This document shows, piece by piece, positions 1 through 64,000 of a DNA stretch of 64,000 bases (its first letter is position 1; each line of letters opens with the position of its first letter). The notes below the pieces were generated by a model. It made no database searches and was not told the DNA's origin. It saw only the letters and a list, made by a program, of their open reading frames with translations. The translations under genes were made by a program, and so were the position numbers. The stretch comes from Candidatus Latescibacterota bacterium (GTDB taxonomy: Bacteria > Krumholzibacteriota > Krumholzibacteriia > WVZY01), in assembly GCA_963791045.1 (NCBI GenBank), contig CAWBQK010000007.1, forward strand, positions 96,001 to 160,000, read 5' to 3'.

Positions 1-1
1 G

Positions 2-1258
2 TATCCATCGTCACCGCTTGCCGCCGAGATGTCGCTCGGACTCGCCAAAAAAGAATTTGCCCGTGGTGATTATGATCGCGCCTACGCGCTCCTCGCCGAT
101 TTGCTCTACGAATTTCCACAGCACGCCCACTCACGCGAGATACGTTATCTTCTCCAGGTTGCGGCGGACCGGCGTGACGATCCCGACCGAACCGTCGATT
201 TTGTCGAGCCCAACAAGCTTGGCGTGCTGCTCCCGTATACAGGCAATTTCTCGCGGTTCGGCAGGTATTTCGAGCAGGGTGTCAAGATGGCGATCGAGGA
301 GTTTGCGGATTCTACGGAAACGGCAGTGACATACGTAATCGGTGACTCGAAAGCCGACCCCGTGGCCGCTGCGGGGGCGGTACGGAGGCTGGTCCTTGAA
401 GAAGGAGTAGTCGGAGTGCTGGGGTCGGTGTTTACGATGCCGTCGATCGCGGCGGCGATCGAATGCAACGCCTGGAGAGTCCCGATGATTTCTCCGAGGG
501 TTACCGACCGTAATTTGTCTGATTTGGGGTCCTGGATTTTTCAAACCCAGGTACCCGTCGAAGTGGAAGTATCGGCGATGGCCCGTCTCGCGGTGAACGA
601 TCTCCTCCTTGAAAAGATCGCCATATTCGCGCCGTCGACACAGGAAGGCCGCTCGCTGGCCGATTCCTTTGCCGGTGAAGTCGAACGAAAAGGCGGGACA
701 ATAGCGGTCGTCCAGTATTTCGGACTCGGAGACACCGACTTCCGCGAACAACTCGAGATAATCAGGCAAACGGCGCCGGATGCAATGTTCATCCCGGGCG
801 CGCCGGATGAGCTGGTAAACATCCTCCCACAGGTAAGCTTTTACGATTTGCGAATACAACTGCTCGGGTTGAGCGAGTGGAATTCAGAGAAGCTCATGAG
901 GCTATCGGGTCGCGAACTCGAAGGTGCGATCTTCCCGCGTGAAGGTTATTTTGGGAAAGACCCGGATGCCTATCAGCGGTTCGTCGCCAAGTATCTTGAG
1001 ACATACGCGGGGGCCGATCGCGCCGTGTCGGAAACCGGAGAGGTTCACGCCGTCGCCGTGGCGGGGTACTTTGGCGCGCGCTTCATGCTCGATGCGATCG
1101 CCCAGGGCGCGGTCGACAGGGAGCAAATACGGGATTTCCTCGACACGGAGCTCAACCCAAGCGCCATCACTCGGCTCTCCCAGGTGCGGAGCCTCCCGCT
1201 GGTCAGGGTGACCTCGGGACGGGTTCATGATTTCACTGTTTTTGAAAACAAAGAATAG
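2..1258 (+). CDS. LppC/LpoA-like penicillin-binding protein activator or type-1 periplasmic binding protein with N-terminal TPR-like helices (5' partial)
   Basis: Frame is open from the window edge (YPSSPLAAEMSL...). KLGVLLPYTGNFSRFG, GDSKADP, GVLGSVF, DTDFREQL and QLLGLSEWN match the Peripla_BP_6/LppC pattern. Confidence 0.7.
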   Translation, partial: YPSSPLAAEMSLGLAKKEFARGDYDRAYALLADLLYEFPQHAHSREIRYLLQVAADRRDDPDRTVDFVEPNKLGVLLPYTGNFSRFGRYFEQGVKMAIEEFADSTETAVTYVIGDSKADPVAAAGAVRRLVLEEGVVGVLGSVFTMPSIAAAIECNAWRVPMISPRVTDRNLSDLGSWIFQTQVPVEVEVSAMARLAVNDLLLEKIAIFAPSTQEGRSLADSFAGEVERKGGTIAVVQYFGLGDTDFREQLEIIRQTAPDAMFIPGAPDELVNILPQVSFYDLRIQLLGLSEWNSEKLMRLSGRELEGAIFPREGYFGKDPDAYQRFVAKYLETYAGADRAVSETGEVHAVAVAGYFGARFMLDAIAQGAVDREQIRDFLDTELNPSAITRLSQVRSLPLVRVTSGRVHDFTVFENKE

Positions 1259-1267
1259 CCGCCGGGG

Positions 1268-1936
1268 TCAACTCATCAGACGGAAGCGGATCTGGAAACG
1301 GATCCACATCGGCACTGCTCGACCGTCGACGACAGGCGGTTTGAACCTGTAAGATCGTACAGCCCTGAGCGTGGCGTATTCAAAACTCTTCGGGCCGGTG
1401 GCCGCGAGGACAAAAACTTCTTCTACTCGTCCCCCCTCGTTGACAAGAATCTCGACGGTTACATCACCTTCGATCCCATTGTCCAGCTCATACGGCGGAT
1501 ACATCGGTTTGACCATGTGAAGGATCACGTAGTCCTCCGAATAGGGGACACTTGTGTGCGCCGGATAATGGCGCGCAACTTCCTTGTCGAGTTCCGGTGT
1601 TATTTTCTCTTCGGGCTTCTTCGTGGGTTCCTGTTGGCGCTTTGCTCCGGGAGCCTCTCCCTTATCTTCCCACTCTTCAATCTCGAGTGCGGTCATTGCC
1701 CGTTTTTTGCTGGTTTGCCTTATCTCTTCAAAGGGATCGTTATCCGGGACAATCGTAATTTCGGGGAGAACGTTGGTAGCGCCTTCCCAGCCGAAACGCT
1801 TTTCAATAACTTCGTAGGGCACCACATCGGAGAAGATAAAAACGGAGGCGACGATCAGAATAGCAACAGGGGCGACGAACAACACTCGTCGATGGTATTC
1901 GACCTCTTTGTCGTGAATAGTACGACCCATAAGCAA
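1268..1936 (-). CDS. TonB family energy transducer
   Basis: N-terminal TM, charged linker, C-terminal PMYPPY..GIEGDVTVEILVNEGGRV...FKPPVVDGRAVPMWI TonB_C motif; start TTG 1936 or ATG 1930. Confidence 0.85.
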   Translation of the reverse strand: MLMGRTIHDKEVEYHRRVLFVAPVAILIVASVFIFSDVVPYEVIEKRFGWEGATNVLPEITIVPDNDPFEEIRQTSKKRAMTALEIEEWEDKGEAPGAKRQQEPTKKPEEKITPELDKEVARHYPAHTSVPYSEDYVILHMVKPMYPPYELDNGIEGDVTVEILVNEGGRVEEVFVLAATGPKSFEYATLRAVRSYRFKPPVVDGRAVPMWIRFQIRFRLMS

Positions 1937-1951
1937 TTGTCCCCAACCTCA

Positions 1952-1980
1952 AATATAATATCAAGTTACCCGTGAAGCAA
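1952..1980 (-). promoter_or_regulatory. Putative sigma70 promoter for tonB-like gene
   Basis: Minus strand TTGCTT-N17-TATATT. Confidence 0.45.
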
Positions 1981-1997
1981 GCCATATGACTCTCGAA

Positions 1998-4364
1998 TCA
2001 ACGCTTGCGCGGAACCGTCACATCCAGACGCCCGTTTTCGCCGGGTTGAATCGATATTTCGTAGGGACCGACCAGCTGCCCGCCTCGCTGCAGGACGACG
2101 CGGTGGTCCCCCGGGGGCAAAAGGTCAAATTGAACGACCCCCTCGTTTGATAGGAGAAGGCGCCAGGTGTTATCGATCGTGACGAGCCAGTTTGCCGCTG
2201 CCGTGGCGGCGGATTGGGGTAGTTCCGCTTCAACGACAACACGGAGCGATGCGGTGTCATCGACACCAAAGTTCGCGAGGATTCCGCAGAAAATTCCGTA
2301 AGCCTGCAGGCGTTGATACCAGGGTTCCGAGAGCCGGAGCTCTTCGTCCAGGTCGGCGAGCGACGGCGGTTCGACTATTATCGCAGGGCAAGCGGTTTGT
2401 TGGAGCGGGTATGTCACAGTCTCGAGCGGGAAGGCGGGACTTAGAACAAGTGATTTCGATAGCGCGTCACCGACGTCCGTCGCCAGGGCGTGGCCTCTTT
2501 GACTTCCCGGAAAAAAGTAGGTTGTAACGGAACGTCCCGTATCGGACGGCTCGGAACGGTGGCGGATCTCCACGTAACGATTGGCTCGGAACTGATTGGT
2601 CAGGGTTACGATGTCGCGATCCGACAGTGTTTCTTCGGTGGCTCTCGCCAGGCGTGTTTCCGCTCCCGCCGCCTGGAGATACTCGGCGAGATATCGCGCG
2701 ACGTGAAGATTGACGTGAGGACCGGAGAGACCCAGGTTGCCAATACCGAATTCAGAACCGAATCCGCCTTCGGGGTTGATAAAGAAACGCGCGCCGATAA
2801 GTTTGCCGTCAAACCACGGGACCAGGGCCAGCGTGTCCGGTATTTCTCCCGTTAACTCGACGGGTATGTAACCGGGAGCTGCGATTCTCATGTCTCCAGT
2901 GCCCAGCGCCGATTCGGGGACGAGATACGTGTTTGTTTCGGATCCCTCGACGATCGGCACGTTGCCGGAGATGAACACCGCGCGACGGATGTTCGACTGG
3001 TCGTTTTTGTCGACAAGTGTAAACGCGCGAAACCCCGTCGATTCAGCCGAAGTACGGTCGATCGTATGTTCGAAGCCGCCGGCGATGAGTTTCAAGGCGG
3101 ATGTTCCCGCGGGGATGCCGACGGCGAATTCGATCATTCCGCGGTGAACGCTGGCTTTCGTTGCTTCGTTGCCGTCTTCGAATTCGAGCGCCGTCCACTC
3201 ACCATTCGGTTCTTCGCGGACCGAGGCGGACACATCAACGATGTTTCCATCGGCTATCGCGATGCCCCTGTTGTCGAGAATCCGGGCACGGATTTGAAGC
3301 GTTCCGCCCGCCTCCGGAATGGGGTCCGGTTCGCACAAAAAGATTGCATGGCGCGGCGCGTGATTGAGTTCGAAACGGTATCCGTGGATCTGACTCGAAT
3401 TGCCGAGCAGGTTTCGTGTTCGAAGCGTGACATCGTAGGATCCGTTTGGTGTGTCCCACGGCAGTCGGTATCCGACCGTCGTGCCGGCCGGGTCGAGGGA
3501 GGCATCCACCGGCGCTCCGTTTATCTTCATGTCGATGCCCGCGGGATCGACACCAACTCCACCGATGTCGGACACCGAAAACGCAAGATAGGGAACACTG
3601 ATCAGTATCGAATCTCCCGCTTCGGGGGCCAACTGTTCCAGTCGTGGTGTTCCCCTCGAGAAATATTCCAGAACACCAAGAAAATATGCTTCGGCCTCGA
3701 GACGTTGTTTTTCCGAGAGTCTCAGGTTTTTTTCGACACTCGTATTGGTCAGGTAGCTTCCCTCGCCGAGAATCGCTGGAATATCGACATTTCTAAGCAT
3801 GTAATAGTTGCCGGGTCTAACTTCGCCGTTATCGATCCCAAGATTTCTCATGAGGTGTCTGTGAACCGAAAAGGCGAGGTCGCGCGAAGCGGGGTCGCCG
3901 AGTTTGTAGTAGGTCTCGGTGGCATTCTTGTCCGGGTCGCGCTGCGCATGGGCGTTGTGGTGGATCGAAACCAGTATATCGGGCTGGAGCGAATCCACCA
4001 TCTCAACGCGGATCTGGAGATCCGCGGCGACGGTAGTGTCGGCATCGGTGAGAAAATCTTTTTCGGCCGAGCGTGTCAGATACACTTCGGCCCCGGCTTC
4101 GTGCAAAAGTCCCCAGAGGTAGAGCGACACTCCCAGGTTGACCATAGATTCCTCAAGCCCGTTCTGGCCTCGCGTCCCTGCGTAGTGCCCGCCGTGTCCC
4201 GGGTCCACGACGATACGCCGTCCGGCGAGGATTCCCGGATCCAGACGCGGAAGGTCTTCGGTCAGACCGCGGTAAACGTTGTCAATTTTGGGTTTTGGAG
4301 GTTTTGTACACCCGGCGGCCACGAGCGCCGCGCACACTAAAACGAGCCAGAATCGTACTCTCAT
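1998..4364 (-). CDS. Lipoprotein N-acetylmuramoyl-L-alanine amidase with two Amidase_3 domains (second degenerate)
   Basis: ATG 4364 preceded by GGAG; lipobox-like LVAAGC; IVVDPGHGG, E..VNL, SIHHN, LGEGSY in domain 1; second copy FINPEGG/EIRH/IVEP. Confidence 0.85.
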   Translation of the reverse strand: MRVRFWLVLVCAALVAAGCTKPPKPKIDNVYRGLTEDLPRLDPGILAGRRIVVDPGHGGHYAGTRGQNGLEESMVNLGVSLYLWGLLHEAGAEVYLTRSAEKDFLTDADTTVAADLQIRVEMVDSLQPDILVSIHHNAHAQRDPDKNATETYYKLGDPASRDLAFSVHRHLMRNLGIDNGEVRPGNYYMLRNVDIPAILGEGSYLTNTSVEKNLRLSEKQRLEAEAYFLGVLEYFSRGTPRLEQLAPEAGDSILISVPYLAFSVSDIGGVGVDPAGIDMKINGAPVDASLDPAGTTVGYRLPWDTPNGSYDVTLRTRNLLGNSSQIHGYRFELNHAPRHAIFLCEPDPIPEAGGTLQIRARILDNRGIAIADGNIVDVSASVREEPNGEWTALEFEDGNEATKASVHRGMIEFAVGIPAGTSALKLIAGGFEHTIDRTSAESTGFRAFTLVDKNDQSNIRRAVFISGNVPIVEGSETNTYLVPESALGTGDMRIAAPGYIPVELTGEIPDTLALVPWFDGKLIGARFFINPEGGFGSEFGIGNLGLSGPHVNLHVARYLAEYLQAAGAETRLARATEETLSDRDIVTLTNQFRANRYVEIRHRSEPSDTGRSVTTYFFPGSQRGHALATDVGDALSKSLVLSPAFPLETVTYPLQQTACPAIIVEPPSLADLDEELRLSEPWYQRLQAYGIFCGILANFGVDDTASLRVVVEAELPQSAATAAANWLVTIDNTWRLLLSNEGVVQFDLLPPGDHRVVLQRGGQLVGPYEISIQPGENGRLDVTVPRKR

Positions 4365-4518
4365 CTCGGCGACTCCAGGATAACAGGCCGGGAACGACGG
4401 GTTCAGGCCGAGTATCCCGAGCGGCGGGATTTTTGTAAAGCTCAATTGGGATCATAAGGAATCGCGACCGGGTGTCCGAAAAGCGGCATTCTCGGCGTAA
4501 GAAAGGTGTTTATATAGA

Positions 4519-4546
4519 TTGACCGTTTTCGCCCGGCTGTGATAGT
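4519..4546 (+). promoter_or_regulatory. Putative sigma70 promoter for selA operon
   Basis: TTGACC-N16-GATAGT with TG extended -10. Confidence 0.4.
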
Positions 4547-4581
4547 AGACACAGAAGGCCGCTTGCTGCGAGAGGAAGCCA

Positions 4582-6003
4582 ATGGGTCGTCCGGACGACA
4601 AAAACTCCCTGCGTTTGATACCCCCAGTCGACGAAATCCTCGGTCTGTCCGAGATTTCCGCGCTCCGGCTGGATTATCCGCGTTTTCCCTGGACCCGCGC
4701 CGTGCGCGGCGTGGTCGGCGAACTGCGTGCGGGAAAACTTGGGCCGATCGAAAAAGACCGGGAAGGAATTTCGGGGCAAATCGTTCGCCGGATTGCCGGG
4801 ATGGTTGGGGATTTCAAGAATGCGGGGATGCGGCGTGTAATAAACGGCACGGGAGTCATCCTGAATACGAACCTGGGGCGGGCGATCGCCTGCGCCGAAG
4901 TCTCCCGGGCGGTCACCGACGCGCTCGAGCATTATGTGAATCTCGAAATCGATCTCGAGTCGGGTAAGCGGAGCCACCGGGGCGAGATGCTCGTCGAACT
5001 TTTTCGGCTTTTGACCGGAGCCGAAGAGGCGATGGTCGTAAACAACAACGCCGCCGCTGTGTATCTGGTTGTCAATTCGGTGTCCCCGCCGGGGCGGGTC
5101 ATAGTATCGCGGGGAGAACTTGTTGAGATCGGCGGGAGCTTCCGGCTTCCCGATATTCTCGATAACGCGGCGGGAACCGTGATCGAAGTGGGGACGACCA
5201 ACCGGACCTACGCGGAGGATTATGCAAAGGTGGCCAAGCCCGGCGACATGATCCTCAAGGTTCATCCCAGCAATTATGACATAAAGGGTTTTACGCACGC
5301 GCCCGCGATCAGCGAACTCGTCCGCGTCGGCGAGGAAAAAAAGTGCCACGTCGTTTATGACGTTGGAAGCGGTTGTTTTTTTGATTTTGCGGCGCGCGGG
5401 TTGGAGGGTGAACAACTCGTCGAGGAAATTCTGCAGACGGGTGTGGACTGCGTGACGATGAGCGGAGACAAGCTACTCGGCGGGGTCCAGGCGGGGGTGA
5501 TCGTGGGTCGGCGGAAGTTCCTCGATATTGTGCGAGGCAACCCGATGAGACGCGCGCTCAGGATTGACAAGGTAACGATTGCCGCCCTGCAGGCGCTCGT
5601 GAGAACGTATCTTTTTGACAAACACCCCGAGAAGATCGTTCCGATACTCGCACAGTCGACCGGGGATATCGAGGCGTACAGAAAACGCGCCGGTCGCATT
5701 GCCGAGCGTCTGAGTCCGGCGCACGATGGTGATTTCAAAATCGAAATCGTCGATGATCTTGCAACGATCGGCGGCGGGAGCTTTGCCTGTCAGGACGTTC
5801 CGTCCGCCGCGGTTTGTATTCGATGCACATCGGAACAAGCCGCCGTGGCGCTGGCGAAAAAGATGCGAACAAAAGAAATTCCGATACTGTCGCGGATCAA
5901 GGGTGTGGAGGTACGGATCAATCTCAGGAGTGTCTTGCCGTACGAAGACGATGATCTTTGCGCCGGGCTTGACGTCGCTCTGAGCAACCCCAGCGATCGA
6001 TGA
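4582..6003 (+). CDS. selA: L-seryl-tRNA(Sec) selenium transferase
   Basis: INGTGVILNTNLGRA, VNNNAAAV, SRGELVEIGGSFRLPD, EVGTTNRT, LKVHPSNY, SGDKLLGG (PLP lysine), RALRIDK. Confidence 0.95.
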   Translation: MGRPDDKNSLRLIPPVDEILGLSEISALRLDYPRFPWTRAVRGVVGELRAGKLGPIEKDREGISGQIVRRIAGMVGDFKNAGMRRVINGTGVILNTNLGRAIACAEVSRAVTDALEHYVNLEIDLESGKRSHRGEMLVELFRLLTGAEEAMVVNNNAAAVYLVVNSVSPPGRVIVSRGELVEIGGSFRLPDILDNAAGTVIEVGTTNRTYAEDYAKVAKPGDMILKVHPSNYDIKGFTHAPAISELVRVGEEKKCHVVYDVGSGCFFDFAARGLEGEQLVEEILQTGVDCVTMSGDKLLGGVQAGVIVGRRKFLDIVRGNPMRRALRIDKVTIAALQALVRTYLFDKHPEKIVPILAQSTGDIEAYRKRAGRIAERLSPAHDGDFKIEIVDDLATIGGGSFACQDVPSAAVCIRCTSEQAAVALAKKMRTKEIPILSRIKGVEVRINLRSVLPYEDDDLCAGLDVALSNPSDR

Positions 6004-6006
6004 GAG

Positions 6007-7686
6007 GTGAACGGGCAGCCGCCGTTTCAGGGCTCCCGCTATTCGATGGATGATTTGAGGACTTTCGAATTTGGCGCCGATCTTGAGATGCTAAAAGGCG
6101 CGTACGAGAAGGGTAGACTCCCGGGCCATCTCGAGGATCCCTTCCGGGCGATGGTGACCGATATCGTGACCAAAGTCCGTGAGAAACCGTTGTCGATTTA
6201 TCTGTGCTCGCCCGAGGAAGACGCCGAGGTCCGAAACCTGATGGGTTTTTTTCTGACTCGGCTTGTCCACCAACACATTCCCACGGTGCTTCTTGTTGAT
6301 TGCGATTTTCTTTCGGTGGGCATGACGGGAATAATTCCGCAACGCGATGCGCTCGGTTTTCTCGACCTGCTTCTCTACGGGACGTCGCTCGGTGTTATTT
6401 CGCAGGAAGCTGAACACGGCGTGCGGATAATCGGCGCGGGATCTTTTCCCGTTACCAAAAAGAGTCCGTTTGCCATGGATGCGTTCGAGAGCGCGCGGCG
6501 CTACCTGGCCAGTCAAGCGAGGTGCGTGATCTATTGCGGGCCCGTTCTCGACGATGAGGAACACCTGCATCCGCTCGTTGAAGCCGTTGACCTCGCCGCT
6601 CTCGTGAGGTTGGGAGATCACTTCGACCCGCGTTTTCTCGATCCGTTCGAGGAAAAGATTTCGGCGGTCGGTGCTGGAGGGGCGTGGAGCGTGAGGCTCG
6701 ACAAGAGCATCCCGATCGACCGCGCGGTTCCGGAGTTCGAAGCCCCAAAACCGTCCGCGGCGCCGAAGGACAAGCAGCAACCCACGCTTGTTGCCGAAGT
6801 GGAAGAGCTTGTTGAACGGGCGGGCCTGCTCGATTCGTCGGAAAAGAAATCAGAACCGGTGGATGACAGACGGGCGTCGAAGAAGCCGCTCGAACCCGGC
6901 AGTATCCCTGTCGAATCGCCCGATGTCAAAACGCCCCGGGAAGAACAACCACCACCGGACAGACCGGAAGCCAAACCACCGTCGCCGCCGCCCTCGAAAC
7001 CCGCGCGGCCAGTTGAAAAACCGTCCCTCTCGCCGCGGCCGTCCGAACCTCTCCGGCGGGAACACAGAGCCGAATCTCCCGGCGTGAGACGCCGTTTCAA
7101 CGGATCCCTGATCTTTCGGCTGGCAATTTTGTCGGTAGCCGTAATGCTGGTTGTATTTGTTTTCTGGTGGCTCTTCCTGACGAAGCCGGTCCGCGAACGC
7201 GAACAGGCCCCCGCCGAACTTGTCAAGCAACCGGCGGCGTCCGGAGAGGCGATCCCGGGTTCCATGGGGGTGGATTCGACACAAACCGGCGGGTCAGAGG
7301 GGCAGGCAGTGGACGAGGTGCCGCCGGAAACGGCGCCGGCCAAAACAGTCGACGAAGAAGAGCCGGCCGACGCCGGCGACGGAGGCGGCGCGATCCCAAA
7401 ACCGGACCGCGTGGAGGTGGCGGAGACGCTCGACAATTATGCCAATCAGTATCTCATCCACGTCAGCTCGTTTCGCGAAGTGAAGAACGCGCAGGACGAG
7501 GCGTTTTATCTTCTCGGGTGGGGGTATCCGGTGTTCATTTACCGCGCCGATCTTGGAAGCAAGGGGATGTGGTACCGGGTGTACGTGGGACCGTCTATGA
7601 CGCGTGAGGAAGCCATGAAACACAAAATAAAGCTGGACGAAAATCGCAGAATCAAGTCTACTCGCATCGCGCGGGTGCCCGGGTAG
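6007..7686 (+). CDS. Membrane protein: degenerate BY-kinase/MinD-like domain, Pro-rich linker, TM helix, C-terminal SPOR domain
   Basis: TVLLVDCDF, GFLDLL; TM LAILSVAVMLVVFVFWWLF; SPOR YLIHVSSFRE..NA...WYRVYVGP; start GTG 6007 or ATG 6046. Confidence 0.75.
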   Translation: MNGQPPFQGSRYSMDDLRTFEFGADLEMLKGAYEKGRLPGHLEDPFRAMVTDIVTKVREKPLSIYLCSPEEDAEVRNLMGFFLTRLVHQHIPTVLLVDCDFLSVGMTGIIPQRDALGFLDLLLYGTSLGVISQEAEHGVRIIGAGSFPVTKKSPFAMDAFESARRYLASQARCVIYCGPVLDDEEHLHPLVEAVDLAALVRLGDHFDPRFLDPFEEKISAVGAGGAWSVRLDKSIPIDRAVPEFEAPKPSAAPKDKQQPTLVAEVEELVERAGLLDSSEKKSEPVDDRRASKKPLEPGSIPVESPDVKTPREEQPPPDRPEAKPPSPPPSKPARPVEKPSLSPRPSEPLRREHRAESPGVRRRFNGSLIFRLAILSVAVMLVVFVFWWLFLTKPVREREQAPAELVKQPAASGEAIPGSMGVDSTQTGGSEGQAVDEVPPETAPAKTVDEEEPADAGDGGGAIPKPDRVEVAETLDNYANQYLIHVSSFREVKNAQDEAFYLLGWGYPVFIYRADLGSKGMWYRVYVGPSMTREEAMKHKIKLDENRRIKSTRIARVPG

Positions 7687-7735
7687 GGGGTAACCCGTTT
7701 GGCCAAAACAGTGTACACATCTGGAGGATTCGATA

Positions 7736-10700
7736 TTGAATCTCACGAGGATTGAGATCGCCGGTTTCAAATCGTTTGAAAACCGCCTGGGGATGAACTT
7801 TACGGGCGGGATAACGGCCGTTTTGGGGCCGAACGGTTGTGGAAAAACCAATATCGTGGACGCAATCCGCTGGGTTCTTGGCGAGCAGAAGACGAGACTG
7901 CTCCGGAACACGAAGATGGAAAACGTCATCTTCAACGGCACGAAAAAGCGTAAGCAGTTGGGAATGGCCGAAGTCCATCTGACTCTGTCCAACGAGGACC
8001 GTGCCCTGCCACTCGACTATTCGGAAATTACGATTTCGAGAAAACTCTTTCGTGACGGCGGGAGCGAATACTCGATAAATGGCGAAATCGCCCGTCTCAA
8101 GGACATCCGATCGCTCCTCGTGGATACTGGTTTGGGAAATCACACCTACTCGATCATCGAGCGCGAAATGGTTGACTCGGTGATTAGCGAAAAGGACCAG
8201 GACAAACGTTTTCTTCTCGAAGAGGCCGCCGGCGTTATGCGGTACAGACTTCAGAGAGAAGAGGCGCTTCGCAAAATCTCGCACACCGAAAATGATTTGA
8301 CCCGGTTGAACGACATCCTCGCAGAACTCGACAAGGAAATCCGCTCGCTCCGCTATCAAATGGGCAAAGCGAAAAGATACTCACGCTTGAGAGAGAAGCT
8401 CGAGGTGATGGAGTCGGCGCTCGTCAAACGGTCTCTCTACGATTTGCTCGGCGAAGTCGACGAGATAAAGAAAGAGAAGACACGTCACGAGGGAATCACG
8501 CTCGCCGACGACAATGACATCACGGTGCGGGAAGACCGGCTGCAGAAACTCCGGATAGAGGCGGCGGAGCTTGAGCGCCGTTTGCAGGATTTCTACGAGA
8601 ACAGACATCAGCTGAGTCAATCGCTCCAACAGCACGAGGAACGCATTGCGATTCTCACGGAACGAATGACGAGCAACGAAAACCGGATCCGGGAGGATGA
8701 CGAGGAAATCCAGCGCTCGCGCAAAAAGCTTGAATCGCTTGGTGAAGAGCTTGTCGGATTGAGGGAGGTTGTGGAGGGGAAGGAGACCGTTCTCGAGAAT
8801 CGCCGCGGCGAGTTAATGAAAGCGGAAGGTTCTTTCAGGGAAGCCGCGGGCCGGTTGAATGTCGTCCGTGGTGAAATCCGTGACCGCAAACAACTCGAGC
8901 TCGACCTGCTTCGTGAGCAGGAACGTGTTCGGGGAATACGCGAACATCTCTCCGAACGGCTCAAAGAGGTTCGCGAGAAGAAAGAGAGAGACGGCGGAGA
9001 CCTGGAGAGACTCACCTCAAAGCGCTCTGACCTGGATGCGCGGCTCGAAGAGGGCCGGGCGGAGGCGGAAGCGAAGCGAATTCGCATCGGTTTTCTGAAC
9101 GACAGGCTCGAAGAGCTGGCGGAGAAAACGGAGAGGGTCGTGGAGAAGATCGCGGAGTGTGACGACGCCACATCTCATCAGACAATCGAACTCAACCGCT
9201 TCAAGGAAAAAACAGATCTTCTCAAACGCATAAAAAGCGAGCATACGCAGCGGGAAGATGAATTTGTTACGGAAACGGGGCGGGTGAAGGGAATTCTCGC
9301 GGATCGCGTCCGTGTCGACAAAAAATTTAGAAGGTGTTTCGAGGCGTGCCTGTCACCCGTGCTGCAGTCGCTTCTTACCGAGAGCAAGGCGGACGCGCTC
9401 CAATGCGTCGAAGAAATCCGTGGCAACGGTAACGGCAACGGGAAAGGGAAAGTCCAGATTCTCTATCCCAACGGGAACGGAGGCCGTTCCAACGGGCCGG
9501 ACGACGGATCGTCTCTTGGTCATGCGCTCGATTTCCTCGACGGCGATGATGGCGTGATGGATTACCTGGGTTCGTATCTCTCCGATGTTTACGTTGCCGA
9601 GAATGTCAGTAACGCGATGTCGATGCTTGAGAGGAATCCGAAGCGGCGTGTCGCCACGCTCGACGGTATCTTCTTTGACGGTCCCGGCCGGATCATGGTT
9701 GCCGGGTCGGACGATATTGAAATGACGGTCCTCGAATTCGATTCGAAGATTGAGGAACTTGTCAGTTCGATCGAATCGTGCGAAGCGCAGATCACGGGAT
9801 TGCAGCAAAAACGTGAAGAACTCGGTGGATCGAAAACCGGTTATGGTGAAGAAATCACCGCTCTGCGTTTGGAGCTTCGCGGCGTCGAAGCGGAAAACGA
9901 GAGGGTCGTGGATTCGCGCGGTGAACTTGAGAAGCAACTCGCCGTTGTCGACGAGAAGCTTGCCAACCTTGCCGCGGCCCAGGCCGAATACAAGAGAGTG
10001 ATAGACGATCTCTCCGGAAAACTCGCCGTCGCGCCGGAGTCGTCATCCGAGATGGATGACGACGAGGCCATCGGCAGGGAATTGACCGCCCTCGAGAGAC
10101 GCGCGCTCGATCTCGAACGGGAGAAAGAAGCTCTGGGAGAAAGTACGGCGATGATCAAGCTTGATATCGCCACGATAACCGGTGAAATCACCACGGCCGC
10201 CGAGAAACGCAAGAATGCCGAAATGCTCGACTCGGAGCTCAAGGAACTTATCGCCTACCGCGAAGAAGACGCAACGCGGTGCCGCGAAGAAATTGAGTCC
10301 GCAAGGACCGACATCGGCGAAGCCCGTGAAAAGATTGGCCGGCTCCATGCGGATGTGGATAAAGTCGAAAAGGACATCGATCTTGCCAAAGAGTCTCACT
10401 CAGAGGTAAGCGAGAACTGCGATACATTTGAAAAAGAACTCAAGGGACTGAAAGACGAACGCGACGACAAGCGCGAAAACATCCAGCGCTGCAATCTCGA
10501 TATCGCCACACGCGAAACGCGGATTCACGATCTCCTGGAGAAAGCCCGTGATAACTTCAACCAGGATCTGGCGCCGTTTGCGCGGGATCGAAGTCGGTTT
10601 GAGCCCGCCGAATGGGAAGAACTCGATTTTGACACACTCGAAGACTTGAGACGGCAGGTCGAGGCCTTTGGGCCGGTCAACATGCTCGCCGTCGACGAGT

Positions 10701-11347
10701 TCAACGAGAGAAAAGAGCGTTTCGACTTCTTGAGTTCCCAAAAGGCGGATCTGGAAGAAGCCAAGGATGCTCTGAATCAGGCGATTCGCCGAATAAACCG
10801 GGAGGCGAGGCGCCGGATCAGCGAGACATTTGAAAAAGTCCGTGAGAACTTCAAGACGACCTTCCTCACGCTTTTTGACGGCGGAGAGGCTGACCTGCTC
10901 TTTGTTGACTCGGACGACCCGTTGGAAGCGAATATCAAGATTGTGGCCAACCCCAAGGGCAAGAGACTGCACGATATCTCAAGCCTGTCGGGCGGCGAAA
11001 GGGCGCTCGTTGCCCTGTCGCTCTTGTTTGCGATTTATCTTGTGAAACCGAGCCCGTTCTGCGTATTTGACGAGGTGGATGCGCCCCTCGATGACGCGAA
11101 TATCGGACGGTTCGTCAAACTTCTCCAGTCATTTACTGACCACACGCGGTTCATCGTGATCACGCATAACAAGAAGACCATGGAGGCCGCGGATACACTC
11201 TATGGTGTGACGATGGAAGAGCCTGGAGTATCCAAAATGATCTCCGTTCATATCGGCGACGTCGACAGATTCCAGGATAACAGACAACCACTTAGAAACG
11301 ACGTCGTGCGGGAATCCACCGACGAAGAAATCCCCGTACAGACATAA
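7736..11347 (+). CDS. smc: Chromosome segregation protein SMC
   Basis: GFKSF, GPNGCGKTNIVDA, long coiled coils, hinge, LSGGE, FDEVDAPLD, VITH; TTG start with GGAGGA SD. Confidence 0.97.
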   Translation: MNLTRIEIAGFKSFENRLGMNFTGGITAVLGPNGCGKTNIVDAIRWVLGEQKTRLLRNTKMENVIFNGTKKRKQLGMAEVHLTLSNEDRALPLDYSEITISRKLFRDGGSEYSINGEIARLKDIRSLLVDTGLGNHTYSIIEREMVDSVISEKDQDKRFLLEEAAGVMRYRLQREEALRKISHTENDLTRLNDILAELDKEIRSLRYQMGKAKRYSRLREKLEVMESALVKRSLYDLLGEVDEIKKEKTRHEGITLADDNDITVREDRLQKLRIEAAELERRLQDFYENRHQLSQSLQQHEERIAILTERMTSNENRIREDDEEIQRSRKKLESLGEELVGLREVVEGKETVLENRRGELMKAEGSFREAAGRLNVVRGEIRDRKQLELDLLREQERVRGIREHLSERLKEVREKKERDGGDLERLTSKRSDLDARLEEGRAEAEAKRIRIGFLNDRLEELAEKTERVVEKIAECDDATSHQTIELNRFKEKTDLLKRIKSEHTQREDEFVTETGRVKGILADRVRVDKKFRRCFEACLSPVLQSLLTESKADALQCVEEIRGNGNGNGKGKVQILYPNGNGGRSNGPDDGSSLGHALDFLDGDDGVMDYLGSYLSDVYVAENVSNAMSMLERNPKRRVATLDGIFFDGPGRIMVAGSDDIEMTVLEFDSKIEELVSSIESCEAQITGLQQKREELGGSKTGYGEEITALRLELRGVEAENERVVDSRGELEKQLAVVDEKLANLAAAQAEYKRVIDDLSGKLAVAPESSSEMDDDEAIGRELTALERRALDLEREKEALGESTAMIKLDIATITGEITTAAEKRKNAEMLDSELKELIAYREEDATRCREEIESARTDIGEAREKIGRLHADVDKVEKDIDLAKESHSEVSENCDTFEKELKGLKDERDDKRENIQRCNLDIATRETRIHDLLEKARDNFNQDLAPFARDRSRFEPAEWEELDFDTLEDLRRQVEAFGPVNMLAVDEFNERKERFDFLSSQKADLEEAKDALNQAIRRINREARRRISETFEKVRENFKTTFLTLFDGGEADLLFVDSDDPLEANIKIVANPKGKRLHDISSLSGGERALVALSLLFAIYLVKPSPFCVFDEVDAPLDDANIGRFVKLLQSFTDHTRFIVITHNKKTMEAADTLYGVTMEEPGVSKMISVHIGDVDRFQDNRQPLRNDVVRESTDEEIPVQT

Positions 11348-11356
11348 GACACAGAT

Positions 11357-12241
11357 ATGTTTGATCTCAAGGCGAGACTGAAAAAGACGCGAGAGGGTTT
11401 TGTGTCGCCGCTGAAAAAAGTGTTTCAGCGCGGGACAAAGCTTTCGCTTGAAGACCACGAAGCGGTGGAGGAACTCCTCATCGGTTCGGATATGGGCGTC
11501 GAGGCCTGTGATCGGATCATGGATGCCCTCAAATCCGAGAAAAACATTGACGATTATCATTCCTTCCTCAGGGATGAATTCACCGAACTCCTCGCGGAAG
11601 ATGAAAACGCCGGTTCAACCACGACAACTGCCCCGCGCGCCATCCTCATCATCGGCGTAAACGGCGTCGGAAAGACGACGAGCATCGCGAAGCTTGCCAA
11701 CCACTACAAGGGACAGGGAAAGTCGGTGGTTCTCGCCGCCGGCGACACTTTCCGCGCCGCCGCCGTGGAGCAGCTGTCAACGTGGGCGGGCCGGATCGGG
11801 GTCGAGATGATCGGACACAAGGATGGAGGAGATCCCGCGGCTGTGGCCTTCGACGCCTGCTCGGCCGCGAAATCGCGCGGCGCGGACTACGTGATCATCG
11901 ACACGGCGGGGCGGCTCCACACCCGGGTCAATCTCATGGAGGAGCTCAAGAAGATCCGCCGCGTGTGCGAAAAGGTTCTTGGTCCCGAATCCGTTGACTC
12001 GTATCTGGTGCTCGACGCGACATTGGGGCAGAACAGTCTTCACCAGGCCAGAGAATTCACCCGTAGCCTGGACACAAACGGAATTATCCTCACAAAGCTC
12101 GATAGCACCGCGAAAGGCGGGATCGTGATCGCGATTCGCCAGTCGCTTGGGATACCCGTCCGTTTCATCGGCGTCGGGGAGGGGATGGATGACTTCGCTC
12201 CGTTCTCCGCTTCCGAGTTTATCGATGCCCTCCTCGCGTAA
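11357..12241 (+). CDS. ftsY: Signal recognition particle receptor FtsY
   Basis: GVNGVGKTT, DTFRAAA, DTAGRLH, TKLDSTAKGG, GVGE. Confidence 0.97.
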   Translation: MFDLKARLKKTREGFVSPLKKVFQRGTKLSLEDHEAVEELLIGSDMGVEACDRIMDALKSEKNIDDYHSFLRDEFTELLAEDENAGSTTTTAPRAILIIGVNGVGKTTSIAKLANHYKGQGKSVVLAAGDTFRAAAVEQLSTWAGRIGVEMIGHKDGGDPAAVAFDACSAAKSRGADYVIIDTAGRLHTRVNLMEELKKIRRVCEKVLGPESVDSYLVLDATLGQNSLHQAREFTRSLDTNGIILTKLDSTAKGGIVIAIRQSLGIPVRFIGVGEGMDDFAPFSASEFIDALLA

Positions 12242-12303
12242 ACCTTGTTTCCCATACAAATCCCTTCCCCCCCCCGCAGGCTCCCAAGATTCGTGATGTG
12301 GTC

Positions 12304-12331
12304 TTGACAAGTGTGGAAAATAGCGTAATAT
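12304..12331 (+). promoter_or_regulatory. sigma70 promoter for rib operon
   Basis: TTGACA-N16-TAATAT just upstream of the riboswitch. Confidence 0.7.
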
Positions 12332-12344
12332 AGAGGGGAACGAG

Positions 12345-12462
12345 GACCTTCGGGGCGGGGTGAAAGTCCCCACCGGCGGTGACAGCCCGCGAGTGGGCCG
12401 ACAGGCCTACTGATCCGGTGCAATTCCGGAGCCGACAGTTAAAGTCTGGATGGGAGAAGGTC
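12345..12462 (+). ncRNA. FMN riboswitch (RFN element)
   Basis: CTTCGGGGCGGGGTGAAAGTCCCCACCGGCGGT...AGCCCGCGAG...GATCCGGTGCAATTCCGGAGCCGACAGTTAAAGTCTGGATGGGAGAAG; P1 GACCTTC/GAAGGTC; lies upstream of ribD. Confidence 0.97.
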
Positions 12463-12649
12463 AACCCGACGGCGACGGATTCGTTGCCCGCACGGCGTGC
12501 GGGGATCGAGGCCGTGGCGGTTCCTCCCTTGGACAAACCCCGACAACCGTCCGCTTTCGTGACCCCTCTCGAACGGGAATGGATTCGTGTGTGATTCAAG
12601 TCTGAATTTCCCCGATTCGTGCCGAAGGATTTCCAACCCGGGTGACCCT

Positions 12650-13783
12650 TTGACGCAAAGCGCCGATCTTGACGAACATGCCGCCGACTCTTTCTTTCTT
12701 GATCGGGCGCTGGATGTTGCCTGGTTGGGCGCCGGCCGCGCCCATCCGAATCCGCTCGTCGGCGCGGTCGTCGTCAAGGACGGCCGGATTCTTGGCGCCG
12801 GCTGCCACGAACGGTTTGGCGGGGCGCACGCAGAGATCGCTGCGCTTGACCGCGCGGGAAACGGGGCGGAAGGCGGCACGCTCTATGTCACTCTCGAGCC
12901 GTGTTGTCACCACGGAAACACTCCGCCCTGTGTTGAGTCCATAGTGGACAAAGGTGTCCGCCGTGTTGTCATCCCGACCCTCGACCCCGATGAACGTGTC
13001 AATGGACGTGGGGTGCGGTATCTCGAGGATAACGGAATTTCGGTGGATATTGGGATCGGCCGGGACCGTGCGTTGATCCTCAATATGAAATATCTCAAGA
13101 ACAAGTTGGGTCTTGGCCCGGCTGTTACCCTGAAAATGGCCGTCACCCTCGATGGCCGAATCGCTTCGAGCCCGGGGGCTCGAGACGATATTACAGGTGT
13201 CGAGGCGAGGCGTTTGGTCCACAGGCTCCGAGCGGCGCACGACGCGGTTGCTATCGGAGTCAACACTTTCGATGTCGATTCTCCAAAACTTGATTGCCGC
13301 CTGGTGGATGGAGTGGCCGCTCCCGTGCCGGTCGTGTTTGATTCGAAATTGTCTTTTCCCAGCGCCCATCCGTGGTTGTCGGGACGCGCCGCGGTGATTG
13401 TTGCCGGCTGTGATACGCCTCCGGAAAAAGAAGAAGAAATCAAGGCGGCGGGTGGGCGTGTCTTGAAGTGCGCGATCGACGAGACCGGTGTCGATGTCGC
13501 GGACACTGTCGACGCCCTCTGTGGTTTGGGGCTGGAGAGCGTTCTTGTGGAAGGCGGGGCGAAAGTATTCGAGAGCTTTGTTCGGGCGGGCGTGTGGGAT
13601 GGGATGTTCATGTTTGTCGCGCCTTCACTCTTTGGCGCGGGTGGCGTTGCCGTTTCGAACGATCGTTTCGACAAGGCCACATTGAACGCCGAACTCGCCG
13701 GCGTGGCGACCGTTGGGGGCGACGTTCTTCTCAGCTTTATCAATAAGAATACGCAGCGCTCGCTGCTCGAAAAACTGGGATAA
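12650..13783 (+). CDS. ribD: Bifunctional deaminase/reductase RibD
   Basis: PNPLVGAV, HAE, YVTLEPCCHHGNTPPC, LKMAVTLDGRIA, VLVEGG; start uncertain (TTG 12650 preferred over GTG 12587). Confidence 0.95.
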   Translation: MTQSADLDEHAADSFFLDRALDVAWLGAGRAHPNPLVGAVVVKDGRILGAGCHERFGGAHAEIAALDRAGNGAEGGTLYVTLEPCCHHGNTPPCVESIVDKGVRRVVIPTLDPDERVNGRGVRYLEDNGISVDIGIGRDRALILNMKYLKNKLGLGPAVTLKMAVTLDGRIASSPGARDDITGVEARRLVHRLRAAHDAVAIGVNTFDVDSPKLDCRLVDGVAAPVPVVFDSKLSFPSAHPWLSGRAAVIVAGCDTPPEKEEEIKAAGGRVLKCAIDETGVDVADTVDALCGLGLESVLVEGGAKVFESFVRAGVWDGMFMFVAPSLFGAGGVAVSNDRFDKATLNAELAGVATVGGDVLLSFINKNTQRSLLEKLG

Positions 13784-13792
13784 GGAGCCGAC

Positions 13793-14395
13793 GTGTTTAC
13801 CGGGATCGTCCAGACAATCGGAAAAGTGGAGAGCCAGCGGCGCTCGGGCGAAGGCGTGTCGTTTGTTGTCTCGGGGATGGGCGCCGATATCTTGTCCGCT
13901 GGTGACAGCGTTGCGATAAACGGCGTCTGCCAGACGGTCGAGCGCCCCGGCGAGAGAGAGTTTGGTTTTACCGCAGTCGGTGAAACACTCGCGCGGACCA
14001 CGATGGAATCTCTTAAACGCGGCGCTCCGGTGAACCTCGAGACGGCCGCGACGCCACAGACGGCTCTCGGCGGCCACATCGTGCAGGGACATGTGGATGG
14101 GGTCGGGACGGTGGATTCATTTGCAAGGCGGGGCAGCGACTGGATCCTCGCCGTTCGAGTGCCTGTCGAATTGATGGCGACCGTTGTGCCGCAGGGATCC
14201 GTGACAATCGACGGGACCAGCTTGACGGTCGTCGACGCAAAACCCCGCGGTATCGTCACGATGACCATTATCCCTTTCACAAGAGATAACACGGTTGCAC
14301 GCGATTACCGATCGGGAACCCGCGTAAACGTGGAGACCGATATCCTGGGGAAATATGTCGCCCGGTATCTCGATCAAGCTCGTTACGGAAAATAG
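13793..14395 (+). CDS. ribE: Riboflavin synthase (alpha chain)
   Basis: MFTGIV, GDSVAINGVCQTV, GGHIVQGHVDG, VNVETDILGKY. Confidence 0.95.
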   Translation: MFTGIVQTIGKVESQRRSGEGVSFVVSGMGADILSAGDSVAINGVCQTVERPGEREFGFTAVGETLARTTMESLKRGAPVNLETAATPQTALGGHIVQGHVDGVGTVDSFARRGSDWILAVRVPVELMATVVPQGSVTIDGTSLTVVDAKPRGIVTMTIIPFTRDNTVARDYRSGTRVNVETDILGKYVARYLDQARYGK

Positions 14396-14441
14396 TTGGA
14401 ATGGTGATGTGACGGATGAAAATGTATCAAGAGGTGAGATC

Positions 14442-15689
14442 ATGAGTGTGTTTTGCAGCGTTCCCGAAGCGTTAGAGGAAATCCGCAAGGGCAACATTTT
14501 GATAGTTGTCGATGACGAGGCCAGGGAAAACGAAGGCGATATGATTCTCGCGTCGGAAATGGCGACGCCCGAGAAAATCAATTTCCTGACGAAGTATGCC
14601 AGGGGCCTGATCTGTGTCGCTTTCACACCCGAGAGGTCACAGCAACTCGATCTCCCGCCCATGGTCCGGAATAACACGGCCAAGCTGGGGACTGCTTTCA
14701 CCGTATCGATCGATCTTATCGACGGGACGACCACGGGAATAAGCGCCTTTGACCGGTCGGCCACGATCATGGCGGCGATCGCGCCCAATGCGAAGGCGGA
14801 CGAATTTGCAAGACCGGGTCACGTCTTTCCGTTGACCTGTTTCCCCGGCGGCGTGCTTCGCAGAGCGGGGCACACAGAGGCGGCGGTGGATCTGGCCTCG
14901 CTGGCCGGGTTGTCTCCGTCGGGCGTTCTCTGCGAAGTAATGGACGAAGACGGCAGCATGGCGCGGCTTCCTCAGCTTGGGAAGGTCGCGAAAGAACACG
15001 GGCTCAAGATCGTCACGATCCAGGACCTCATCGAATACAGGCGGAGAAACGAAAAGCTGGTCACACATTTGACAACCGCCGACATGCCGACGCGAAACGG
15101 TGGGTTCAAGCTTCACCTGTTTAGCAATGACATCGATGGGACGATCCACGTCGCTCTCGTCAGGGGCGAGATCGAAGGGGACGAACCGATTCTTGTGCGG
15201 GTCCATTCCGAATGTCTCACCGGTGACGTGTTCGGATCGCTCCGTTGTGACTGCGGCCCCCAACTCGAGACGGCGCTGCAGCAGATCGACCGTGAGGGGC
15301 GCGGAATTCTCCTCTATATGAAGCAAGAGGGGCGCGGGATCGGTCTCGAAAACAAAATCAAGGCGTATGCGCTCCAGGAGCATGGACGCGACACCGTTGA
15401 AGCCAACGAAGAACTCGGTTTTCCGGCGGATCTTCGCGACTATGGGATCGGCGCTCAGATGCTGGTAACACTGGGCGTCAAAAAGATGAAGCTGATGACA
15501 AACAATCCGCGAAAGATTGTGGGTCTCGGGGCGTATGGAATTGAAATCGTCGAACGCGTGTCGATCGAGATCGTACCAAACGAGAGTAATCTCCAGTACC
15601 TGTCGACCAAGCGTGAGAAGCTCGGTCACATGCTTGGTAATGCGAGTGATATGGAAAACAAAATGAATGGAACGGACAGAAAGGAGTAG
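14442..15689 (+). CDS. ribBA: DHBP synthase / GTP cyclohydrolase II
   Basis: VDDEARENEGD, RPGHVFPL, RAGHTEAAVDL, RVHSECLTGDVFGSLRCDCG, QEGRGIGL; GAGGTG SD before ATG 14442. Confidence 0.97.
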   Translation: MSVFCSVPEALEEIRKGNILIVVDDEARENEGDMILASEMATPEKINFLTKYARGLICVAFTPERSQQLDLPPMVRNNTAKLGTAFTVSIDLIDGTTTGISAFDRSATIMAAIAPNAKADEFARPGHVFPLTCFPGGVLRRAGHTEAAVDLASLAGLSPSGVLCEVMDEDGSMARLPQLGKVAKEHGLKIVTIQDLIEYRRRNEKLVTHLTTADMPTRNGGFKLHLFSNDIDGTIHVALVRGEIEGDEPILVRVHSECLTGDVFGSLRCDCGPQLETALQQIDREGRGILLYMKQEGRGIGLENKIKAYALQEHGRDTVEANEELGFPADLRDYGIGAQMLVTLGVKKMKLMTNNPRKIVGLGAYGIEIVERVSIEIVPNESNLQYLSTKREKLGHMLGNASDMENKMNGTDRKE

Positions 15690-15693
15690 ATTC

Positions 15694-16155
15694 ATGCCGA
15701 ACCTGCACGAAGGAAGGTTGGATGCCGGTGGTAAACGAGTTGCCATCGTGGCCAGCCGCTTCAACGATTTTGTTACTCACAGGCTCGTCGACGGCGCGGT
15801 CGACTGCCTGGTGAGAAACGGCGCGGACGAGTCAGGGATCGATGTCTATTGGGTTCCGGGGTCGTTCGAGATTCCCCAACTGGTACAGAAGATCAGCCAG
15901 TCGATGGAATTCGATGGTCTTATCTGTCTGGGGACCATTGTGAGGGGAGATACCCATCATTTTGATGTTCTTGCGGGGACCGTCATTAAGGCCATAACCA
16001 ATATCAGCCTCGGATCACCCATTCCCATGACGCACGGTTTGATAACGGCCGATTCGCCCGATCAGGCGATGGACCGCGCCGGCGGTAAGGGAGGCAACAA
16101 GGGCTGGGAGAGTGCTCTTGCGTTGATCGAGATGATGAACCTGTGGAAGAGCTGA
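15694..16155 (+). CDS. ribH: 6,7-dimethyl-8-ribityllumazine synthase
   Basis: SRFNDFV, VPGSFEIP, LGTIVRGDTHHF, RAGGKGGNKG; AAGGAG SD. Confidence 0.96.
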   Translation: MPNLHEGRLDAGGKRVAIVASRFNDFVTHRLVDGAVDCLVRNGADESGIDVYWVPGSFEIPQLVQKISQSMEFDGLICLGTIVRGDTHHFDVLAGTVIKAITNISLGSPIPMTHGLITADSPDQAMDRAGGKGGNKGWESALALIEMMNLWKS

Positions 16156-16162
16156 GATAATA

Positions 16163-16579
16163 GTGGGCAAACGCAGAAAAGCCAGGGAGATTGTTCTTCA
16201 ATCCCTTTACGAGATGGAGTTCTCCGACTCGACGTGGGAGGAGGTGCTCTCCGGTCACACCGACCGAAGAGGATCCACCGGCGAGACGGCGGAGTACGCC
16301 CGGACCCTGCTCTCGACGACGATGGAGAACAAGGGCCACCTCGACGAGGTGATCGAATCGGTCCTGCAGAACTGGGAAATGGGCAGGATCTCACTGATTG
16401 ACAAAAACATTCTTCGATTCGCATTGTGTGAGATACTCTACTTTCCGGAGATTCCGCCGCGGGTAATCATCAATGAAGCTATCGAAGTGGCGCATCGGTT
16501 CAGTTCTCACGAAGCGGGGAAATTCGTCAACGGCATTCTGGACAGGTTTCTGAAACAGTACAGAGGGGATGCAGATTGA
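16163..16579 (+). CDS. nusB: Transcription antitermination factor NusB
   Basis: RRKAREIVLQSLY, IDKNILR, VIINEAIEVA, FVNGILD; follows ribH. Confidence 0.95.
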   Translation: MGKRRKAREIVLQSLYEMEFSDSTWEEVLSGHTDRRGSTGETAEYARTLLSTTMENKGHLDEVIESVLQNWEMGRISLIDKNILRFALCEILYFPEIPPRVIINEAIEVAHRFSSHEAGKFVNGILDRFLKQYRGDAD

Positions 16580-17307
16580 GATTCCTTTTTTTCTCGGACG
16601 TGCACAGTAACCTCGAAGCGCTCACTTCGGTTTTAGATGACGCGACGGCGAGGGGATTCGACCGAGCGATCTGTCTTGGTGACATCGTCGGGTACGGCGC
16701 GAGTCCCGAGGAGTGCGTAAAAAAGATCTCCGGACTGCCGAATTCTTCCGCGGTGCTGGGAAACCATGACGCGGCGGTGATCAACCCGAAGGAGCGCGTG
16801 TTCCTCAATCCGGTCGCACAGACAGGCGTGAAATACAGTGAAGCCCAGCTTACGAGAGAGAGCATCGAGTATCTCAATTCACTCGAATTCATAATTGAAT
16901 CGAAGAACGATTTTATCGCCAGTCACGCGTCTCCGTACAAGCCCGAGAGCTGGGTGTATGTTCTCGAGCCGATCGAGGCCACCGACGCGTTTCATGTGAT
17001 GACGCACCCGGTGGCGTTTATCGGGCACACTCATTTTCCCGTCGTCCACAACAGCAACGGGTTGATCAAACCAATTCTTCCGGGGGACAGAATCAAAATC
17101 CGGAAGACCGAGAAGTCCATTATTAATGTCGGTAGTGTCGGTCAGCCGCGGGACGGAGATCCTCGGGCCGCCTACATCATCTTCGACGATGAGAACCTGG
17201 TGGCGGAAGTCTTTCGCGTTGAATACGATATCGAAACCGCTTCACAAAAGATTGTCGATGCGGGTCTGCCGCCGATGCTCTCGGACAGGATTCGCAGGGG
17301 ATACTAA
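16576..17307 (+). CDS. Metallophosphoesterase (calcineurin-like)
   Basis: SDVHSN, LGDIVGY, GNHD, GHTH, NVGSVGQPRDGDPRA. Confidence 0.9.
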   Translation: MRFLFFSDVHSNLEALTSVLDDATARGFDRAICLGDIVGYGASPEECVKKISGLPNSSAVLGNHDAAVINPKERVFLNPVAQTGVKYSEAQLTRESIEYLNSLEFIIESKNDFIASHASPYKPESWVYVLEPIEATDAFHVMTHPVAFIGHTHFPVVHNSNGLIKPILPGDRIKIRKTEKSIINVGSVGQPRDGDPRAAYIIFDDENLVAEVFRVEYDIETASQKIVDAGLPPMLSDRIRRGY

Positions 17308-17320
17308 TTAATCACTCTCG

Positions 17321-18094
17321 ATGAAGAAAACATCCGAAAAAAAACACTGGGACGATTTCTGGGCCGCGTCACGCAATCTTGAAGACGTCTATGGCACCGA
17401 TGACAGGATCATCGAGAACCTTTCCGCGTATGTGGATTTCGACGGATTGCGTGTTCTCGAGGTCGGTGCCGGTACGGGGCGGGATGCCGCGTTGATGAAA
17501 TCACTCGGGGCCGACGTGGTGGCGCTGGACTACAGCGAAGAATCTCTCGCGCTCATGAAAACCTCATTGCCGACGGAAGAAACGGGCGCACCGCTGGACA
17601 TCGTGTGTGGAGACGCGCTTGGGCTTCCGCTTCGTTCGGACTCCTTCGATGTCGTTTATCACCAGGGGCTGCTCGAACATTTCAGAAACCCTGATGATCT
17701 TCTCAGCGAGAATGTTCGCGTGCTCAAGCCGGGTGGACTCTTGCTCGTTGACGTTCCTCAGCGGTATCACTACTACACAGTTCTCAAGCACATACTGATG
17801 GCCGTGGGCAAATGGTTTGCCGGATGGGAAACCGAGTTTTCGGTCGGCGAACTCGAGCGCATGGTCGAGAAGCAGGGACTGGAAATCGTCGGAGTTTATG
17901 GACACAACTTGTTTCCTCCGATATGGTATCGGGGGCTGAGGCGGGTTCTGCTCCGTGTCGGGATTCGACTACCTATGTATACGAAGGACGCCGGAGTTGC
18001 CGCCGGTGTCAGACGGTTCTTCAGGTCTTTGATTCCTCAAGGTGTGTATGTAAATACGGCGATGGTCATCGGGTGCATTGCACGAAAGAAGTGA
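17321..18094 (+). CDS. Class I SAM-dependent methyltransferase
   Basis: VLEVGAGTG, GDALGLP, FDVVYHQGLLEH, RVLKPGG. Confidence 0.9.
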   Translation: MKKTSEKKHWDDFWAASRNLEDVYGTDDRIIENLSAYVDFDGLRVLEVGAGTGRDAALMKSLGADVVALDYSEESLALMKTSLPTEETGAPLDIVCGDALGLPLRSDSFDVVYHQGLLEHFRNPDDLLSENVRVLKPGGLLLVDVPQRYHYYTVLKHILMAVGKWFAGWETEFSVGELERMVEKQGLEIVGVYGHNLFPPIWYRGLRRVLLRVGIRLPMYTKDAGVAAGVRRFFRSLIPQGVYVNTAMVIGCIARKK

Positions 18095-18095
18095 G

Positions 18096-19226
18096 ATGGG
18101 CCGTTTTGTGGCAGTTAATTGGAGGGACCTCAAGAATCCGGATGCCGGAGGGGCCGAAGTTCATCTGCACGAAATCCTCAAACATCTGGTTGCCGACGGA
18201 CACGATGTAACGTATTTCGTCAGCGAATTCCCGGGCTGCTCGGAGACGGATGAACACGATGGAATCAAGATCATACGCAAGGGCGCCTGGTATAACGCAA
18301 ACTATGTGATTCCGCGGCATGTCCGATCGTTCGTCAGGAGCAACCCCTGCGACCTCGTGATCGAGGACATAAACAAAATCCCGTTTTTTCTCCCTAAATT
18401 TGTCGACGTGCCCGTCGTCCCCGTGATTCCTCATTTATTCGGCGCGACGGTGTACCGCGAGACAAACCCATTGTTCGCGACCTACGTTTACCTGTGGGAA
18501 AAGCTGATACCGCCCGTCTACAAGACCAACCGATTCGTCGTCATAAGCCCGAGCACCCGGGACGATCTTGTGGAGCGCGGCATTGATTCCGATCGAATCG
18601 ATGTGGTGTTGTGCGGCCTCGATCACGACGCTTTCAGAGTGCTCGACGGTATCACCCGCTACGAGGCGCCTACGCTCATTCATTTTGGGCGGGTCAGAAA
18701 ATATAAATCGGTCGATACGGTGATAAACGCATTTGCCGTGGTCAAAGAGAAGCTGCCCGACGCCCGTCTTCTCATTGTCGGCGATGGCCCCGAGAAACCG
18801 AGTCTCGAAGCGCAGGCACGGCGCATGGGGTTGTTGGAATCGATGGAATTTACGGGCGCCGTGAGTTCCGCGGTGCTCGTCGAGCTTCTCAATAAGGCCC
18901 ACGTTTTTCTCAACGCCAGCCCGAAAGAAGGTTGGGGGTTGACCGTTGTTGAGGCCAATGCGTGTGGTTTGCCCGTGGTGGCCAGTCGTCGTCCGGGTCT
19001 ACAGGACTCGGTAAAAGATGGCGAGACGGGTTATCTCGTCGAATACGGAGATGTGGACGGCTTTGCGTCGCGGACGCTCGAGCTGCTCACAGATCAGGCG
19101 AAATGGCTTGAGATGAGCAGCGCGGGGCTCGAGTGGGCCCGATCCCTCACATGGGATCGTACGGGACGTGAGATGGCGGACATTTTTATCGAAGAAATTG
19201 AACGGAGCAAATCGGCGAAACAATGA
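18096..19226 (+). CDS. GT4 glycosyltransferase
   Basis: NWRDLKNPDAGGAE, GRVRKYK, EGWGLTVVEANACG. Confidence 0.92.
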   Translation: MGRFVAVNWRDLKNPDAGGAEVHLHEILKHLVADGHDVTYFVSEFPGCSETDEHDGIKIIRKGAWYNANYVIPRHVRSFVRSNPCDLVIEDINKIPFFLPKFVDVPVVPVIPHLFGATVYRETNPLFATYVYLWEKLIPPVYKTNRFVVISPSTRDDLVERGIDSDRIDVVLCGLDHDAFRVLDGITRYEAPTLIHFGRVRKYKSVDTVINAFAVVKEKLPDARLLIVGDGPEKPSLEAQARRMGLLESMEFTGAVSSAVLVELLNKAHVFLNASPKEGWGLTVVEANACGLPVVASRRPGLQDSVKDGETGYLVEYGDVDGFASRTLELLTDQAKWLEMSSAGLEWARSLTWDRTGREMADIFIEEIERSKSAKQ

Positions 19227-20212
19227 GAGTCTCAGGTTCTGTAATCCGGTTGATTGCCAAAATCCTCGTCAGCGCGGGGCTCCTGGTATTTCTGTTCAAC
19301 AAAATCTCCATCGAACAGTTTGTGACGTCGATCGAGACGATCGATGTGCCTCTGATCGTCGCGGCGATGGCGCTTTTTCTCGTGAGCAACATCATTGGGA
19401 GTTTCCAGTGGCACTGTCTACTGCGGTCGAGCGGTGTCGATATCCCTTTTCACCGGACGATCCGGTTCTATTTTGTCGGATTGTTCTTCAATAATTTCCT
19501 CCCGGCGAATATTGGCGGCGACGCGGTCAAGGTCTACGACGTATCGAAGATAGGGAGCAGCGTGTACCAGGTGATCGCGGTGACGATGCTCGACAGAATC
19601 GTGGGGATTTTCAGCCTGTGCCTCCTGGCGTCGATTGCAGTGGTCGCGTTGATGACACGCGATATCGATGGTGCGTTGTGGCCGTATCTCCTTATCTTTA
19701 TAGGCTGTATGACGCCGGCGCTCGCGTTCTACTTTGTAAAGCCGCTCTCCCGGGTTCTGAGGTGGTTGGTGGGTCTCCTCCGGCCGCTCTCGATGGATAA
19801 GCGCGGCACGTCGGTTCTGGACTATCTAGGGCAGTTTAAGTCAAAGAAACCACTTATTTTACGCCTTATGCTCCTGTCCGTGATCATCCAGTCGATGCGG
19901 GTCTTGACCCACGTCATTGTCGCCTGTGCCCTCGGGGTCCATATCGACCTTGAAATCATTGGGATGTTTTTTGTGTTTGTCCCGCTTCTCAGCCTTGCTA
20001 TGATTCCTCCTATCACAATCAACGGTTTAGGCATCCGTGAGGGGCTCGGAATTCTCTTGTTTGCCCAGGCGGGTATCGGTGAAACCGACGCATTCGCGAT
20101 TGAGTTTCTGACCTATCTCGTTTCCGTGTCGGTGAGCCTTGCAGGCCTCGTGTTCTTCCTGTGGAGGCGCACGGAAGCGGCTGAGGCAACGTCCGATAAA
20201 ATCGTCACTTAG
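19223..20212 (+). CDS. UPF0104 / LPG-synthase-TM flippase-like membrane protein
   Basis: FFNNFLPANIGGDAVK, LDRIVG, PITINGLGIREG; multiple TM helices. Confidence 0.85.
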   Translation: MRVSGSVIRLIAKILVSAGLLVFLFNKISIEQFVTSIETIDVPLIVAAMALFLVSNIIGSFQWHCLLRSSGVDIPFHRTIRFYFVGLFFNNFLPANIGGDAVKVYDVSKIGSSVYQVIAVTMLDRIVGIFSLCLLASIAVVALMTRDIDGALWPYLLIFIGCMTPALAFYFVKPLSRVLRWLVGLLRPLSMDKRGTSVLDYLGQFKSKKPLILRLMLLSVIIQSMRVLTHVIVACALGVHIDLEIIGMFFVFVPLLSLAMIPPITINGLGIREGLGILLFAQAGIGETDAFAIEFLTYLVSVSVSLAGLVFFLWRRTEAAEATSDKIVT

Positions 20213-20215
20213 CTA

Positions 20216-20244
20216 TTGCAACGTCGCCGATCTTGGGTTAGTTT
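20216..20244 (+). promoter_or_regulatory. Putative sigma70 promoter for DUF2723 operon
   Basis: TTGCAA-N17-TAGTTT in a 139-nt intergenic gap. Confidence 0.45.
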
Positions 20245-20351
20245 TTAGAATCCGGCCTCGTATATTTCCGGGAACCATACGACCGCGAAAACATAAAAAA
20301 TATTGATACCTGATCGATCCATCCTTCTTCCAATTACGGAGTTACAAAAGC

Positions 20352-22875
20352 ATGGCGATGAAGAAACCAAAGCCGAAGCCGACCCCGGCTCCCGAGCTTA
20401 CGGCCAGCGTCCAGCTCGACACACAACCGGTCGGGCAGCGGTTGTTCTATGCCGGGGCCGCGATTGCATTTCTTGTCAGTCTCATCGTTTACTCGATGAC
20501 CATGGGACGGAGCGCCGCGTTCTGGGATGCCGGTGAGTTCATCGCGTCTTCCTATATTCTGGGGATTCCGCATTCGCCGGGAACACCCCTCTATGTTTTG
20601 CTTGGAAGAGTGTTCACGCTGCTGCCGCTTCCGTTGACCGTGGCCGGGAAGGTGAACTTCATTTCGGTTTTCACGGGCGCGTTCGGTGTTTTGTTTGCCT
20701 ACCTTCTTGCCGTTCGATTTCTTGACGCAATACTGGGAAAGAGTTCGACGACGGTCGACACACTGATCAAGGTGGCGGGAGCGCTCACCGGCGCGTTGTT
20801 TCTCGCCTTCAGCAACACGTATTGGGGGAACGCGATCGAGGCCGAGGTCTACGCGCTCAGCCTTTTCTTTATGGGCTTTATGACGTGGCTCGGGCTCAAA
20901 TGGTCGGAGAACCCGACCGGTATCAAGTCGACCTCCTTTATTTTTCTGCTCTTTTATCTTCTCGCATTGAGCATCGGCTTTCATCTTGGAACCGTGCTGG
21001 TTTTTTCGGGATTGTTCTTCCTTATCATGATGACGAAAGAAAAAACCTTCTCGAACATCGAATTCTTGATAGCCTGCGCGGCCATCGGGATCTTTCTCGC
21101 TGACGCGACGATATACCGGAACGGGGCATTCACCCTTGTAGTCCTAGCGATATTCGCGGTCATCCTCGCCTGGTTCACCGTCGTTAAGAAATCGCCTTTC
21201 GCGCTCGTTTGCACGCTTCTTTTTGTCCTCGGTATTTCGGTTCATCTCTATCTGCTTATGAGGTCGGGGCACAATCCGTCGATCGACGAGGGCAACCCGG
21301 AGACGTGGCGGGCGCTGTACGCGGCATTGAGGCGCGAACAGTATCCGCCGACGAACATGCTTATCCGCAAGGCGTCGTTCGCCTTCCAGTTGCAGCATTT
21401 TAACGGTTATCTCCAGGAACAGTTTCAGATGGCCTCCGCGTTTATCGGGCAGCTCAATATGGGTTCGCTTATTCCCCTCGGGTTGGGAATCTGGGGAATG
21501 GTCGACCATTACACAAAGGATAAAAAGACTTTTGTGATGCTGTTCGTGACGCTGATGGTTACGAGCTTCGGTCTGATAGCGTTTCTCAATTTCTCTGACA
21601 GCGAGGTCAGGGAGAGGGATTACTTCTATTCGCCGGCTTTTTATTACTTCGCCATATTTATCGGGATCGGCGCCGGCAAGCCTGTTGAACGAGCTCAAAA
21701 ACCTGGTGTCGAAAAACCGCTCGTCCGCTCTTGTTCCCGTCGCCGTGGCATCGATCATCTTGCTGGTGCTGCCCGTTTTTACACTGGCGCGGCATTACTT
21801 TCCGCACGACCGCTCGAATAACTATATTTGCCAGAAGTACGCGCGAAACATGCTCATCGGTCTCGAAGAGAACGGTATCCTCTTCACCAACGGGGACAAC
21901 GACACTTTTCCATTGTGGTACATCCAGGAGGTCGAGAAGTATCGGACCGACATCCGCGTCGTGAACCTGAGTCTTCTCAATACACCGTGGTACATCGAGC
22001 AGCTCCGGGACAATGAGCCCCCGATCGACATCACCTGGAACAACGATGAACTCGACAGGCTCCAACCGATACCGACGAAGGATGGATGGGTCCTGGTCCG
22101 GGATATCGCCGTCCAGCATATTCTCAAGAACAATTCGAATACCCGGCCGATCTATTTTGCGGTGACGATTCCGCCCGAAACCTACGCGCCGTACCGCGAA
22201 TTCCTCGAGATGGAAGGGCTCGTCTACCGTGTCGTTCCGAGGAAGGGCCGGAATATGGTCAATGTCGATAAACTCGAGGACAATATCTGGGACAAATTTG
22301 ATTTTGGCGGGATCCTCGACGATGACTGGAAGCTCGACAACACGGTTTACAGGCCGTCCTACGTGAGGCGTTTGATTCAGAACTACGCGGCTGCTTTCAC
22401 CCAGCTTGGATTCGAGCAGGGGCGAAGGGACAATTACGGCGACGCCGTCAAGAACCTCGAAGTGGCGCTTCAGATTTCTCCCAACCTCCAGCCGCCGCTT
22501 CTGTGGCTCGGGTGGTACTATCTCGAAAAGGGCGATACGGCGGCCGCCGTGGCGTTTTACAAACGCGAAATCAACCGCCAGCCCGATCAGACCGACTTGC
22601 TCTACAGGCTCGCCGGAGTATATGAACGTCTCGGGTATCTGGATTCGGCGCTCATCTCGATCGACGAGCTCATACGCAGAAATCCCAACCACAGGGACGC
22701 GGTTGCGAGCGGCGTCGGCATCGCGCTGCGGTTCGGTCTCAAAGACCAGGCTGAACGTTATCTTCAGGAGTGGGTAACCACCCATCCCAACGATGTCGCG
22801 ATGAAAAATGCGCTCGATGAACTCAAGGCCGGTGGGTCACTGCAAGGTGAACGAGCCGAGCCGGATAGCCAATAA
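20352..22875 (+). CDS. DUF2723/TMEM260-family GT-C membrane glycosyltransferase with C-terminal TPRs (frameshift near 21678)
   Basis: FWDAGEFI, GIPHSPGTPLY, EAEVY, RERDYFY in ORF 20352; FTNGDNDTFPLWY, VNLSLLNTPWY, RPIYFA and TPRs in ORF 21685; removing one A at 21678-21679 joins them (GAGSLLNEL). Confidence 0.88.
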
Positions 22876-22890
22876 GGGGTACGTCAGAAC

Positions 22891-23859
22891 ATGCCGAAAA
22901 CGGTTTTAGTAACGGGTGCCGCCGGTTTCATCGGTTCGAATTTGTCCGAAGCCCTGGTCGACAAGGGGTTTCGAGTGGTGGGCGTGGACTCGTTCAACCC
23001 CAACTACGACATACGGATCAAGAGAGAAAACCTCAAGAGGCTCCTTGCAAGCGATCGCTTCGAGCTTATCGAGAAGTCTCTGTGTGATATGGACATCGAA
23101 ACGGTGCTCGGCGATGTCGAGTACGTGTTTCATCTCGCCGCGCAGCCCGGGGTGAGGGACAGTTGGGCGCAGCGTTTTGACGAGTATATCGACGCCAATA
23201 TACGGGCGACACAAAAACTGTGCGAAGCGGCGCGCGGCAAATCCATAAAGCGATTCGTCTACGCAAGTTCGAGCTCCGTATATGGTGATACCACTGAACT
23301 GCCAATGAATGAGAGTCACCGCACTCGGCCGCACTCTCCTTACGGCGTGACCAAACTCTCCGGTGAGGCGCTTTGCCTGCTCTACCGGAAGAACTTCGGT
23401 CTGCCCGTCGTTGCGCTTCGGTTTTTTACGGTGTACGGGCCGCGGCAAAGACCCGACATGGCCTTTCACCGCTTTATCGCGAACGCGCTCGACGGCAAAC
23501 CCATCGAAGTTTATGGAAACGGAACCCAGACAAGGGATTTTACTTTTGTGTCCGACATCGTCGGGGCGAATATCTCCACCATGGAATACGCCGGACCTGA
23601 AAGTGTTTTCAATATTGGCGGAGGAAGCCGAATCGCCTTGAATGGCGCGCTCGATGTGCTCGGAGACGCGGTTGGCGGCAGCGGCCGGGTCGACGTTGTC
23701 TACAACGAACCCGTCAAGGGCGACGTGATGCACACCTACGCCGATATCAGTCTCGCACGCAAGGAATTGGGATATGCTCCCCAGACGAGCCTGGAGGAAG
23801 GCATAGCCCGCGAAGTGGATTGGATCAAGTCGTTGCGCAAAACCCTTCCATCCGGCTAG
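22891..23859 (+). CDS. NAD-dependent nucleotide-sugar epimerase (UDP-glucuronate 4-epimerase-like)
   Basis: GAAGFIG, HLAAQPGVR, ASSSSVYG, YGVTK, RFFTVYGPRQRPDMA. Confidence 0.9.
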   Translation: MPKTVLVTGAAGFIGSNLSEALVDKGFRVVGVDSFNPNYDIRIKRENLKRLLASDRFELIEKSLCDMDIETVLGDVEYVFHLAAQPGVRDSWAQRFDEYIDANIRATQKLCEAARGKSIKRFVYASSSSVYGDTTELPMNESHRTRPHSPYGVTKLSGEALCLLYRKNFGLPVVALRFFTVYGPRQRPDMAFHRFIANALDGKPIEVYGNGTQTRDFTFVSDIVGANISTMEYAGPESVFNIGGGSRIALNGALDVLGDAVGGSGRVDVVYNEPVKGDVMHTYADISLARKELGYAPQTSLEEGIAREVDWIKSLRKTLPSG

Positions 23860-23869
23860 GTGATGGCAC

Positions 23870-24835
23870 ATGGATCTGTCCGTTATAGTCCCAGTGTATA
23901 ACGAGGAGGAAAGCCTCCCCGAACTTTTCGCCGCACTCGAAGCAACGATGGCCGACATGGGCATCGATTACGAATACATTTTCATTGATGACGGCAGCGT
24001 TGACAGGTCGCTGGTGGTGCTCCGTGAGCTTCACCAGGCGTCGAGTCATGTCAAGGTCATCAGTTTTCGGCGGAATTATGGCAAGTCGGCGGCGTTGTCC
24101 GTCGGGTTCAAGCAGGCCAGGGGTGATGTCGTTGTTACTATGGACGCGGATCTCCAGGACGATCCGAAGGAGATACCGAACCTGATGAAGAAACTCGACG
24201 AGGGCGTCGATCTCGTGTCGGGTTGGAAGCTCAACCGCCAGGACCCGTGGACCAAGACCTTTCCCTCAAGAGTATTCAATCGCCTGGTCTCGTTGATAAG
24301 CGGACTTCATCTCCACGACATAAACTGCGGATTGAAAGCTTACAAGAACGAAGTGGTTCGCTCGGTATCGATATATGGCGAGCTTCATCGCTTTATCCCC
24401 GTTCTTGCCGTGTGGGAAGGGTACAGGGTTGATGAAATCAGCGTTCGCCACTTCAAACGCAAGTATGGCAAGAGCAAGTATGGTGGGAAGAGGTTTCTCA
24501 ACGGAATATTCGATCTGATCACCGTGATGTTCATCACGCGCGGAGCGATGAACCCACTCCATTTCTTTGGCCGCTCCGCGATCGTTCTTTTTATCCTCGG
24601 CGTGATCCCTCAGGTGTACTTCTTTTTTCTCTGGATCGGTGGGGCGGGGCTTCGCGTAAGACCCATTATGCTGGGCGGATTCGTGTTGATAATCGTTTCT
24701 CTTCAAATTGCATCCATTGGGCTTCTTGCCGAAATGATATCGGCGAGAAGCGGTCGCGAACCCAACTATGTATTCAAAGAGTACCTGGTCGGTCGTTCTG
24801 AGACTCGTACGGGGGGGAGCGAAGACGCTACATGA
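23870..24835 (+). CDS. GT2 polyprenyl-phosphate glycosyltransferase (ArnC/GtrB-like)
   Basis: PVYNEEESL, DDGSVD, RNYGKSAAL, MDADLQDDP, GELHRFIP; two C-terminal TMs. Confidence 0.9.
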   Translation: MDLSVIVPVYNEEESLPELFAALEATMADMGIDYEYIFIDDGSVDRSLVVLRELHQASSHVKVISFRRNYGKSAALSVGFKQARGDVVVTMDADLQDDPKEIPNLMKKLDEGVDLVSGWKLNRQDPWTKTFPSRVFNRLVSLISGLHLHDINCGLKAYKNEVVRSVSIYGELHRFIPVLAVWEGYRVDEISVRHFKRKYGKSKYGGKRFLNGIFDLITVMFITRGAMNPLHFFGRSAIVLFILGVIPQVYFFFLWIGGAGLRVRPIMLGGFVLIIVSLQIASIGLLAEMISARSGREPNYVFKEYLVGRSETRTGGSEDAT

Positions 24836-25997
24836 CGAAGAGGGCCTGTCTTGTAGGGCCGGCTTACCCGTATCGGGGAGGTATAGCCCATTTTACGTCC
24901 GTGCTGGCGGCGGAGTTCGCGACAGACCATGACGTCCTTGTGATTAACTTCAAAAGGCTTTACCCCTCTTTTTGTTCCCCGGCAAAACACAGTACGATGA
25001 AAGCGGGAAGCCCGTCGGGGTCGATTCGGAGCGAACTATAGATTCGCTGAATCCGTTCTCCTTTTGGAAGACGGCAAAAACGATAGCCGATTTTAAGCCG
25101 GATGTTGTTGTGATGCAGTGGTGGCAGCCTTTCTTTGCCGTGGCCTACGCGCTCATTGTGTTTTTTCTCAACAGGATCGATAAGACATATTCATCCAGGA
25201 TTATTTTTCTTTGTCATAACGTCTTGCCCCACGAATCGTCGCCGGTGGACCGTTTTCTGTCCAGGATCGCGTTTCGGGTCGCCGACGCGTTCCTCGTTCA
25301 TTCGGGCGAGGATCGCGACAATCTTTTGAGTGTCAAGCCCGGCGCTATTGTCGACGTCCAGCCGCTTCCGATATTCGACATGTTCCGGAGCGGGGGGCAG
25401 ACAAGAGAGAGCGCTCGGGCGGAGCTCGGGGTCGAAGGCAAAATGATTTTGTTCTTCGGATTGGTGCGTCCGTACAAAGGGCTTGGTGTGCTTCTCGATG
25501 GATTCGCGCGAAGTCTTGTCGCCAACCCCGCCACGCTTTTTGTGGTTGGCGAGTTTTACGAGGGAAAGGACAAGTATCTTGCCCAGATCAAAGAACTCGG
25601 CATAAAGGACAACGTGGTGGTCGTTGACAGTTACGTTCCGAACGAGGAAGTGGAGAAGTATTTTGCCGCGTGTGACGTGGTTGCGTTGCCGTATCTCTCC
25701 GCCACACAAAGCGCCATCGTACAAGTTGCCTACAGCTTTGACAGGCCGGTGATCGTGACGGCGGTCGGGGGACTTCCCGAGGTGGTGGACGATGGCGTGA
25801 CGGGGTATGTCATACCCAGGCAGGATCCGGATGCGCTGTCGGAAGCGATAACACGGTTTTACCGGCAGGACGATTTGAGAAAAATGGAAGAAAACATCGC
25901 GGCTTCAAAAGATCGTTTCTCGTGGGCCCGTTGCAAGAGCACTTTGCTGGGGATGGCGGAGAAATTGGCTTCTCGCTCCGGGACTGCCCAGGGGTGA
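24832..25997 (+). CDS. GT4 glycosyltransferase (frameshift in T-run 24969-24973)
   Basis: GPAYPYRGGIAH; adding one T gives YPSFLFPGKTQ; FFGLVRPYKG, PYLSATQS, VGGLPEVV. Confidence 0.88.
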
Positions 25998-26043
25998 CTC
26001 TGCGCGCAGCCACATGGGGGTCGTTGATCCGGGGAAGGAATTG

Positions 26044-28707
26044 ATGTCGAGCAAGAAAAAGAAGAAGAAATTCGACCCATCGCCCGCCGGGGCCCAGAAC
26101 GTCGCCCAAAAGGCCGGAGCGTCCCGTCCGGACACACGAGAGAGTGCGCCGAAATTTCCGCTCGAAACGATTCCGGTGTGGGCGAAGCTGACCGTGGCCG
26201 TGGTTATCCTGGTCGTGGCGATCTGCGTCCTGTACCCGCACCATGTTTTCGAGAACAAGGTGTTTCTCGCCGGGGATGTTGAAGCGGCGGGGAGTTTCGC
26301 GACACCGATCAAGAAAGAGATGGCCGAAACGCAGGGGTATCCGTTGTGGAATCCCTACCTGTTTGCGGGAATGCCCAGCTACGAGAGTCTCTCCTATAAT
26401 CCAAATGTGTACCCGATATCGGTCGTTACGGGGTTCCTCTCGAACTACCTCCATTTTCCGAATGCGACCTGGCTTTTGTTTCATGTGTTTTTGCTTGGAT
26501 TCGGGGTGTTCCTGCTGCTCTACGATCGCGGCGTCAATTTCATGGTCGCCGCGGCCGCCGGAGTCCTCATGATGTGGATGCCCAACCAGGTTGCCGTGGG
26601 GGCGTACGGTCACGGCACGCAAGCCAACGCCGTGGCTTATATCCCATTTGCGTTATTTTTCTGGGACCGTATTTGGCGTGGAAAGTCGCTTCTTGTGAAT
26701 GCCAGCGCACTTGTGATCGTTCTCGGTTTCCAGCTGCTTCGGGCGCACATTCAGATTTCTTATTACACGTTCGCGCTCATCGGCTTGTACACACTCTTCT
26801 TCGGCGTGCTTCGAATTCGTGACGCCTTGAAGGGTACGGGCGATCCGGAGTACCCGGCGACGCTCGGTTTCTTCAAACGGGTTCTCCGCAGGGAGGGAGT
26901 AGCCAAGAAACGCCTCGCTATGATTGAGACCAGCGACCTCGTGGTTGTGCTCGGTCTGGTCGTCGTGGGCGCGCTTTTTATTAGCGCCGTCCTGTTTCTT
27001 CCCGTGAAAGATTATTCGCCCCAATCGATCCGGGGCGCGTCCGAGACCGGTGGGGTCGAGTACGACTATGCTACGTCGTGGAGTCTTCACCCCGTCGAAA
27101 GTCTCACCTTTGTTTTTCCGTTCTCCTTTGGTTTCGGCCGGGCCACGTACCATGGCCATTTGCCGTTTACCGACTATGCGAACTATCTCGGTCTTGTCGT
27201 GATCATCTTTTCGGTGTTCGCCGTTACACTGGCGAGAAACCGGTTTGTCTGGTTCCTTGTCGTCGTAATCGCGATTGCCACGCTGGTATCGTTTGGGAAG
27301 TTTCTTCCCGTTTTGTATGGACCGCTATTCAAGTGGTTTCCATATTTCAACAAGTTCCGCGTGCCGGTGATGATTCTGATCGTTCAGCAGTTCGCCTTCG
27401 TTCTTCTTTTTGGCCTCGGTTTGTCCGCCGTGGTTCGCTCACGGTCGGACATCGTCAAAAAGGCGGCGTTTTTCGGTATGATTGGCGGCGGTGTGGCGCT
27501 TATTGTTGCGCTTTTGTCATCCAGCTACTGGGAGAAAGGGTTTGCACAGGCCATCGCGCCGGGTATTACCGCCGTTCGAACGCCGGCGGAGCAGCTTCAG
27601 CTCGCAAAATTGTCAGGGTCGCTTCTCTTCGCCGATCTCGTCAAGTTTTCCGTTTTGTTGTTGTTCACGTTTGGCACGATTTGGCTTTTTGCGCGGCGGA
27701 ACCTGCGGGCCGAGGTATTCGTGGTAATTGCGGTTCTTCTCGCCATGATCGATATCTTCGCCGTTGATTCGTTTGTCCTCAACCCTGGCAAGCTCTACCC
27801 CGAGGCGATGCGGCGTGGGGGGCGGCTAGAAATCATCAAGGACAAGTCGGTTCGGGACCGGTTCCTCGAGCCGGACGATGTCATCACATTTCTGAATTCC
27901 AGAAAAGGCGCCGATCGATTCCGTGTATTTCCCGCGTTTCATCCCTCGGCGCCGCTTCGCGGGGGCGACTTTGCCACGAACCGCTACATGAATTTTGGCA
28001 TCTCGTCGATTGGCGGCTACCACGCGGCAAAACTCTCGTTGTATAATGATTTTGTCGATGCGCTCGGTGTTGCCCTTCAGAACGGCAAATACCAGCTGGT
28101 TGACATGATGAATGCCCGTTATGTTGTTACTTCGCATCCATTCCCGGAGGTTCCCTCGTTCCGCCTACTGTGGCAGGGCGAGAACTTTCGTGGCCAGAGG
28201 CGCCATATTTATGAGAATGCGGGGGCATTTCCGCGAGTGTTCCTCGTGGACAAGTATCTCGTCGGCGGGTCAAAAGAGATTCTCGGTATGCTTCCGGCGC
28301 TTCCGGCAAACGGCGTTGATTTGAGGGAAACGGTTCTTCTCGAGACAGAGCCTCCGGTGCGTCCCGAGTCCGCCTCGGGAGCGCGGGCGGCCATAACCGG
28401 CTACAGTTTCAATGAAATTCGTGTGGACGCGACACTGCCCTCGGCTGCAATATTGGTGTTGTCGGAAGTCTATTATCCGAGATGGACGGCATTTGTCGAC
28501 GGTGTCGAAACGGAACTTTTGAAAGCGAATTATGTTCTCAGGGCCGTGGCTCTTTCGGCGGGGGAGCACGAGATCGTTTTCAGGTATGATTCGAAGGTAT
28601 TGAAGCGCGGGTTGATAATTTCAGTTATTACATTTGCCACGGCGCTCATCGTGTTGATGTTATCCGCGGCAGCCGATTTACGGAGAAATCCTATATGGAA
28701 GCGTTGA
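26044..28707 (+). CDS. YfhO-family GT-C membrane protein
   Basis: PLWNPYLFAGMP, ATSWS, FNKFRVP, IGGYHAAKL, LSEVYYPRW...ANYVLRAV..GEHEIVFRY; many TMs; GGAAGGA SD before ATG 26044. Confidence 0.85.
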   Translation: MSSKKKKKKFDPSPAGAQNVAQKAGASRPDTRESAPKFPLETIPVWAKLTVAVVILVVAICVLYPHHVFENKVFLAGDVEAAGSFATPIKKEMAETQGYPLWNPYLFAGMPSYESLSYNPNVYPISVVTGFLSNYLHFPNATWLLFHVFLLGFGVFLLLYDRGVNFMVAAAAGVLMMWMPNQVAVGAYGHGTQANAVAYIPFALFFWDRIWRGKSLLVNASALVIVLGFQLLRAHIQISYYTFALIGLYTLFFGVLRIRDALKGTGDPEYPATLGFFKRVLRREGVAKKRLAMIETSDLVVVLGLVVVGALFISAVLFLPVKDYSPQSIRGASETGGVEYDYATSWSLHPVESLTFVFPFSFGFGRATYHGHLPFTDYANYLGLVVIIFSVFAVTLARNRFVWFLVVVIAIATLVSFGKFLPVLYGPLFKWFPYFNKFRVPVMILIVQQFAFVLLFGLGLSAVVRSRSDIVKKAAFFGMIGGGVALIVALLSSSYWEKGFAQAIAPGITAVRTPAEQLQLAKLSGSLLFADLVKFSVLLLFTFGTIWLFARRNLRAEVFVVIAVLLAMIDIFAVDSFVLNPGKLYPEAMRRGGRLEIIKDKSVRDRFLEPDDVITFLNSRKGADRFRVFPAFHPSAPLRGGDFATNRYMNFGISSIGGYHAAKLSLYNDFVDALGVALQNGKYQLVDMMNARYVVTSHPFPEVPSFRLLWQGENFRGQRRHIYENAGAFPRVFLVDKYLVGGSKEILGMLPALPANGVDLRETVLLETEPPVRPESASGARAAITGYSFNEIRVDATLPSAAILVLSEVYYPRWTAFVDGVETELLKANYVLRAVALSAGEHEIVFRYDSKVLKRGLIISVITFATALIVLMLSAAADLRRNPIWKR

Positions 28708-29426
28708 TCATCGTTCCGACATACAATGAACGTGAAAACATCGAGACGCTCATAAACAGCATTAAGGAGCTCAATCTTGATGCCGATATTGGGATGCTGA
28801 TTGTCGATGACAACTCCCCGGACGGCACCGGGAAGTATGTCGCCGAATTGAGCAAGACCGACGACATGATACACGTTCTCCATCGGCCCGCGAAACTCGG
28901 TCTCGGGAGCGCGTACATCGCCGGTTTCAAGTGGGCGCTGGGCAGATCCGACGTTAAATATGTTTTCGAAATGGATGCGGATTTCTCGCACGATCCCGCC
29001 GCGCTTGCCGGTTTCCTGAAGGAAATCAAAGAGGTTGATCTGGTTCTGGGGTCGAGGTATCTCGACGGGATCACCGTGGTCAACTGGCCGCTCTCGCGGC
29101 TCATTCTCAGTGTGGGCGCCAATATCTATACGAAGATCATCACCGGGATGCCGTTCAAGGACGCGACGGGCGGGTTCAAATGTTTCCGCCGCGAGGTGCT
29201 CGAGAGCCTGCCCCTTGATGATATCAAGAGCGACGGTTATTCGTTTCAGATCGAAGTCAATTTCATCGTGTGGAAAAAGGGATTTCGAATCAAAGAAATT
29301 CCGATTGTATTTGTCGACAGGGCGGCCGGCACCTCCAAAATGTCGCGTAAAATCATCTGGGAAGCGGTATTTCTTGTATGGAAACTCAGGCTGGATTCGC
29401 TTTTCAAAAACGTCCGGAAGAGCTGA
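28695..29426 (+). CDS. Polyprenol monophosphomannose synthase (Ppm1/DPM1-like GT2)
   Basis: PTYNERENI, VDDNSPDGT, GLGSAY, EMDADFSHDP, DATGGFKCFRR, GYSFQIE, GTSKMS. Confidence 0.92.
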   Translation: MEALIIVPTYNERENIETLINSIKELNLDADIGMLIVDDNSPDGTGKYVAELSKTDDMIHVLHRPAKLGLGSAYIAGFKWALGRSDVKYVFEMDADFSHDPAALAGFLKEIKEVDLVLGSRYLDGITVVNWPLSRLILSVGANIYTKIITGMPFKDATGGFKCFRREVLESLPLDDIKSDGYSFQIEVNFIVWKKGFRIKEIPIVFVDRAAGTSKMSRKIIWEAVFLVWKLRLDSLFKNVRKS

Positions 29427-31537
29427 GCCCTTCCGCCGAAGTCTCGGTTGTTATCGTCAGTTACAACAGCCGGTCCGTTCTCGGTCCGTGTCTTGAGTCG
29501 CTGAAGGCTCAAGCCTACGCGGGAAAGACCGAAGTTATTGTCGTCGACAACGCGAGCTCCGACGGGACACCGGGGATGGTCAGAGATGAGCACCCATGGG
29601 TCAAGCTGATTGCCGGACGCAAAAACGTCGGATTCTCAAAAGGCGTTAATTTGGGGATCCAGGAGGCGAAAGGCGATTTCTTCCTGATTCTGAACCCGGA
29701 CACGGTGCTGCGTGAAGACTCCCTCGATACGCTTCTCGAATTCATGAAGCAGACCCCCAAGGCGGGGATTGTCGGGCCGAAGCTTGTTTACCACGACGGA
29801 AACCTTCAACACTCGTGCCGGCGATTCTATACATGGAAAGTCCTTGTTCTCCGCCGCACGTTTTTAGGAAAAATCTTCCCGAATTCGTCCGCCGTATCCG
29901 AACACCTCATGAAAGACTTCGACCACAACACCATCAGGGAGGTGGACTGGCTTCTCGGCGCGTGCCTGCTTGTACGCCGGGAGGCGGTAGAATCGGTGGG
30001 TCTTCTCGATGAGAGATTTTTCCTCTATTTTGAAGATGTGGATTGGTGTTACCGGATGGAGCAAAAGGGATGGAAGGTCTACTACAATCCCGATTCGGTG
30101 GTCGTTCACAACTACGCGCGTGATAGCGCGCAATCGGTGATCAACCGGTCTTTTGTAGCGCATCTCGCGAGCCTTATCAGGTACTACGACAAGTGGAACT
30201 CGGTTTTCTATTTCCTCAAGAAATACCGGGAAGTCATAAAGATACTCATGTTTCTGATGGTGGACCTGGCGGCATTCAACCTGGCGTTTATCGCGGCGTA
30301 TTACGTGCGGGTGGCGTTCGGTGATGTTCTGACCAATCCTATCTTTCCGATTGGCGCGTACACGAGATTCGTGTTCTTTGAGAATCTGCTTTTTATATTT
30401 ACCTACTTTGCCATCGGTCTCTACCGGATCCGGCGGGACACGTCGCCGGTCGATGAATTATTCCAGATTATACGCGCGATCGTGCTTGCGTCGATATTGT
30501 TGATGACGAGTACCTACCTCAGCCAGGTTCGTACGTACTCGCGCATGGTTGTGGTGTTTCTCGTCCCTTGCGCTGTGGTGTTCGATTGGATACTGAGAAC
30601 CGCGGTGCGGAAGTTCCACAGAATGCTCCTCACCCAGAAGATCGATCTCAAACGGGTGTGCATCGTCGGTCCCGCTGAAGCGGCGAGGGAACTCGAAGCC
30701 CGCCTGCTGGGCGACCCCGCCCTGGGCATCGACGTGGTCGGTGTCGTGACCCCCGATGAATCCGCGGAGAGGGACGCCGGGAGTCTCGGGTCTCTCGACG
30801 ATCTCGATGAGATTATCGGCGCGTATCGAATACAGGAACTTATTTTTCTCCCCAACGTGGCTTCCGACGACCGCATTGCCGAGTATGTAACGCTGGGGCG
30901 CCGGCGCGTGCTCGACGTGACCGTGCTCACCGACTACTCAGGTCTCGTTATCAGGCAGGCGACGGTGGCCGACCTGGCGGGCCGGCCGGTCATCGCTTAC
31001 CAGCGCGATACACGATATGCGCTCGACCGAATGGCCAAACGATTTCTGGACATACTGTTAGGGCTTGTTTTTCTCGTGGTTTCGATACCGTTCTCTGTGG
31101 TATACTTCCTTTACACTTCTTTGCGGGGTGGGGTGCCCTTTACCGGAGAGAAAAGGCTCGGTTTGGGCGGTGAAGCCTTCGTTCTACCTTTATCTGGCGA
31201 CGGGAGTTCAGACGGCCCCTCTGATATAGTCAATTTACCCCTCTTCTGGTTAGTGATTAAAGGAAAGATGAGTATGGTCGGACCATACGCTTTCCCCGAA
31301 AACGATGTCGGCGCTCTGAGCGAATCGGCAAAATTCCGGTTTGGCGTGCGCCCGGGGGTAACTGGCTACTGGCGTGTTGGGCCGAGCGAGGACGTATCGC
31401 TCGAAGATTTACTTGCCCAGGATGCCAACTACGTGAGGAACTGGTCCCTGGTCCAGGACCTCAAATTATTGATGATGTCGCTGGGGAAAATCTTTTCCGG
31501 AAAAAAGCGGAACCCTGAGCTTAGATACCCCGACTAA
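29378..31537 (+). CDS. GT2 (WbbL-like) fused to a WcaJ/WbaP-like membrane and degenerate phosphoglycosyltransferase domain
   Basis: VDNASSDG, LNPD, GACLLVRR, DERFFLYFEDVD; TMs; KRFLDI, GKMSMVGP, RPGVTG, YVRNWSLVQDL; start uncertain (29378-29423). Confidence 0.85.
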   Translation: METQAGFAFQKRPEELSPSAEVSVVIVSYNSRSVLGPCLESLKAQAYAGKTEVIVVDNASSDGTPGMVRDEHPWVKLIAGRKNVGFSKGVNLGIQEAKGDFFLILNPDTVLREDSLDTLLEFMKQTPKAGIVGPKLVYHDGNLQHSCRRFYTWKVLVLRRTFLGKIFPNSSAVSEHLMKDFDHNTIREVDWLLGACLLVRREAVESVGLLDERFFLYFEDVDWCYRMEQKGWKVYYNPDSVVVHNYARDSAQSVINRSFVAHLASLIRYYDKWNSVFYFLKKYREVIKILMFLMVDLAAFNLAFIAAYYVRVAFGDVLTNPIFPIGAYTRFVFFENLLFIFTYFAIGLYRIRRDTSPVDELFQIIRAIVLASILLMTSTYLSQVRTYSRMVVVFLVPCAVVFDWILRTAVRKFHRMLLTQKIDLKRVCIVGPAEAARELEARLLGDPALGIDVVGVVTPDESAERDAGSLGSLDDLDEIIGAYRIQELIFLPNVASDDRIAEYVTLGRRRVLDVTVLTDYSGLVIRQATVADLAGRPVIAYQRDTRYALDRMAKRFLDILLGLVFLVVSIPFSVVYFLYTSLRGGVPFTGEKRLGLGGEAFVLPLSGDGSSDGPSDIVNLPLFWLVIKGKMSMVGPYAFPENDVGALSESAKFRFGVRPGVTGYWRVGPSEDVSLEDLLAQDANYVRNWSLVQDLKLLMMSLGKIFSGKKRNPELRYPD

Positions 31538-31557
31538 CAACGCGAGAAGCAGAATCT

Positions 31558-33951
31558 ATGAAAACGGAAACCGCCCTCAAGCTTTCCTTTGTGTTCATAT
31601 TCATCTCGATCGTGTTCGGGTCCTTCGGCGTGAGCCCCGCCCAAACGGGCAAGTGGGTGAGCTATGTCGATCCCAGCATGATCTCCGAGATCGCCCTTCA
31701 GCAAGATGAACTATACCTCGCCACCACCGGCGGGTTGTTGATCTATCGTCCCGGCGATTCGTCGTTCGAGCAATTCACCAATACCGCCGGACTGCCGTCA
31801 AATTATCTTACATGCCTCTTGTTCGACAAGGGAGACCGGTTGTGGATCGGGACGGAGACATCCGGTATTGCGAGGCTCGATCAGTCGGCGGGCGGGTTTG
31901 ACGTGACCTCGCTGTCATCGACGTTTCATGGTCTGACCGATGACCGGATCACCGACCTGGCCGAATGGGGCGACACTCTTGTTTACGCGACGAAAATGGG
32001 AATGGGTCTCATAATAAAGGATTTTCCCGGCCCGAGGTTTTTTGAACGCGACGGGCTGCCGAGCGAACTGGTTCACGCGGTGTTTCCCGACGGCGACCGT
32101 GTGTGGGTGGCCACCGATGAAGGGCTGGTTTTTCTGGACAAGTTTGGGTTTATCCAAAACCCAACCGACACATCGTTTGCCTGTTATGCAATCGCGAAAA
32201 CGGATACGGCGATCTGGGTCGGAACCGACACCGGGGTCGCATACCTTAAGCAAGGGTCCGAAGACTGGGTGCATACGCAGCTCGAGCCGGATCCGCGGCC
32301 TGTGTTTTCTTTGGCGTACGACGGCGCCGGAGGCAAGCTGTGGGCGGGAGCGCGTGCCCGTTTCTACTGGTATGACGGGGCCGTTTGGGAAAAGAACGAC
32401 ATCTTTGGTCTTTACGGAACCTATGCATTGAACAATCGAATCTGCGAACTCCGCGGACTTCAGCCGATGCCCGACGGTTCGCTCTTTCTTGGCGGCGGCG
32501 ATCCCGTATCTCAACGGCGCGGCGTCCACCTCGTATTCTTTGACGGCGCCGAGAAGACACAGATTCCATTCAATGGAATCATTATGAACGGCCTTCTGCG
32601 AATCAACTTTGACCTGGACGAGTCGCTGTGGATCTCGACGGCGAACTTTGGTGTAGCCAAGTTTACGCCGGATGGTGACTGGTTCGCCTACAACTCGGTA
32701 ACGGGCGATACGGATATGACGTCGCGATTCAACCTCTCGCTTCTCGCCGACTCGCAAGGATCGAAATGGTTTTGCACTCTCTCGTATCCGGCCAACCCCA
32801 AACCGATCGATGAACTCGATGACGGTCTCGACACCGACTACGAAAATGACGTATGGGCGCACTACGGGATTGGCGACGGCGGCGGGGACGGACTCGGATC
32901 GGTCCGCAACCAGGACGCGACCGAAGACCCGGTGGGAAATCGATGGTTCCTCTCGGACGAGGATTCCGAGAACGCCCCGGGCTGGTGGGGAATCAACATA
33001 CTGAGCCGGGACAAATCGGCATGGCGCCAGATCAACCCGGTGACGACCGATCCCAGCGGGCAGCTCGGCGGGATGAAAGCCGGGAATGTGACGGACGTCG
33101 CCTTTGGTCCGGAGGGGCTGGTCTACGTCGGGCTGAAAGGGTACGGCGTACAGTTGTGGGTTACCGGCGGCCTCGATCAGGACAATCTCTTTGATCTTAC
33201 CGACGACAATTGGTTGACGATCGCGCGAGTGGGAGATCGGAACGGCATCGAATCCGGGGCCAGCATACTCTCCCTCGCCCTGCGCGACGACGGTGTGTTG
33301 TGGATCGGCACCGATGCTGGAATCTACCGGTATCAGAGCGGCACGCTGATCCACATTGCAGCCAATCGCGGGTTCGGAGTCGGACTTCTCGGGACCAACG
33401 CCAACGATCTCGTTCTCGATCGAGGGGACAATCTTTGGGTTGGGACGGATCTCGGGCTCAATCGGATCGCCAGCGATAACATTAACGACATTGCGTCTTA
33501 TACGACGCCGATCATCTGGCAAACACAACTGAGCTTGTTTTTCCCGCCGACAGTCGTGTCTCCGATCGTGGATGCTTATTGCGAGCGACTCGCGTTGCAC
33601 CCTTCGGAGGATCTGCTGTACATCGCCACACGCAACGGACTTTCTAAACTGGATATCGCCGCGCTGGAGAACAGGGAAACGGACCTGTCGAAGGTCTACG
33701 TCTACCCGAATCCGGTGAGCGCCGCCAAGGGGCATGTATCGCTCAAGATCGCAAATATCAACACTGAAGTTGATGTGGAGATTTATACGCTCGAAGGTGA
33801 ATTGGTCCATACGCAGCGTGTGAGCGAATCCGAGGAGGCGGTATGGGATTTGACCACAAAGACGGGTTTTCTCGCCTCGAGCGGCGTCTATGTGGTACGC
33901 ATCACCGGTTCCGAGGGGACTGTCGTCAAGATGGTGTCACTGATCCGTTAG
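31558..33951 (+). CDS. PorZ-like beta-propeller protein with T9SS type A-like C-terminal domain
   Basis: Signal peptide; repeated GLPSN/LWIGT/WVATDEG propeller motifs; C-terminus VYVYPNPV...IYTLEGELV...WDL...SSGVYVV...KMVSLIR. Confidence 0.75.
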   Translation: MKTETALKLSFVFIFISIVFGSFGVSPAQTGKWVSYVDPSMISEIALQQDELYLATTGGLLIYRPGDSSFEQFTNTAGLPSNYLTCLLFDKGDRLWIGTETSGIARLDQSAGGFDVTSLSSTFHGLTDDRITDLAEWGDTLVYATKMGMGLIIKDFPGPRFFERDGLPSELVHAVFPDGDRVWVATDEGLVFLDKFGFIQNPTDTSFACYAIAKTDTAIWVGTDTGVAYLKQGSEDWVHTQLEPDPRPVFSLAYDGAGGKLWAGARARFYWYDGAVWEKNDIFGLYGTYALNNRICELRGLQPMPDGSLFLGGGDPVSQRRGVHLVFFDGAEKTQIPFNGIIMNGLLRINFDLDESLWISTANFGVAKFTPDGDWFAYNSVTGDTDMTSRFNLSLLADSQGSKWFCTLSYPANPKPIDELDDGLDTDYENDVWAHYGIGDGGGDGLGSVRNQDATEDPVGNRWFLSDEDSENAPGWWGINILSRDKSAWRQINPVTTDPSGQLGGMKAGNVTDVAFGPEGLVYVGLKGYGVQLWVTGGLDQDNLFDLTDDNWLTIARVGDRNGIESGASILSLALRDDGVLWIGTDAGIYRYQSGTLIHIAANRGFGVGLLGTNANDLVLDRGDNLWVGTDLGLNRIASDNINDIASYTTPIIWQTQLSLFFPPTVVSPIVDAYCERLALHPSEDLLYIATRNGLSKLDIAALENRETDLSKVYVYPNPVSAAKGHVSLKIANINTEVDVEIYTLEGELVHTQRVSESEEAVWDLTTKTGFLASSGVYVVRITGSEGTVVKMVSLIR

Positions 33952-33977
33952 CGGGGTTGGGTCGAGGTGGTCGGCAC

Positions 33978-34005
33978 ATGACAAAAACTGTATTTAAATT
34001 ATATT
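33978..34005 (+). promoter_or_regulatory. Possible internal promoter
   Basis: AT-rich gap with ATGACA-N16-TATATT. Confidence 0.3.
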
Positions 34006-34033
34006 GTTTCAATCGCGGGGCGTTTGCATTTCC

Positions 34034-35455
34034 ATGTCAAAACGAGTTTTAATAATCGGCGCCGGTGAAGCCGGGCGAATGGTCGCCCGCGAAATCAAGG
34101 CTACGCCGGACAGCGGTCTCGTCGTCGACGGATTTCTCGACGATGACGCGTCTTTGCACGGCAAAGAATTCGACGGTTACTCCGTTCTGGGGCCCTGTGA
34201 CAGGCTTGCCGAACTCGCCGGTCCCAGGCAAATCGACCAGGCGATTATTGCGGTTCCAACGGGCTCGCGCGATTTTGTCAGGCGGGTAATCGTGCTGTGC
34301 CGGGACGCGGGGATTTCTTTCAAGATCGTTCCCGGAGTAATAGAGATCATCGAGGGGCCCGTGCGCCTCGAACAGATTCGCGACGTGCACCCCGAGGATC
34401 TCCTCGGAAGAGAGTCGGTCGAGTTCGACGAACGCGAGATCGCAAAGGATCTCGCCGGCCGCCGTATCATGGTCACGGGCGCCGGCGGATCGATCGGTGG
34501 CGAGTTATGTCGTCAGATCGGCCGGTTCGATCTGGCTGAACTCCAGCTTCTCGGTCGCGGCGAGAACCAGATTTTTGAAATCGAACAACAGCTGCGAAGG
34601 CTTTATCCGTCACTTGCCGTTACGGCAATAATTGCGGACATCCGTGACGCCGTCGGTCTTGATCGGGTCGTAAAGCGCCACAACCCCGACTGCGTGTATC
34701 ACACCGCGGCCCACAAGCATGTTCATTACATGGAGGCGTTTCCCGTCGAAGCGGTTGTGAACAACGTGTTCGGTACGCTCAACCTTATCCGCGCGGCGCA
34801 AAACTCGCTCGTCGGCCGGGTTGTCATGATATCGACCGACAAGGCTGTCAATCCCGAAGGCGTGATGGGCGCGACCAAGCGAGTGGCCGAATTTATAATG
34901 ACGGATCTTGCCGGAGAGTCCGAGAAGACCAGGCTTCTAAGCGTTCGATTTGGAAACGTTCTTGGTAGCCGTGGAAGCGTTGTTCCGCTTTTTATGGATC
35001 AGATTCGCGCAGGCGGACCGGTTACGGTCAGCGATCCGAACGCGACGCGGTTTTTTATGTCGCTGAAGGAAGCCTGCATGCTGGTCGTTCAGGCATCCCT
35101 GATGGGCAACGGCGGCGAGATTTACGTTTTGAGAATGGGAACGCCCGTCAAGATCATGGAGATGGCCAAGGACTTGATCGCGCTCCACGGTCTTCGTCCC
35201 GGCGTCGATTTGAAGATCGATATAGTCGGGCTCCGCCCAGGTGAAAAGCTCCACGAAGATCTCACCGTGGGTGGTGAGGCGGTTACCGAATCGGCGCACA
35301 GCAATATTGTCACGGCGCATCCGACGCTTCCGGATGATTGGAATCTCGACGCCGTGCTCGGAAAATTACACGGTCTGGTAGATCAGGGAAACGAAGAAGG
35401 TATTCGTTCGTATCTGGGGGAACTGATTCCAGACTCACAGATTGTCGGGAATTGA
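34034..35455 (+). CDS. UDP-GlcNAc 4,6-dehydratase (PglF/WbpM/CapD-like), no N-terminal TM region
   Basis: IIGAGEAG, EDLLGR, GAGGSIGGEL, HTAAHKHV, STDKAVNP..VMGATKR, RFGNVLGSRGSV, RPGEKLHE. Confidence 0.92.
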   Translation: MSKRVLIIGAGEAGRMVAREIKATPDSGLVVDGFLDDDASLHGKEFDGYSVLGPCDRLAELAGPRQIDQAIIAVPTGSRDFVRRVIVLCRDAGISFKIVPGVIEIIEGPVRLEQIRDVHPEDLLGRESVEFDEREIAKDLAGRRIMVTGAGGSIGGELCRQIGRFDLAELQLLGRGENQIFEIEQQLRRLYPSLAVTAIIADIRDAVGLDRVVKRHNPDCVYHTAAHKHVHYMEAFPVEAVVNNVFGTLNLIRAAQNSLVGRVVMISTDKAVNPEGVMGATKRVAEFIMTDLAGESEKTRLLSVRFGNVLGSRGSVVPLFMDQIRAGGPVTVSDPNATRFFMSLKEACMLVVQASLMGNGGEIYVLRMGTPVKIMEMAKDLIALHGLRPGVDLKIDIVGLRPGEKLHEDLTVGGEAVTESAHSNIVTAHPTLPDDWNLDAVLGKLHGLVDQGNEEGIRSYLGELIPDSQIVGN

Positions 35456-35494
35456 TTCCGTGACGTCATAACACCAATCGAATTCGCAATCAAG

Positions 35495-36703
35495 ATGATG
35501 ACAAACAACAAAGATCTGCCGGCGGTAGAAGGGGGCGTCCCGGTTCGGGAAAGCGTCCTGCCTTTTTTCAGGCCTTCCGTCGATGAATCGGATATCGAAA
35601 GTGTTGCCGACACGATTCGTTCCGGTTGGCTCACGCTGGGGCCCGTGACCGAGTCGCTCGAAAACGAAATTCGCCGGTATATCGGCTGTTCACATGTTGT
35701 CGCGGTGAGTTCATGCAGTGCGGCGATGTTTCTCGGGCTGAAGGCGTTGGGTGTGGGGCCGTCCGATGAGGTGATTACCTCTCCATTGACCTTTGCATCC
35801 ACGGTTCACGCGATAATCCATACCGGCGCCACACCGGTGCTCGCCGATATCGAAGCGAATTCGTTTTGTATATCCCCCGACGAACTCGAGAAGAAAACCA
35901 CGGCGAAAACAAAAGCGTATCTCCCCGTCCATTTCGGCGGCCAGGCGTGCCGGATCGACGATGTCCTTTCGCTGGCGGCGGAGAAGGGGGTTCGTGTGCT
36001 CGAGGATTCCGCCCATAGTTTCGGGGCGCTCGCCGGTGGCCGCAAGGTAGGTTCCTTCGGCGATATGGCGGCCTTCAGTTTCTATGCGACAAAAAACTTT
36101 ACGTCGGGTGACGGCGGTTGTATTGCGACGGGGGACGAGGAAATCGCCGAACGTATCCGGCTCCTCTCGTACCACGGGATGTCCCGCGATGGTTGGGCGC
36201 GTTACGCCGATCGCGGATCGTGGTATTACGAGGTGACCGAGGCGGGGTTCAAATTCAACATGAGCGACGTTCTCTCGGCGCTCGGTCTTGCGCAGTTGAA
36301 GAAAATCGACTTGATGACGGATGGGCGGAGGGCGGCTGCGGAGAGGTATACGGAGCTTTTGGAGGATTCGCCGTATTTCGAACTCCCGCGGGAGCTCCCC
36401 GGCAACGCGCACACGTGGCATCTTTTTGTGATCAGAATCAACGCCGAGAAACTTCGTATCGACAGGGACGAGTTTATTCGTGCGCTGGCCGCCGAGAATA
36501 TCGGATGTTCGGTTCACTTTATACCCATATACGTTCATCCATTCTTCGAGCCGTATCGCCGATCCGGGGAATCTTTCCCGGTTTGCGATGATTTTTTCTC
36601 GAGGTGTATTTCACTTCCGATGTTCCCATCGATGGAGGATCGGGATGTCGATGATGTGGTTCGGGCTCTCACCCGGATTGCGTCGTTCTATGCGAAAGAC
36701 TGA
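35495..36703 (+). CDS. DegT/DnrJ/EryC1/StrS sugar aminotransferase
   Basis: SGWLTLGP, TFAST, PVHFGG, EDSAHS, FSFYATKN, GFKFNMSD, WHLF, SLPMFP. Confidence 0.93.
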   Translation: MMTNNKDLPAVEGGVPVRESVLPFFRPSVDESDIESVADTIRSGWLTLGPVTESLENEIRRYIGCSHVVAVSSCSAAMFLGLKALGVGPSDEVITSPLTFASTVHAIIHTGATPVLADIEANSFCISPDELEKKTTAKTKAYLPVHFGGQACRIDDVLSLAAEKGVRVLEDSAHSFGALAGGRKVGSFGDMAAFSFYATKNFTSGDGGCIATGDEEIAERIRLLSYHGMSRDGWARYADRGSWYYEVTEAGFKFNMSDVLSALGLAQLKKIDLMTDGRRAAAERYTELLEDSPYFELPRELPGNAHTWHLFVIRINAEKLRIDRDEFIRALAAENIGCSVHFIPIYVHPFFEPYRRSGESFPVCDDFFSRCISLPMFPSMEDRDVDDVVRALTRIASFYAKD

Positions 36704-37665
36704 TGCAAGTAGACCGTATTGACCGATTTTCGCCGGACCTCGATGAATTCGCCGTCAACTCCCCCGACGCGACATTTTATCATTCGAGCACATGGATCGA
36801 GTGTCTCGCCCGCGCGTTTCCCGCAATGAGGTTTGAATGCCTCGTGGCGAAAAGCGGAACGGAACTTCTCGGATATCTCCCATACTTCATAGTGAAAAAA
36901 GGACCGCTTCGAGCGGCGTGGTCGCTTCCATTTGGAACCTATGGCGGACCCGTCGTGGGCGACAACGATGAGGCGGCCCGATCACTTCTAGCCTCTTTCT
37001 GGGAGCTAAAAAAACGAGGCGGTATCCACGAGGTTGGCCTCGTGGATTTTTCGAACCGGTTTGTCGAAAGCGGATCCGGCGGAATCGAAGAAACAACGCA
37101 CATCCTTGACTTGAGCGAGGATTTCGATTCGCTCCAGGCGAGCCGTTTTGAGAAATCCAAACGGCGACAGGCGCGAAAAGCCCACCGGGAGGGCGTCCGC
37201 GTCACTGAGGCGCGTACGGTGGAAGAGGTGCTGCGGTACTATGAGATCTATGCGCGCCGAACGGAGGAGTGGAACGAACGGTTTCGTTATCCAGATCGTT
37301 TCTTTGCCGAACTCTTCGAACGGGGAAACGGTCGAGTCCGGCTTTTTCTCGCGCGCGACGGAGACGAACTCGTCGGCGGACATCTCAACTTTTATTTCAA
37401 AGATACTGTGATTGCGTGGAACGGGGTGACCGCGGGCCCCGGTGGCGGATCACAGGCGAGCACGCTGCTCTACAACGAATGTATCCGCCACGCGTGTGAA
37501 AACGGTTTCCGCTATTACAATCTTGGTGGTAGTCTCGGCAAGCAGTCGCTGGTCGAGTACAAGGAGTCAATAGGCGGTGTTCTTTTCCGGTACCGGACGG
37601 CCCGTTGGCGATCGTTGGGAGGAAAGGTGGCTTCGACATTGAAGGGATTCGTGCCGAGGCGCTGA
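36703..37665 (+). CDS. FemAB-like GNAT acyl/aminoacyl transferase
   Basis: ATFYHSSTW, SLPFGTYGG, RRQARKA, YNLGGS, LVEYKESIG. Confidence 0.8.
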   Translation: MQVDRIDRFSPDLDEFAVNSPDATFYHSSTWIECLARAFPAMRFECLVAKSGTELLGYLPYFIVKKGPLRAAWSLPFGTYGGPVVGDNDEAARSLLASFWELKKRGGIHEVGLVDFSNRFVESGSGGIEETTHILDLSEDFDSLQASRFEKSKRRQARKAHREGVRVTEARTVEEVLRYYEIYARRTEEWNERFRYPDRFFAELFERGNGRVRLFLARDGDELVGGHLNFYFKDTVIAWNGVTAGPGGGSQASTLLYNECIRHACENGFRYYNLGGSLGKQSLVEYKESIGGVLFRYRTARWRSLGGKVASTLKGFVPRR

Positions 37666-37668
37666 TAC

Positions 37669-39216
37669 ATGCAATACGATGCCGATAATCAAAGGGGAAA
37701 ATCGAGGTTTGTTTCGAACGCGGTGGCCCTCGTTTTTCAGACGGTCGTGGCCACGCTTCTCACATTGGTTCAGATCAAACTTCTCGCCAACTATCTTTCC
37801 AAAGATGACTTCGGCCTGTTCGCTTCCCTGAGAGGTTTTTCGCTTCTTCTCGCCGCGCTTGCCGCAAACGGGCTGCCCCAGCTTCTCATCCGCTTCATCC
37901 CCGTTCACGAAACCAACAAGGCGCGGAGAAACGTCCTCCGGTTCGCCGTCAGCTGTTTCGCTGGATCGACGCTTCTTCTCGTCGCGGTGGTTGCCGTCGT
38001 TCAGGTGCTGCGACGTTGGACGTTTGATTTTGTCCCATCCGACGTGCTTACCAGCGGCTTTTACATTTGGTTTTATGCGACGACCCTCGGTGTAATGCTA
38101 AAGCTCATCCTTTATGGAGGGTTGAACGGGCTGAGGCGCCTGTCGGTACAGGTGCTCCTCGAGACCCTGTCACTGGCGTTGATTTTGGGGTGGATAATTG
38201 CGGCGCGGGAAACGCTGACGATCACCGGCTTGTTCAGGATTCTCGGCGTCGTCAACCTCGTCACGGTCGTCATTGGTCTGCCGGTGTTTTTTGCCGCATT
38301 GTTCAAAACGACGGCGCCGGCAGGGGACGAACGTGCGCGGGTTTCCCGGGGTGACGGTCACGGGTATGCGTCGTATCTGTGGTGGGCGGTCGGCTTGAGC
38401 TTTGTGGCGCTGGCGTTCACGGATGTCGACCGTTACCTGCTCGCCCAGGTGATTTCACTGGAACTGCTCGCGCTCTTCCATATCGGAGCGAGGATCGCGC
38501 GCCTCGCCAACCGGATTCTCGGCGTGGCGAATCTCGCCTTTCAACCCGAAATGACACGACTGGACACCGAGGGCCGGAATGCCCGGGTCGCCCAGTCGAC
38601 GATGATTTTCCTGAAGTTCAACACCACGGTCGCGATGTTGATGGCGGCCACGATCGTCGTATTCGCGCGAGAGATAATCGTCGTTGTTGCGAGCGACGCT
38701 TACACGCCGGCGGTTCCGCTCTTGATGATCCTCGCCTTGTCTCTTCCGCTTACGACCATGACGGCGCCGATCACTTCTGTCATGAAAGCCATCGACCAGG
38801 TGAAAGAGGCGTTGTACTGCGACCTCGTCTGGGCCGCATCTTATATTGTTCTCATGTTGGCGCTCGCTCCGGCGATCGGCCTCATCGGCATCGGCTTAGC
38901 GCAGCTAATCGCCTGTCTGGCTCAGCTTTTGCTTGCCGTAACTATTTCCAGGTTGCCAATCGACAACCGTCATCTGTGGCGTTTTCTCTCGCGTTTCGTG
39001 CTGGTCACCGCCGTGTCGTTTTCGCCCGCCCTTGTGGCCGGCGAGTTGCTCGGGCTGCCGCTGGTAGCGAAGACTGCGGCTTTTGTGGTCGGCCTTCTTG
39101 TGTTTCGATGGATTCTGAGGCGGGTCGGCGTTTACGACAAGTCCGAGCGGGACGCGCTCGTCGCGCTTCTCGAAGACAGACGAATGGGAATCATCGGCAA
39201 AGTGATCGGAGTCTGA
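37669..39216 (+). CDS. Wzx/MOP-family oligosaccharide flippase
   Basis: About 12-14 TMs; LSKDDFGLF, DVDRYLL, AVPLLMIL. Confidence 0.8.
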   Translation: MQYDADNQRGKSRFVSNAVALVFQTVVATLLTLVQIKLLANYLSKDDFGLFASLRGFSLLLAALAANGLPQLLIRFIPVHETNKARRNVLRFAVSCFAGSTLLLVAVVAVVQVLRRWTFDFVPSDVLTSGFYIWFYATTLGVMLKLILYGGLNGLRRLSVQVLLETLSLALILGWIIAARETLTITGLFRILGVVNLVTVVIGLPVFFAALFKTTAPAGDERARVSRGDGHGYASYLWWAVGLSFVALAFTDVDRYLLAQVISLELLALFHIGARIARLANRILGVANLAFQPEMTRLDTEGRNARVAQSTMIFLKFNTTVAMLMAATIVVFAREIIVVVASDAYTPAVPLLMILALSLPLTTMTAPITSVMKAIDQVKEALYCDLVWAASYIVLMLALAPAIGLIGIGLAQLIACLAQLLLAVTISRLPIDNRHLWRFLSRFVLVTAVSFSPALVAGELLGLPLVAKTAAFVVGLLVFRWILRRVGVYDKSERDALVALLEDRRMGIIGKVIGV

Positions 39217-39224
39217 TCGTCTCG

Positions 39225-40538
39225 ATGAAAAACGTTCTCATGATAATTCCGTTCTTCCCGCCGAACGCGGGGGGTGGCGTTTACCGGCCGCTTGGATTTG
39301 TCAAGTACCTGCGAGAGTATGGGTGGCGGCCGACAGTAATTACGATGGAGTCGGGATCGTTCTGGATCGGGGACAAGAGTCTGATGCTCGATGTTCCGGC
39401 CGAGTGCCGGGTCGTCCGGACAAAAGCACTCAGCGGTCAGTACATTCTGTCGCTCGCGCGGCGGAACAAGACGACGGAGCCCGTGCCCGATCGACCGACA
39501 TCGAGCCAGGTCAGGTCTTCCAGACGTTTTGGTTTTCTGAGAACAATCGGGGCGACCGTACTCGTTCCCGACACATACGTCGGCTGGTATCCTTTCGCCC
39601 TGCGTGCCGCCCTCGACGCGGTAAGGGAAGGGAGTATTGACGCGATCTACTCGACGTCGCCGCCTGAGACCAGCCATCTGATCGCGTCGCGGATCCACGA
39701 GAAAACCGGAATCCCCTGGGTTGCCGATTTCAGGGATCCGTGGATGAACCTGTATCTTCTTCCGCACCCGACGCCGCTCCACGGGATGGTTCATCGCCGG
39801 CTGGAAAAAAGGATCTGCTCGCGCGCGTCAACCATCGTCACGAATCTCTGGCACCGAGATCTTCTGCGGGAAAAATATCCGTCGATCGGCGAGGTCGGGT
39901 TGATTCGCAACGGATATGACCCGTCCCACGTGGCGCCGGTGATGAATCTGGCGCCGCCGGCGGATCGGTTCCGCATCGTTCACGCTGGGATGCTTACACA
40001 GAAGAGAAGCGCCGTTCCTTTCTTAAGAGCGCTCAAGATGTTTATTGACCGGGTGCCTGAGGCGAGAGACGTTTGCAGTGTGGAGTTTTTTGGACCCAGG
40101 GAAAGCGAAAACGACGACGCCGTGTCCGAACTCGGGCTCGAAGGGATCGTCGAATTCAAGGACACCGTCACGCACGACCAGGCGTTGAAAATCGAGAGGT
40201 CCTCCCATATACTGCTCCTCATAAAACACACCGACCCCGTCTACAACGGAATCATACCGGGAAAACTCTTCGAGTACATCGGAGTCCGCCGCCCGATCCT
40301 TGCGTTGGTTCCCGATGGCGAGGCGGGGGATATTGTCAAAAGACTCGGCCGTGGAGAAGTTGTTTCGCAGGAAGACACGGAAAAGGTCGCGTCAAAACTC
40401 CGGTCGCTTTACGAGAGATTTCGTGAGGGTGTCCTCGATACCCACTATGATCTCTCGCAGGTCGATGAATTCCGGCGCGATGTCCTTACTGAAAAGCTTG
40501 CGCAAAAACTTGATTCTCTTGTCAACGAGAGGAATTAG
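39225..40538 (+). CDS. GT4 glycosyltransferase
   Basis: FFPPNAGGGVYR, STSPPETSH, PWVADFRDPW, IRNGYD, PGKLFEY; ATG at 39225. Confidence 0.9.
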   Translation: MKNVLMIIPFFPPNAGGGVYRPLGFVKYLREYGWRPTVITMESGSFWIGDKSLMLDVPAECRVVRTKALSGQYILSLARRNKTTEPVPDRPTSSQVRSSRRFGFLRTIGATVLVPDTYVGWYPFALRAALDAVREGSIDAIYSTSPPETSHLIASRIHEKTGIPWVADFRDPWMNLYLLPHPTPLHGMVHRRLEKRICSRASTIVTNLWHRDLLREKYPSIGEVGLIRNGYDPSHVAPVMNLAPPADRFRIVHAGMLTQKRSAVPFLRALKMFIDRVPEARDVCSVEFFGPRESENDDAVSELGLEGIVEFKDTVTHDQALKIERSSHILLLIKHTDPVYNGIIPGKLFEYIGVRRPILALVPDGEAGDIVKRLGRGEVVSQEDTEKVASKLRSLYERFREGVLDTHYDLSQVDEFRRDVLTEKLAQKLDSLVNERN

Positions 40539-40539
40539 A

Positions 40540-42048
40540 TTGTCGCCGCGTATTATCGGATCGCTGGTTGTTCCAATGCTCGTTTTTCTCGTCTTGCTGC
40601 TGCCGTTGGCGGATGGGTTTACCGATGATGGTTACATCCATATTCAGTACGCGCGTAATATCGTCGAACACGGCGAATACAGCTTCAACCCGGGCGAGGT
40701 CTCGTTCGGGACGACGAGTCCGCTGTGGGTGATGGTGCAGGCCGCCTTTGCAACCTTTGTCGGAACCGGCGAAAACCTGATTGTGACGAGCCGTATAATG
40801 TCGTGGCTCTGTGGTTTCCTGTCGATCGCGGCGATGTTTTTTCTCGCCCGGATGCTTGGTCTCGGCGTCCTCATGTCGTTTTGTGCGTCTCTCGTGCTCG
40901 CGTCGCACACGTGGTTTGTCCGCTGGACGGCTTTGAGTATGGAAACGTCCGCCGCGGTACTCGCTATTATCGCCGTCGGGATCGTTTCGGTGAAGGCTTT
41001 CGACAGCCGCCGGCACGCCGCGCTGCTTGGTTTCTTTATGGCCCTCTCGGCGCTCGTGCGCCCGGAGGCGTACCTTCTTTTTCCGGTCTACATCGGGGTC
41101 GTTATACTCCGGGGCCGTCGGAATGACGCGGGATGCGTGGCTCGGACGGTGGTAATGTCCGCGCTTCTTCTTGGGCCGTGGCTCGTTTTTGCGAAGTATC
41201 ACATCGGGAGATTCCTTCCCAACACGGCCGGGGCAAAGAGCGGCGGTTTGATTCTAGACCCCACCACGTTCATTAAGAAATTTCTGCCGATCGTCAAAAT
41301 TGTGGGGAGCGCCGAAGGTGTGCTCGCTTTGATCGTGGTGGCCACGCTCGTTCTTTGCGCGAGGAGGACGCGGATCTTGTCGGACACCCACCGGTTTCTT
41401 CTTCTCTGGGTGATTGCGCTTCCCGTTGCCTATGTCGTGTTCGATATTCAGGTGCTGTCGCGTTACATGCTCTTGACGACACCGTTCGTGATCGTGTTGG
41501 GACTGAGTGCGTTGGAAGAGTGGATCGAGAGGTACGGTATCGAATGGACACGGCGCGTTGTCCCGGTTGCCGTGGCGGTGATAACCCTCGCCATCAATGT
41601 CGCTTTCTATTTCACGGTTGTCGTTCCACCCTCCAGGGCGTTTACCGAGGACCTTACGTTCAACTTGAAAGAACTCGGGACGTACATCAATGCCAATTCT
41701 AGTGAAGACGCGGTTGTCGCCGCGGCCGATATCGGCTACCTTGCGTTTTATTCAAAGCGATGGGTGCTCGACCTCGGTGGTCTCGTCGACAACGAAACGC
41801 TCGCGCTACGCGAAACCAACACGTACGAAGAGATCGTCGACAAGGGCCTCTATCTTGATTTGCCGAAGTACCCGCGGGTAGATTTCTTCATCGACAGGGT
41901 CCTCATTGCAAATCGATTCGATGGAAAAATTCTCCGCGGATACCGTTTCGAGAGCATACGTCTGACGGAAGTGCGCAATCTTGGAATTCGTAAACCGGGC
42001 CCCTACTTTTACACCCTTTACCGACTGACACGCGTTGAAGATGACTGA
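40540..42048 (+). CDS. GT-C membrane glycosyltransferase, AftB-like
   Basis: TDDGYIHIQYARN, GTTSPLW, MET, RPEA, LPNT..AK, DIG...VLDLGGLVD; TTG start after GAGAGGA. Confidence 0.7.
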   Translation: MSPRIIGSLVVPMLVFLVLLLPLADGFTDDGYIHIQYARNIVEHGEYSFNPGEVSFGTTSPLWVMVQAAFATFVGTGENLIVTSRIMSWLCGFLSIAAMFFLARMLGLGVLMSFCASLVLASHTWFVRWTALSMETSAAVLAIIAVGIVSVKAFDSRRHAALLGFFMALSALVRPEAYLLFPVYIGVVILRGRRNDAGCVARTVVMSALLLGPWLVFAKYHIGRFLPNTAGAKSGGLILDPTTFIKKFLPIVKIVGSAEGVLALIVVATLVLCARRTRILSDTHRFLLLWVIALPVAYVVFDIQVLSRYMLLTTPFVIVLGLSALEEWIERYGIEWTRRVVPVAVAVITLAINVAFYFTVVVPPSRAFTEDLTFNLKELGTYINANSSEDAVVAAADIGYLAFYSKRWVLDLGGLVDNETLALRETNTYEEIVDKGLYLDLPKYPRVDFFIDRVLIANRFDGKILRGYRFESIRLTEVRNLGIRKPGPYFYTLYRLTRVEDD

Positions 42049-42850
42049 TTTTCAGCTCCCCGATATTCGCGTTCCCGCCGATATGGCGCCCGAGGAGATG
42101 CCCGATCTTCTGAGGTACTGGTATCTGGGGACGAGGGCACGAAATCACATGATGCTCCGGCGCTTTGCCGAAGTCGATGTCGAGGTAGGCCACGGCGAGG
42201 GGTCGAGGATTCTGGACATTGGGTCCGCGTGGGGTTACAACGTTCTCGCGCTCACGCGCGTGGTCGAGTCCGCCACGGGAATGGATCTCGTCGTCGATCA
42301 ATTCGAAGCAGGTGTCCGTATAGCCCGTGCGAATGACATGACACTATCGGTCATCGGCGCCGATGCGTCGGCGCTCCCGTTCGAGGACGGGAGTTTTACG
42401 GGAATCACCATGGTGGAAACGCTCGAACACATCTTTGAAGCCGATCGACCGCAGGCGATGCGCGAATGTCACCGCGTCCTGCGTAGCGGGGGGCGGCTTG
42501 TCCTATCGACGCCAAATGTGGGCAGCGCCGTCGAGAGGCTCAAACGGCTTGCCGTCCGATACCCGTGGATTCAACGCCGATTGCCGACAATGTGCTACCC
42601 GGCCGACGATATTGACCGGGCCGATTACCATCCCTACCAGTATCACCAGCCGTGGGCCGCGGACCGGATAAAAAGGGAGTTGGGTGAAGTGGGGTTTAAA
42701 GTATTGAAAACAAAGCAATTCCTGTTTGTGCTCAAAAACACGTCCGATAGAGCCTATCCGGTAGCGGTAGTCTTCGAGAAAATTCTCGAAAAAACACCAA
42801 TTCTGAATGGTTTCGCGGCCACGGTATGCGTTGTGGCGGAGAAAATCTAA
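42041..42850 (+). CDS. Class I SAM-dependent methyltransferase
   Basis: ILDIGSAWG, DASALPFEDGSF, ETLEHI, RVLRSGG, STPN. Confidence 0.88.
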   Translation: MTDFQLPDIRVPADMAPEEMPDLLRYWYLGTRARNHMMLRRFAEVDVEVGHGEGSRILDIGSAWGYNVLALTRVVESATGMDLVVDQFEAGVRIARANDMTLSVIGADASALPFEDGSFTGITMVETLEHIFEADRPQAMRECHRVLRSGGRLVLSTPNVGSAVERLKRLAVRYPWIQRRLPTMCYPADDIDRADYHPYQYHQPWAADRIKRELGEVGFKVLKTKQFLFVLKNTSDRAYPVAVVFEKILEKTPILNGFAATVCVVAEKI

Positions 42851-42968
42851 CTATATATATTTGAATGAGTTGCAGGAGTGTCCGTCGACGATTCGTTGGC
42901 GGATTTTCTTTTGTGGCGGATTGAGGGCATTTTTTTTACGAAAAAACCCTAAAAACTCCGTTTTGGGC

Positions 42969-42997
42969 TTGACCGATCCCAAAAATGCCCGTAATCT
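42969..42997 (+). promoter_or_regulatory. sigma70 promoter of dcw cluster
   Basis: TTGACC-N17-TAATCT upstream of mraZ. Confidence 0.65.
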
Positions 42998-43067
42998 GAC
43001 GTCATTGTGGTGGTCAGTCCCAATTTTGTTAGAGCTTGATCGTTAAAGCGGAAATATTCTCAGATAA

Positions 43068-43511
43068 ATGAATAACTACTTCAACGAGAAGAATCTGCAT
43101 TCGATTGATTCTAAAGGTCGTATCCTCCTTCCCAAAGAAATACGCGACCATTTACGGATCAAGAAAGGGGACGCGCTCCATCTCGTCCCGAATCTTTCCG
43201 GCCCATTATACATCGAAATCCGTACTGCGGCCCAGTGGAAAACCTACCGTGAAGGCCTGCGCGATCTCGAGGCCGGTGAGAAGAAAAAGGACTCCTACCG
43301 CTACGCTACCATGCTTCAGGAAACGGCAACCATGGATGGGCAGGGACGGGTGCTACTGCCGCAGAGGATCCGCGAACTGTGCAAAGTCGTGGATCTGGTC
43401 GCGGTCATCAACATGGACGAGTATGTCGAAGTGTGGGCCAAGGCGAACCTGGAACAGAAATACTCCGATATGGTCAAAGCGTTCAAGGAACTCAACGATC
43501 GGATGTTCTGA
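43068..43511 (+). CDS. mraZ: Transcriptional regulator MraZ
   Basis: IDSKGRILLP and MDGQGRVLLP repeats, VEVW; first dcw gene. Confidence 0.92.
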   Translation: MNNYFNEKNLHSIDSKGRILLPKEIRDHLRIKKGDALHLVPNLSGPLYIEIRTAAQWKTYREGLRDLEAGEKKKDSYRYATMLQETATMDGQGRVLLPQRIRELCKVVDLVAVINMDEYVEVWAKANLEQKYSDMVKAFKELNDRMF

Positions 43512-43565
43512 TGAGCCGGAGTGTCGCCCGCACATCAACTGCACAAACTTTTACGGGAGAAACCG

Positions 43566-44492
43566 ATGGATCACGTGCCTGTTATGGTCAGGGAAGTGAA
43601 TCGGTATCTTCTGCACGAGCGCTCCAGGCTTGTGCTCGATGGAACATTGGGCTGTGGTGGTCACTCGCAGGCGATTCTGGATGCGAGTCCCGGTGTTTCC
43701 ATAATCGGTGTGGATCCGGATGGTCAGGCGCTTCAGAAGGCCAAGCAAGTTCTCGGAGCCTACGGAGAACGAGTTCGGCTGGTTCAGGCGAGCTACACCG
43801 ACCTGGGGGCGGTTGTCGCTCTGGGGGACCGGCTCGACGGGGCGCTACTCGACCTTGGGGTCTCGAGCCTTCAAATAGACGAGCCGTCACGCGGGTTTAG
43901 CTATTCGAAGGACGGGCCGCTCGACATGCGGATGTCGGGGTCGGGATCCACTGCAGCGGAACTTATCGAAACTACAAGTGAGACGGAGCTTGCCCGGATG
44001 TTGAAGCAATACGGCGAGGTTACACGCCCGGCGAGAATTGCACGGTCGATAAAAGCCGCCTCGAAAGAGGGCCGGCTGTCGACCACGTCTTCGCTGAAGG
44101 AAGCCATCGACGATGCGCTCAGCGGCAACGCGGCTCCCGGGTTGCTCAGCAAAGTGTTTCAGGCGATTCGAATCGCGCTCAACGGAGAGCTCGAGAACAT
44201 CAAGCGTTTCCTTGATTCGATTCTGGACTATACGAACGCCGATGCGCGTCTTGTGTTCATCAGCTACCACTCGTTGGAAGATTCGTTGATAAAGGAATTT
44301 CTTCGACGGGAGAGCAGTAGTTGTTTGTGCCCGACCGCCGCGCCGGTGTGTGTGTGCGATCACGAAGCCTCTGTCGAGATCCTGACCCGGCGTGTGGTCA
44401 AGTCTTCAGACGAAGAAATTGCCGAAAATCCGCGGTCGAGGAGCGCAAAGCTCAGAGCCGCACGTGTGTTGAAACGGGGAGAACCACGGTGA
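43566..44492 (+). CDS. rsmH: 16S rRNA m4C1402 methyltransferase
   Basis: HVPVM, DGTLGCGGHS, DLGVSS, PLDMRM, FQAIRIALN, ISYHSLED, NPRSRSAKLR. Confidence 0.96.
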   Translation: MDHVPVMVREVNRYLLHERSRLVLDGTLGCGGHSQAILDASPGVSIIGVDPDGQALQKAKQVLGAYGERVRLVQASYTDLGAVVALGDRLDGALLDLGVSSLQIDEPSRGFSYSKDGPLDMRMSGSGSTAAELIETTSETELARMLKQYGEVTRPARIARSIKAASKEGRLSTTSSLKEAIDDALSGNAAPGLLSKVFQAIRIALNGELENIKRFLDSILDYTNADARLVFISYHSLEDSLIKEFLRRESSSCLCPTAAPVCVCDHEASVEILTRRVVKSSDEEIAENPRSRSAKLRAARVLKRGEPR

Positions 44493-44935
44493 AAAAAGAG
44501 ACCAGGGGCAACATCTACAGGGGTTTCAGCCGGACGCTGATTTCGGCGCTGACCGGCCAGGCGAGAATCAGCGTGACGATTTTTGTCTACGCTGTTGTCG
44601 CCGTGCTTCTCCTCACGTACGTGTCCGCTCAGGTGTACGCGGATGTCCTCCGCCAGGAGATTGCCGTGTTCAAGCAAGAGCGATGCGATCTCAAAGAAGA
44701 CCTGAACATGTTGACGAGCGAATACGTTACCAATTCGTCGAGGATCCGCGTGTCGCGGTACTGCGAGAAAAAACTCGGGATGATCAAGGCGGGCGGCGAA
44801 AGCCTCGAAATTTTCGCCGTGGAGGATATCAATAATGGGTTTGCCATACCCGTCGAACTTACGAAAAGACAACGAGCAATACCTTCTGCCTATCGTTACA
44901 CGCTTCGTCGATGTGACGAGAATCTAGGACAATGA
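44489..44935 (+). CDS. ftsL: Cell division protein FtsL-like
   Basis: Between rsmH and ftsI with GTGA/ATGA overlaps; single TM followed by coiled coil and KKLGM. Confidence 0.65.
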   Translation: MKKETRGNIYRGFSRTLISALTGQARISVTIFVYAVVAVLLLTYVSAQVYADVLRQEIAVFKQERCDLKEDLNMLTSEYVTNSSRIRVSRYCEKKLGMIKAGGESLEIFAVEDINNGFAIPVELTKRQRAIPSAYRYTLRRCDENLGQ

Positions 44936-47043
44936 GCAAAAAGAAAAAGAACTTCCGCTTATATATTGTCGGTGGTGCTTTTGTTCTGATATCAATGGTC
45001 CTCTGGGGACGGCTCGTCCAGGTCCAGGTGTTCGGGCGCGCCCACTACAGCGAACTCGCCGGAGATCAAGGAAAACACACAAAGACGATTCCCGCCGTTC
45101 GAGGCGGCATATTTGACCGGGCTGGAAGACCGCTCGCTCTCAGCATCCACTCTTGTTCCATATCGATCAGCCCCAAAGAAATCGAACACCCCGACCAGGT
45201 CGCCGATATCCTCGCCAAACGGCTTTCGGTCTCCAAACGAAACATCCGTGACGGTATCCGGTCGGGAAAATCTTTCGTATGGGTCAAGAGGCAGTGTTCG
45301 TTGACAAAAGACGTTCAGCGGCAGCTTCGCTCTATTAGAGGCGTTGGAGTTCACCGCGAGGCCGACCGCGTGTATCCGTACGGATGTACTGCGGCGAAGA
45401 TCGTCGGGTTCGTGGGACACGACAGCAAAGGCATGGCGGGGATCGAAGCGGCGTACGACGCCGAACTGAGAGGCGAGCCCGGTTGGGAGGAAGTGCAACA
45501 GGACGGCGCCAACCGGTCACGCGGATATCATACTTATGCAAGCAAGAAGCCCAGGAACGGCAAACACGTGTTTTTGACCATCGACGCGCGGCTCCAGGAA
45601 ATAGCCGAGATGGAGCTCGAGGGAGCCATCAAAAAGACAGGGGCCCGTGCGGGAACCGTTGTTTTGATGCACTGCAAAACGGGAGAAATCCTGGCATTGG
45701 CCGAATATCCGTCGGCGCGGTCGCGTTCGGGCCGGTCGCTGGCGGACTCGTTGTGGACGATCCGTTCGATTTCATGCGTTTACGAACCGGGGTCAACATT
45801 CAAACTCGTTACTGCCGCCGCACTCCTCGAAACCAAGAAGGTGCGGTCATTCGACGTGTTCGACGGGGAGAACGGCCGGGCCGACATGGATGTGGCCGTG
45901 ATTTCGGACGCGCATCCATTCAAAGAACTCACATTCAGGGACGGATTTGTTCAGTCGAGCAATATTGTAATGGCGAAGGCGGCCTTGAAGCTGAAACCGT
46001 TCGAATTCATGAAGTTCGTGCGGCTGTTTGGTTTCGGGGAAAAACTGGGAATCGAACTTTTTGGGGAATCTCCGGGGCAAGTTGTTCCCCTGGACGACTG
46101 GTCGAAACGCACTCAGATCACGATGGCGTTTGGCCAGGAGATCGCCGTGACTCCTCTTCAGCTGGTAAACGCTTTTGCCGCCGTTGCCAACAACGGCGTG
46201 CTTCCCATGCCGAGGGTCGTCCGGGCCGTGGCGGATGAAAACACCGGGGAGACCGAGGAGACCGAAATGGTCGAGCTTCGGAAAGTGATTTCGAAAAATA
46301 CGGCGAAAAAATTGAGGGAATACTGCAGAGCCGTGGTGACCGAAGGGACGGGGACCGCGGCCGGGCTCGAATTCTTGACGACCGCCGGCAAAACCGGAAC
46401 TGCTCAAAAAGCCTCGCCAAACGGCGGATATCTCGAGAGGAGATTCGTTTCGAGTTTTGTGGGGTTCGCGCCGGCAGACGAGCCGGAGGTAGTGTGTCTC
46501 GTGACGCTCGACGAGCCCAGCTTCAAATACAGATTTGGCGGCGTGTCCGCCGCCCCCGTGTTTGCGAGGATCTCGGAGGCTATCGCCGCATCGTCTCACA
46601 TTTTTGACGACGAGCTCACAACCACCCGGCTTGGACTGGAACAATCCGAGGGGCAGTGGTTCGAGGCCCCGAATTTCTTGAGGTTGAGCCGCGAAGCGGC
46701 GATGGAGCGGGCAAGGATGTTCGATCTGAATCTTCTTTGCAAGGGCGAGGGCGGCGAAGTCATCGCGCAGGAGCCCGACCCGGGCGTGGCGATGGACAGG
46801 GATGAAGTCCTTCGCGTGTACCTTAGTCCCAGCGCCGACAAGTCGAAAAACCGGAAGGCTCCGGATCTGCGGGGGCTATCGCTTCGCGCGGCAAAACGTC
46901 GTGCCGCAGAATTTGGTCTCAAATGCGATATCGTCGGCAGCGGTTATGTCTCAAAGCAAAAACCATCGCCGGGTGGTGTGTCGAAGAACGGCGTTATACG
47001 GGTGTACTGCAAGAGCGCGACAAACAAAAACCGAACAGGCTGA
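44932..47043 (+). CDS. ftsI: Class B penicillin-binding protein FtsI with C-terminal PASTA domains
   Basis: RGGIFDRAG, RVYPYG, GIE, EPGSTFK, SSN, GKTGTAQ; PNFLRLS and PDLRGLS PASTA repeats. Confidence 0.93.
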   Translation: MSKKKKNFRLYIVGGAFVLISMVLWGRLVQVQVFGRAHYSELAGDQGKHTKTIPAVRGGIFDRAGRPLALSIHSCSISISPKEIEHPDQVADILAKRLSVSKRNIRDGIRSGKSFVWVKRQCSLTKDVQRQLRSIRGVGVHREADRVYPYGCTAAKIVGFVGHDSKGMAGIEAAYDAELRGEPGWEEVQQDGANRSRGYHTYASKKPRNGKHVFLTIDARLQEIAEMELEGAIKKTGARAGTVVLMHCKTGEILALAEYPSARSRSGRSLADSLWTIRSISCVYEPGSTFKLVTAAALLETKKVRSFDVFDGENGRADMDVAVISDAHPFKELTFRDGFVQSSNIVMAKAALKLKPFEFMKFVRLFGFGEKLGIELFGESPGQVVPLDDWSKRTQITMAFGQEIAVTPLQLVNAFAAVANNGVLPMPRVVRAVADENTGETEETEMVELRKVISKNTAKKLREYCRAVVTEGTGTAAGLEFLTTAGKTGTAQKASPNGGYLERRFVSSFVGFAPADEPEVVCLVTLDEPSFKYRFGGVSAAPVFARISEAIAASSHIFDDELTTTRLGLEQSEGQWFEAPNFLRLSREAAMERARMFDLNLLCKGEGGEVIAQEPDPGVAMDRDEVLRVYLSPSADKSKNRKAPDLRGLSLRAAKRRAAEFGLKCDIVGSGYVSKQKPSPGGVSKNGVIRVYCKSATNKNRTG

Positions 47044-47078
47044 GACAGGCCGTGCAAACAGAATACGGAAAACGAATC

Positions 47079-48575
47079 ATGGCGCGTGACATTCAACTGG
47101 CCCAACTCATCGCGAGACTTGACGACGCGCATGTCCATGACATGCAAGACGTTTCGATCTCGAGCGTCACCAGTGATTCGAGAAAGGTTGAGCAGGGGGC
47201 CCTCTTTGTGGCGACAAAGGGCGGTCAAACGGACGGGCACAGCTTCATTGATGGCGCGTTGGCAAGAGGCGCCGCAGCGGTAGTTTCTGAGAGGCGTGTG
47301 CCCGTCCGCGGAAAACCCAATATTGTGGTGGACGACTCGACGCGGGCCCTTGCCGAGTTGGCGTCGGAGTTTTTTGGCAACCCATCCAGCGATCTTTTCG
47401 TGATCGGGATTACGGGAACGAATGGCAAGACGTCAACCACACACCTGCTCCGCGCAATTTGTGACAATTCAACATGGGGAAAGGTCGGTGTCGTCGGAAC
47501 CGTCGGACACGGCGTTGGGGCGCGGCTCGAAGAGAGTTCGCACACCACGCCGGAGCCGGTGACGCTTCACCGATTGTTCGCCGGGATGAAAGCTCAAGGG
47601 TGTCGCGGGGTGGTCATGGAAGTCAGTTCTCATGCGGTAAAACAGCAACGAACATGGGGAGTGGATTTCTCAATCGGGATGCTTACAAACATTACCCGTG
47701 ACCACCTCGACTACCACCCTTCGTTTGAGGACTACGTCGACACCAAGCGAGGGTTTTGCCTGTCGCTGGAGTCGCCGGGGCGGTCCAAAGAGAATGGAAC
47801 GCTTGTCTATTCACTGGACAACGATCAGTCACGGAAAATCGGTGAAGAGTTCACCGGGAGAAAGGTCTCGATTAGCGCCGAACAGGCCGGCGACGTGTTC
47901 GCCACCGATGTTCGGGCGACGATTAATGGCACGCGGTTTACGCTCAATACAAAGGGCGAAGAACCGGTGGAGATCGATCTCAAGTTGTTGGGCACGTTCA
48001 GCGTATCCAACGCAGTAATGGCGGCGGCGGGAGCACGTTTACTAGGAATCAACCACAATCACATCAAGCAAGGTCTTGAATCGGTCAAACGGGTCCCTGG
48101 CCGTTTTGAGGCTATCGGTGGCGGCTCCCGCCCGCTCGTCATTATCGACTACAGCCATACTCCGGACAGCCTCGAATTGACGCTGTCATTTTGTCTCGGT
48201 CTGAACCCTGAAAGGTTGATCGCCGTGTTTGGTTGTGGCGGCGACCGCGATCGGGGGAAGCGGCCGATTATGGGAGAGATCGCACAGAGATTGTCAAACG
48301 TCTGTTTTGTGACCAGCGACAATCCACGAAGCGAGGATCCCCATGAAATTATCGACAACATTGTTGATGGGATGGATCGCCAGGCCAAAGGGTTTTTTGT
48401 GGAGATCGACAGACGCAAGGCGATCAGCCGCGCGATAGAGAGCGCGAAACCGGGCGACGTAGTTGCGATATGCGGTAAAGGTCACGAGGATTACCAGATA
48501 ATTGGATCGACCCGTCATCACTTTGACGACGCCGAGGAAGCAGGGAAGGCGCTGGAAACATGGAAAGCCCGTTGA
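47079..48575 (+). CDS. murE: UDP-MurNAc-tripeptide synthetase (DNPR motif, meso-DAP type)
   Basis: DSRKV, GTNGKTST, HTTP, MEVSSH, DHLDYH, VPGRFE, SDNPR, GKGHE. Confidence 0.96.
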   Translation: MARDIQLAQLIARLDDAHVHDMQDVSISSVTSDSRKVEQGALFVATKGGQTDGHSFIDGALARGAAAVVSERRVPVRGKPNIVVDDSTRALAELASEFFGNPSSDLFVIGITGTNGKTSTTHLLRAICDNSTWGKVGVVGTVGHGVGARLEESSHTTPEPVTLHRLFAGMKAQGCRGVVMEVSSHAVKQQRTWGVDFSIGMLTNITRDHLDYHPSFEDYVDTKRGFCLSLESPGRSKENGTLVYSLDNDQSRKIGEEFTGRKVSISAEQAGDVFATDVRATINGTRFTLNTKGEEPVEIDLKLLGTFSVSNAVMAAAGARLLGINHNHIKQGLESVKRVPGRFEAIGGGSRPLVIIDYSHTPDSLELTLSFCLGLNPERLIAVFGCGGDRDRGKRPIMGEIAQRLSNVCFVTSDNPRSEDPHEIIDNIVDGMDRQAKGFFVEIDRRKAISRAIESAKPGDVVAICGKGHEDYQIIGSTRHHFDDAEEAGKALETWKAR

Positions 48576-49966
48576 TGGAACGAACACTGACCTGGATAGA
48601 GCAGGTACTCGATTCGGGGGGGCTGCTCGTCGATTCGGACCTCCGCGACCGCGGCGCGGATCCGTGGTATGGAGCGTCGATCGACACGCGGTCGGATTGT
48701 GCCGGTCGGGTGTTTTTTGCGTTAAAGGGAGACAAGACCGACGGACACCGTTTCATCGAAGACGCGTATGCGAGCGGATGCTGCGCGGTGGTGATCGAGG
48801 ACAAACAGGCCGCCCGCACGGCTGCTCCGTGCTTGCTCGTCAACGACACCCTCGAGGCGCTTCAGGAACTTTCCCGTGCTTACAGGAATGCACTGGACAT
48901 GCGAGTTGTCGCCGTGACCGGGAGCATGGGAAAGACAACAACAAAAGAATACATCAAAACGATCCTGAAAAAGAAATACCGCATCCATTCGAACCCGGGG
49001 AATTTCAACAACCACATCGGTGTGCCGCTGACGGTGCTCGAAACCGATCCCGACAACGAGTACCTATTGTGCGAAGTGGCAGCAAATCATGTCGGTGAAA
49101 TCGAGTTTCTCAGCCGTCTTCTCAGGCCCGATGTCGGAGTTATAACCAATATTGGTGATGCCCACATCGGCCATTTCGGCAGTCGCGACAAAATTGCCGA
49201 GGCGAAGGCGGAGCTTTTCAAGGGTGTCGACGAGCAAGGATTCGCCGTTCTTCCCGCGGATGATGAGTTTCTCGGTCTTCTCACCGAGCGGGCCAACTGT
49301 CGTGTTGTGACATTTGGACGCGAGGAATCGAGCAACTACCGGATAGCCAATGTCGAGGAAACCGACGCCCAGATCACCTTCGACGTAAACGACGCTGCCA
49401 TGGCCATCAAGACTATTGGCCTCTACAACGTGTTGAACGCGGGAGCGGCATTCGCCGTCGGCGAATTGTGCGGAGTTGAAATTGAAGAGATCCAGGATGC
49501 TCTCGTCGAAACCGAACCGATACCGGGAAGGGCACAGGTTTGTCGCGTCGGCGGGACGGTTGTCATCGACGATTCGTACAACGCAAATCCCACGAGCATG
49601 CGCGCCGCGCTCGACGGTTTGAGCCGGTTGTCGGCAAAGAGAAAGATCGCCGTCCTGGGAGATATGGCGGAACTGGGGATATTTTCGGACCAGGCGCACC
49701 GCGATCTTGGAGTTTATGCCGCCGGATTGTCCATCGACGTCATCTACTGGTTCGGTGAGAACGGCGGCCTGGTCGGAGAGGGTCTCTCGAGTCAAGGTTC
49801 AAAGATGGCATTCGAGTCTTTTGGAAGCAGGGATGAGCTTGGGGCCAGGTTGGCGGATCAAACCGCGCCTGAAGATGTGATTCTCGTCAAGGCGTCGAGA
49901 TCGTGTCAGCTCGACAAGATCGTGAGCGGACTTCTCGACGCCGTCGCCGAACGAGGAAATAGCTGA
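48575..49966 (+). CDS. murF: UDP-MurNAc-pentapeptide synthetase
   Basis: IDTR, TGSMGKTTTKE, NFNNHIGVPLT, DDSYNANP, GDMAELG, VKASR; TGATG overlap. Confidence 0.96.
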   Translation: MERTLTWIEQVLDSGGLLVDSDLRDRGADPWYGASIDTRSDCAGRVFFALKGDKTDGHRFIEDAYASGCCAVVIEDKQAARTAAPCLLVNDTLEALQELSRAYRNALDMRVVAVTGSMGKTTTKEYIKTILKKKYRIHSNPGNFNNHIGVPLTVLETDPDNEYLLCEVAANHVGEIEFLSRLLRPDVGVITNIGDAHIGHFGSRDKIAEAKAELFKGVDEQGFAVLPADDEFLGLLTERANCRVVTFGREESSNYRIANVEETDAQITFDVNDAAMAIKTIGLYNVLNAGAAFAVGELCGVEIEEIQDALVETEPIPGRAQVCRVGGTVVIDDSYNANPTSMRAALDGLSRLSAKRKIAVLGDMAELGIFSDQAHRDLGVYAAGLSIDVIYWFGENGGLVGEGLSSQGSKMAFESFGSRDELGARLADQTAPEDVILVKASRSCQLDKIVSGLLDAVAERGNS

Positions 49967-51051
49967 TGCTTTACCACCTTCTTTATCCTCTTCATGAGTA
50001 TTTTTCCGCACTCAACGTGTTCAGGTACATCACGTTCAGGGCGGCGTACGCAACGGTGACGGCTCTGTTGATCAGTTTTCTTCTCGGCCCATGGTTTATT
50101 CGTTTTCTCAGAAGACGGCAGATTTCCGAGGATATCCGAGCGGATGGCCCGAAGTCGCACGAGACAAAAAGGGGAACGCCCACGATGGGAGGGCTTCTGA
50201 TCCTCGCCGCGATTTTTGTCCCGGTGCTTCTCTGGTGCAATCTTGCGAATCCCTACATCCAGATAACGCTGCTTACGACCTTTTGGATGGGGGTCATTGG
50301 ATTCGTTGACGATTATCTCAGCGTCGTGAAGAAAAGACCGAAGGGGCTGGTCGGCCGTTACAAACTGATCGGCCAGGTAACCTATGGGTTGGCCCTTGGG
50401 GCCGTTCTCTACTTTCATCCCATTCAACCGGATGTGGGCGCGCTGACCAGTATTCCGTTTATGAAGGGACTCTTTATCAACTTCGGTTGGTTTTACATCG
50501 TCCTGGTGATGCTGGTGGTCACGGCGACAAGCAACGCGGTCAACCTCACCGATGGGATCGATGGTCTCGCGATCGGCCTCTGCGCGTTTTGTTTTGTTGG
50601 TTTTGCCGGCCTTGCCTACCTCGGCGGCCATAAGGGTTTTTCGAATTATCTCAATATTCTTTACCTCGAAGGAAGCGGGGAGCTGGCCATCTATTGTATG
50701 GCGGTCGTCGGAGCGTCACTGGGGTTCCTTTGGTACAACACGCATCCTGCCCAGATTTTTATGGGAGACACCGGGTCGCTCGCGCTTGGAGGCGCGCTCG
50801 GTGTTGTGGGGCTGCTCCTCAAACGTGAATTCCTGCTGCTCGTCATCGGCGGACTTTTTGTCGCCGAGGTTCTCAGCGTCATCATCCAGGTGACCTATTT
50901 CAAACTGAGAAAAAAGCGGGTGTTCAAGATGTCGCCGCTCCACCACCACTTCGAGTTGAGCGGTTGGTCCGAACAAAAGATCGTGGTCAGGTTCTGGATT
51001 ATCGCGTCGCTGCTTACACTGTTGAGTCTTAGTACGTTGAAGCTCCAGTAA
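49966..51051 (+). CDS. mraY: Phospho-MurNAc-pentapeptide transferase
   Basis: YITFRA, GTPTMGG, VDDY, NAVNLTDGIDGL, FMGDTGSL, PLHHHFE. Confidence 0.97.
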   Translation: MLYHLLYPLHEYFSALNVFRYITFRAAYATVTALLISFLLGPWFIRFLRRRQISEDIRADGPKSHETKRGTPTMGGLLILAAIFVPVLLWCNLANPYIQITLLTTFWMGVIGFVDDYLSVVKKRPKGLVGRYKLIGQVTYGLALGAVLYFHPIQPDVGALTSIPFMKGLFINFGWFYIVLVMLVVTATSNAVNLTDGIDGLAIGLCAFCFVGFAGLAYLGGHKGFSNYLNILYLEGSGELAIYCMAVVGASLGFLWYNTHPAQIFMGDTGSLALGGALGVVGLLLKREFLLLVIGGLFVAEVLSVIIQVTYFKLRKKRVFKMSPLHHHFELSGWSEQKIVVRFWIIASLLTLLSLSTLKLQ

Positions 51052-51063
51052 CCGGGGGTTGGA

Positions 51064-52422
51064 TTGGGACTTCTTAACAACGAGAATTTCCTGGTTTTTG
51101 GTCTTGGCAAAAGCGGGAAGGCCGTGGCTCGGCTTCTCGCCGCCAGTGGCAAGCGGGTCGCCGTCTCCGACGACTCCGTGGCGGCCGTCGCCGAGTCGAT
51201 CGAATCAAGGGAGTACGGTGAATTTACCGACAAGATCGCGGCCTTTGCCGCCCCGGATGCAGCGGACGCGCTTTCCGGAACCGACGTGCTCGTGGTGAGC
51301 CCGGGTGTCCCACTCGAACATGAACTGATTCGGCGTGCGGCCGCTGAGGGAATCCCCGTCGTGGGCGAAATCGAGATTGCGTACGGGTTCTGCCATTGTC
51401 CGATTATCGGGGTGACCGGCACAAACGGCAAATCGACCGTCGTCAAAGTCATCGGGGCGATTCTTGACGCGGCGAAAAAGAAGAACGTGGTTGCGGGTAA
51501 TATCGGAACACCTTTTTCGAGCGTCGTTGCCGACGGCGAGGAGTATGAAGTCGTCACGCTGGAGCTCAGCAGTTTTCAGCTGGACACGATTGACAATTTC
51601 AAATGCGACGTTGCCGTTTTGCTCAACGTCACGGCGGATCATCTCGACCGATACGGCGACAGCTTTGATGAATACTCGCGATCGAAGGCAAGGATTCTAA
51701 ACCGGGCTCAGGCCGAAACCGTTTTTGTGTATAACGCCGAAGATCCGGCGTGCAAGGCGATCGCTGAAGAACATGACGGTCTGCAAATCCCCTTTAGTTC
51801 GGAAAAGGTTCTCGCGCGGGGCGTGTTTGCCAAGGATGAATTCATCGTCCGGAGCAGTGGAGGAGTTGAAGAGCCCCTCATCGCGATTGCTGATTTCCCG
51901 CCGGTCGGTGTTCACAATCTCGAGAACGCGCTCGCGGCGGTGGCCGCGGTGACTCCGTTTGATATCGACAAAGCAAGCATACGGGATGCGTTGGCGAGTT
52001 ACACGCCGCTTGCGCACCGGATGGAGCCGGTTCGAACGGTCGGTGGTGTCGAATACATCAACGATTCGAAGGCGACGAATGTCGACGCGACAATCAAGAG
52101 TCTTCGCAGTGTCGACGGAAATGTCGTCTTGATTATCGGTGGACTCGACAAGAACGGCGATTTCAAACCGCTTCTTGATTATGTCGATCGTTTGCGCCGG
52201 GTCATCCTTATCGGGTCCGCCCGTGACAAAATCCGACGGGTCCTGGAGGGAAAATGTGAATTGTCCGAATCGGAAACCCTCGAGGACGCCGTCCTTGAAG
52301 CGGCGAAGGCGGCGGCGCGCGGCGACACTGTTCTTCTTGCGCCTGCCTGTGCAAGCTTCGATATGTTCAAGAGTTACGCGGATCGAGGTGAGGTGTTTCG
52401 TTCCGCGGTGAACGCACTGTGA
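51064..52422 (+). CDS. murD: UDP-MurNAc-L-Ala-D-Glu ligase
   Basis: GLGKSG, VSPGVP, GTNGKST, GNIG, ELSSFQL, DHLDRY, NDSKATN, PACASFD. Confidence 0.96.
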   Translation: MGLLNNENFLVFGLGKSGKAVARLLAASGKRVAVSDDSVAAVAESIESREYGEFTDKIAAFAAPDAADALSGTDVLVVSPGVPLEHELIRRAAAEGIPVVGEIEIAYGFCHCPIIGVTGTNGKSTVVKVIGAILDAAKKKNVVAGNIGTPFSSVVADGEEYEVVTLELSSFQLDTIDNFKCDVAVLLNVTADHLDRYGDSFDEYSRSKARILNRAQAETVFVYNAEDPACKAIAEEHDGLQIPFSSEKVLARGVFAKDEFIVRSSGGVEEPLIAIADFPPVGVHNLENALAAVAAVTPFDIDKASIRDALASYTPLAHRMEPVRTVGGVEYINDSKATNVDATIKSLRSVDGNVVLIIGGLDKNGDFKPLLDYVDRLRRVILIGSARDKIRRVLEGKCELSESETLEDAVLEAAKAAARGDTVLLAPACASFDMFKSYADRGEVFRSAVNAL

Positions 52423-52445
52423 AGTAAAAACGACGAAGGACAACG

Positions 52446-53618
52446 ATGGCAAAGTTGAACAAACCAAGAGTTGAATGTGATCGGCGCATTCTTTTAATCG
52501 TGCTTTTTCTGATGGCGATCGGCGCCAGTCTGGTTGCGTCTTCCAGTTCGTACTTTGCCGCGGCCAAGTTCGCCGATCCGTACTTGCTTCTCAAAAAACA
52601 CATCGTACGGATCTTTATTGCCGGTTTGTTTCTCACGCTTGCCGTCAAACTCGATTACCGGATTTTCCGCCGGCCGGCGCCGTTTATTTTTGGGATCGGT
52701 GTCATTACACTGGTCGGTCTTTTTATATTCGGGCACGTCATTCGGGACACGGTGCGGTGGTACAAGATCGAGTCGCTTCAGATGACGGTTCAGCCCGCCG
52801 AATTTGCGCGGCTTGCGCTCATCGTTTTTCTAGCCTACTGGATCGCTCGGGTCGGAAAGCAGATGAGTGATTTCACAAACGGATTTTTGCCCGCGGCGCT
52901 CGCCGTCCTTCTTGTTGTGGGTTTGATGGCCGCTCAGCCGAATTACGGCACCGCCTCCGCGACGGCGATCATAGCGTTCATCATTCTATTTGTCGGAGGG
53001 GCGAAGATTCTCCATCTTGCGGCGCTCGCGGGAACGTTCGCGGGAGTGGCGGTGATACGCGTGTTGAGCGTGGATTATCTCAGGGAACGGATTGTCGCCT
53101 TTCTGAATCGCAGTGAAGACTTGACGGCGATGAACTGGCAGCCGTTCCAATCGCTCATCGGTCTGGGTTCAGGTGGGATCTTCGGGATTGGATTCGGGGA
53201 AAGCAAGCAAAAGCTCAACTGGCTCCCCGACTCCCACACGGATTTTATTTTCTCGATTCTGGGGGAAGAGGCGGGGCTCGTGGGGACGTTTATCGTGAGC
53301 CTGTTGTTTCTGCTTCTTGCGCTCCGTGCGTTGAAGATCTCGACAAAAAGCGGAGACACCTTCGGACAGTATCTGGTTATCGGACTCGGCACATCGGTAT
53401 TCGTCTACGCCGTTCTCAATATGATGGTCGCTACGGGCCTTTTCCCGGTGACGGGATTACCTCTCCCGTTTTTGAGTTACGGAGGGTCCGCGCTGGTGGC
53501 CAACGCTTTTTCGGTCGGAATCCTTCTGAACGTTTCGAAGAAGCGTTCGACCCGCAGGGTTCAAAGGCCGCGACGACAGCGTGGCGTTTTGAGGAGTGAG
53601 GCGACATGCGTGTCATGA
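52446..53618 (+). CDS. ftsW: SEDS peptidoglycan polymerase FtsW
   Basis: RW, QPAEF, QPNYG, LPDSHTDFIF, GEEAG, PVTGLPLPFLSYGGS. Confidence 0.95.
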   Translation: MAKLNKPRVECDRRILLIVLFLMAIGASLVASSSSYFAAAKFADPYLLLKKHIVRIFIAGLFLTLAVKLDYRIFRRPAPFIFGIGVITLVGLFIFGHVIRDTVRWYKIESLQMTVQPAEFARLALIVFLAYWIARVGKQMSDFTNGFLPAALAVLLVVGLMAAQPNYGTASATAIIAFIILFVGGAKILHLAALAGTFAGVAVIRVLSVDYLRERIVAFLNRSEDLTAMNWQPFQSLIGLGSGGIFGIGFGESKQKLNWLPDSHTDFIFSILGEEAGLVGTFIVSLLFLLLALRALKISTKSGDTFGQYLVIGLGTSVFVYAVLNMMVATGLFPVTGLPLPFLSYGGSALVANAFSVGILLNVSKKRSTRRVQRPRRQRGVLRSEATCVS

Positions 53619-54754
53619 TCGCCGGTGGTGGGACCGGTGGCCATATTTATCCGGGTATCGCGATGTACAACGCGCTGAAACGGCGAACGGACGACATAGA
53701 TGTTCTGTTCGTCGGCGCGCGCGCCGGTGTCGAGAAGAAGATTTTTTCCGAGCTCGGACTTCCTCACGTGCTGCTTCCCGGGCGGGGTGTGCGCGGGAAG
53801 GGTCTGCTTTCAAAGTTGACGAGCCCGCTGGTTATCCTCCGGGCGGTAATAGGGGGCACTCGGGAGATCCTCTCGTTCAAACCTGATGTAGTGATCGGTA
53901 CGGGCGGTTATGCGAGTTTTGCCGTTGTTGCCGCTTCGGTGCTCTGCCGGCGGACGCGGGTTCTCCAGGAGCAAAACAGCGTTCCGGGAATGACAAATCG
54001 CTTCCTGTCGCGGGTTGCCGATCTGGTTTTGCTTTCGTTCGAAGAGTCGAAATCGTTCATTCGCCGGGGTGTTCCCGTCGCGGTTGTCGGCAACCCGATC
54101 CGTGTCGATCTATCGACGACGCGTGATCAAGCGCTCGACTTCTTTGGTTTGTCGCCCGCAATGCCTACGGTGTTGGTGTGTGGCGGCAGCAGAGGCGCGC
54201 GATCGATAAATACGAGCGCCGCCGCCGCGGCGAAGGAAATCCTCGAAAAGAGAGACGTCCAGTTTATTTTTCTGACCGGCGATCTCGATTTTGAAACGAT
54301 AAACGGGGAGCTAAATGGGTTCAAAGACCGCGTCCGTGTTTTCCCATTCCTGCAGGAAATGAACCATGCCTACCGTGCGGCCGACATTGCCGTTTCGCGG
54401 GCCGGCGCGTCCGCGGTGTTCGAACTTGGCGCATTCGGCGTTCCGACGGTATTCGTGCCGTACCCGCACGCCGCGGATGATCACCAAAGAAAAAATGTAG
54501 CCGGCCTCAAAAAACTCGATGCCGTGGCCACCGTCGACGATGGCGAACTCAGCGGGGAACACCTGCGAACAATTCTTGAAGCGCTTCTTGATGATGAGGC
54601 GGGGAGGAACAAAATGAAAAACACTTTTTCCGCGTGGGCGAAACCCGACGCGGACGATTTGGCCGCCGAGAAAATTATGGATCTGGTGGTCCGCACACGT
54701 TCACACCACGCGCCCTGGCCGACTCGGGTTCGTCGGCGCGTAGAAGAAATGTAG
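53606..54754 (+). CDS. murG: Lipid II GlcNAc transferase
   Basis: GGGTGGHIYP, GTGGYAS, EQNSVPG, GNPIR, GGSRGA, SRAGAS, DHQ..N. Confidence 0.96.
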   Translation: MRVMIAGGGTGGHIYPGIAMYNALKRRTDDIDVLFVGARAGVEKKIFSELGLPHVLLPGRGVRGKGLLSKLTSPLVILRAVIGGTREILSFKPDVVIGTGGYASFAVVAASVLCRRTRVLQEQNSVPGMTNRFLSRVADLVLLSFEESKSFIRRGVPVAVVGNPIRVDLSTTRDQALDFFGLSPAMPTVLVCGGSRGARSINTSAAAAAKEILEKRDVQFIFLTGDLDFETINGELNGFKDRVRVFPFLQEMNHAYRAADIAVSRAGASAVFELGAFGVPTVFVPYPHAADDHQRKNVAGLKKLDAVATVDDGELSGEHLRTILEALLDDEAGRNKMKNTFSAWAKPDADDLAAEKIMDLVVRTRSHHAPWPTRVRRRVEEM

Positions 54755-54761
54755 GGACAAG

Positions 54762-56144
54762 ATGGTTTACCTGGGACGGACAAGGAGAATTCATTTCGTC
54801 GGGATCGGCGGAATCGGAATGAGCGGAATCGCGGAGGTTCTTCTCAACCTCGGTTTCGATGTATCCGGATCGGATCTCAACAAATCCGATATAACCGATA
54901 ATCTCGAAAAGCTCGGAGCGAGGATCAACTATGTTCACGAGGCGTTCAACGTCGTCGACTGCGACGTTGTCGTTTACTCGAGCGCGGTAACGGCGACCAA
55001 CCCCGAACTTGTCGAGGCCAAGAAGCACGCTGTTCCGACGATCCCGAGGGCCGAGATGCTCGCCGAGTTGATGCGGCTCAAGTTCGCGGTGACCGTCGGC
55101 GGGTCGCACGGGAAAACAACGACCACCTCACTGATCTCTTCCGTCCTGGCCGAGGGCGGGCTCGACCCGACGATCGTGGTGGGCGGTAAGCTCAGATCCT
55201 CGAGCAGCAACGTGAGGTTGGGGAGCAGCAGGTACATGGTGGCGGAGGCGGATGAAAGCGATGGATCGTTCGTTCAGCTTCCGTCGAGCATTGTTGTAAT
55301 CACCAATATTGACCGTGAACATCTCGACTACTACCACGATCTGGAGTCGATAAAAGACCATTTTGTCCAGTATGCGGGGCGGGTTCCTTTCTATGGGTCG
55401 GTCGTTGTGTGCGTCGACGATGAGAATATCCGATCGATTCTCCCTAGAATAAGAAAACGGAAAGTGACATACGGGCTCGATGAACCCGCCGACATTTCGG
55501 GGAAGGTTGTCGAGAGGTCCGAGGCGGGATGCCGCGTCGACGTGAATTATCAGAACCGGCTTATCGGCGATATCCTCGTCGGAATGCCCGGTGACCATTA
55601 CGTGAGAAATACGCTCGCCGCGGTGGCCGTCGGTATGGAACTGGATGTTCCCTTTGTGGCAATCAAAAAGGCAATAGAGTCCTTTGAGGGCGTCGGTAGA
55701 CGGTTCGAAGTGAAGGGAACAGTTGGCGGGGTAACGGTAGTCGATGATTACGGGCATCATCCGACCGAAATATCTGCGACGATACGCGCCGCCCGCGAAA
55801 ACCTCGGTAAGCGAGTCGTCGTCCTTTTTCAGCCGCATCGTTATACACGCACCCAGGCGCTGGCCGAACAGTTCGGCACTTGCTTCGAAGGCGCCGACTC
55901 GGTGCTCGTCGCGGATATCTACGCGGCGGGCGAAGAGCCGATTCCAGGCGTGTCTTCGCAGATCGTTATCGAAGCGGTCAACAAGCACGGAGGCGTCCAT
56001 GCGGAACACATCGACTCTTTCGACAAGATGGTCGATGAAGTCTGCGGTCGCGTGCGGGACGGAGACCTGGTGCTGACTCTTGGAGCGGGCGACATTTACA
56101 AAGTCGGAGAGCGAATTCTCGAACGGCTCAAAGGAGCCCAGTGA
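54762..56144 (+). CDS. murC: UDP-MurNAc-L-alanine ligase
   Basis: GIGGIGMSGIA, GSHGKTTTT, EADESD, DDYGHHPTEI, FQPHRYTRT. Confidence 0.97.
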   Translation: MVYLGRTRRIHFVGIGGIGMSGIAEVLLNLGFDVSGSDLNKSDITDNLEKLGARINYVHEAFNVVDCDVVVYSSAVTATNPELVEAKKHAVPTIPRAEMLAELMRLKFAVTVGGSHGKTTTTSLISSVLAEGGLDPTIVVGGKLRSSSSNVRLGSSRYMVAEADESDGSFVQLPSSIVVITNIDREHLDYYHDLESIKDHFVQYAGRVPFYGSVVVCVDDENIRSILPRIRKRKVTYGLDEPADISGKVVERSEAGCRVDVNYQNRLIGDILVGMPGDHYVRNTLAAVAVGMELDVPFVAIKKAIESFEGVGRRFEVKGTVGGVTVVDDYGHHPTEISATIRAARENLGKRVVVLFQPHRYTRTQALAEQFGTCFEGADSVLVADIYAAGEEPIPGVSSQIVIEAVNKHGGVHAEHIDSFDKMVDEVCGRVRDGDLVLTLGAGDIYKVGERILERLKGAQ

Positions 56145-56181
56145 TCAACGGCGAAAGAGCCGCAGTGGAAGCAAGGAAACG

Positions 56182-57093
56182 ATGAAAACGGACGTGGAGC
56201 AAAGAATTCGGCAATCGCTCGAGCGTGCATGCGGCTCCGGGCTCCGTCTCGATGAGCCGATGTCGCGCCACACCACGTTCGGCGCCGGCGGTGCGGCGCG
56301 ATATTTTGCTGAGCCCGATTGCACGCGGGATGTGGTTGCGCTCGTTCGTGCGGCTTTGAAATTCGATGTCCGCTTCATCGGGATCGGCAGAGGGTCCAAT
56401 CTCATTGTCCGCGATGGCGGTTTTGACGGCATTGTGATCAAGGTTGCGTCAAAACTCGGTCAACTCGACTTGCGGGCGCGCACGGCGAATGCCGAGGCTG
56501 GTGTGTCGTTCACGCGTCTCGGTCGGACCTTGACGCGTGAAGGACGGCCGGGGTTCGAGTTTGCCGTCGGAATCCCCGGTTCCGTAGGCGGTGCGGTACG
56601 GATGAATGCCGGCGCGTGGGGTGGTGAGGTTTCAAAGGTCCTGAAGAGCGTAAAACTCGTCGACCGCACCGGTCGCATATCCGTTCTTCAGTCCGATCAG
56701 CTCGGTTTTGGATATCGAAAAAGCGAAATTCCTGCGGGCGCGATCGTGCTTTCGACGGTCTTCAACTGTCCGCCGGGCGAGATGGATGAGGACGCGGTTC
56801 GGGAAGCCCTGCGGCGTTTAGATACCCAACCGCTCTCCAAAAGAAGTTTTGGAAGCACGTTCAAGAATCCGCCCGGGGATCACGCGGCGAGAATGATCGA
56901 CGCGTGCGGGCTCAAAGGCGCACGCCGGGGGAATGTGATTGTGTCGGAAAAACACGCGAACTTTCTCGAAAATGACGGTGAGGATACCAGAGCAAACGAT
57001 GTAGAAGATTTGATGACGATGATAGTCGAAACGGTCAGATCCCGTTTCGACATCACGCTGGACCCGGAGGTGATCATAATTGGCGATCGTTAG
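56182..57093 (+). CDS. murB: UDP-N-acetylenolpyruvoylglucosamine reductase
   Basis: HTTFGAGG, GRGSNL, IPGSVGGAVRMNAGA, GSTFKNP, SEKHANF. Confidence 0.95.
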   Translation: MKTDVEQRIRQSLERACGSGLRLDEPMSRHTTFGAGGAARYFAEPDCTRDVVALVRAALKFDVRFIGIGRGSNLIVRDGGFDGIVIKVASKLGQLDLRARTANAEAGVSFTRLGRTLTREGRPGFEFAVGIPGSVGGAVRMNAGAWGGEVSKVLKSVKLVDRTGRISVLQSDQLGFGYRKSEIPAGAIVLSTVFNCPPGEMDEDAVREALRRLDTQPLSKRSFGSTFKNPPGDHAARMIDACGLKGARRGNVIVSEKHANFLENDGEDTRANDVEDLMTMIVETVRSRFDITLDPEVIIIGDR

Positions 57094-57850
57094 AACAAAG
57101 AAACAGAACAAAAAGGCCGCGAAAGTTCTCGTTATGAGACTGTTGACGTCGGCGATGCTTGGAGTCTTGATATTCGGTCTGTTCCATGTTTACAATTTCA
57201 TGACGACGAGCGAAAAACTCAGCGTCACCCTGGTGGAATTCGAGGGCTTAAGCCGTGTGGACTCGACGGAGATCGACAGACTTGTTGCCGATATCCGCGG
57301 GGAGAACATCCTCCTGGTTCCAATAGAAAAGTACGAGGCGCGTTTCGACGGGCATCCGCGGATCCAGAATGTGAGATTTAAAAAGATTCTTCCCAACAGG
57401 GTCGTTTGCACCGTGGAAGAGAGAGAACCGGTGGCCCTTATCTACACAAAAGATTTTTACGAGGTTGACCGGGAGGGGATGGTCTTGACGGCGGACGCGC
57501 TGACCGCATACCTCGATTTGCCAATAATTTCGGGTTTGAGCGGGAAATCGGTCAAGGAGGGGGAATTCTGCGATGATGTTCGTCTGGCAAGCTCGCTCGA
57601 GATTCTTTCATACTGCAAGAAATACGGGGGTAGTTTCGCCAACGATATATCCGAATTAAAGATAGCGGACAATGGAATAAATCTTGTCTCTTTGAAAGAA
57701 GGTGTGGTATTGCTGCTCGGTGAGTCCGAGTATGAGAACCGTCTGAAGAAATACTTTCTCATAAGGAATACCATCGCCAAGAGGGACGAATCAGCAAAAA
57801 CGATCGATCTGAGATTCGACGACCAGGTCGTTCTGCGGAGCGGGATCTAG
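57080..57850 (+). CDS. ftsQ: Cell division protein FtsQ/DivIB
   Basis: Basic N-terminus, TM, POTRA (KILPNRV..VEEREPVA), C-terminal IDLRFDDQVV. Confidence 0.88.
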   Translation: MAIVRTKKQNKKAAKVLVMRLLTSAMLGVLIFGLFHVYNFMTTSEKLSVTLVEFEGLSRVDSTEIDRLVADIRGENILLVPIEKYEARFDGHPRIQNVRFKKILPNRVVCTVEEREPVALIYTKDFYEVDREGMVLTADALTAYLDLPIISGLSGKSVKEGEFCDDVRLASSLEILSYCKKYGGSFANDISELKIADNGINLVSLKEGVVLLLGESEYENRLKKYFLIRNTIAKRDESAKTIDLRFDDQVVLRSGI

Positions 57851-57863
57851 ACCTGAGAGGCAG

Positions 57864-59108
57864 GTGGAAACATTGAGAACAGAAGCGCGAATAATCGGAA
57901 GCATCGACATGGGGACCACCAAAGTCTCGGCCCTCCTCGGTGAACGGCTGGAAGACGGTATTCGAGTCGTAGGGATCGGTAATGCGCCTTCGGACGGGCT
58001 CAAACAGGGTGTTGTGGTGGATATCGACAAGGCTTCGGCCTCGGTTGAACGTGCGGTGGGGGAAGCCGAACGGATGGCGGGCGTCCATTTAAAGCGCTAC
58101 AACGTGGGTGTGGCCGGCGAACATATCCGGAGCATGAACAGCCGCGGGGTAGTCGGGATTCCCAGCCAGGATCATGAAATCACGCGGGAAGACGTGGTGA
58201 AGACGCTGACGGCCGGACGAAGTTTCGCGCTCCCGTCGGACCGGGAAATCCTTCACACACTCCCGCAGCAGTACATCGTGGACGACCAGGCGGGGATCCA
58301 GGAGCCGTGCGGAATGTACGGTTCGAGACTCGAAGCCCGGATCCATGTGGTCACCGCGTCGAGGCATGCACTCGATAATATTGCAAAAACTCTTGACAAC
58401 ACACGCCTCGAGGTTGGTGAATTGGTGTTGGAGCCCCTCGCATCGAGTGAGGCGGTCCTGACAAGGGACGAAAAAGAGCTTGGCGTGATGCTGATTGACA
58501 TCGGCGGCGGCACGACAGACGTCATGATTTACCATGACGGGGGCGTTATCGCGAGCGGTGTGATCGGTATCGGCGGCAACAACGTGACCGCCGACGTCGC
58601 CTACGGTTTGCGGACGGCGGTGAATTCCGCGGAGACAATAAAGATCGAGCATGGTTGCGCATTGTCAACCATGGTCGACGCGGGAGAGAAAGTAGAAGTT
58701 CCCGGCATAGGGTTTCGGGAAACAAAACAAGTTGGAAGACAACTTCTCTCCGCGATAATCGAACCGAGAGTTACCGAGTTGTTTACATTGATAAACGACC
58801 AGTTGAACAAAAATGATTTCAAGGGAACTTTGGGCGCGGGTGTCGTACTCACGGGCGGATCGTCGCTCTTGATGGGTACCCGCGAGCTGGCGGAACAAAT
58901 ATTCGACGTCCCCGTCAGGATCGGCGCTCCGATCGGTGTCGACGGGCTCGCCGAAGTTGTCAGCCACCCCATGTATGCAACGGGAGTCGGTCTCCTTCGT
59001 TACGACGGTGACGCATACGAAATGGGTGGTTACACACGGATATCCTCTCGCCAGTGGTGGAAGCAGTCATTCAATCACCTTCGGAAGGCAATTGCCAGTT
59101 TCATCTAG
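57864..59108 (+). CDS. ftsA: Cell division protein FtsA
   Basis: IDMGTTKV, GLKQGVV, DIGGGTTD, GGNNVTAD, VLTGG, PMYATGVG, amphipathic C-terminus. Confidence 0.96.
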   Translation: METLRTEARIIGSIDMGTTKVSALLGERLEDGIRVVGIGNAPSDGLKQGVVVDIDKASASVERAVGEAERMAGVHLKRYNVGVAGEHIRSMNSRGVVGIPSQDHEITREDVVKTLTAGRSFALPSDREILHTLPQQYIVDDQAGIQEPCGMYGSRLEARIHVVTASRHALDNIAKTLDNTRLEVGELVLEPLASSEAVLTRDEKELGVMLIDIGGGTTDVMIYHDGGVIASGVIGIGGNNVTADVAYGLRTAVNSAETIKIEHGCALSTMVDAGEKVEVPGIGFRETKQVGRQLLSAIIEPRVTELFTLINDQLNKNDFKGTLGAGVVLTGGSSLLMGTRELAEQIFDVPVRIGAPIGVDGLAEVVSHPMYATGVGLLRYDGDAYEMGGYTRISSRQWWKQSFNHLRKAIASFI

Positions 59109-59129
59109 TGCGACGAAAGGAGAGCGGTT

Positions 59130-60324
59130 ATGGGTATGCGTTTTCACCTCGATGAAGAGAAGAGGCTGACCGAATTAAAGGTCGTTGGAATCGGGGGCGC
59201 CGGGGGGAATGCCGTTAACCGGATGTTGAGCAGTGGCTTTTCCGGAGTCGATTTTCTCGCTGTGAACACCGATCTTCAGGTGCTTCGCGGCGCGACGGCG
59301 CAGCAGCGGCTTCAGATAGGACAAAAGCTCACGCGCGGCCTGGGGTCGGGCGGTGTGCCGGATATGGGAAGGGACGCGGCGGAAGAAAGCAGGGAAGTTA
59401 TTAAGGAGAGTCTCCAGGGCGCCGACATGGTGTTTCTCACCTGCGGCATGGGTGGAGGCACGGGGACCGGCGCGTCGCCGATCGTTGCGCAGATCGCCCG
59501 CGAGACCGGCGCGCTCACGGTTGGAATCGTTACAAAGCCGTTCTTCTTTGAAGGCGATCAGCGAATCGCGCAGGCGGAAGAGGGAATAGAGGAATTGAAA
59601 CGTGAAGTGGACACACTTCTCGTTATTCCCAACGACAAGCTTCTTGCGATAACCGAGGAGAACACTCCGCTTCTCGACGCGTTTTCAATTGCCGACGAGG
59701 TGCTCTGCAACGCAACCCGTGGAATCTCCGATCTCATTACCGAGACCGGGGTCGTCAATCTTGACTTCGCCGATGTGAAAAGCGTAATGCGGAATGGCGG
59801 CGACGCCATCATGGGTACTGGGATAGCGCGAGGAGATGCGGGCGCCGAGGAAGCTGCAAGAGTTGCGATCAATAGCCCGCTTCTCGACAACGTGTCGATA
59901 AAAGGAGCCAGCGGAATTCTCGTGAATATCACTGGGTCCAAGACCTTGAGTCTCCAGCAAGTGAGTAAGGCCGCGACGATCGTGAACAAGGAAGCGGGAC
60001 CGGGCGTCCATGTATTCCTCGGCGCGGTTATCAATGACTCGCTCGAGGCTGATGAACTCAGCGTGACGGTTATCGCGACAGGATTCAACTCTGCCCCGAA
60101 GAGAAGAGAAGAACAGGTTGAGGAAAAAAAGGCGATCAATTTTACCGAGTTGTTGAGCAAACAGCCGGCATCCGAGATTTCCCTCTCGAAAGAAGAGCCG
60201 GTCGCCGGAAGAGAAAAAAGAGACAAAAGAAGAAGAGACTGTCGTGATAGACAACGGGTCTATCCGTTCGTTCAACTCGGATAATTTCAGGATACCCACC
60301 TTCGTTCGCAAGCAGATGGACTAA
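59130..60324 (+). CDS. ftsZ: Cell division protein FtsZ (+1 frameshift near 60207 in linker)
   Basis: GIGGAGGNAVN, NTD, GMGGGTGTG, NLDFADV; conserved tail DNFRIPTFVRKQMD* lies in the +1 frame ending TAA 60324. Confidence 0.96.
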
Positions 60325-60337
60325 CCTGGAGGTAGAC

Positions 60338-61988
60338 TTGTCGATTTGGAGCCGGTTGTTCCGGGTCTCTGCCGGTGACCAGTATCACAAAGGAATCCGG
60401 TACTTCAACGAAGGTGATTACGACCGCGCCATTGAATGCCTCGAAGAGGTAGTGGCCGGCGATAAAAGCCGCGAAAGCCCCATCGCGAAACTCGGCGCTT
60501 TTTATGCGGCGGAGGCGCATAGCAAGCTCGGGATTGCAGAGTTTCACCGCGAGAACTACGACAAAGCGCTGATCCATTTCAAGGCGGCGCTGCAGGTTAA
60601 CCCGCACTACCCCGACCTCTACTATTATCTCGGCGTCGTGAATCACAAACAGGGTGAACTCGACGTCGCCGTTGAGTATCTGAAAAAGGCGACCGAGCTC
60701 AACCCGGATTATGCAGAGGCGACTTGCTATCTGGGAATAGCGCTCCACGACGGTGGTTATTTCGACCGGGCCGGCAAGTGTTTTTCACACGCTCTGGAAC
60801 TTACCAGGGCGGTGCCCAACCCCCTCAGCCGGCTCCTCATGGATAAGCTCGAATCAAAATCGTTTGAGCATCCTATCCTTCAGGAACTCAAAAACGCGGC
60901 TCTTGAGAATACGAATTTCGAAGAGACCGTGAAAGAGGGTAATCGCGCGTTCAACAACCACGATTACGAGAGGGCGGCCGCGTGTTTTGCGGAGGCCTCC
61001 CACAAGAAGCCCTCCTACGCCGATCTTCACTGCAAACTCGGTTTGGCTTTTCTCGAATTGGGAAGGGATGAGGAAGCGATAGAAAGCCTCAAGCGATCGC
61101 TTCAACAGAATCCAACTTATGTCGAAGCCCTCTATTGTCTCGGAGTGACGTGCTATCAAGGAAAAGATTACGTGGCGAGTCGAGAGCACCTGGAGAGGGC
61201 AGTGGCGTTGAGGCCTGAATACGCGGATATTCACTGCCAACTCGGCATAGCGATGCTCGCGCTGGGAGAATTTGCGGCGGCGAAGGACCGAATTTGAAAA
61301 TGCCGTCGAGATTTCGCAATCTTATGCGAAGGCCCACTACATGCTCGGGATGGCTCTTCATGCGCTGGGTGACAATGATGCGGCGAATGTCGAGCTCAAG
61401 GAATCGCTTGCCCTCACGCCCGACTTGTTTCCCGCGGCAATCGATTCCGGGCTGGCGTGTCTGGGTTCTTCGGATTGGGCGGGTGCGGTGGATCGGTTCA
61501 GCAGAATCATAGACAAGAAACCCGACCAGGCGGACGCGCATTGTTTTCTGGGGATCGCTTGTCTCAACGAAGGTAATCTCGACGAAGCGGGAGAAAGGCT
61601 GTCTCGTGCATTGGAGTTGAACCCGGAGTATGTTGAGGCAAAAAAACAACTCGCGCTTGTTCACTTCAAGAAAGAACGTTACGAGGCGGCGGAACAATTG
61701 ATAAGAGAAGCCGTCGAGATTCATCCCGACTACGCGGATCTGCACAAAATTCTTGGAGACATTTGTTTGGCGCAAGATTATCTGTCACAGGCAAGGCAAG
61801 CGTACGAAGATGCGCTTGCGTCAAACCCCGATTTTTCGGACGCCGTTCTGGGTCTGGTGGTCGCTTTGCGGCGTGATGGCCGCGGAGACGCCGCCGACAC
61901 TATCCTTCGAACCTACCTCGACAGGCATCCTGCTGACCTCGCTGTGCGACTGCTCCTTGCAGACAAGCGGATGCAACTCCTTGATTGA
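60338..61988 (+). CDS. Tetratricopeptide repeat protein (frameshift near 61286)
   Basis: Repeated P.Y[AP]D.H..LG TPR units in ORFs 60338 and 61272; one extra base in AAGGACCGAA splits them; GGAGG SD. Confidence 0.85.
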
Positions 61989-62004
61989 CAATGACTAAGA
62001 TCGG

Positions 62005-62168
62005 AAAACACAAGGTGTGGGTGGGTGCGGGTGGTGATAACCGTCTTGTAAACAGTAAGGAAGGACTCCCAACCAGAGTATCCGAAATCACTTGGACCGA
62101 GAACACAGGAAGAGGAAACAAGTTTCGTCCCAGATAACACGGAGCCACAGCTAGTCGAGAATCCTTCC
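62005..62168 (-). ncRNA. Candidate unannotated structured small RNA
   Basis: Starts just after a consensus promoter; 18-bp closing stem 62168-62151 with 62076-62059 whose four non-Watson-Crick pairs are all G-U on the minus strand; second G-U-containing hairpin; 3' end uncertain. Confidence 0.6.
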
Positions 62169-62175
62169 ATAAATT

Positions 62176-62204
62176 AGTTTAGTTACAAAACTCTGTGCTG
62201 TCAA
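62176..62204 (-). promoter_or_regulatory. Consensus sigma70 promoter for candidate sRNA
   Basis: Minus strand TTGACA-N17-TAAACT. Confidence 0.7.
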
Positions 62205-62393
62205 CGCGGCCCGCGCAATTTGTTTATAAAATCAATATAACCAGGTCAAGCAAATGCGATAGCTGGCGGGCGTGTTGAGTTCGTTATCTAATTGTTTCCT
62301 CTGTGAATAGGCAATAAGTTTAAACAAACGCTCGAATGTATGTGAATAATAGAACACAAAAACGGAGACGTTGGATGGGCAGCCGGGGATGGC

Positions 62394-62422
62394 TGGACGT
62401 TACCTCCGGTCTGGCATAATAT
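62394..62422 (+). promoter_or_regulatory. Putative recG promoter
   Basis: TGGACG-N17-TAATAT, with overlapping extended -10 TGgCATAAT. Confidence 0.4.
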
Positions 62423-62498
62423 CTACGCTTCGATGAATATTTTCATTATTTGAATGGTTTTGGAATCCGATGCGGAATTCGACCGACGGGAGTGACAG

Positions 62499-64000
62499 GT
62501 GGCCGACGCTTCGAAGTTACACAGGCGATCGCTATCGCAAGAGTGCCGTTTCTTGAAGGGAGTCGGACCGGCACGCGCGGAGCGATTGAGGCGTCTTGGA
62601 ATCGAAACGCTCGATGACCTCATTACTCATTTCCCACGGAAATATTACGACCGGCGGAACTTTGCGAAGATCAGCGCTCTTGTCCCCGGGGAAGACTCCG
62701 GTTTCGTCGGGCAGATTCTTTCCGTGGCGGGACGGTCAGCCCGCGGCCGCAGGTCGGTGATTACCGCGGCGGTTGGAGACGATACGGGAATCGTCCAGGT
62801 CGTCTGGTTCAATCAGCCCTACCTCTCCAAGGTTCTCAAAGCGGGAAACGAAATTATCGTAACCGGCGAGCTCTCGCACTTAGGGGAGCGCGGCAGGTCG
62901 TTAATCCCGAGTTCGAACTGCTTGGAACCGACCTGGACCAGGAACTCCTCCACACGGGTCGTATCGTGCCCGTCTATCCGCTTACGCGCGGAGTTTCGCA
63001 ACGATACTTGAGGGAGCTGATAGCGCGCACGCTCGATGAATACAGTGCCACTGTGTTCGAGAACCTCCCTCGATCGCTCGTCGAGTCACAAAACCTTGTT
63101 CCGCGGATCGCGGCACTGCGTGCAATTCACTTCCCGGATGGTGGGGAAGCGTACGAACGGGGTGTTTTGAGGTTCAAAATCGAGGAACTGTTTTATCTTC
63201 AATTGATATTCTCACTTCAGAGGCTTGGACGGACCGACCGCCGCAAGCGCGACGCGCTCGATATCGATTTCGAACTCGAAAATCAATTTGTTGGAGCGCT
63301 CCCATTTGAACTCACCGGAGCCCAGAAAAAGGTTCTCGACGATATCCGATCCGATTTGTCCGGCGCGGAGGGAATGCACCGGCTTCTACAGGGGGATGTG
63401 GGGTGTGGCAAGACGCTCGTGGCCGCGACGACGATGCTGGCCGGAATTGAGGCGGGCAGACAAGCCGCAATGATGGTGCCGACCGAAATACTCGCCAGCC
63501 AGCATCAGAAAACACTGACGAACTTTTTTAAGGGGCTCGACATTTCCGTCGCCCTGCTGATCGGGTCGCTCCCCGCCGCTGAGAAAAGAAGGATCCACAA
63601 GGGGCTTGCGGATGGTTCCATCCCCCTCGTTGTGGGTACGCACGCTCTTATCCAGGAGGGCGTCGAGTTCGACGATCTTGGCGTTGTGATCATTGATGAA
63701 CAACACCGGTTTGGCGTGAGGCAGCGGGCGGCGCTGCTCGGGAAAAAAGGCAATCCGCACATGCTCGTAATGACCGCGACGCCGATTCCCCGGACACTGG
63801 CTCTGACGGCCTATGCCGATCTGGATCTCTCGGTGATCGACGAGATGCCGCCGGGGAGGGCTCCGGTCAAGACCCGGATCGTCGGTCCCCAGAAGCGGGA
63901 AGCGATGTATCGGTTTATCACAGAGGAGATTTCAAAGGGGTTCCAGGCCTATCTTCTCTACCCCGTGATCGACGAGACAGAGAAACAGGATCTCGAAGCC
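62499..64000 (+). CDS. recG: ATP-dependent DNA helicase RecG (frameshift near 62880; 3' partial)
   Basis: LKGVGP, HFPRKYYDR, WFNQPYL; adding one T at 62880 continues SHFRGARQVVNPEF, IVPVYP, RLLQGDVGCGKT, PTEILA.QH, IDEQHRFGV, MTATPIPRTL, open to the window end. Confidence 0.95.

Follow-up and report, generated by a model that had tools for sequence, protein, structure and literature searches.

Comparative sequence analysis of the window, a 64,000-nucleotide stretch of a genome that is 81% complete (G000), identifies the hairpin RNA of its minus strand, here called RNA-A, as a previously undescribed small non-coding RNA specific to one order of uncultured bacteria. Because the apical loop of RNA-A co-evolves with a second RNA of the same order, RNA-B, the loop almost certainly base-pairs with it, and we read the two as a trans-antisense sRNA/sRNA pair. 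Our preferred reading, to which we give a probability of roughly 0.7, is that RNA-A is a stand-alone hairpin RNA whose loop pairs in trans with RNA-B, the two acting as an antagonist or threshold pair.

A preliminary description of this DNA had credited the minus-strand RNA with a consensus promoter of its own, and the sequence bears this out. TTGACA-N17-TAAACT at 62204-62176 matches 10 of 12 consensus positions, in a 1.2-kb region that holds 4 promoter-like sites against 0.7 expected. The -35 box TTGACA (62199..62204, minus strand) is nearly invariant in alignment A1, with TTGAC[AG] kept in all 29 homologues that have upstream sequence, and the -10 box TAAACT (62176..62181, minus strand), set off by a 17-nt spacer, is conserved as TAN[AG]NT in the same proportion (29/29). 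Promoter spacing, the only guide here, predicts a start at about 62168-62170; more generally, we infer transcription of RNA-A and RNA-B, and the ends of both transcripts, from promoters and terminators. A search of sequencing runs listed no RNA run containing the locus. As had been proposed, the RNA is convergent on the 3' end of the dcw genes: it faces the 3' end of an ftsA-ftsZ-TPR row (Pfam), whose last member is a TPR-repeat gene (61272..61988, plus strand). On the promoter side lies the divergent recG (62499..64000, plus strand; Pfam RecG_wedge and DEAD), in two overlapping frames at 62499-63011 and 62966-64000. The TPR-repeat gene adjoins RNA-A in 11 of 15 related loci examined, and recG likewise occupies the promoter side in 11 of 15. 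In some genera the gene has relocated together with its promoter, into radical-SAM, XdhC, and DcuA/B gene neighborhoods. The sequence evidence supports RNA-A as an independent gene with a conserved sigma-70-type promoter, and the independent transcription unit expected of a trans-acting sRNA is seen in that promoter (29/29), in the T-run after the stem (20/29), and in the mobility of the gene.

The minus-strand RNA from 62170 forms 18 contiguous pairs, four of them G.U, between GGAAGGAUUCUCGACUAG (5' arm of outer helix P1, 62151..62168, minus strand; MFE fold) and CUGGUUGGGAGUCCUUCC (3' arm, 62059..62076, minus strand; MFE fold and alignment A5). Inner helices lead from this outer helix to a 17-nt apical loop, UUGUUUCCUCUUCCUGU (62105..62121, minus strand). 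The fold previously outlined, an 18-bp outer helix and inner helices making a ~110-nt rod with an apical loop, was reproduced with an MFE of -52.3 kcal/mol (z = -2.83), and only 1 of 200 shuffles was as stable. Folding of both strands singled out the minus strand, as the fold of the plus strand is unremarkable (z = +0.25; 111/200 shuffles equally stable). The G.U pairs had already been taken to point to RNA structure on the minus strand; they and the covariance model scores (110 bits forward versus ~26 bits reverse) fix the strand of RNA-A. The conserved core, a rod-shaped hairpin of ~113 nt (62057..62169, minus strand), scores 115.4 bits with covariance model R1 at G000:C7:158057-158169.

Conservation and covariation in relatives, named beforehand as a check, are both evident in alignment A5, which comprises 30 RNA-A homologues. 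There, 24 of 39 pairs vary on both sides, and the covariation score is 0.287, compared with 0.142 in shuffles (0/500 reach 0.287) and at most 0.106 with slid partners. The outer helices carry this signal: both sides have changed in 15 of the 21 pairs of helix 1, and a mid-helix UCUC/GGGA is invariant. The apical helices within the rod are weakly supported, with 66.7% of cells paired. In the apical loop, the decamer CCUCUUCCUG (62115-62106) is identical in 30/30 homologues, and opening the pairing segment is calculated to cost 0.4-5.7 kcal/mol, so that the loop is predicted to offer a conserved, accessible single-stranded seed.

The elements that had been described 3' of the rod are all present, but they are not conserved beyond the closest genomes. 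A small hairpin, ACUGUUUACAAGACGGU (62040..62056, minus strand; fold and alignment), is clade-specific, as comparable hairpins are confined to the four closest genomes (G000, G010, G012, and G004). In the window's clade it may belong to the 3' end of RNA-A or to its terminator. The C-rich tract and last hairpin, CACA-CCU-UGUG-UUUU (62005..62036, minus strand), a putative part of the transcript, are found in the window only, and alignment A1 shows no conservation past the closing stem. RNA-A may be longer at its 3' end than the ~113-nt core in the window's genome. Four or more consecutive T directly follow the closing stem in 20 of 29 homologues, which suggests that the rod doubles as a terminator; this T-run is absent in the window's clade.

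RNA-A was found as a single copy in 30 of the 36 genomes of the order by covariance model search, including all 16 high-quality genomes, and in 0/115 genomes of the class's other families. The six order genomes in which it was not found all carry RNA-B with an intact site; they are 80-88% complete, and one is in only 10 contigs. A repeat search at E<=10 in five of these six (all but G034) returned chance matches only, and the one inspected lies inside a coding region. At gathering thresholds, Rfam matched only an FMN riboswitch in the window, away from RNA-A, and at E<=10 it gave nothing meaningful at the RNA-A locus (best, RAGATH-5, 18.6 bits, E = 1.3). The earlier impression that this is not a recognized RNA family therefore holds, and a full-text literature search found nothing on noncoding RNA in Krumholzibacteriota or on RNA motifs in Latescibacteria.

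Several well-known RNAs are accounted for elsewhere. 6S RNA (RF00013) lies at G000:C6:15203-15379 (58.1 bits) and SRP RNA (RF00169) at G000:C7:60059-60159 (74.7 bits), both above the Rfam cut-off, and tmRNA and RNase P RNA were also found elsewhere in the genome. We rejected RNA-A as a 6S RNA, as RF00013 gave no match at the locus even at E<=10, and as a small SRP RNA, as RF00169 gave none there either. RNA-A shares with both a strongly structured rod shape, a single gene copy, a promoter of its own, and an occurrence in all good genomes of the group. 6S RNA is characterized by a closing stem, central bubble, and terminal stem, and SRP RNA by a GNRA loop and symmetric-loop motifs; RNA-A has neither the bubble nor the GNRA loop and symmetric-loop motifs, and scores with neither model. 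Two further candidates were set aside. One was a Y RNA of a Ro RNP, which usually lies next to a Ro60 (TROVE) gene, as the TROVE domain (PF05731) was not found in the 81%-complete genome and the neighbors are recG and the TPR-repeat gene. The other was a CsrB/RsmZ-type sponge, as CsrA (PF02599) was not found in G000 and RNA-A, with its single CU-rich loop, lacks the many GGA loops of such sponges.

RNA-B is an unannotated RNA of ~270 nt encoded outside the window, on the minus strand at G000:C5 ~71190-71525. By BLASTN it is present in 36/36 genomes of the order and in 0/115 genomes outside it. It carries an invariant 21-nt loop, and the 21-mer ATCATAGCCCTTGCCCTTAGC occurs once, without mismatch, in all 36 order genomes and in 0/172 other genomes of the phylum. 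Upstream lies a TGGCAY-N5-TTGC motif of the sigma-54-type (-24/-12) promoter; rpoN is encoded in G000, and there no activator gene is adjacent to RNA-B. A long-range helix with many compensatory pairs is followed by a terminator, and nearly all loci have a convergent gene downstream. In G000, RNA-B is flanked by selB, a 126-aa open reading frame (ORF) that matches nothing in Pfam, and an NFACT/RqcH gene in convergent orientation. RNA-B contains no conserved ORF: the frame ending at a conserved UGA yields unrelated peptides, and its start codons are not conserved. Lacking such an ORF and any match to Rfam or ARAGORN, it was rejected as a tmRNA, RNase P RNA, riboswitch, or small-protein gene. 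Judged by these features, RNA-B is a real gene for a second non-coding RNA of the same order. In one further genome, G151, RNA-A is present and RNA-B was not found by BLASTN; this assembly, a 6.4-Mb bin, is publicly titled under a different phylum and so may be mixed.

The RNA-A segment UGUUUCCUCUUCCUGUG (62104..62120, minus strand) can form 17 contiguous base pairs, one of them G.U, with RNA-B at G000:C5:71451-71467 on the minus strand. Self-complements aside, the loop has no better match in G000, although in that genome alone this site leads chance sites only narrowly (17 bp versus 16, 16, and 14 for the next). The loop and its 3' flank can pair with RNA-B in 28/28 genomes in which both RNAs are readable, with a longest ungapped run of 12-21 bp (median, 17), and the target site is both conserved and compensated. 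Two nucleotides 3' of the decamer, 12 genomes have G-C, 15 have A-U, and 1 has U-A, so that this position is paired in all 28; two nucleotides further 3' in the same flank, 12 genomes have U-A and 14 have C-G. G007 and G030 each show double changes particular to their lineage, and cross-family combinations of RNA-A and RNA-B give a mean run of 13.7 bp, compared with 17.1 bp in cognate pairs. Only a few independent events underlie these compensatory changes (the two-family split, G007, and G030), and not 28 separate cases. In G001, G009, and G003 the complementarity extends beyond the loop to the 3' arm of the apical stem. Pairing energies, taken as the duplex energy plus the opening energies of both sites, ranged from -10.9 to -25.0 kcal/mol (median, -17.9). 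RNAcofold, which cannot represent loop pairing with a closed stem, returned for the full-length RNAs either no intermolecular pairs or an implausible full unfolding.

The 504 pairing cells include 429 Watson-Crick, 43 G.U, and 5 A.C combinations, and in all 43 G.U cells the U is in RNA-A and the G in RNA-B. Such a bias would be expected of RNA pairing on the predicted strands and not of a shared DNA motif. There is also a hint of a third partner besides RNA-A and RNA-B, as several RNA-A stretches that pairing with RNA-B leaves unexplained are nevertheless invariant (CUGGGAC, UCCAAG, and the stem UCUC/GGGA), and a pairing core of 8-10 nt is invariant in both RNAs.

We propose the following mechanism for the pair. 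RNA-A would be transcribed from its near-consensus sigma-70 promoter, and its working part would be the single-stranded, CU-rich apical loop with the 3' flank. The loop would pair with the purine-rich site ACAGGAAGAGG and its flanks, ~70 nt into RNA-B. Contact would probably begin as a kissing loop and grow to a duplex of 12-21 bp, which in some lineages might reach ~25-28 bp by invasion of the apical stem. Formation of the duplex may allow one RNA to titrate, remodel, or destabilize the other, for example by double-strand-specific cleavage. As one promoter is of the housekeeping type and that of the partner is activator-dependent, the pair could serve as a threshold or antagonist device.

The preliminary description had favored a different role, a trans-acting sRNA directed at purine-rich ribosome-binding sites, and this part of it was not supported. 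In its fuller form, this reading has RNA-A mainly repressing many mRNAs, the anti-SD-like loop blocking their ribosome-binding sites, with RNA-B at most a decoy that would lift the repression once sigma-54 activation had made it abundant. The loop can indeed pair with SD-like AGGAGG/GGAAGAGG, and GGAGG-type sequences are visible in G000 start regions. In addition, Hfq was not found in G000, which would fit long, chaperone-independent pairing, and the core CCUCUUCCUG is invariant in 30/30 homologues while the sequence flanking it can covary freely with RNA-B, which suggests a further constraint, such as many targets. However, 9-mers complementary to the loop are not enriched just upstream of in-frame start codons, where 11 of 275 sites fall, compared with 19/293 for the reversed motif and 8-23 for eight permuted motifs, so that the reading is only partly supported. 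Duplex energies do not discriminate either, with 158 of 14,438 candidate starts in G000 at or below -20 kcal/mol. Both tests have low power, as they used a single genome and crude longest-ORF gene calls (3,297 ORFs, 92% of G000). A strong 16-nt loop complement at G000:C6:13723 was tried as an intergenic target and rejected, as it lies inside an aspS-like reading frame that the gene calls had missed. Conservation together with compensatory change has been shown for a single site, the one in RNA-B. The comparative evidence supports, as the target of the loop, the purine-rich site in the conserved non-coding RNA-B and not ribosome-binding sites, and we regard a general mRNA repressor as unlikely, if deserving of some weight.

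Alternatively, instead of being regulator and target, RNA-A and RNA-B might be the two parts, both obligate, of a single bipartite RNA or RNP that functions throughout the order, for which we see a rather slim chance. By analogy with tracrRNA:crRNA or U4/U6, the co-evolving helix of 12-21 bp would assemble the complex; the 21-nt loop of RNA-B and the CUGGGAC, UCCAAG, and UCUC/GGGA elements of RNA-A would provide an active or binding surface, and sigma-54 control of one half would gate assembly.

Near-invariance of ~35 nt in the apical domain (CUGGGAC, UUCCUCUUCCUGU, and UCCAAG) and of UCUC/GGGA exceeds what a seed needs, and together with the housekeeping-like single copy in all 16 high-quality genomes it could indicate an RNA that mainly binds protein, as a decoy or RNP subunit, with these elements as the protein contacts. 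Such a role seems improbable to us: it leaves the compensated complementarity with RNA-B unexplained, RNA-A has no repeated GGA or similar motifs, and Hfq, CsrA, and a Ro-type TROVE domain were not found in the 81%-complete G000.

Parallel change of ~16-20 bp at two loci would also be expected from the sites of a co-evolving DNA-binding protein, and the sequence common to both loci might then be a DNA element, such as an operator, in opposite orientations. We hold this to be very improbable, because DNA identity predicts no excess of G.U over A.C differences (43 versus 5) with U always in RNA-A, and because the matching segment coincides exactly with the apical loop of a covarying hairpin ~50 nt inside the RNA-A transcript, the RNA-B copy lying ~70 nt downstream of its promoter. 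Lastly, the notion that the rod is nothing but a cis element of the ftsZ-TPR or recG neighborhood, such as a large terminator that might act in both directions, as its position between convergent genes near the TPR gene stop and the T-run in 20/29 homologues might suggest, or a small-protein gene, as an ATG at 62170 opens an 85-codon frame, is largely refuted by the promoter conserved in 29/29, the invariant loop, and movement with the promoter to unrelated neighborhoods (radical-SAM, XdhC, and DcuA/B), and by an ATG that is not conserved (TATGG, ATTGG, TATAG, AACGG, and others) and an 85-aa frame that has no Pfam match and crosses the unconserved 3' region.

The preferred reading, an antagonist or threshold pair, has parallels among sRNA-sRNA antagonists, or sponges, such as SroC-GcvB, AgvB-GcvB, and 3'ETS-leuZ. 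RNA-B is non-coding and has a sigma-54-type promoter, a terminator, and an invariant 21-nt loop, and its regulatory role is putative. In Bacillus subtilis, the sponge RosA acts on RoxS and FsrA (PMC8216469). RNA-A and RNA-B resemble sponge pairs in that they are stand-alone non-coding RNAs, one predicted to pair with another, putatively regulatory RNA instead of or besides mRNAs; in having differently regulated promoters, so that one signal could modulate the other RNA; and, for RNA-A as for RosA, in a host without detected Hfq. RosA and most sponges were discovered experimentally and are narrowly conserved, whereas the RNA-A/RNA-B pair is deduced from co-evolution across two families (17 genera). 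Our pair also differs in its one long site of 12-21 bp on the apical loop of a 110-nt rod, and has no sequence or Rfam relation to RosA, SroC, AgvB, or 3'ETS-leuZ.

Loop-initiated pairing is familiar from antisense RNAs of plasmids and of type I toxin-antitoxin systems, such as CopA/CopT, RNA I/RNA II, Sok/hok, and IstR-1/tisB. RNA-A resembles these kissing RNAs in its stable hairpin, in a loop that would start the pairing, and in a longer duplex that would be a likely substrate for a double-strand-specific RNase. Unlike in cis-antisense pairs, the partner comes from a distant locus, on a different contig, and the pair is therefore not cis-antisense. Unlike plasmid and type I antisense RNAs, RNA-A and RNA-B are each encoded once, on the chromosome, in every high-quality genome of the order. 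Nor is the pair a toxin-antitoxin system, as RNA-B has no conserved ORF; RNA-A was rejected as a type I RNA antitoxin because the frames of RNA-B give unrelated peptides from unconserved start codons.

For the control of RNA-B, sigma-54-dependent sRNA systems such as GlmY/GlrR and CrcZ/CbrB provide precedents. Neither Qrr nor GlmY nor CrcZ is known to us to have a hairpin RNA as its dedicated partner. The Qrr sRNAs under LuxO are sigma-54-dependent regulatory sRNAs (bioRxiv 10.1101/2021.07.01.450815), and RNA-B shares with Qrr-type sRNAs a -24/-12 promoter, its own terminator, and an invariant exposed sequence. RNA-B has no sequence similarity to the Qrr, GlmY, or CrcZ RNAs, and differs from these systems in having no activator gene adjacent in G000.

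Taken together, these results add two RNA families absent from Rfam 15, and the alignments of RNA-A and RNA-B are usable as seeds for Rfam-type families. In the phylum they come from, nearly all of the listed public records are titled as metagenome-assembled genomes, and related records bear the name Candidatus Krumholzibacteriia or Latescibacterota. The pair appears to be one of the rare instances where co-evolution alone makes an RNA-RNA interaction between non-coding RNAs from separate genes legible. It would link a housekeeping promoter to a signal-dependent sigma-54 promoter at the RNA level, a design that suggests threshold or antagonist control of an inducible sRNA and is testable. If true, it would provide a clean model for chaperone-independent, loop-initiated sRNA-sRNA pairing.

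RNA-A, a predicted rod-shaped RNA on the minus strand of the window (core 62169-62057), is preceded by the promoter TTGACA-N17-TAAACT (62204-62176), which agrees with the consensus at 10 of 12 positions, and has a predicted start at about 62168-62170. The transcript is predicted to fold as a rod in which GGAAGGAUUCUCGACUAG pairs with CUGGUUGGGAGUCCUUCC over 18 contiguous pairs, four of them G.U, enclosing several short helices and then a 17-nt apical loop, UUGUUUCCUCUUCCUGU. The preliminary description had proposed this promoter and stem, and both were reproduced; the minus strand has a minimum free energy of -52.3 kcal/mol (z = -2.83), versus z = +0.25 for the plus strand. Rfam 15 returned nothing at the locus, at gathering scores or at E<=10. 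6S, SRP, tmRNA, and RNase P RNAs were all located elsewhere in G000, the genome in which the window is C7:96001-160000, above Rfam cut-offs, so RNA-A is none of them, and the earlier exclusion of SRP and 6S holds. Within the window, only an FMN riboswitch (RF00050, 12342-12465, plus strand, 115.9 bits) passed its Rfam gathering score.

RNA-A is widely conserved in its order, an uncultured group of 36 genomes comprising G000's family and a sister family. BLASTN with the 221-nt region found it in 12/12 same-family and 4/23 sister-family genomes, and a covariance model built on the proposed fold found a single copy in 30 of the 36, including all 16 that are at least 90% complete; among 115 genomes from the class's seven other families it found none. 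This model scored the forward strand at ~110 bits versus ~26 bits for the reverse. The six genomes that lack RNA-A are 80-88% complete and retain both RNA-B, the second RNA discussed below, and its pairing site. Of 34 loci returned by a pattern search across 185,579 species genomes, the covariance model accepted 23, most of them titled Candidatus Krumholzibacteriia, Candidatus Latescibacterota/Latescibacteria, or "uncultured bacterium," with one "Chitinivibrionia" and one "beta proteobacterium." The 11 rejected loci (actinobacteria, archaea, Treponema, and others) fit with the few chance matches expected of the pattern. The "uncultured beta proteobacterium" locus lies on a 259-kb contig of a 6.4-Mb bin, with a sister-family-type RNA-A adjoined by recG and a TPR gene; RNA-B was not found in this bin, which is probably mixed or mislabelled.

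In the alignment of RNA-A homologues, the -35 and -10 boxes are kept, and the conserved block spans the RNA from its predicted start through the closing stem, with no conservation beyond. The downstream small hairpin, C-rich tract, and CACA-CCU-UGUG-UUUU can be read on the minus strand as described, but they lie past the point where conservation ends. The promoter, as TTGAC[AG]-N16-18-TAN[AG]NT, occurs in all 29 homologues having upstream sequence, and at least four T residues directly follow the closing stem in 20/29, so that the rod doubles as terminator in most genomes; the window's clade is without this T-run and has the extra small hairpin in its place. The ATG at 62170 is not kept among aligned homologues.

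Covariation supports the fold. In the 30-sequence model alignment, 81.4% of cells pair versus 71.8% in shuffles, both sides have changed in 24 of 39 pairs, and the covariation score is 0.287; shuffles gave 0.142, with 0/500 as high, and sliding the partners gave no more than 0.106. Having been fitted to the structure, this alignment is biased to it; a MAFFT alignment gave the same picture. The signal is concentrated in the outer rod (15/21 pairs compensated in helix 1, 4/4 in helix 2). The near-constancy of CUGGGAC and UCCAAG leaves the apical helices weakly supported (66.7% paired), and the loop decamer CCUCUUCCUG is invariant in 30/30 homologues. The preliminary observation of a promoter followed by a predicted rod-shaped RNA is confirmed.

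The usual gene order is ftsZ, TPR, RNA-A (convergent), and recG (divergent). In the window, ftsA, ftsZ, and two TPR ORFs end at 61988 on the plus strand, which bears out the described convergence on the dcw 3' end, and recG starts near 62499 on the plus strand, divergent from the RNA. Among 15 related loci, 11 have recG flanking the promoter and 11 have a TPR gene past the 3' end; ftsZ directly adjoins the RNA in one, DcuA/B takes the place of recG in one, and three adjoin radical-SAM or XdhC genes. RNA-A thus behaves as an independent gene. The window's recG (62499-64000, plus) consists of two overlapping frames, 62499-63011 (wedge domain) and 62966-64000 (helicase domain), and corresponds to one ORF of 655-812 codons in relatives; the split is a frameshift, real or an assembly error. 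The TPR gene (60338-61988, plus) is likewise two ORFs of 319 and 238 aa overlapping at 61272-61297, with one ORF of 553-585 codons at the same place in most relatives, and is likely a second frameshift near that of recG. An aspS-like frame (...RYLDLRRP...) at G000:C6 ~13600-14400 (L088 1600-2400) also seems interrupted, without a covering long ORF. These interruptions suggest indel errors in the assembly.

The preliminary description had RNA-A acting in trans, its anti-SD-like loop pairing with purine-rich ribosome-binding sites. We saw no sign of such a regulon in G000: 9-mers complementary to the loop lay ahead of in-frame starts at 11/275 sites, versus 8-23 for eight permuted purine motifs and 19/293 for the reversed motif, and duplex energies between the loop and start regions gave no discrimination. 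Gene calls in G000 were crude ORF calls, and these tests are thus low-powered. In G000, an 81% complete genome, searches for Hfq, CsrA, and TROVE were negative.

Among all complements of at least 10 nt in G000, a 17-bp match with one G.U lies at C5:71451-71467 (minus; CACAGGAAGAGGGAACA) and complements the apical region better than any other non-self site in the genome. It falls within an ORF-poor stretch flanked by two terminators, with no match in Rfam or by ARAGORN. This stretch, RNA-B (G000:C5 ~71190-71548, L087 2049-1690, minus strand, ~270 nt), is bounded by a sigma-54-type promoter, TGGCATAATAGTTGC, and its own terminator. RNA-B is present in 36/36 genomes of the order and in 0/115 of other families; its 21-mer ATCATAGCCCTTGCCCTTAGC (also written AUCAUAGCCCUUGCCCUUAGC) occurs once, mismatch-free, in all 36 and in none of 172 other genomes of the phylum. 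A pattern search found TGGCAY-N5-TTGC upstream in 33/34 genomes with enough sequence (one match versus 0.01 expected at the G000 locus), and G007 carries the variant TGGAAT-N5-TTGC. With rpoN present in G000, RNA-B is probably sigma-54 dependent. A consensus fold from a 23-sequence alignment has 5' hairpins, the purine site, a long-range helix with many compensatory pairs, a hairpin (GAAUCA/UGAUUC) displaying the invariant 21-nt loop, and a terminator at the end. No reading frame is conserved across genomes. Together, the conservation, upstream motif, and terminator, with no conserved frame, mark RNA-B as a second new stand-alone RNA. In G000, selB lies upstream; the downstream gene converges on RNA-B in nearly all loci and is NFACT/RqcH in G000.

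The two RNAs co-vary at their pairing site. In 28/28 genomes with both RNAs readable (two further RNA-B loci are cut by contig ends), the RNA-A loop and its 3' flank are complementary to the RNA-B site, with a longest ungapped run of 12-21 bp (median, 17); gapped duplexes reach -26 to -49 kcal/mol and in some lineages extend into the 3' arm of the apical stem. After opening both sites, the predicted energy is -10.9 to -25.0 kcal/mol (median, -17.9), opening the RNA-A side being nearly free (0.4-5.7 kcal/mol). Both RNAs keep the core UCUUCCUG/CAGGAAGA unchanged, and the flanks vary jointly: ...CCUGUGUUC of RNA-A pairs with GAACACAGG... of RNA-B in one family and ...CCUGUAUCCC with GGGAUACAGG... 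in the other, while GUACCC pairs with GGGUAC in G030 and CCUGAA with UUCGGG in G007. One covarying column reads G-C 12, A-U 15, and U-A 1 (28/28 paired), and another U-A 12, C-G 14, U.G 1, and C.A 1; these compensations represent a handful of independent events, not 28 independent observations. Cognate pairs have a mean run of 17.1 bp, which falls to 13.7 bp for non-cognate pairs drawn across the two families. Parallel change at the two loci would be expected of a shared DNA motif as well, but among 504 cells compared, differences between the two copies give 43 G.U versus 5 A.C, with RNA-A always supplying the U and RNA-B the G, a bias that argues against such a motif and is the pattern left by RNA pairing on exactly the promoter-predicted strands. 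In G001, G009, and G003 (RNA-A L029-L031; RNA-B L123-L125), RNA-B carries UGGGACGAG, a copy of the 5' arm of the RNA-A apical stem, so that complementarity runs ~25-28 nt into the RNA-A 3' arm; this suggests strand invasion starting at the loop in that lineage.

Pairing of the two RNAs does not account for the invariance of RNA-A blocks beyond the pairing segment or for that of the RNA-B 21-mer. The longest complements to the invariant RNA-B hairpin in G000 (15-18 nt, G.U allowed) lie at C2 near 58010 (minus) and C13 near 106219 (minus), with others at C6 near 334171 (plus) and C11 near 314741 (plus). On C2, an 18-nt match to the 21-mer falls 46 nt inside a 489-codon ORF; on C13, a 15-nt match precedes a 253-codon ORF by 78 nt. 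These are possible RNA-B targets.

Neither RNA matches a described family in Rfam, and our literature search found nothing on RNAs from this phylum. Loop-initiated antisense RNAs are a class that RNA-A and RNA-B would resemble in their mode of action. The pair may also be likened to sRNA-sRNA antagonist pairs such as RosA/RoxS (PMC8216469). Among sRNAs that depend on sigma-54, RNA-B resembles those of the Qrr type under LuxO.

Taken together, the evidence points to RNA-A acting in trans via its loop, as had been proposed, with the partner sRNA RNA-B, rather than ribosome-binding sites, as its best-supported putative target. The co-evolutionary signature of the two RNAs is unusually clear.
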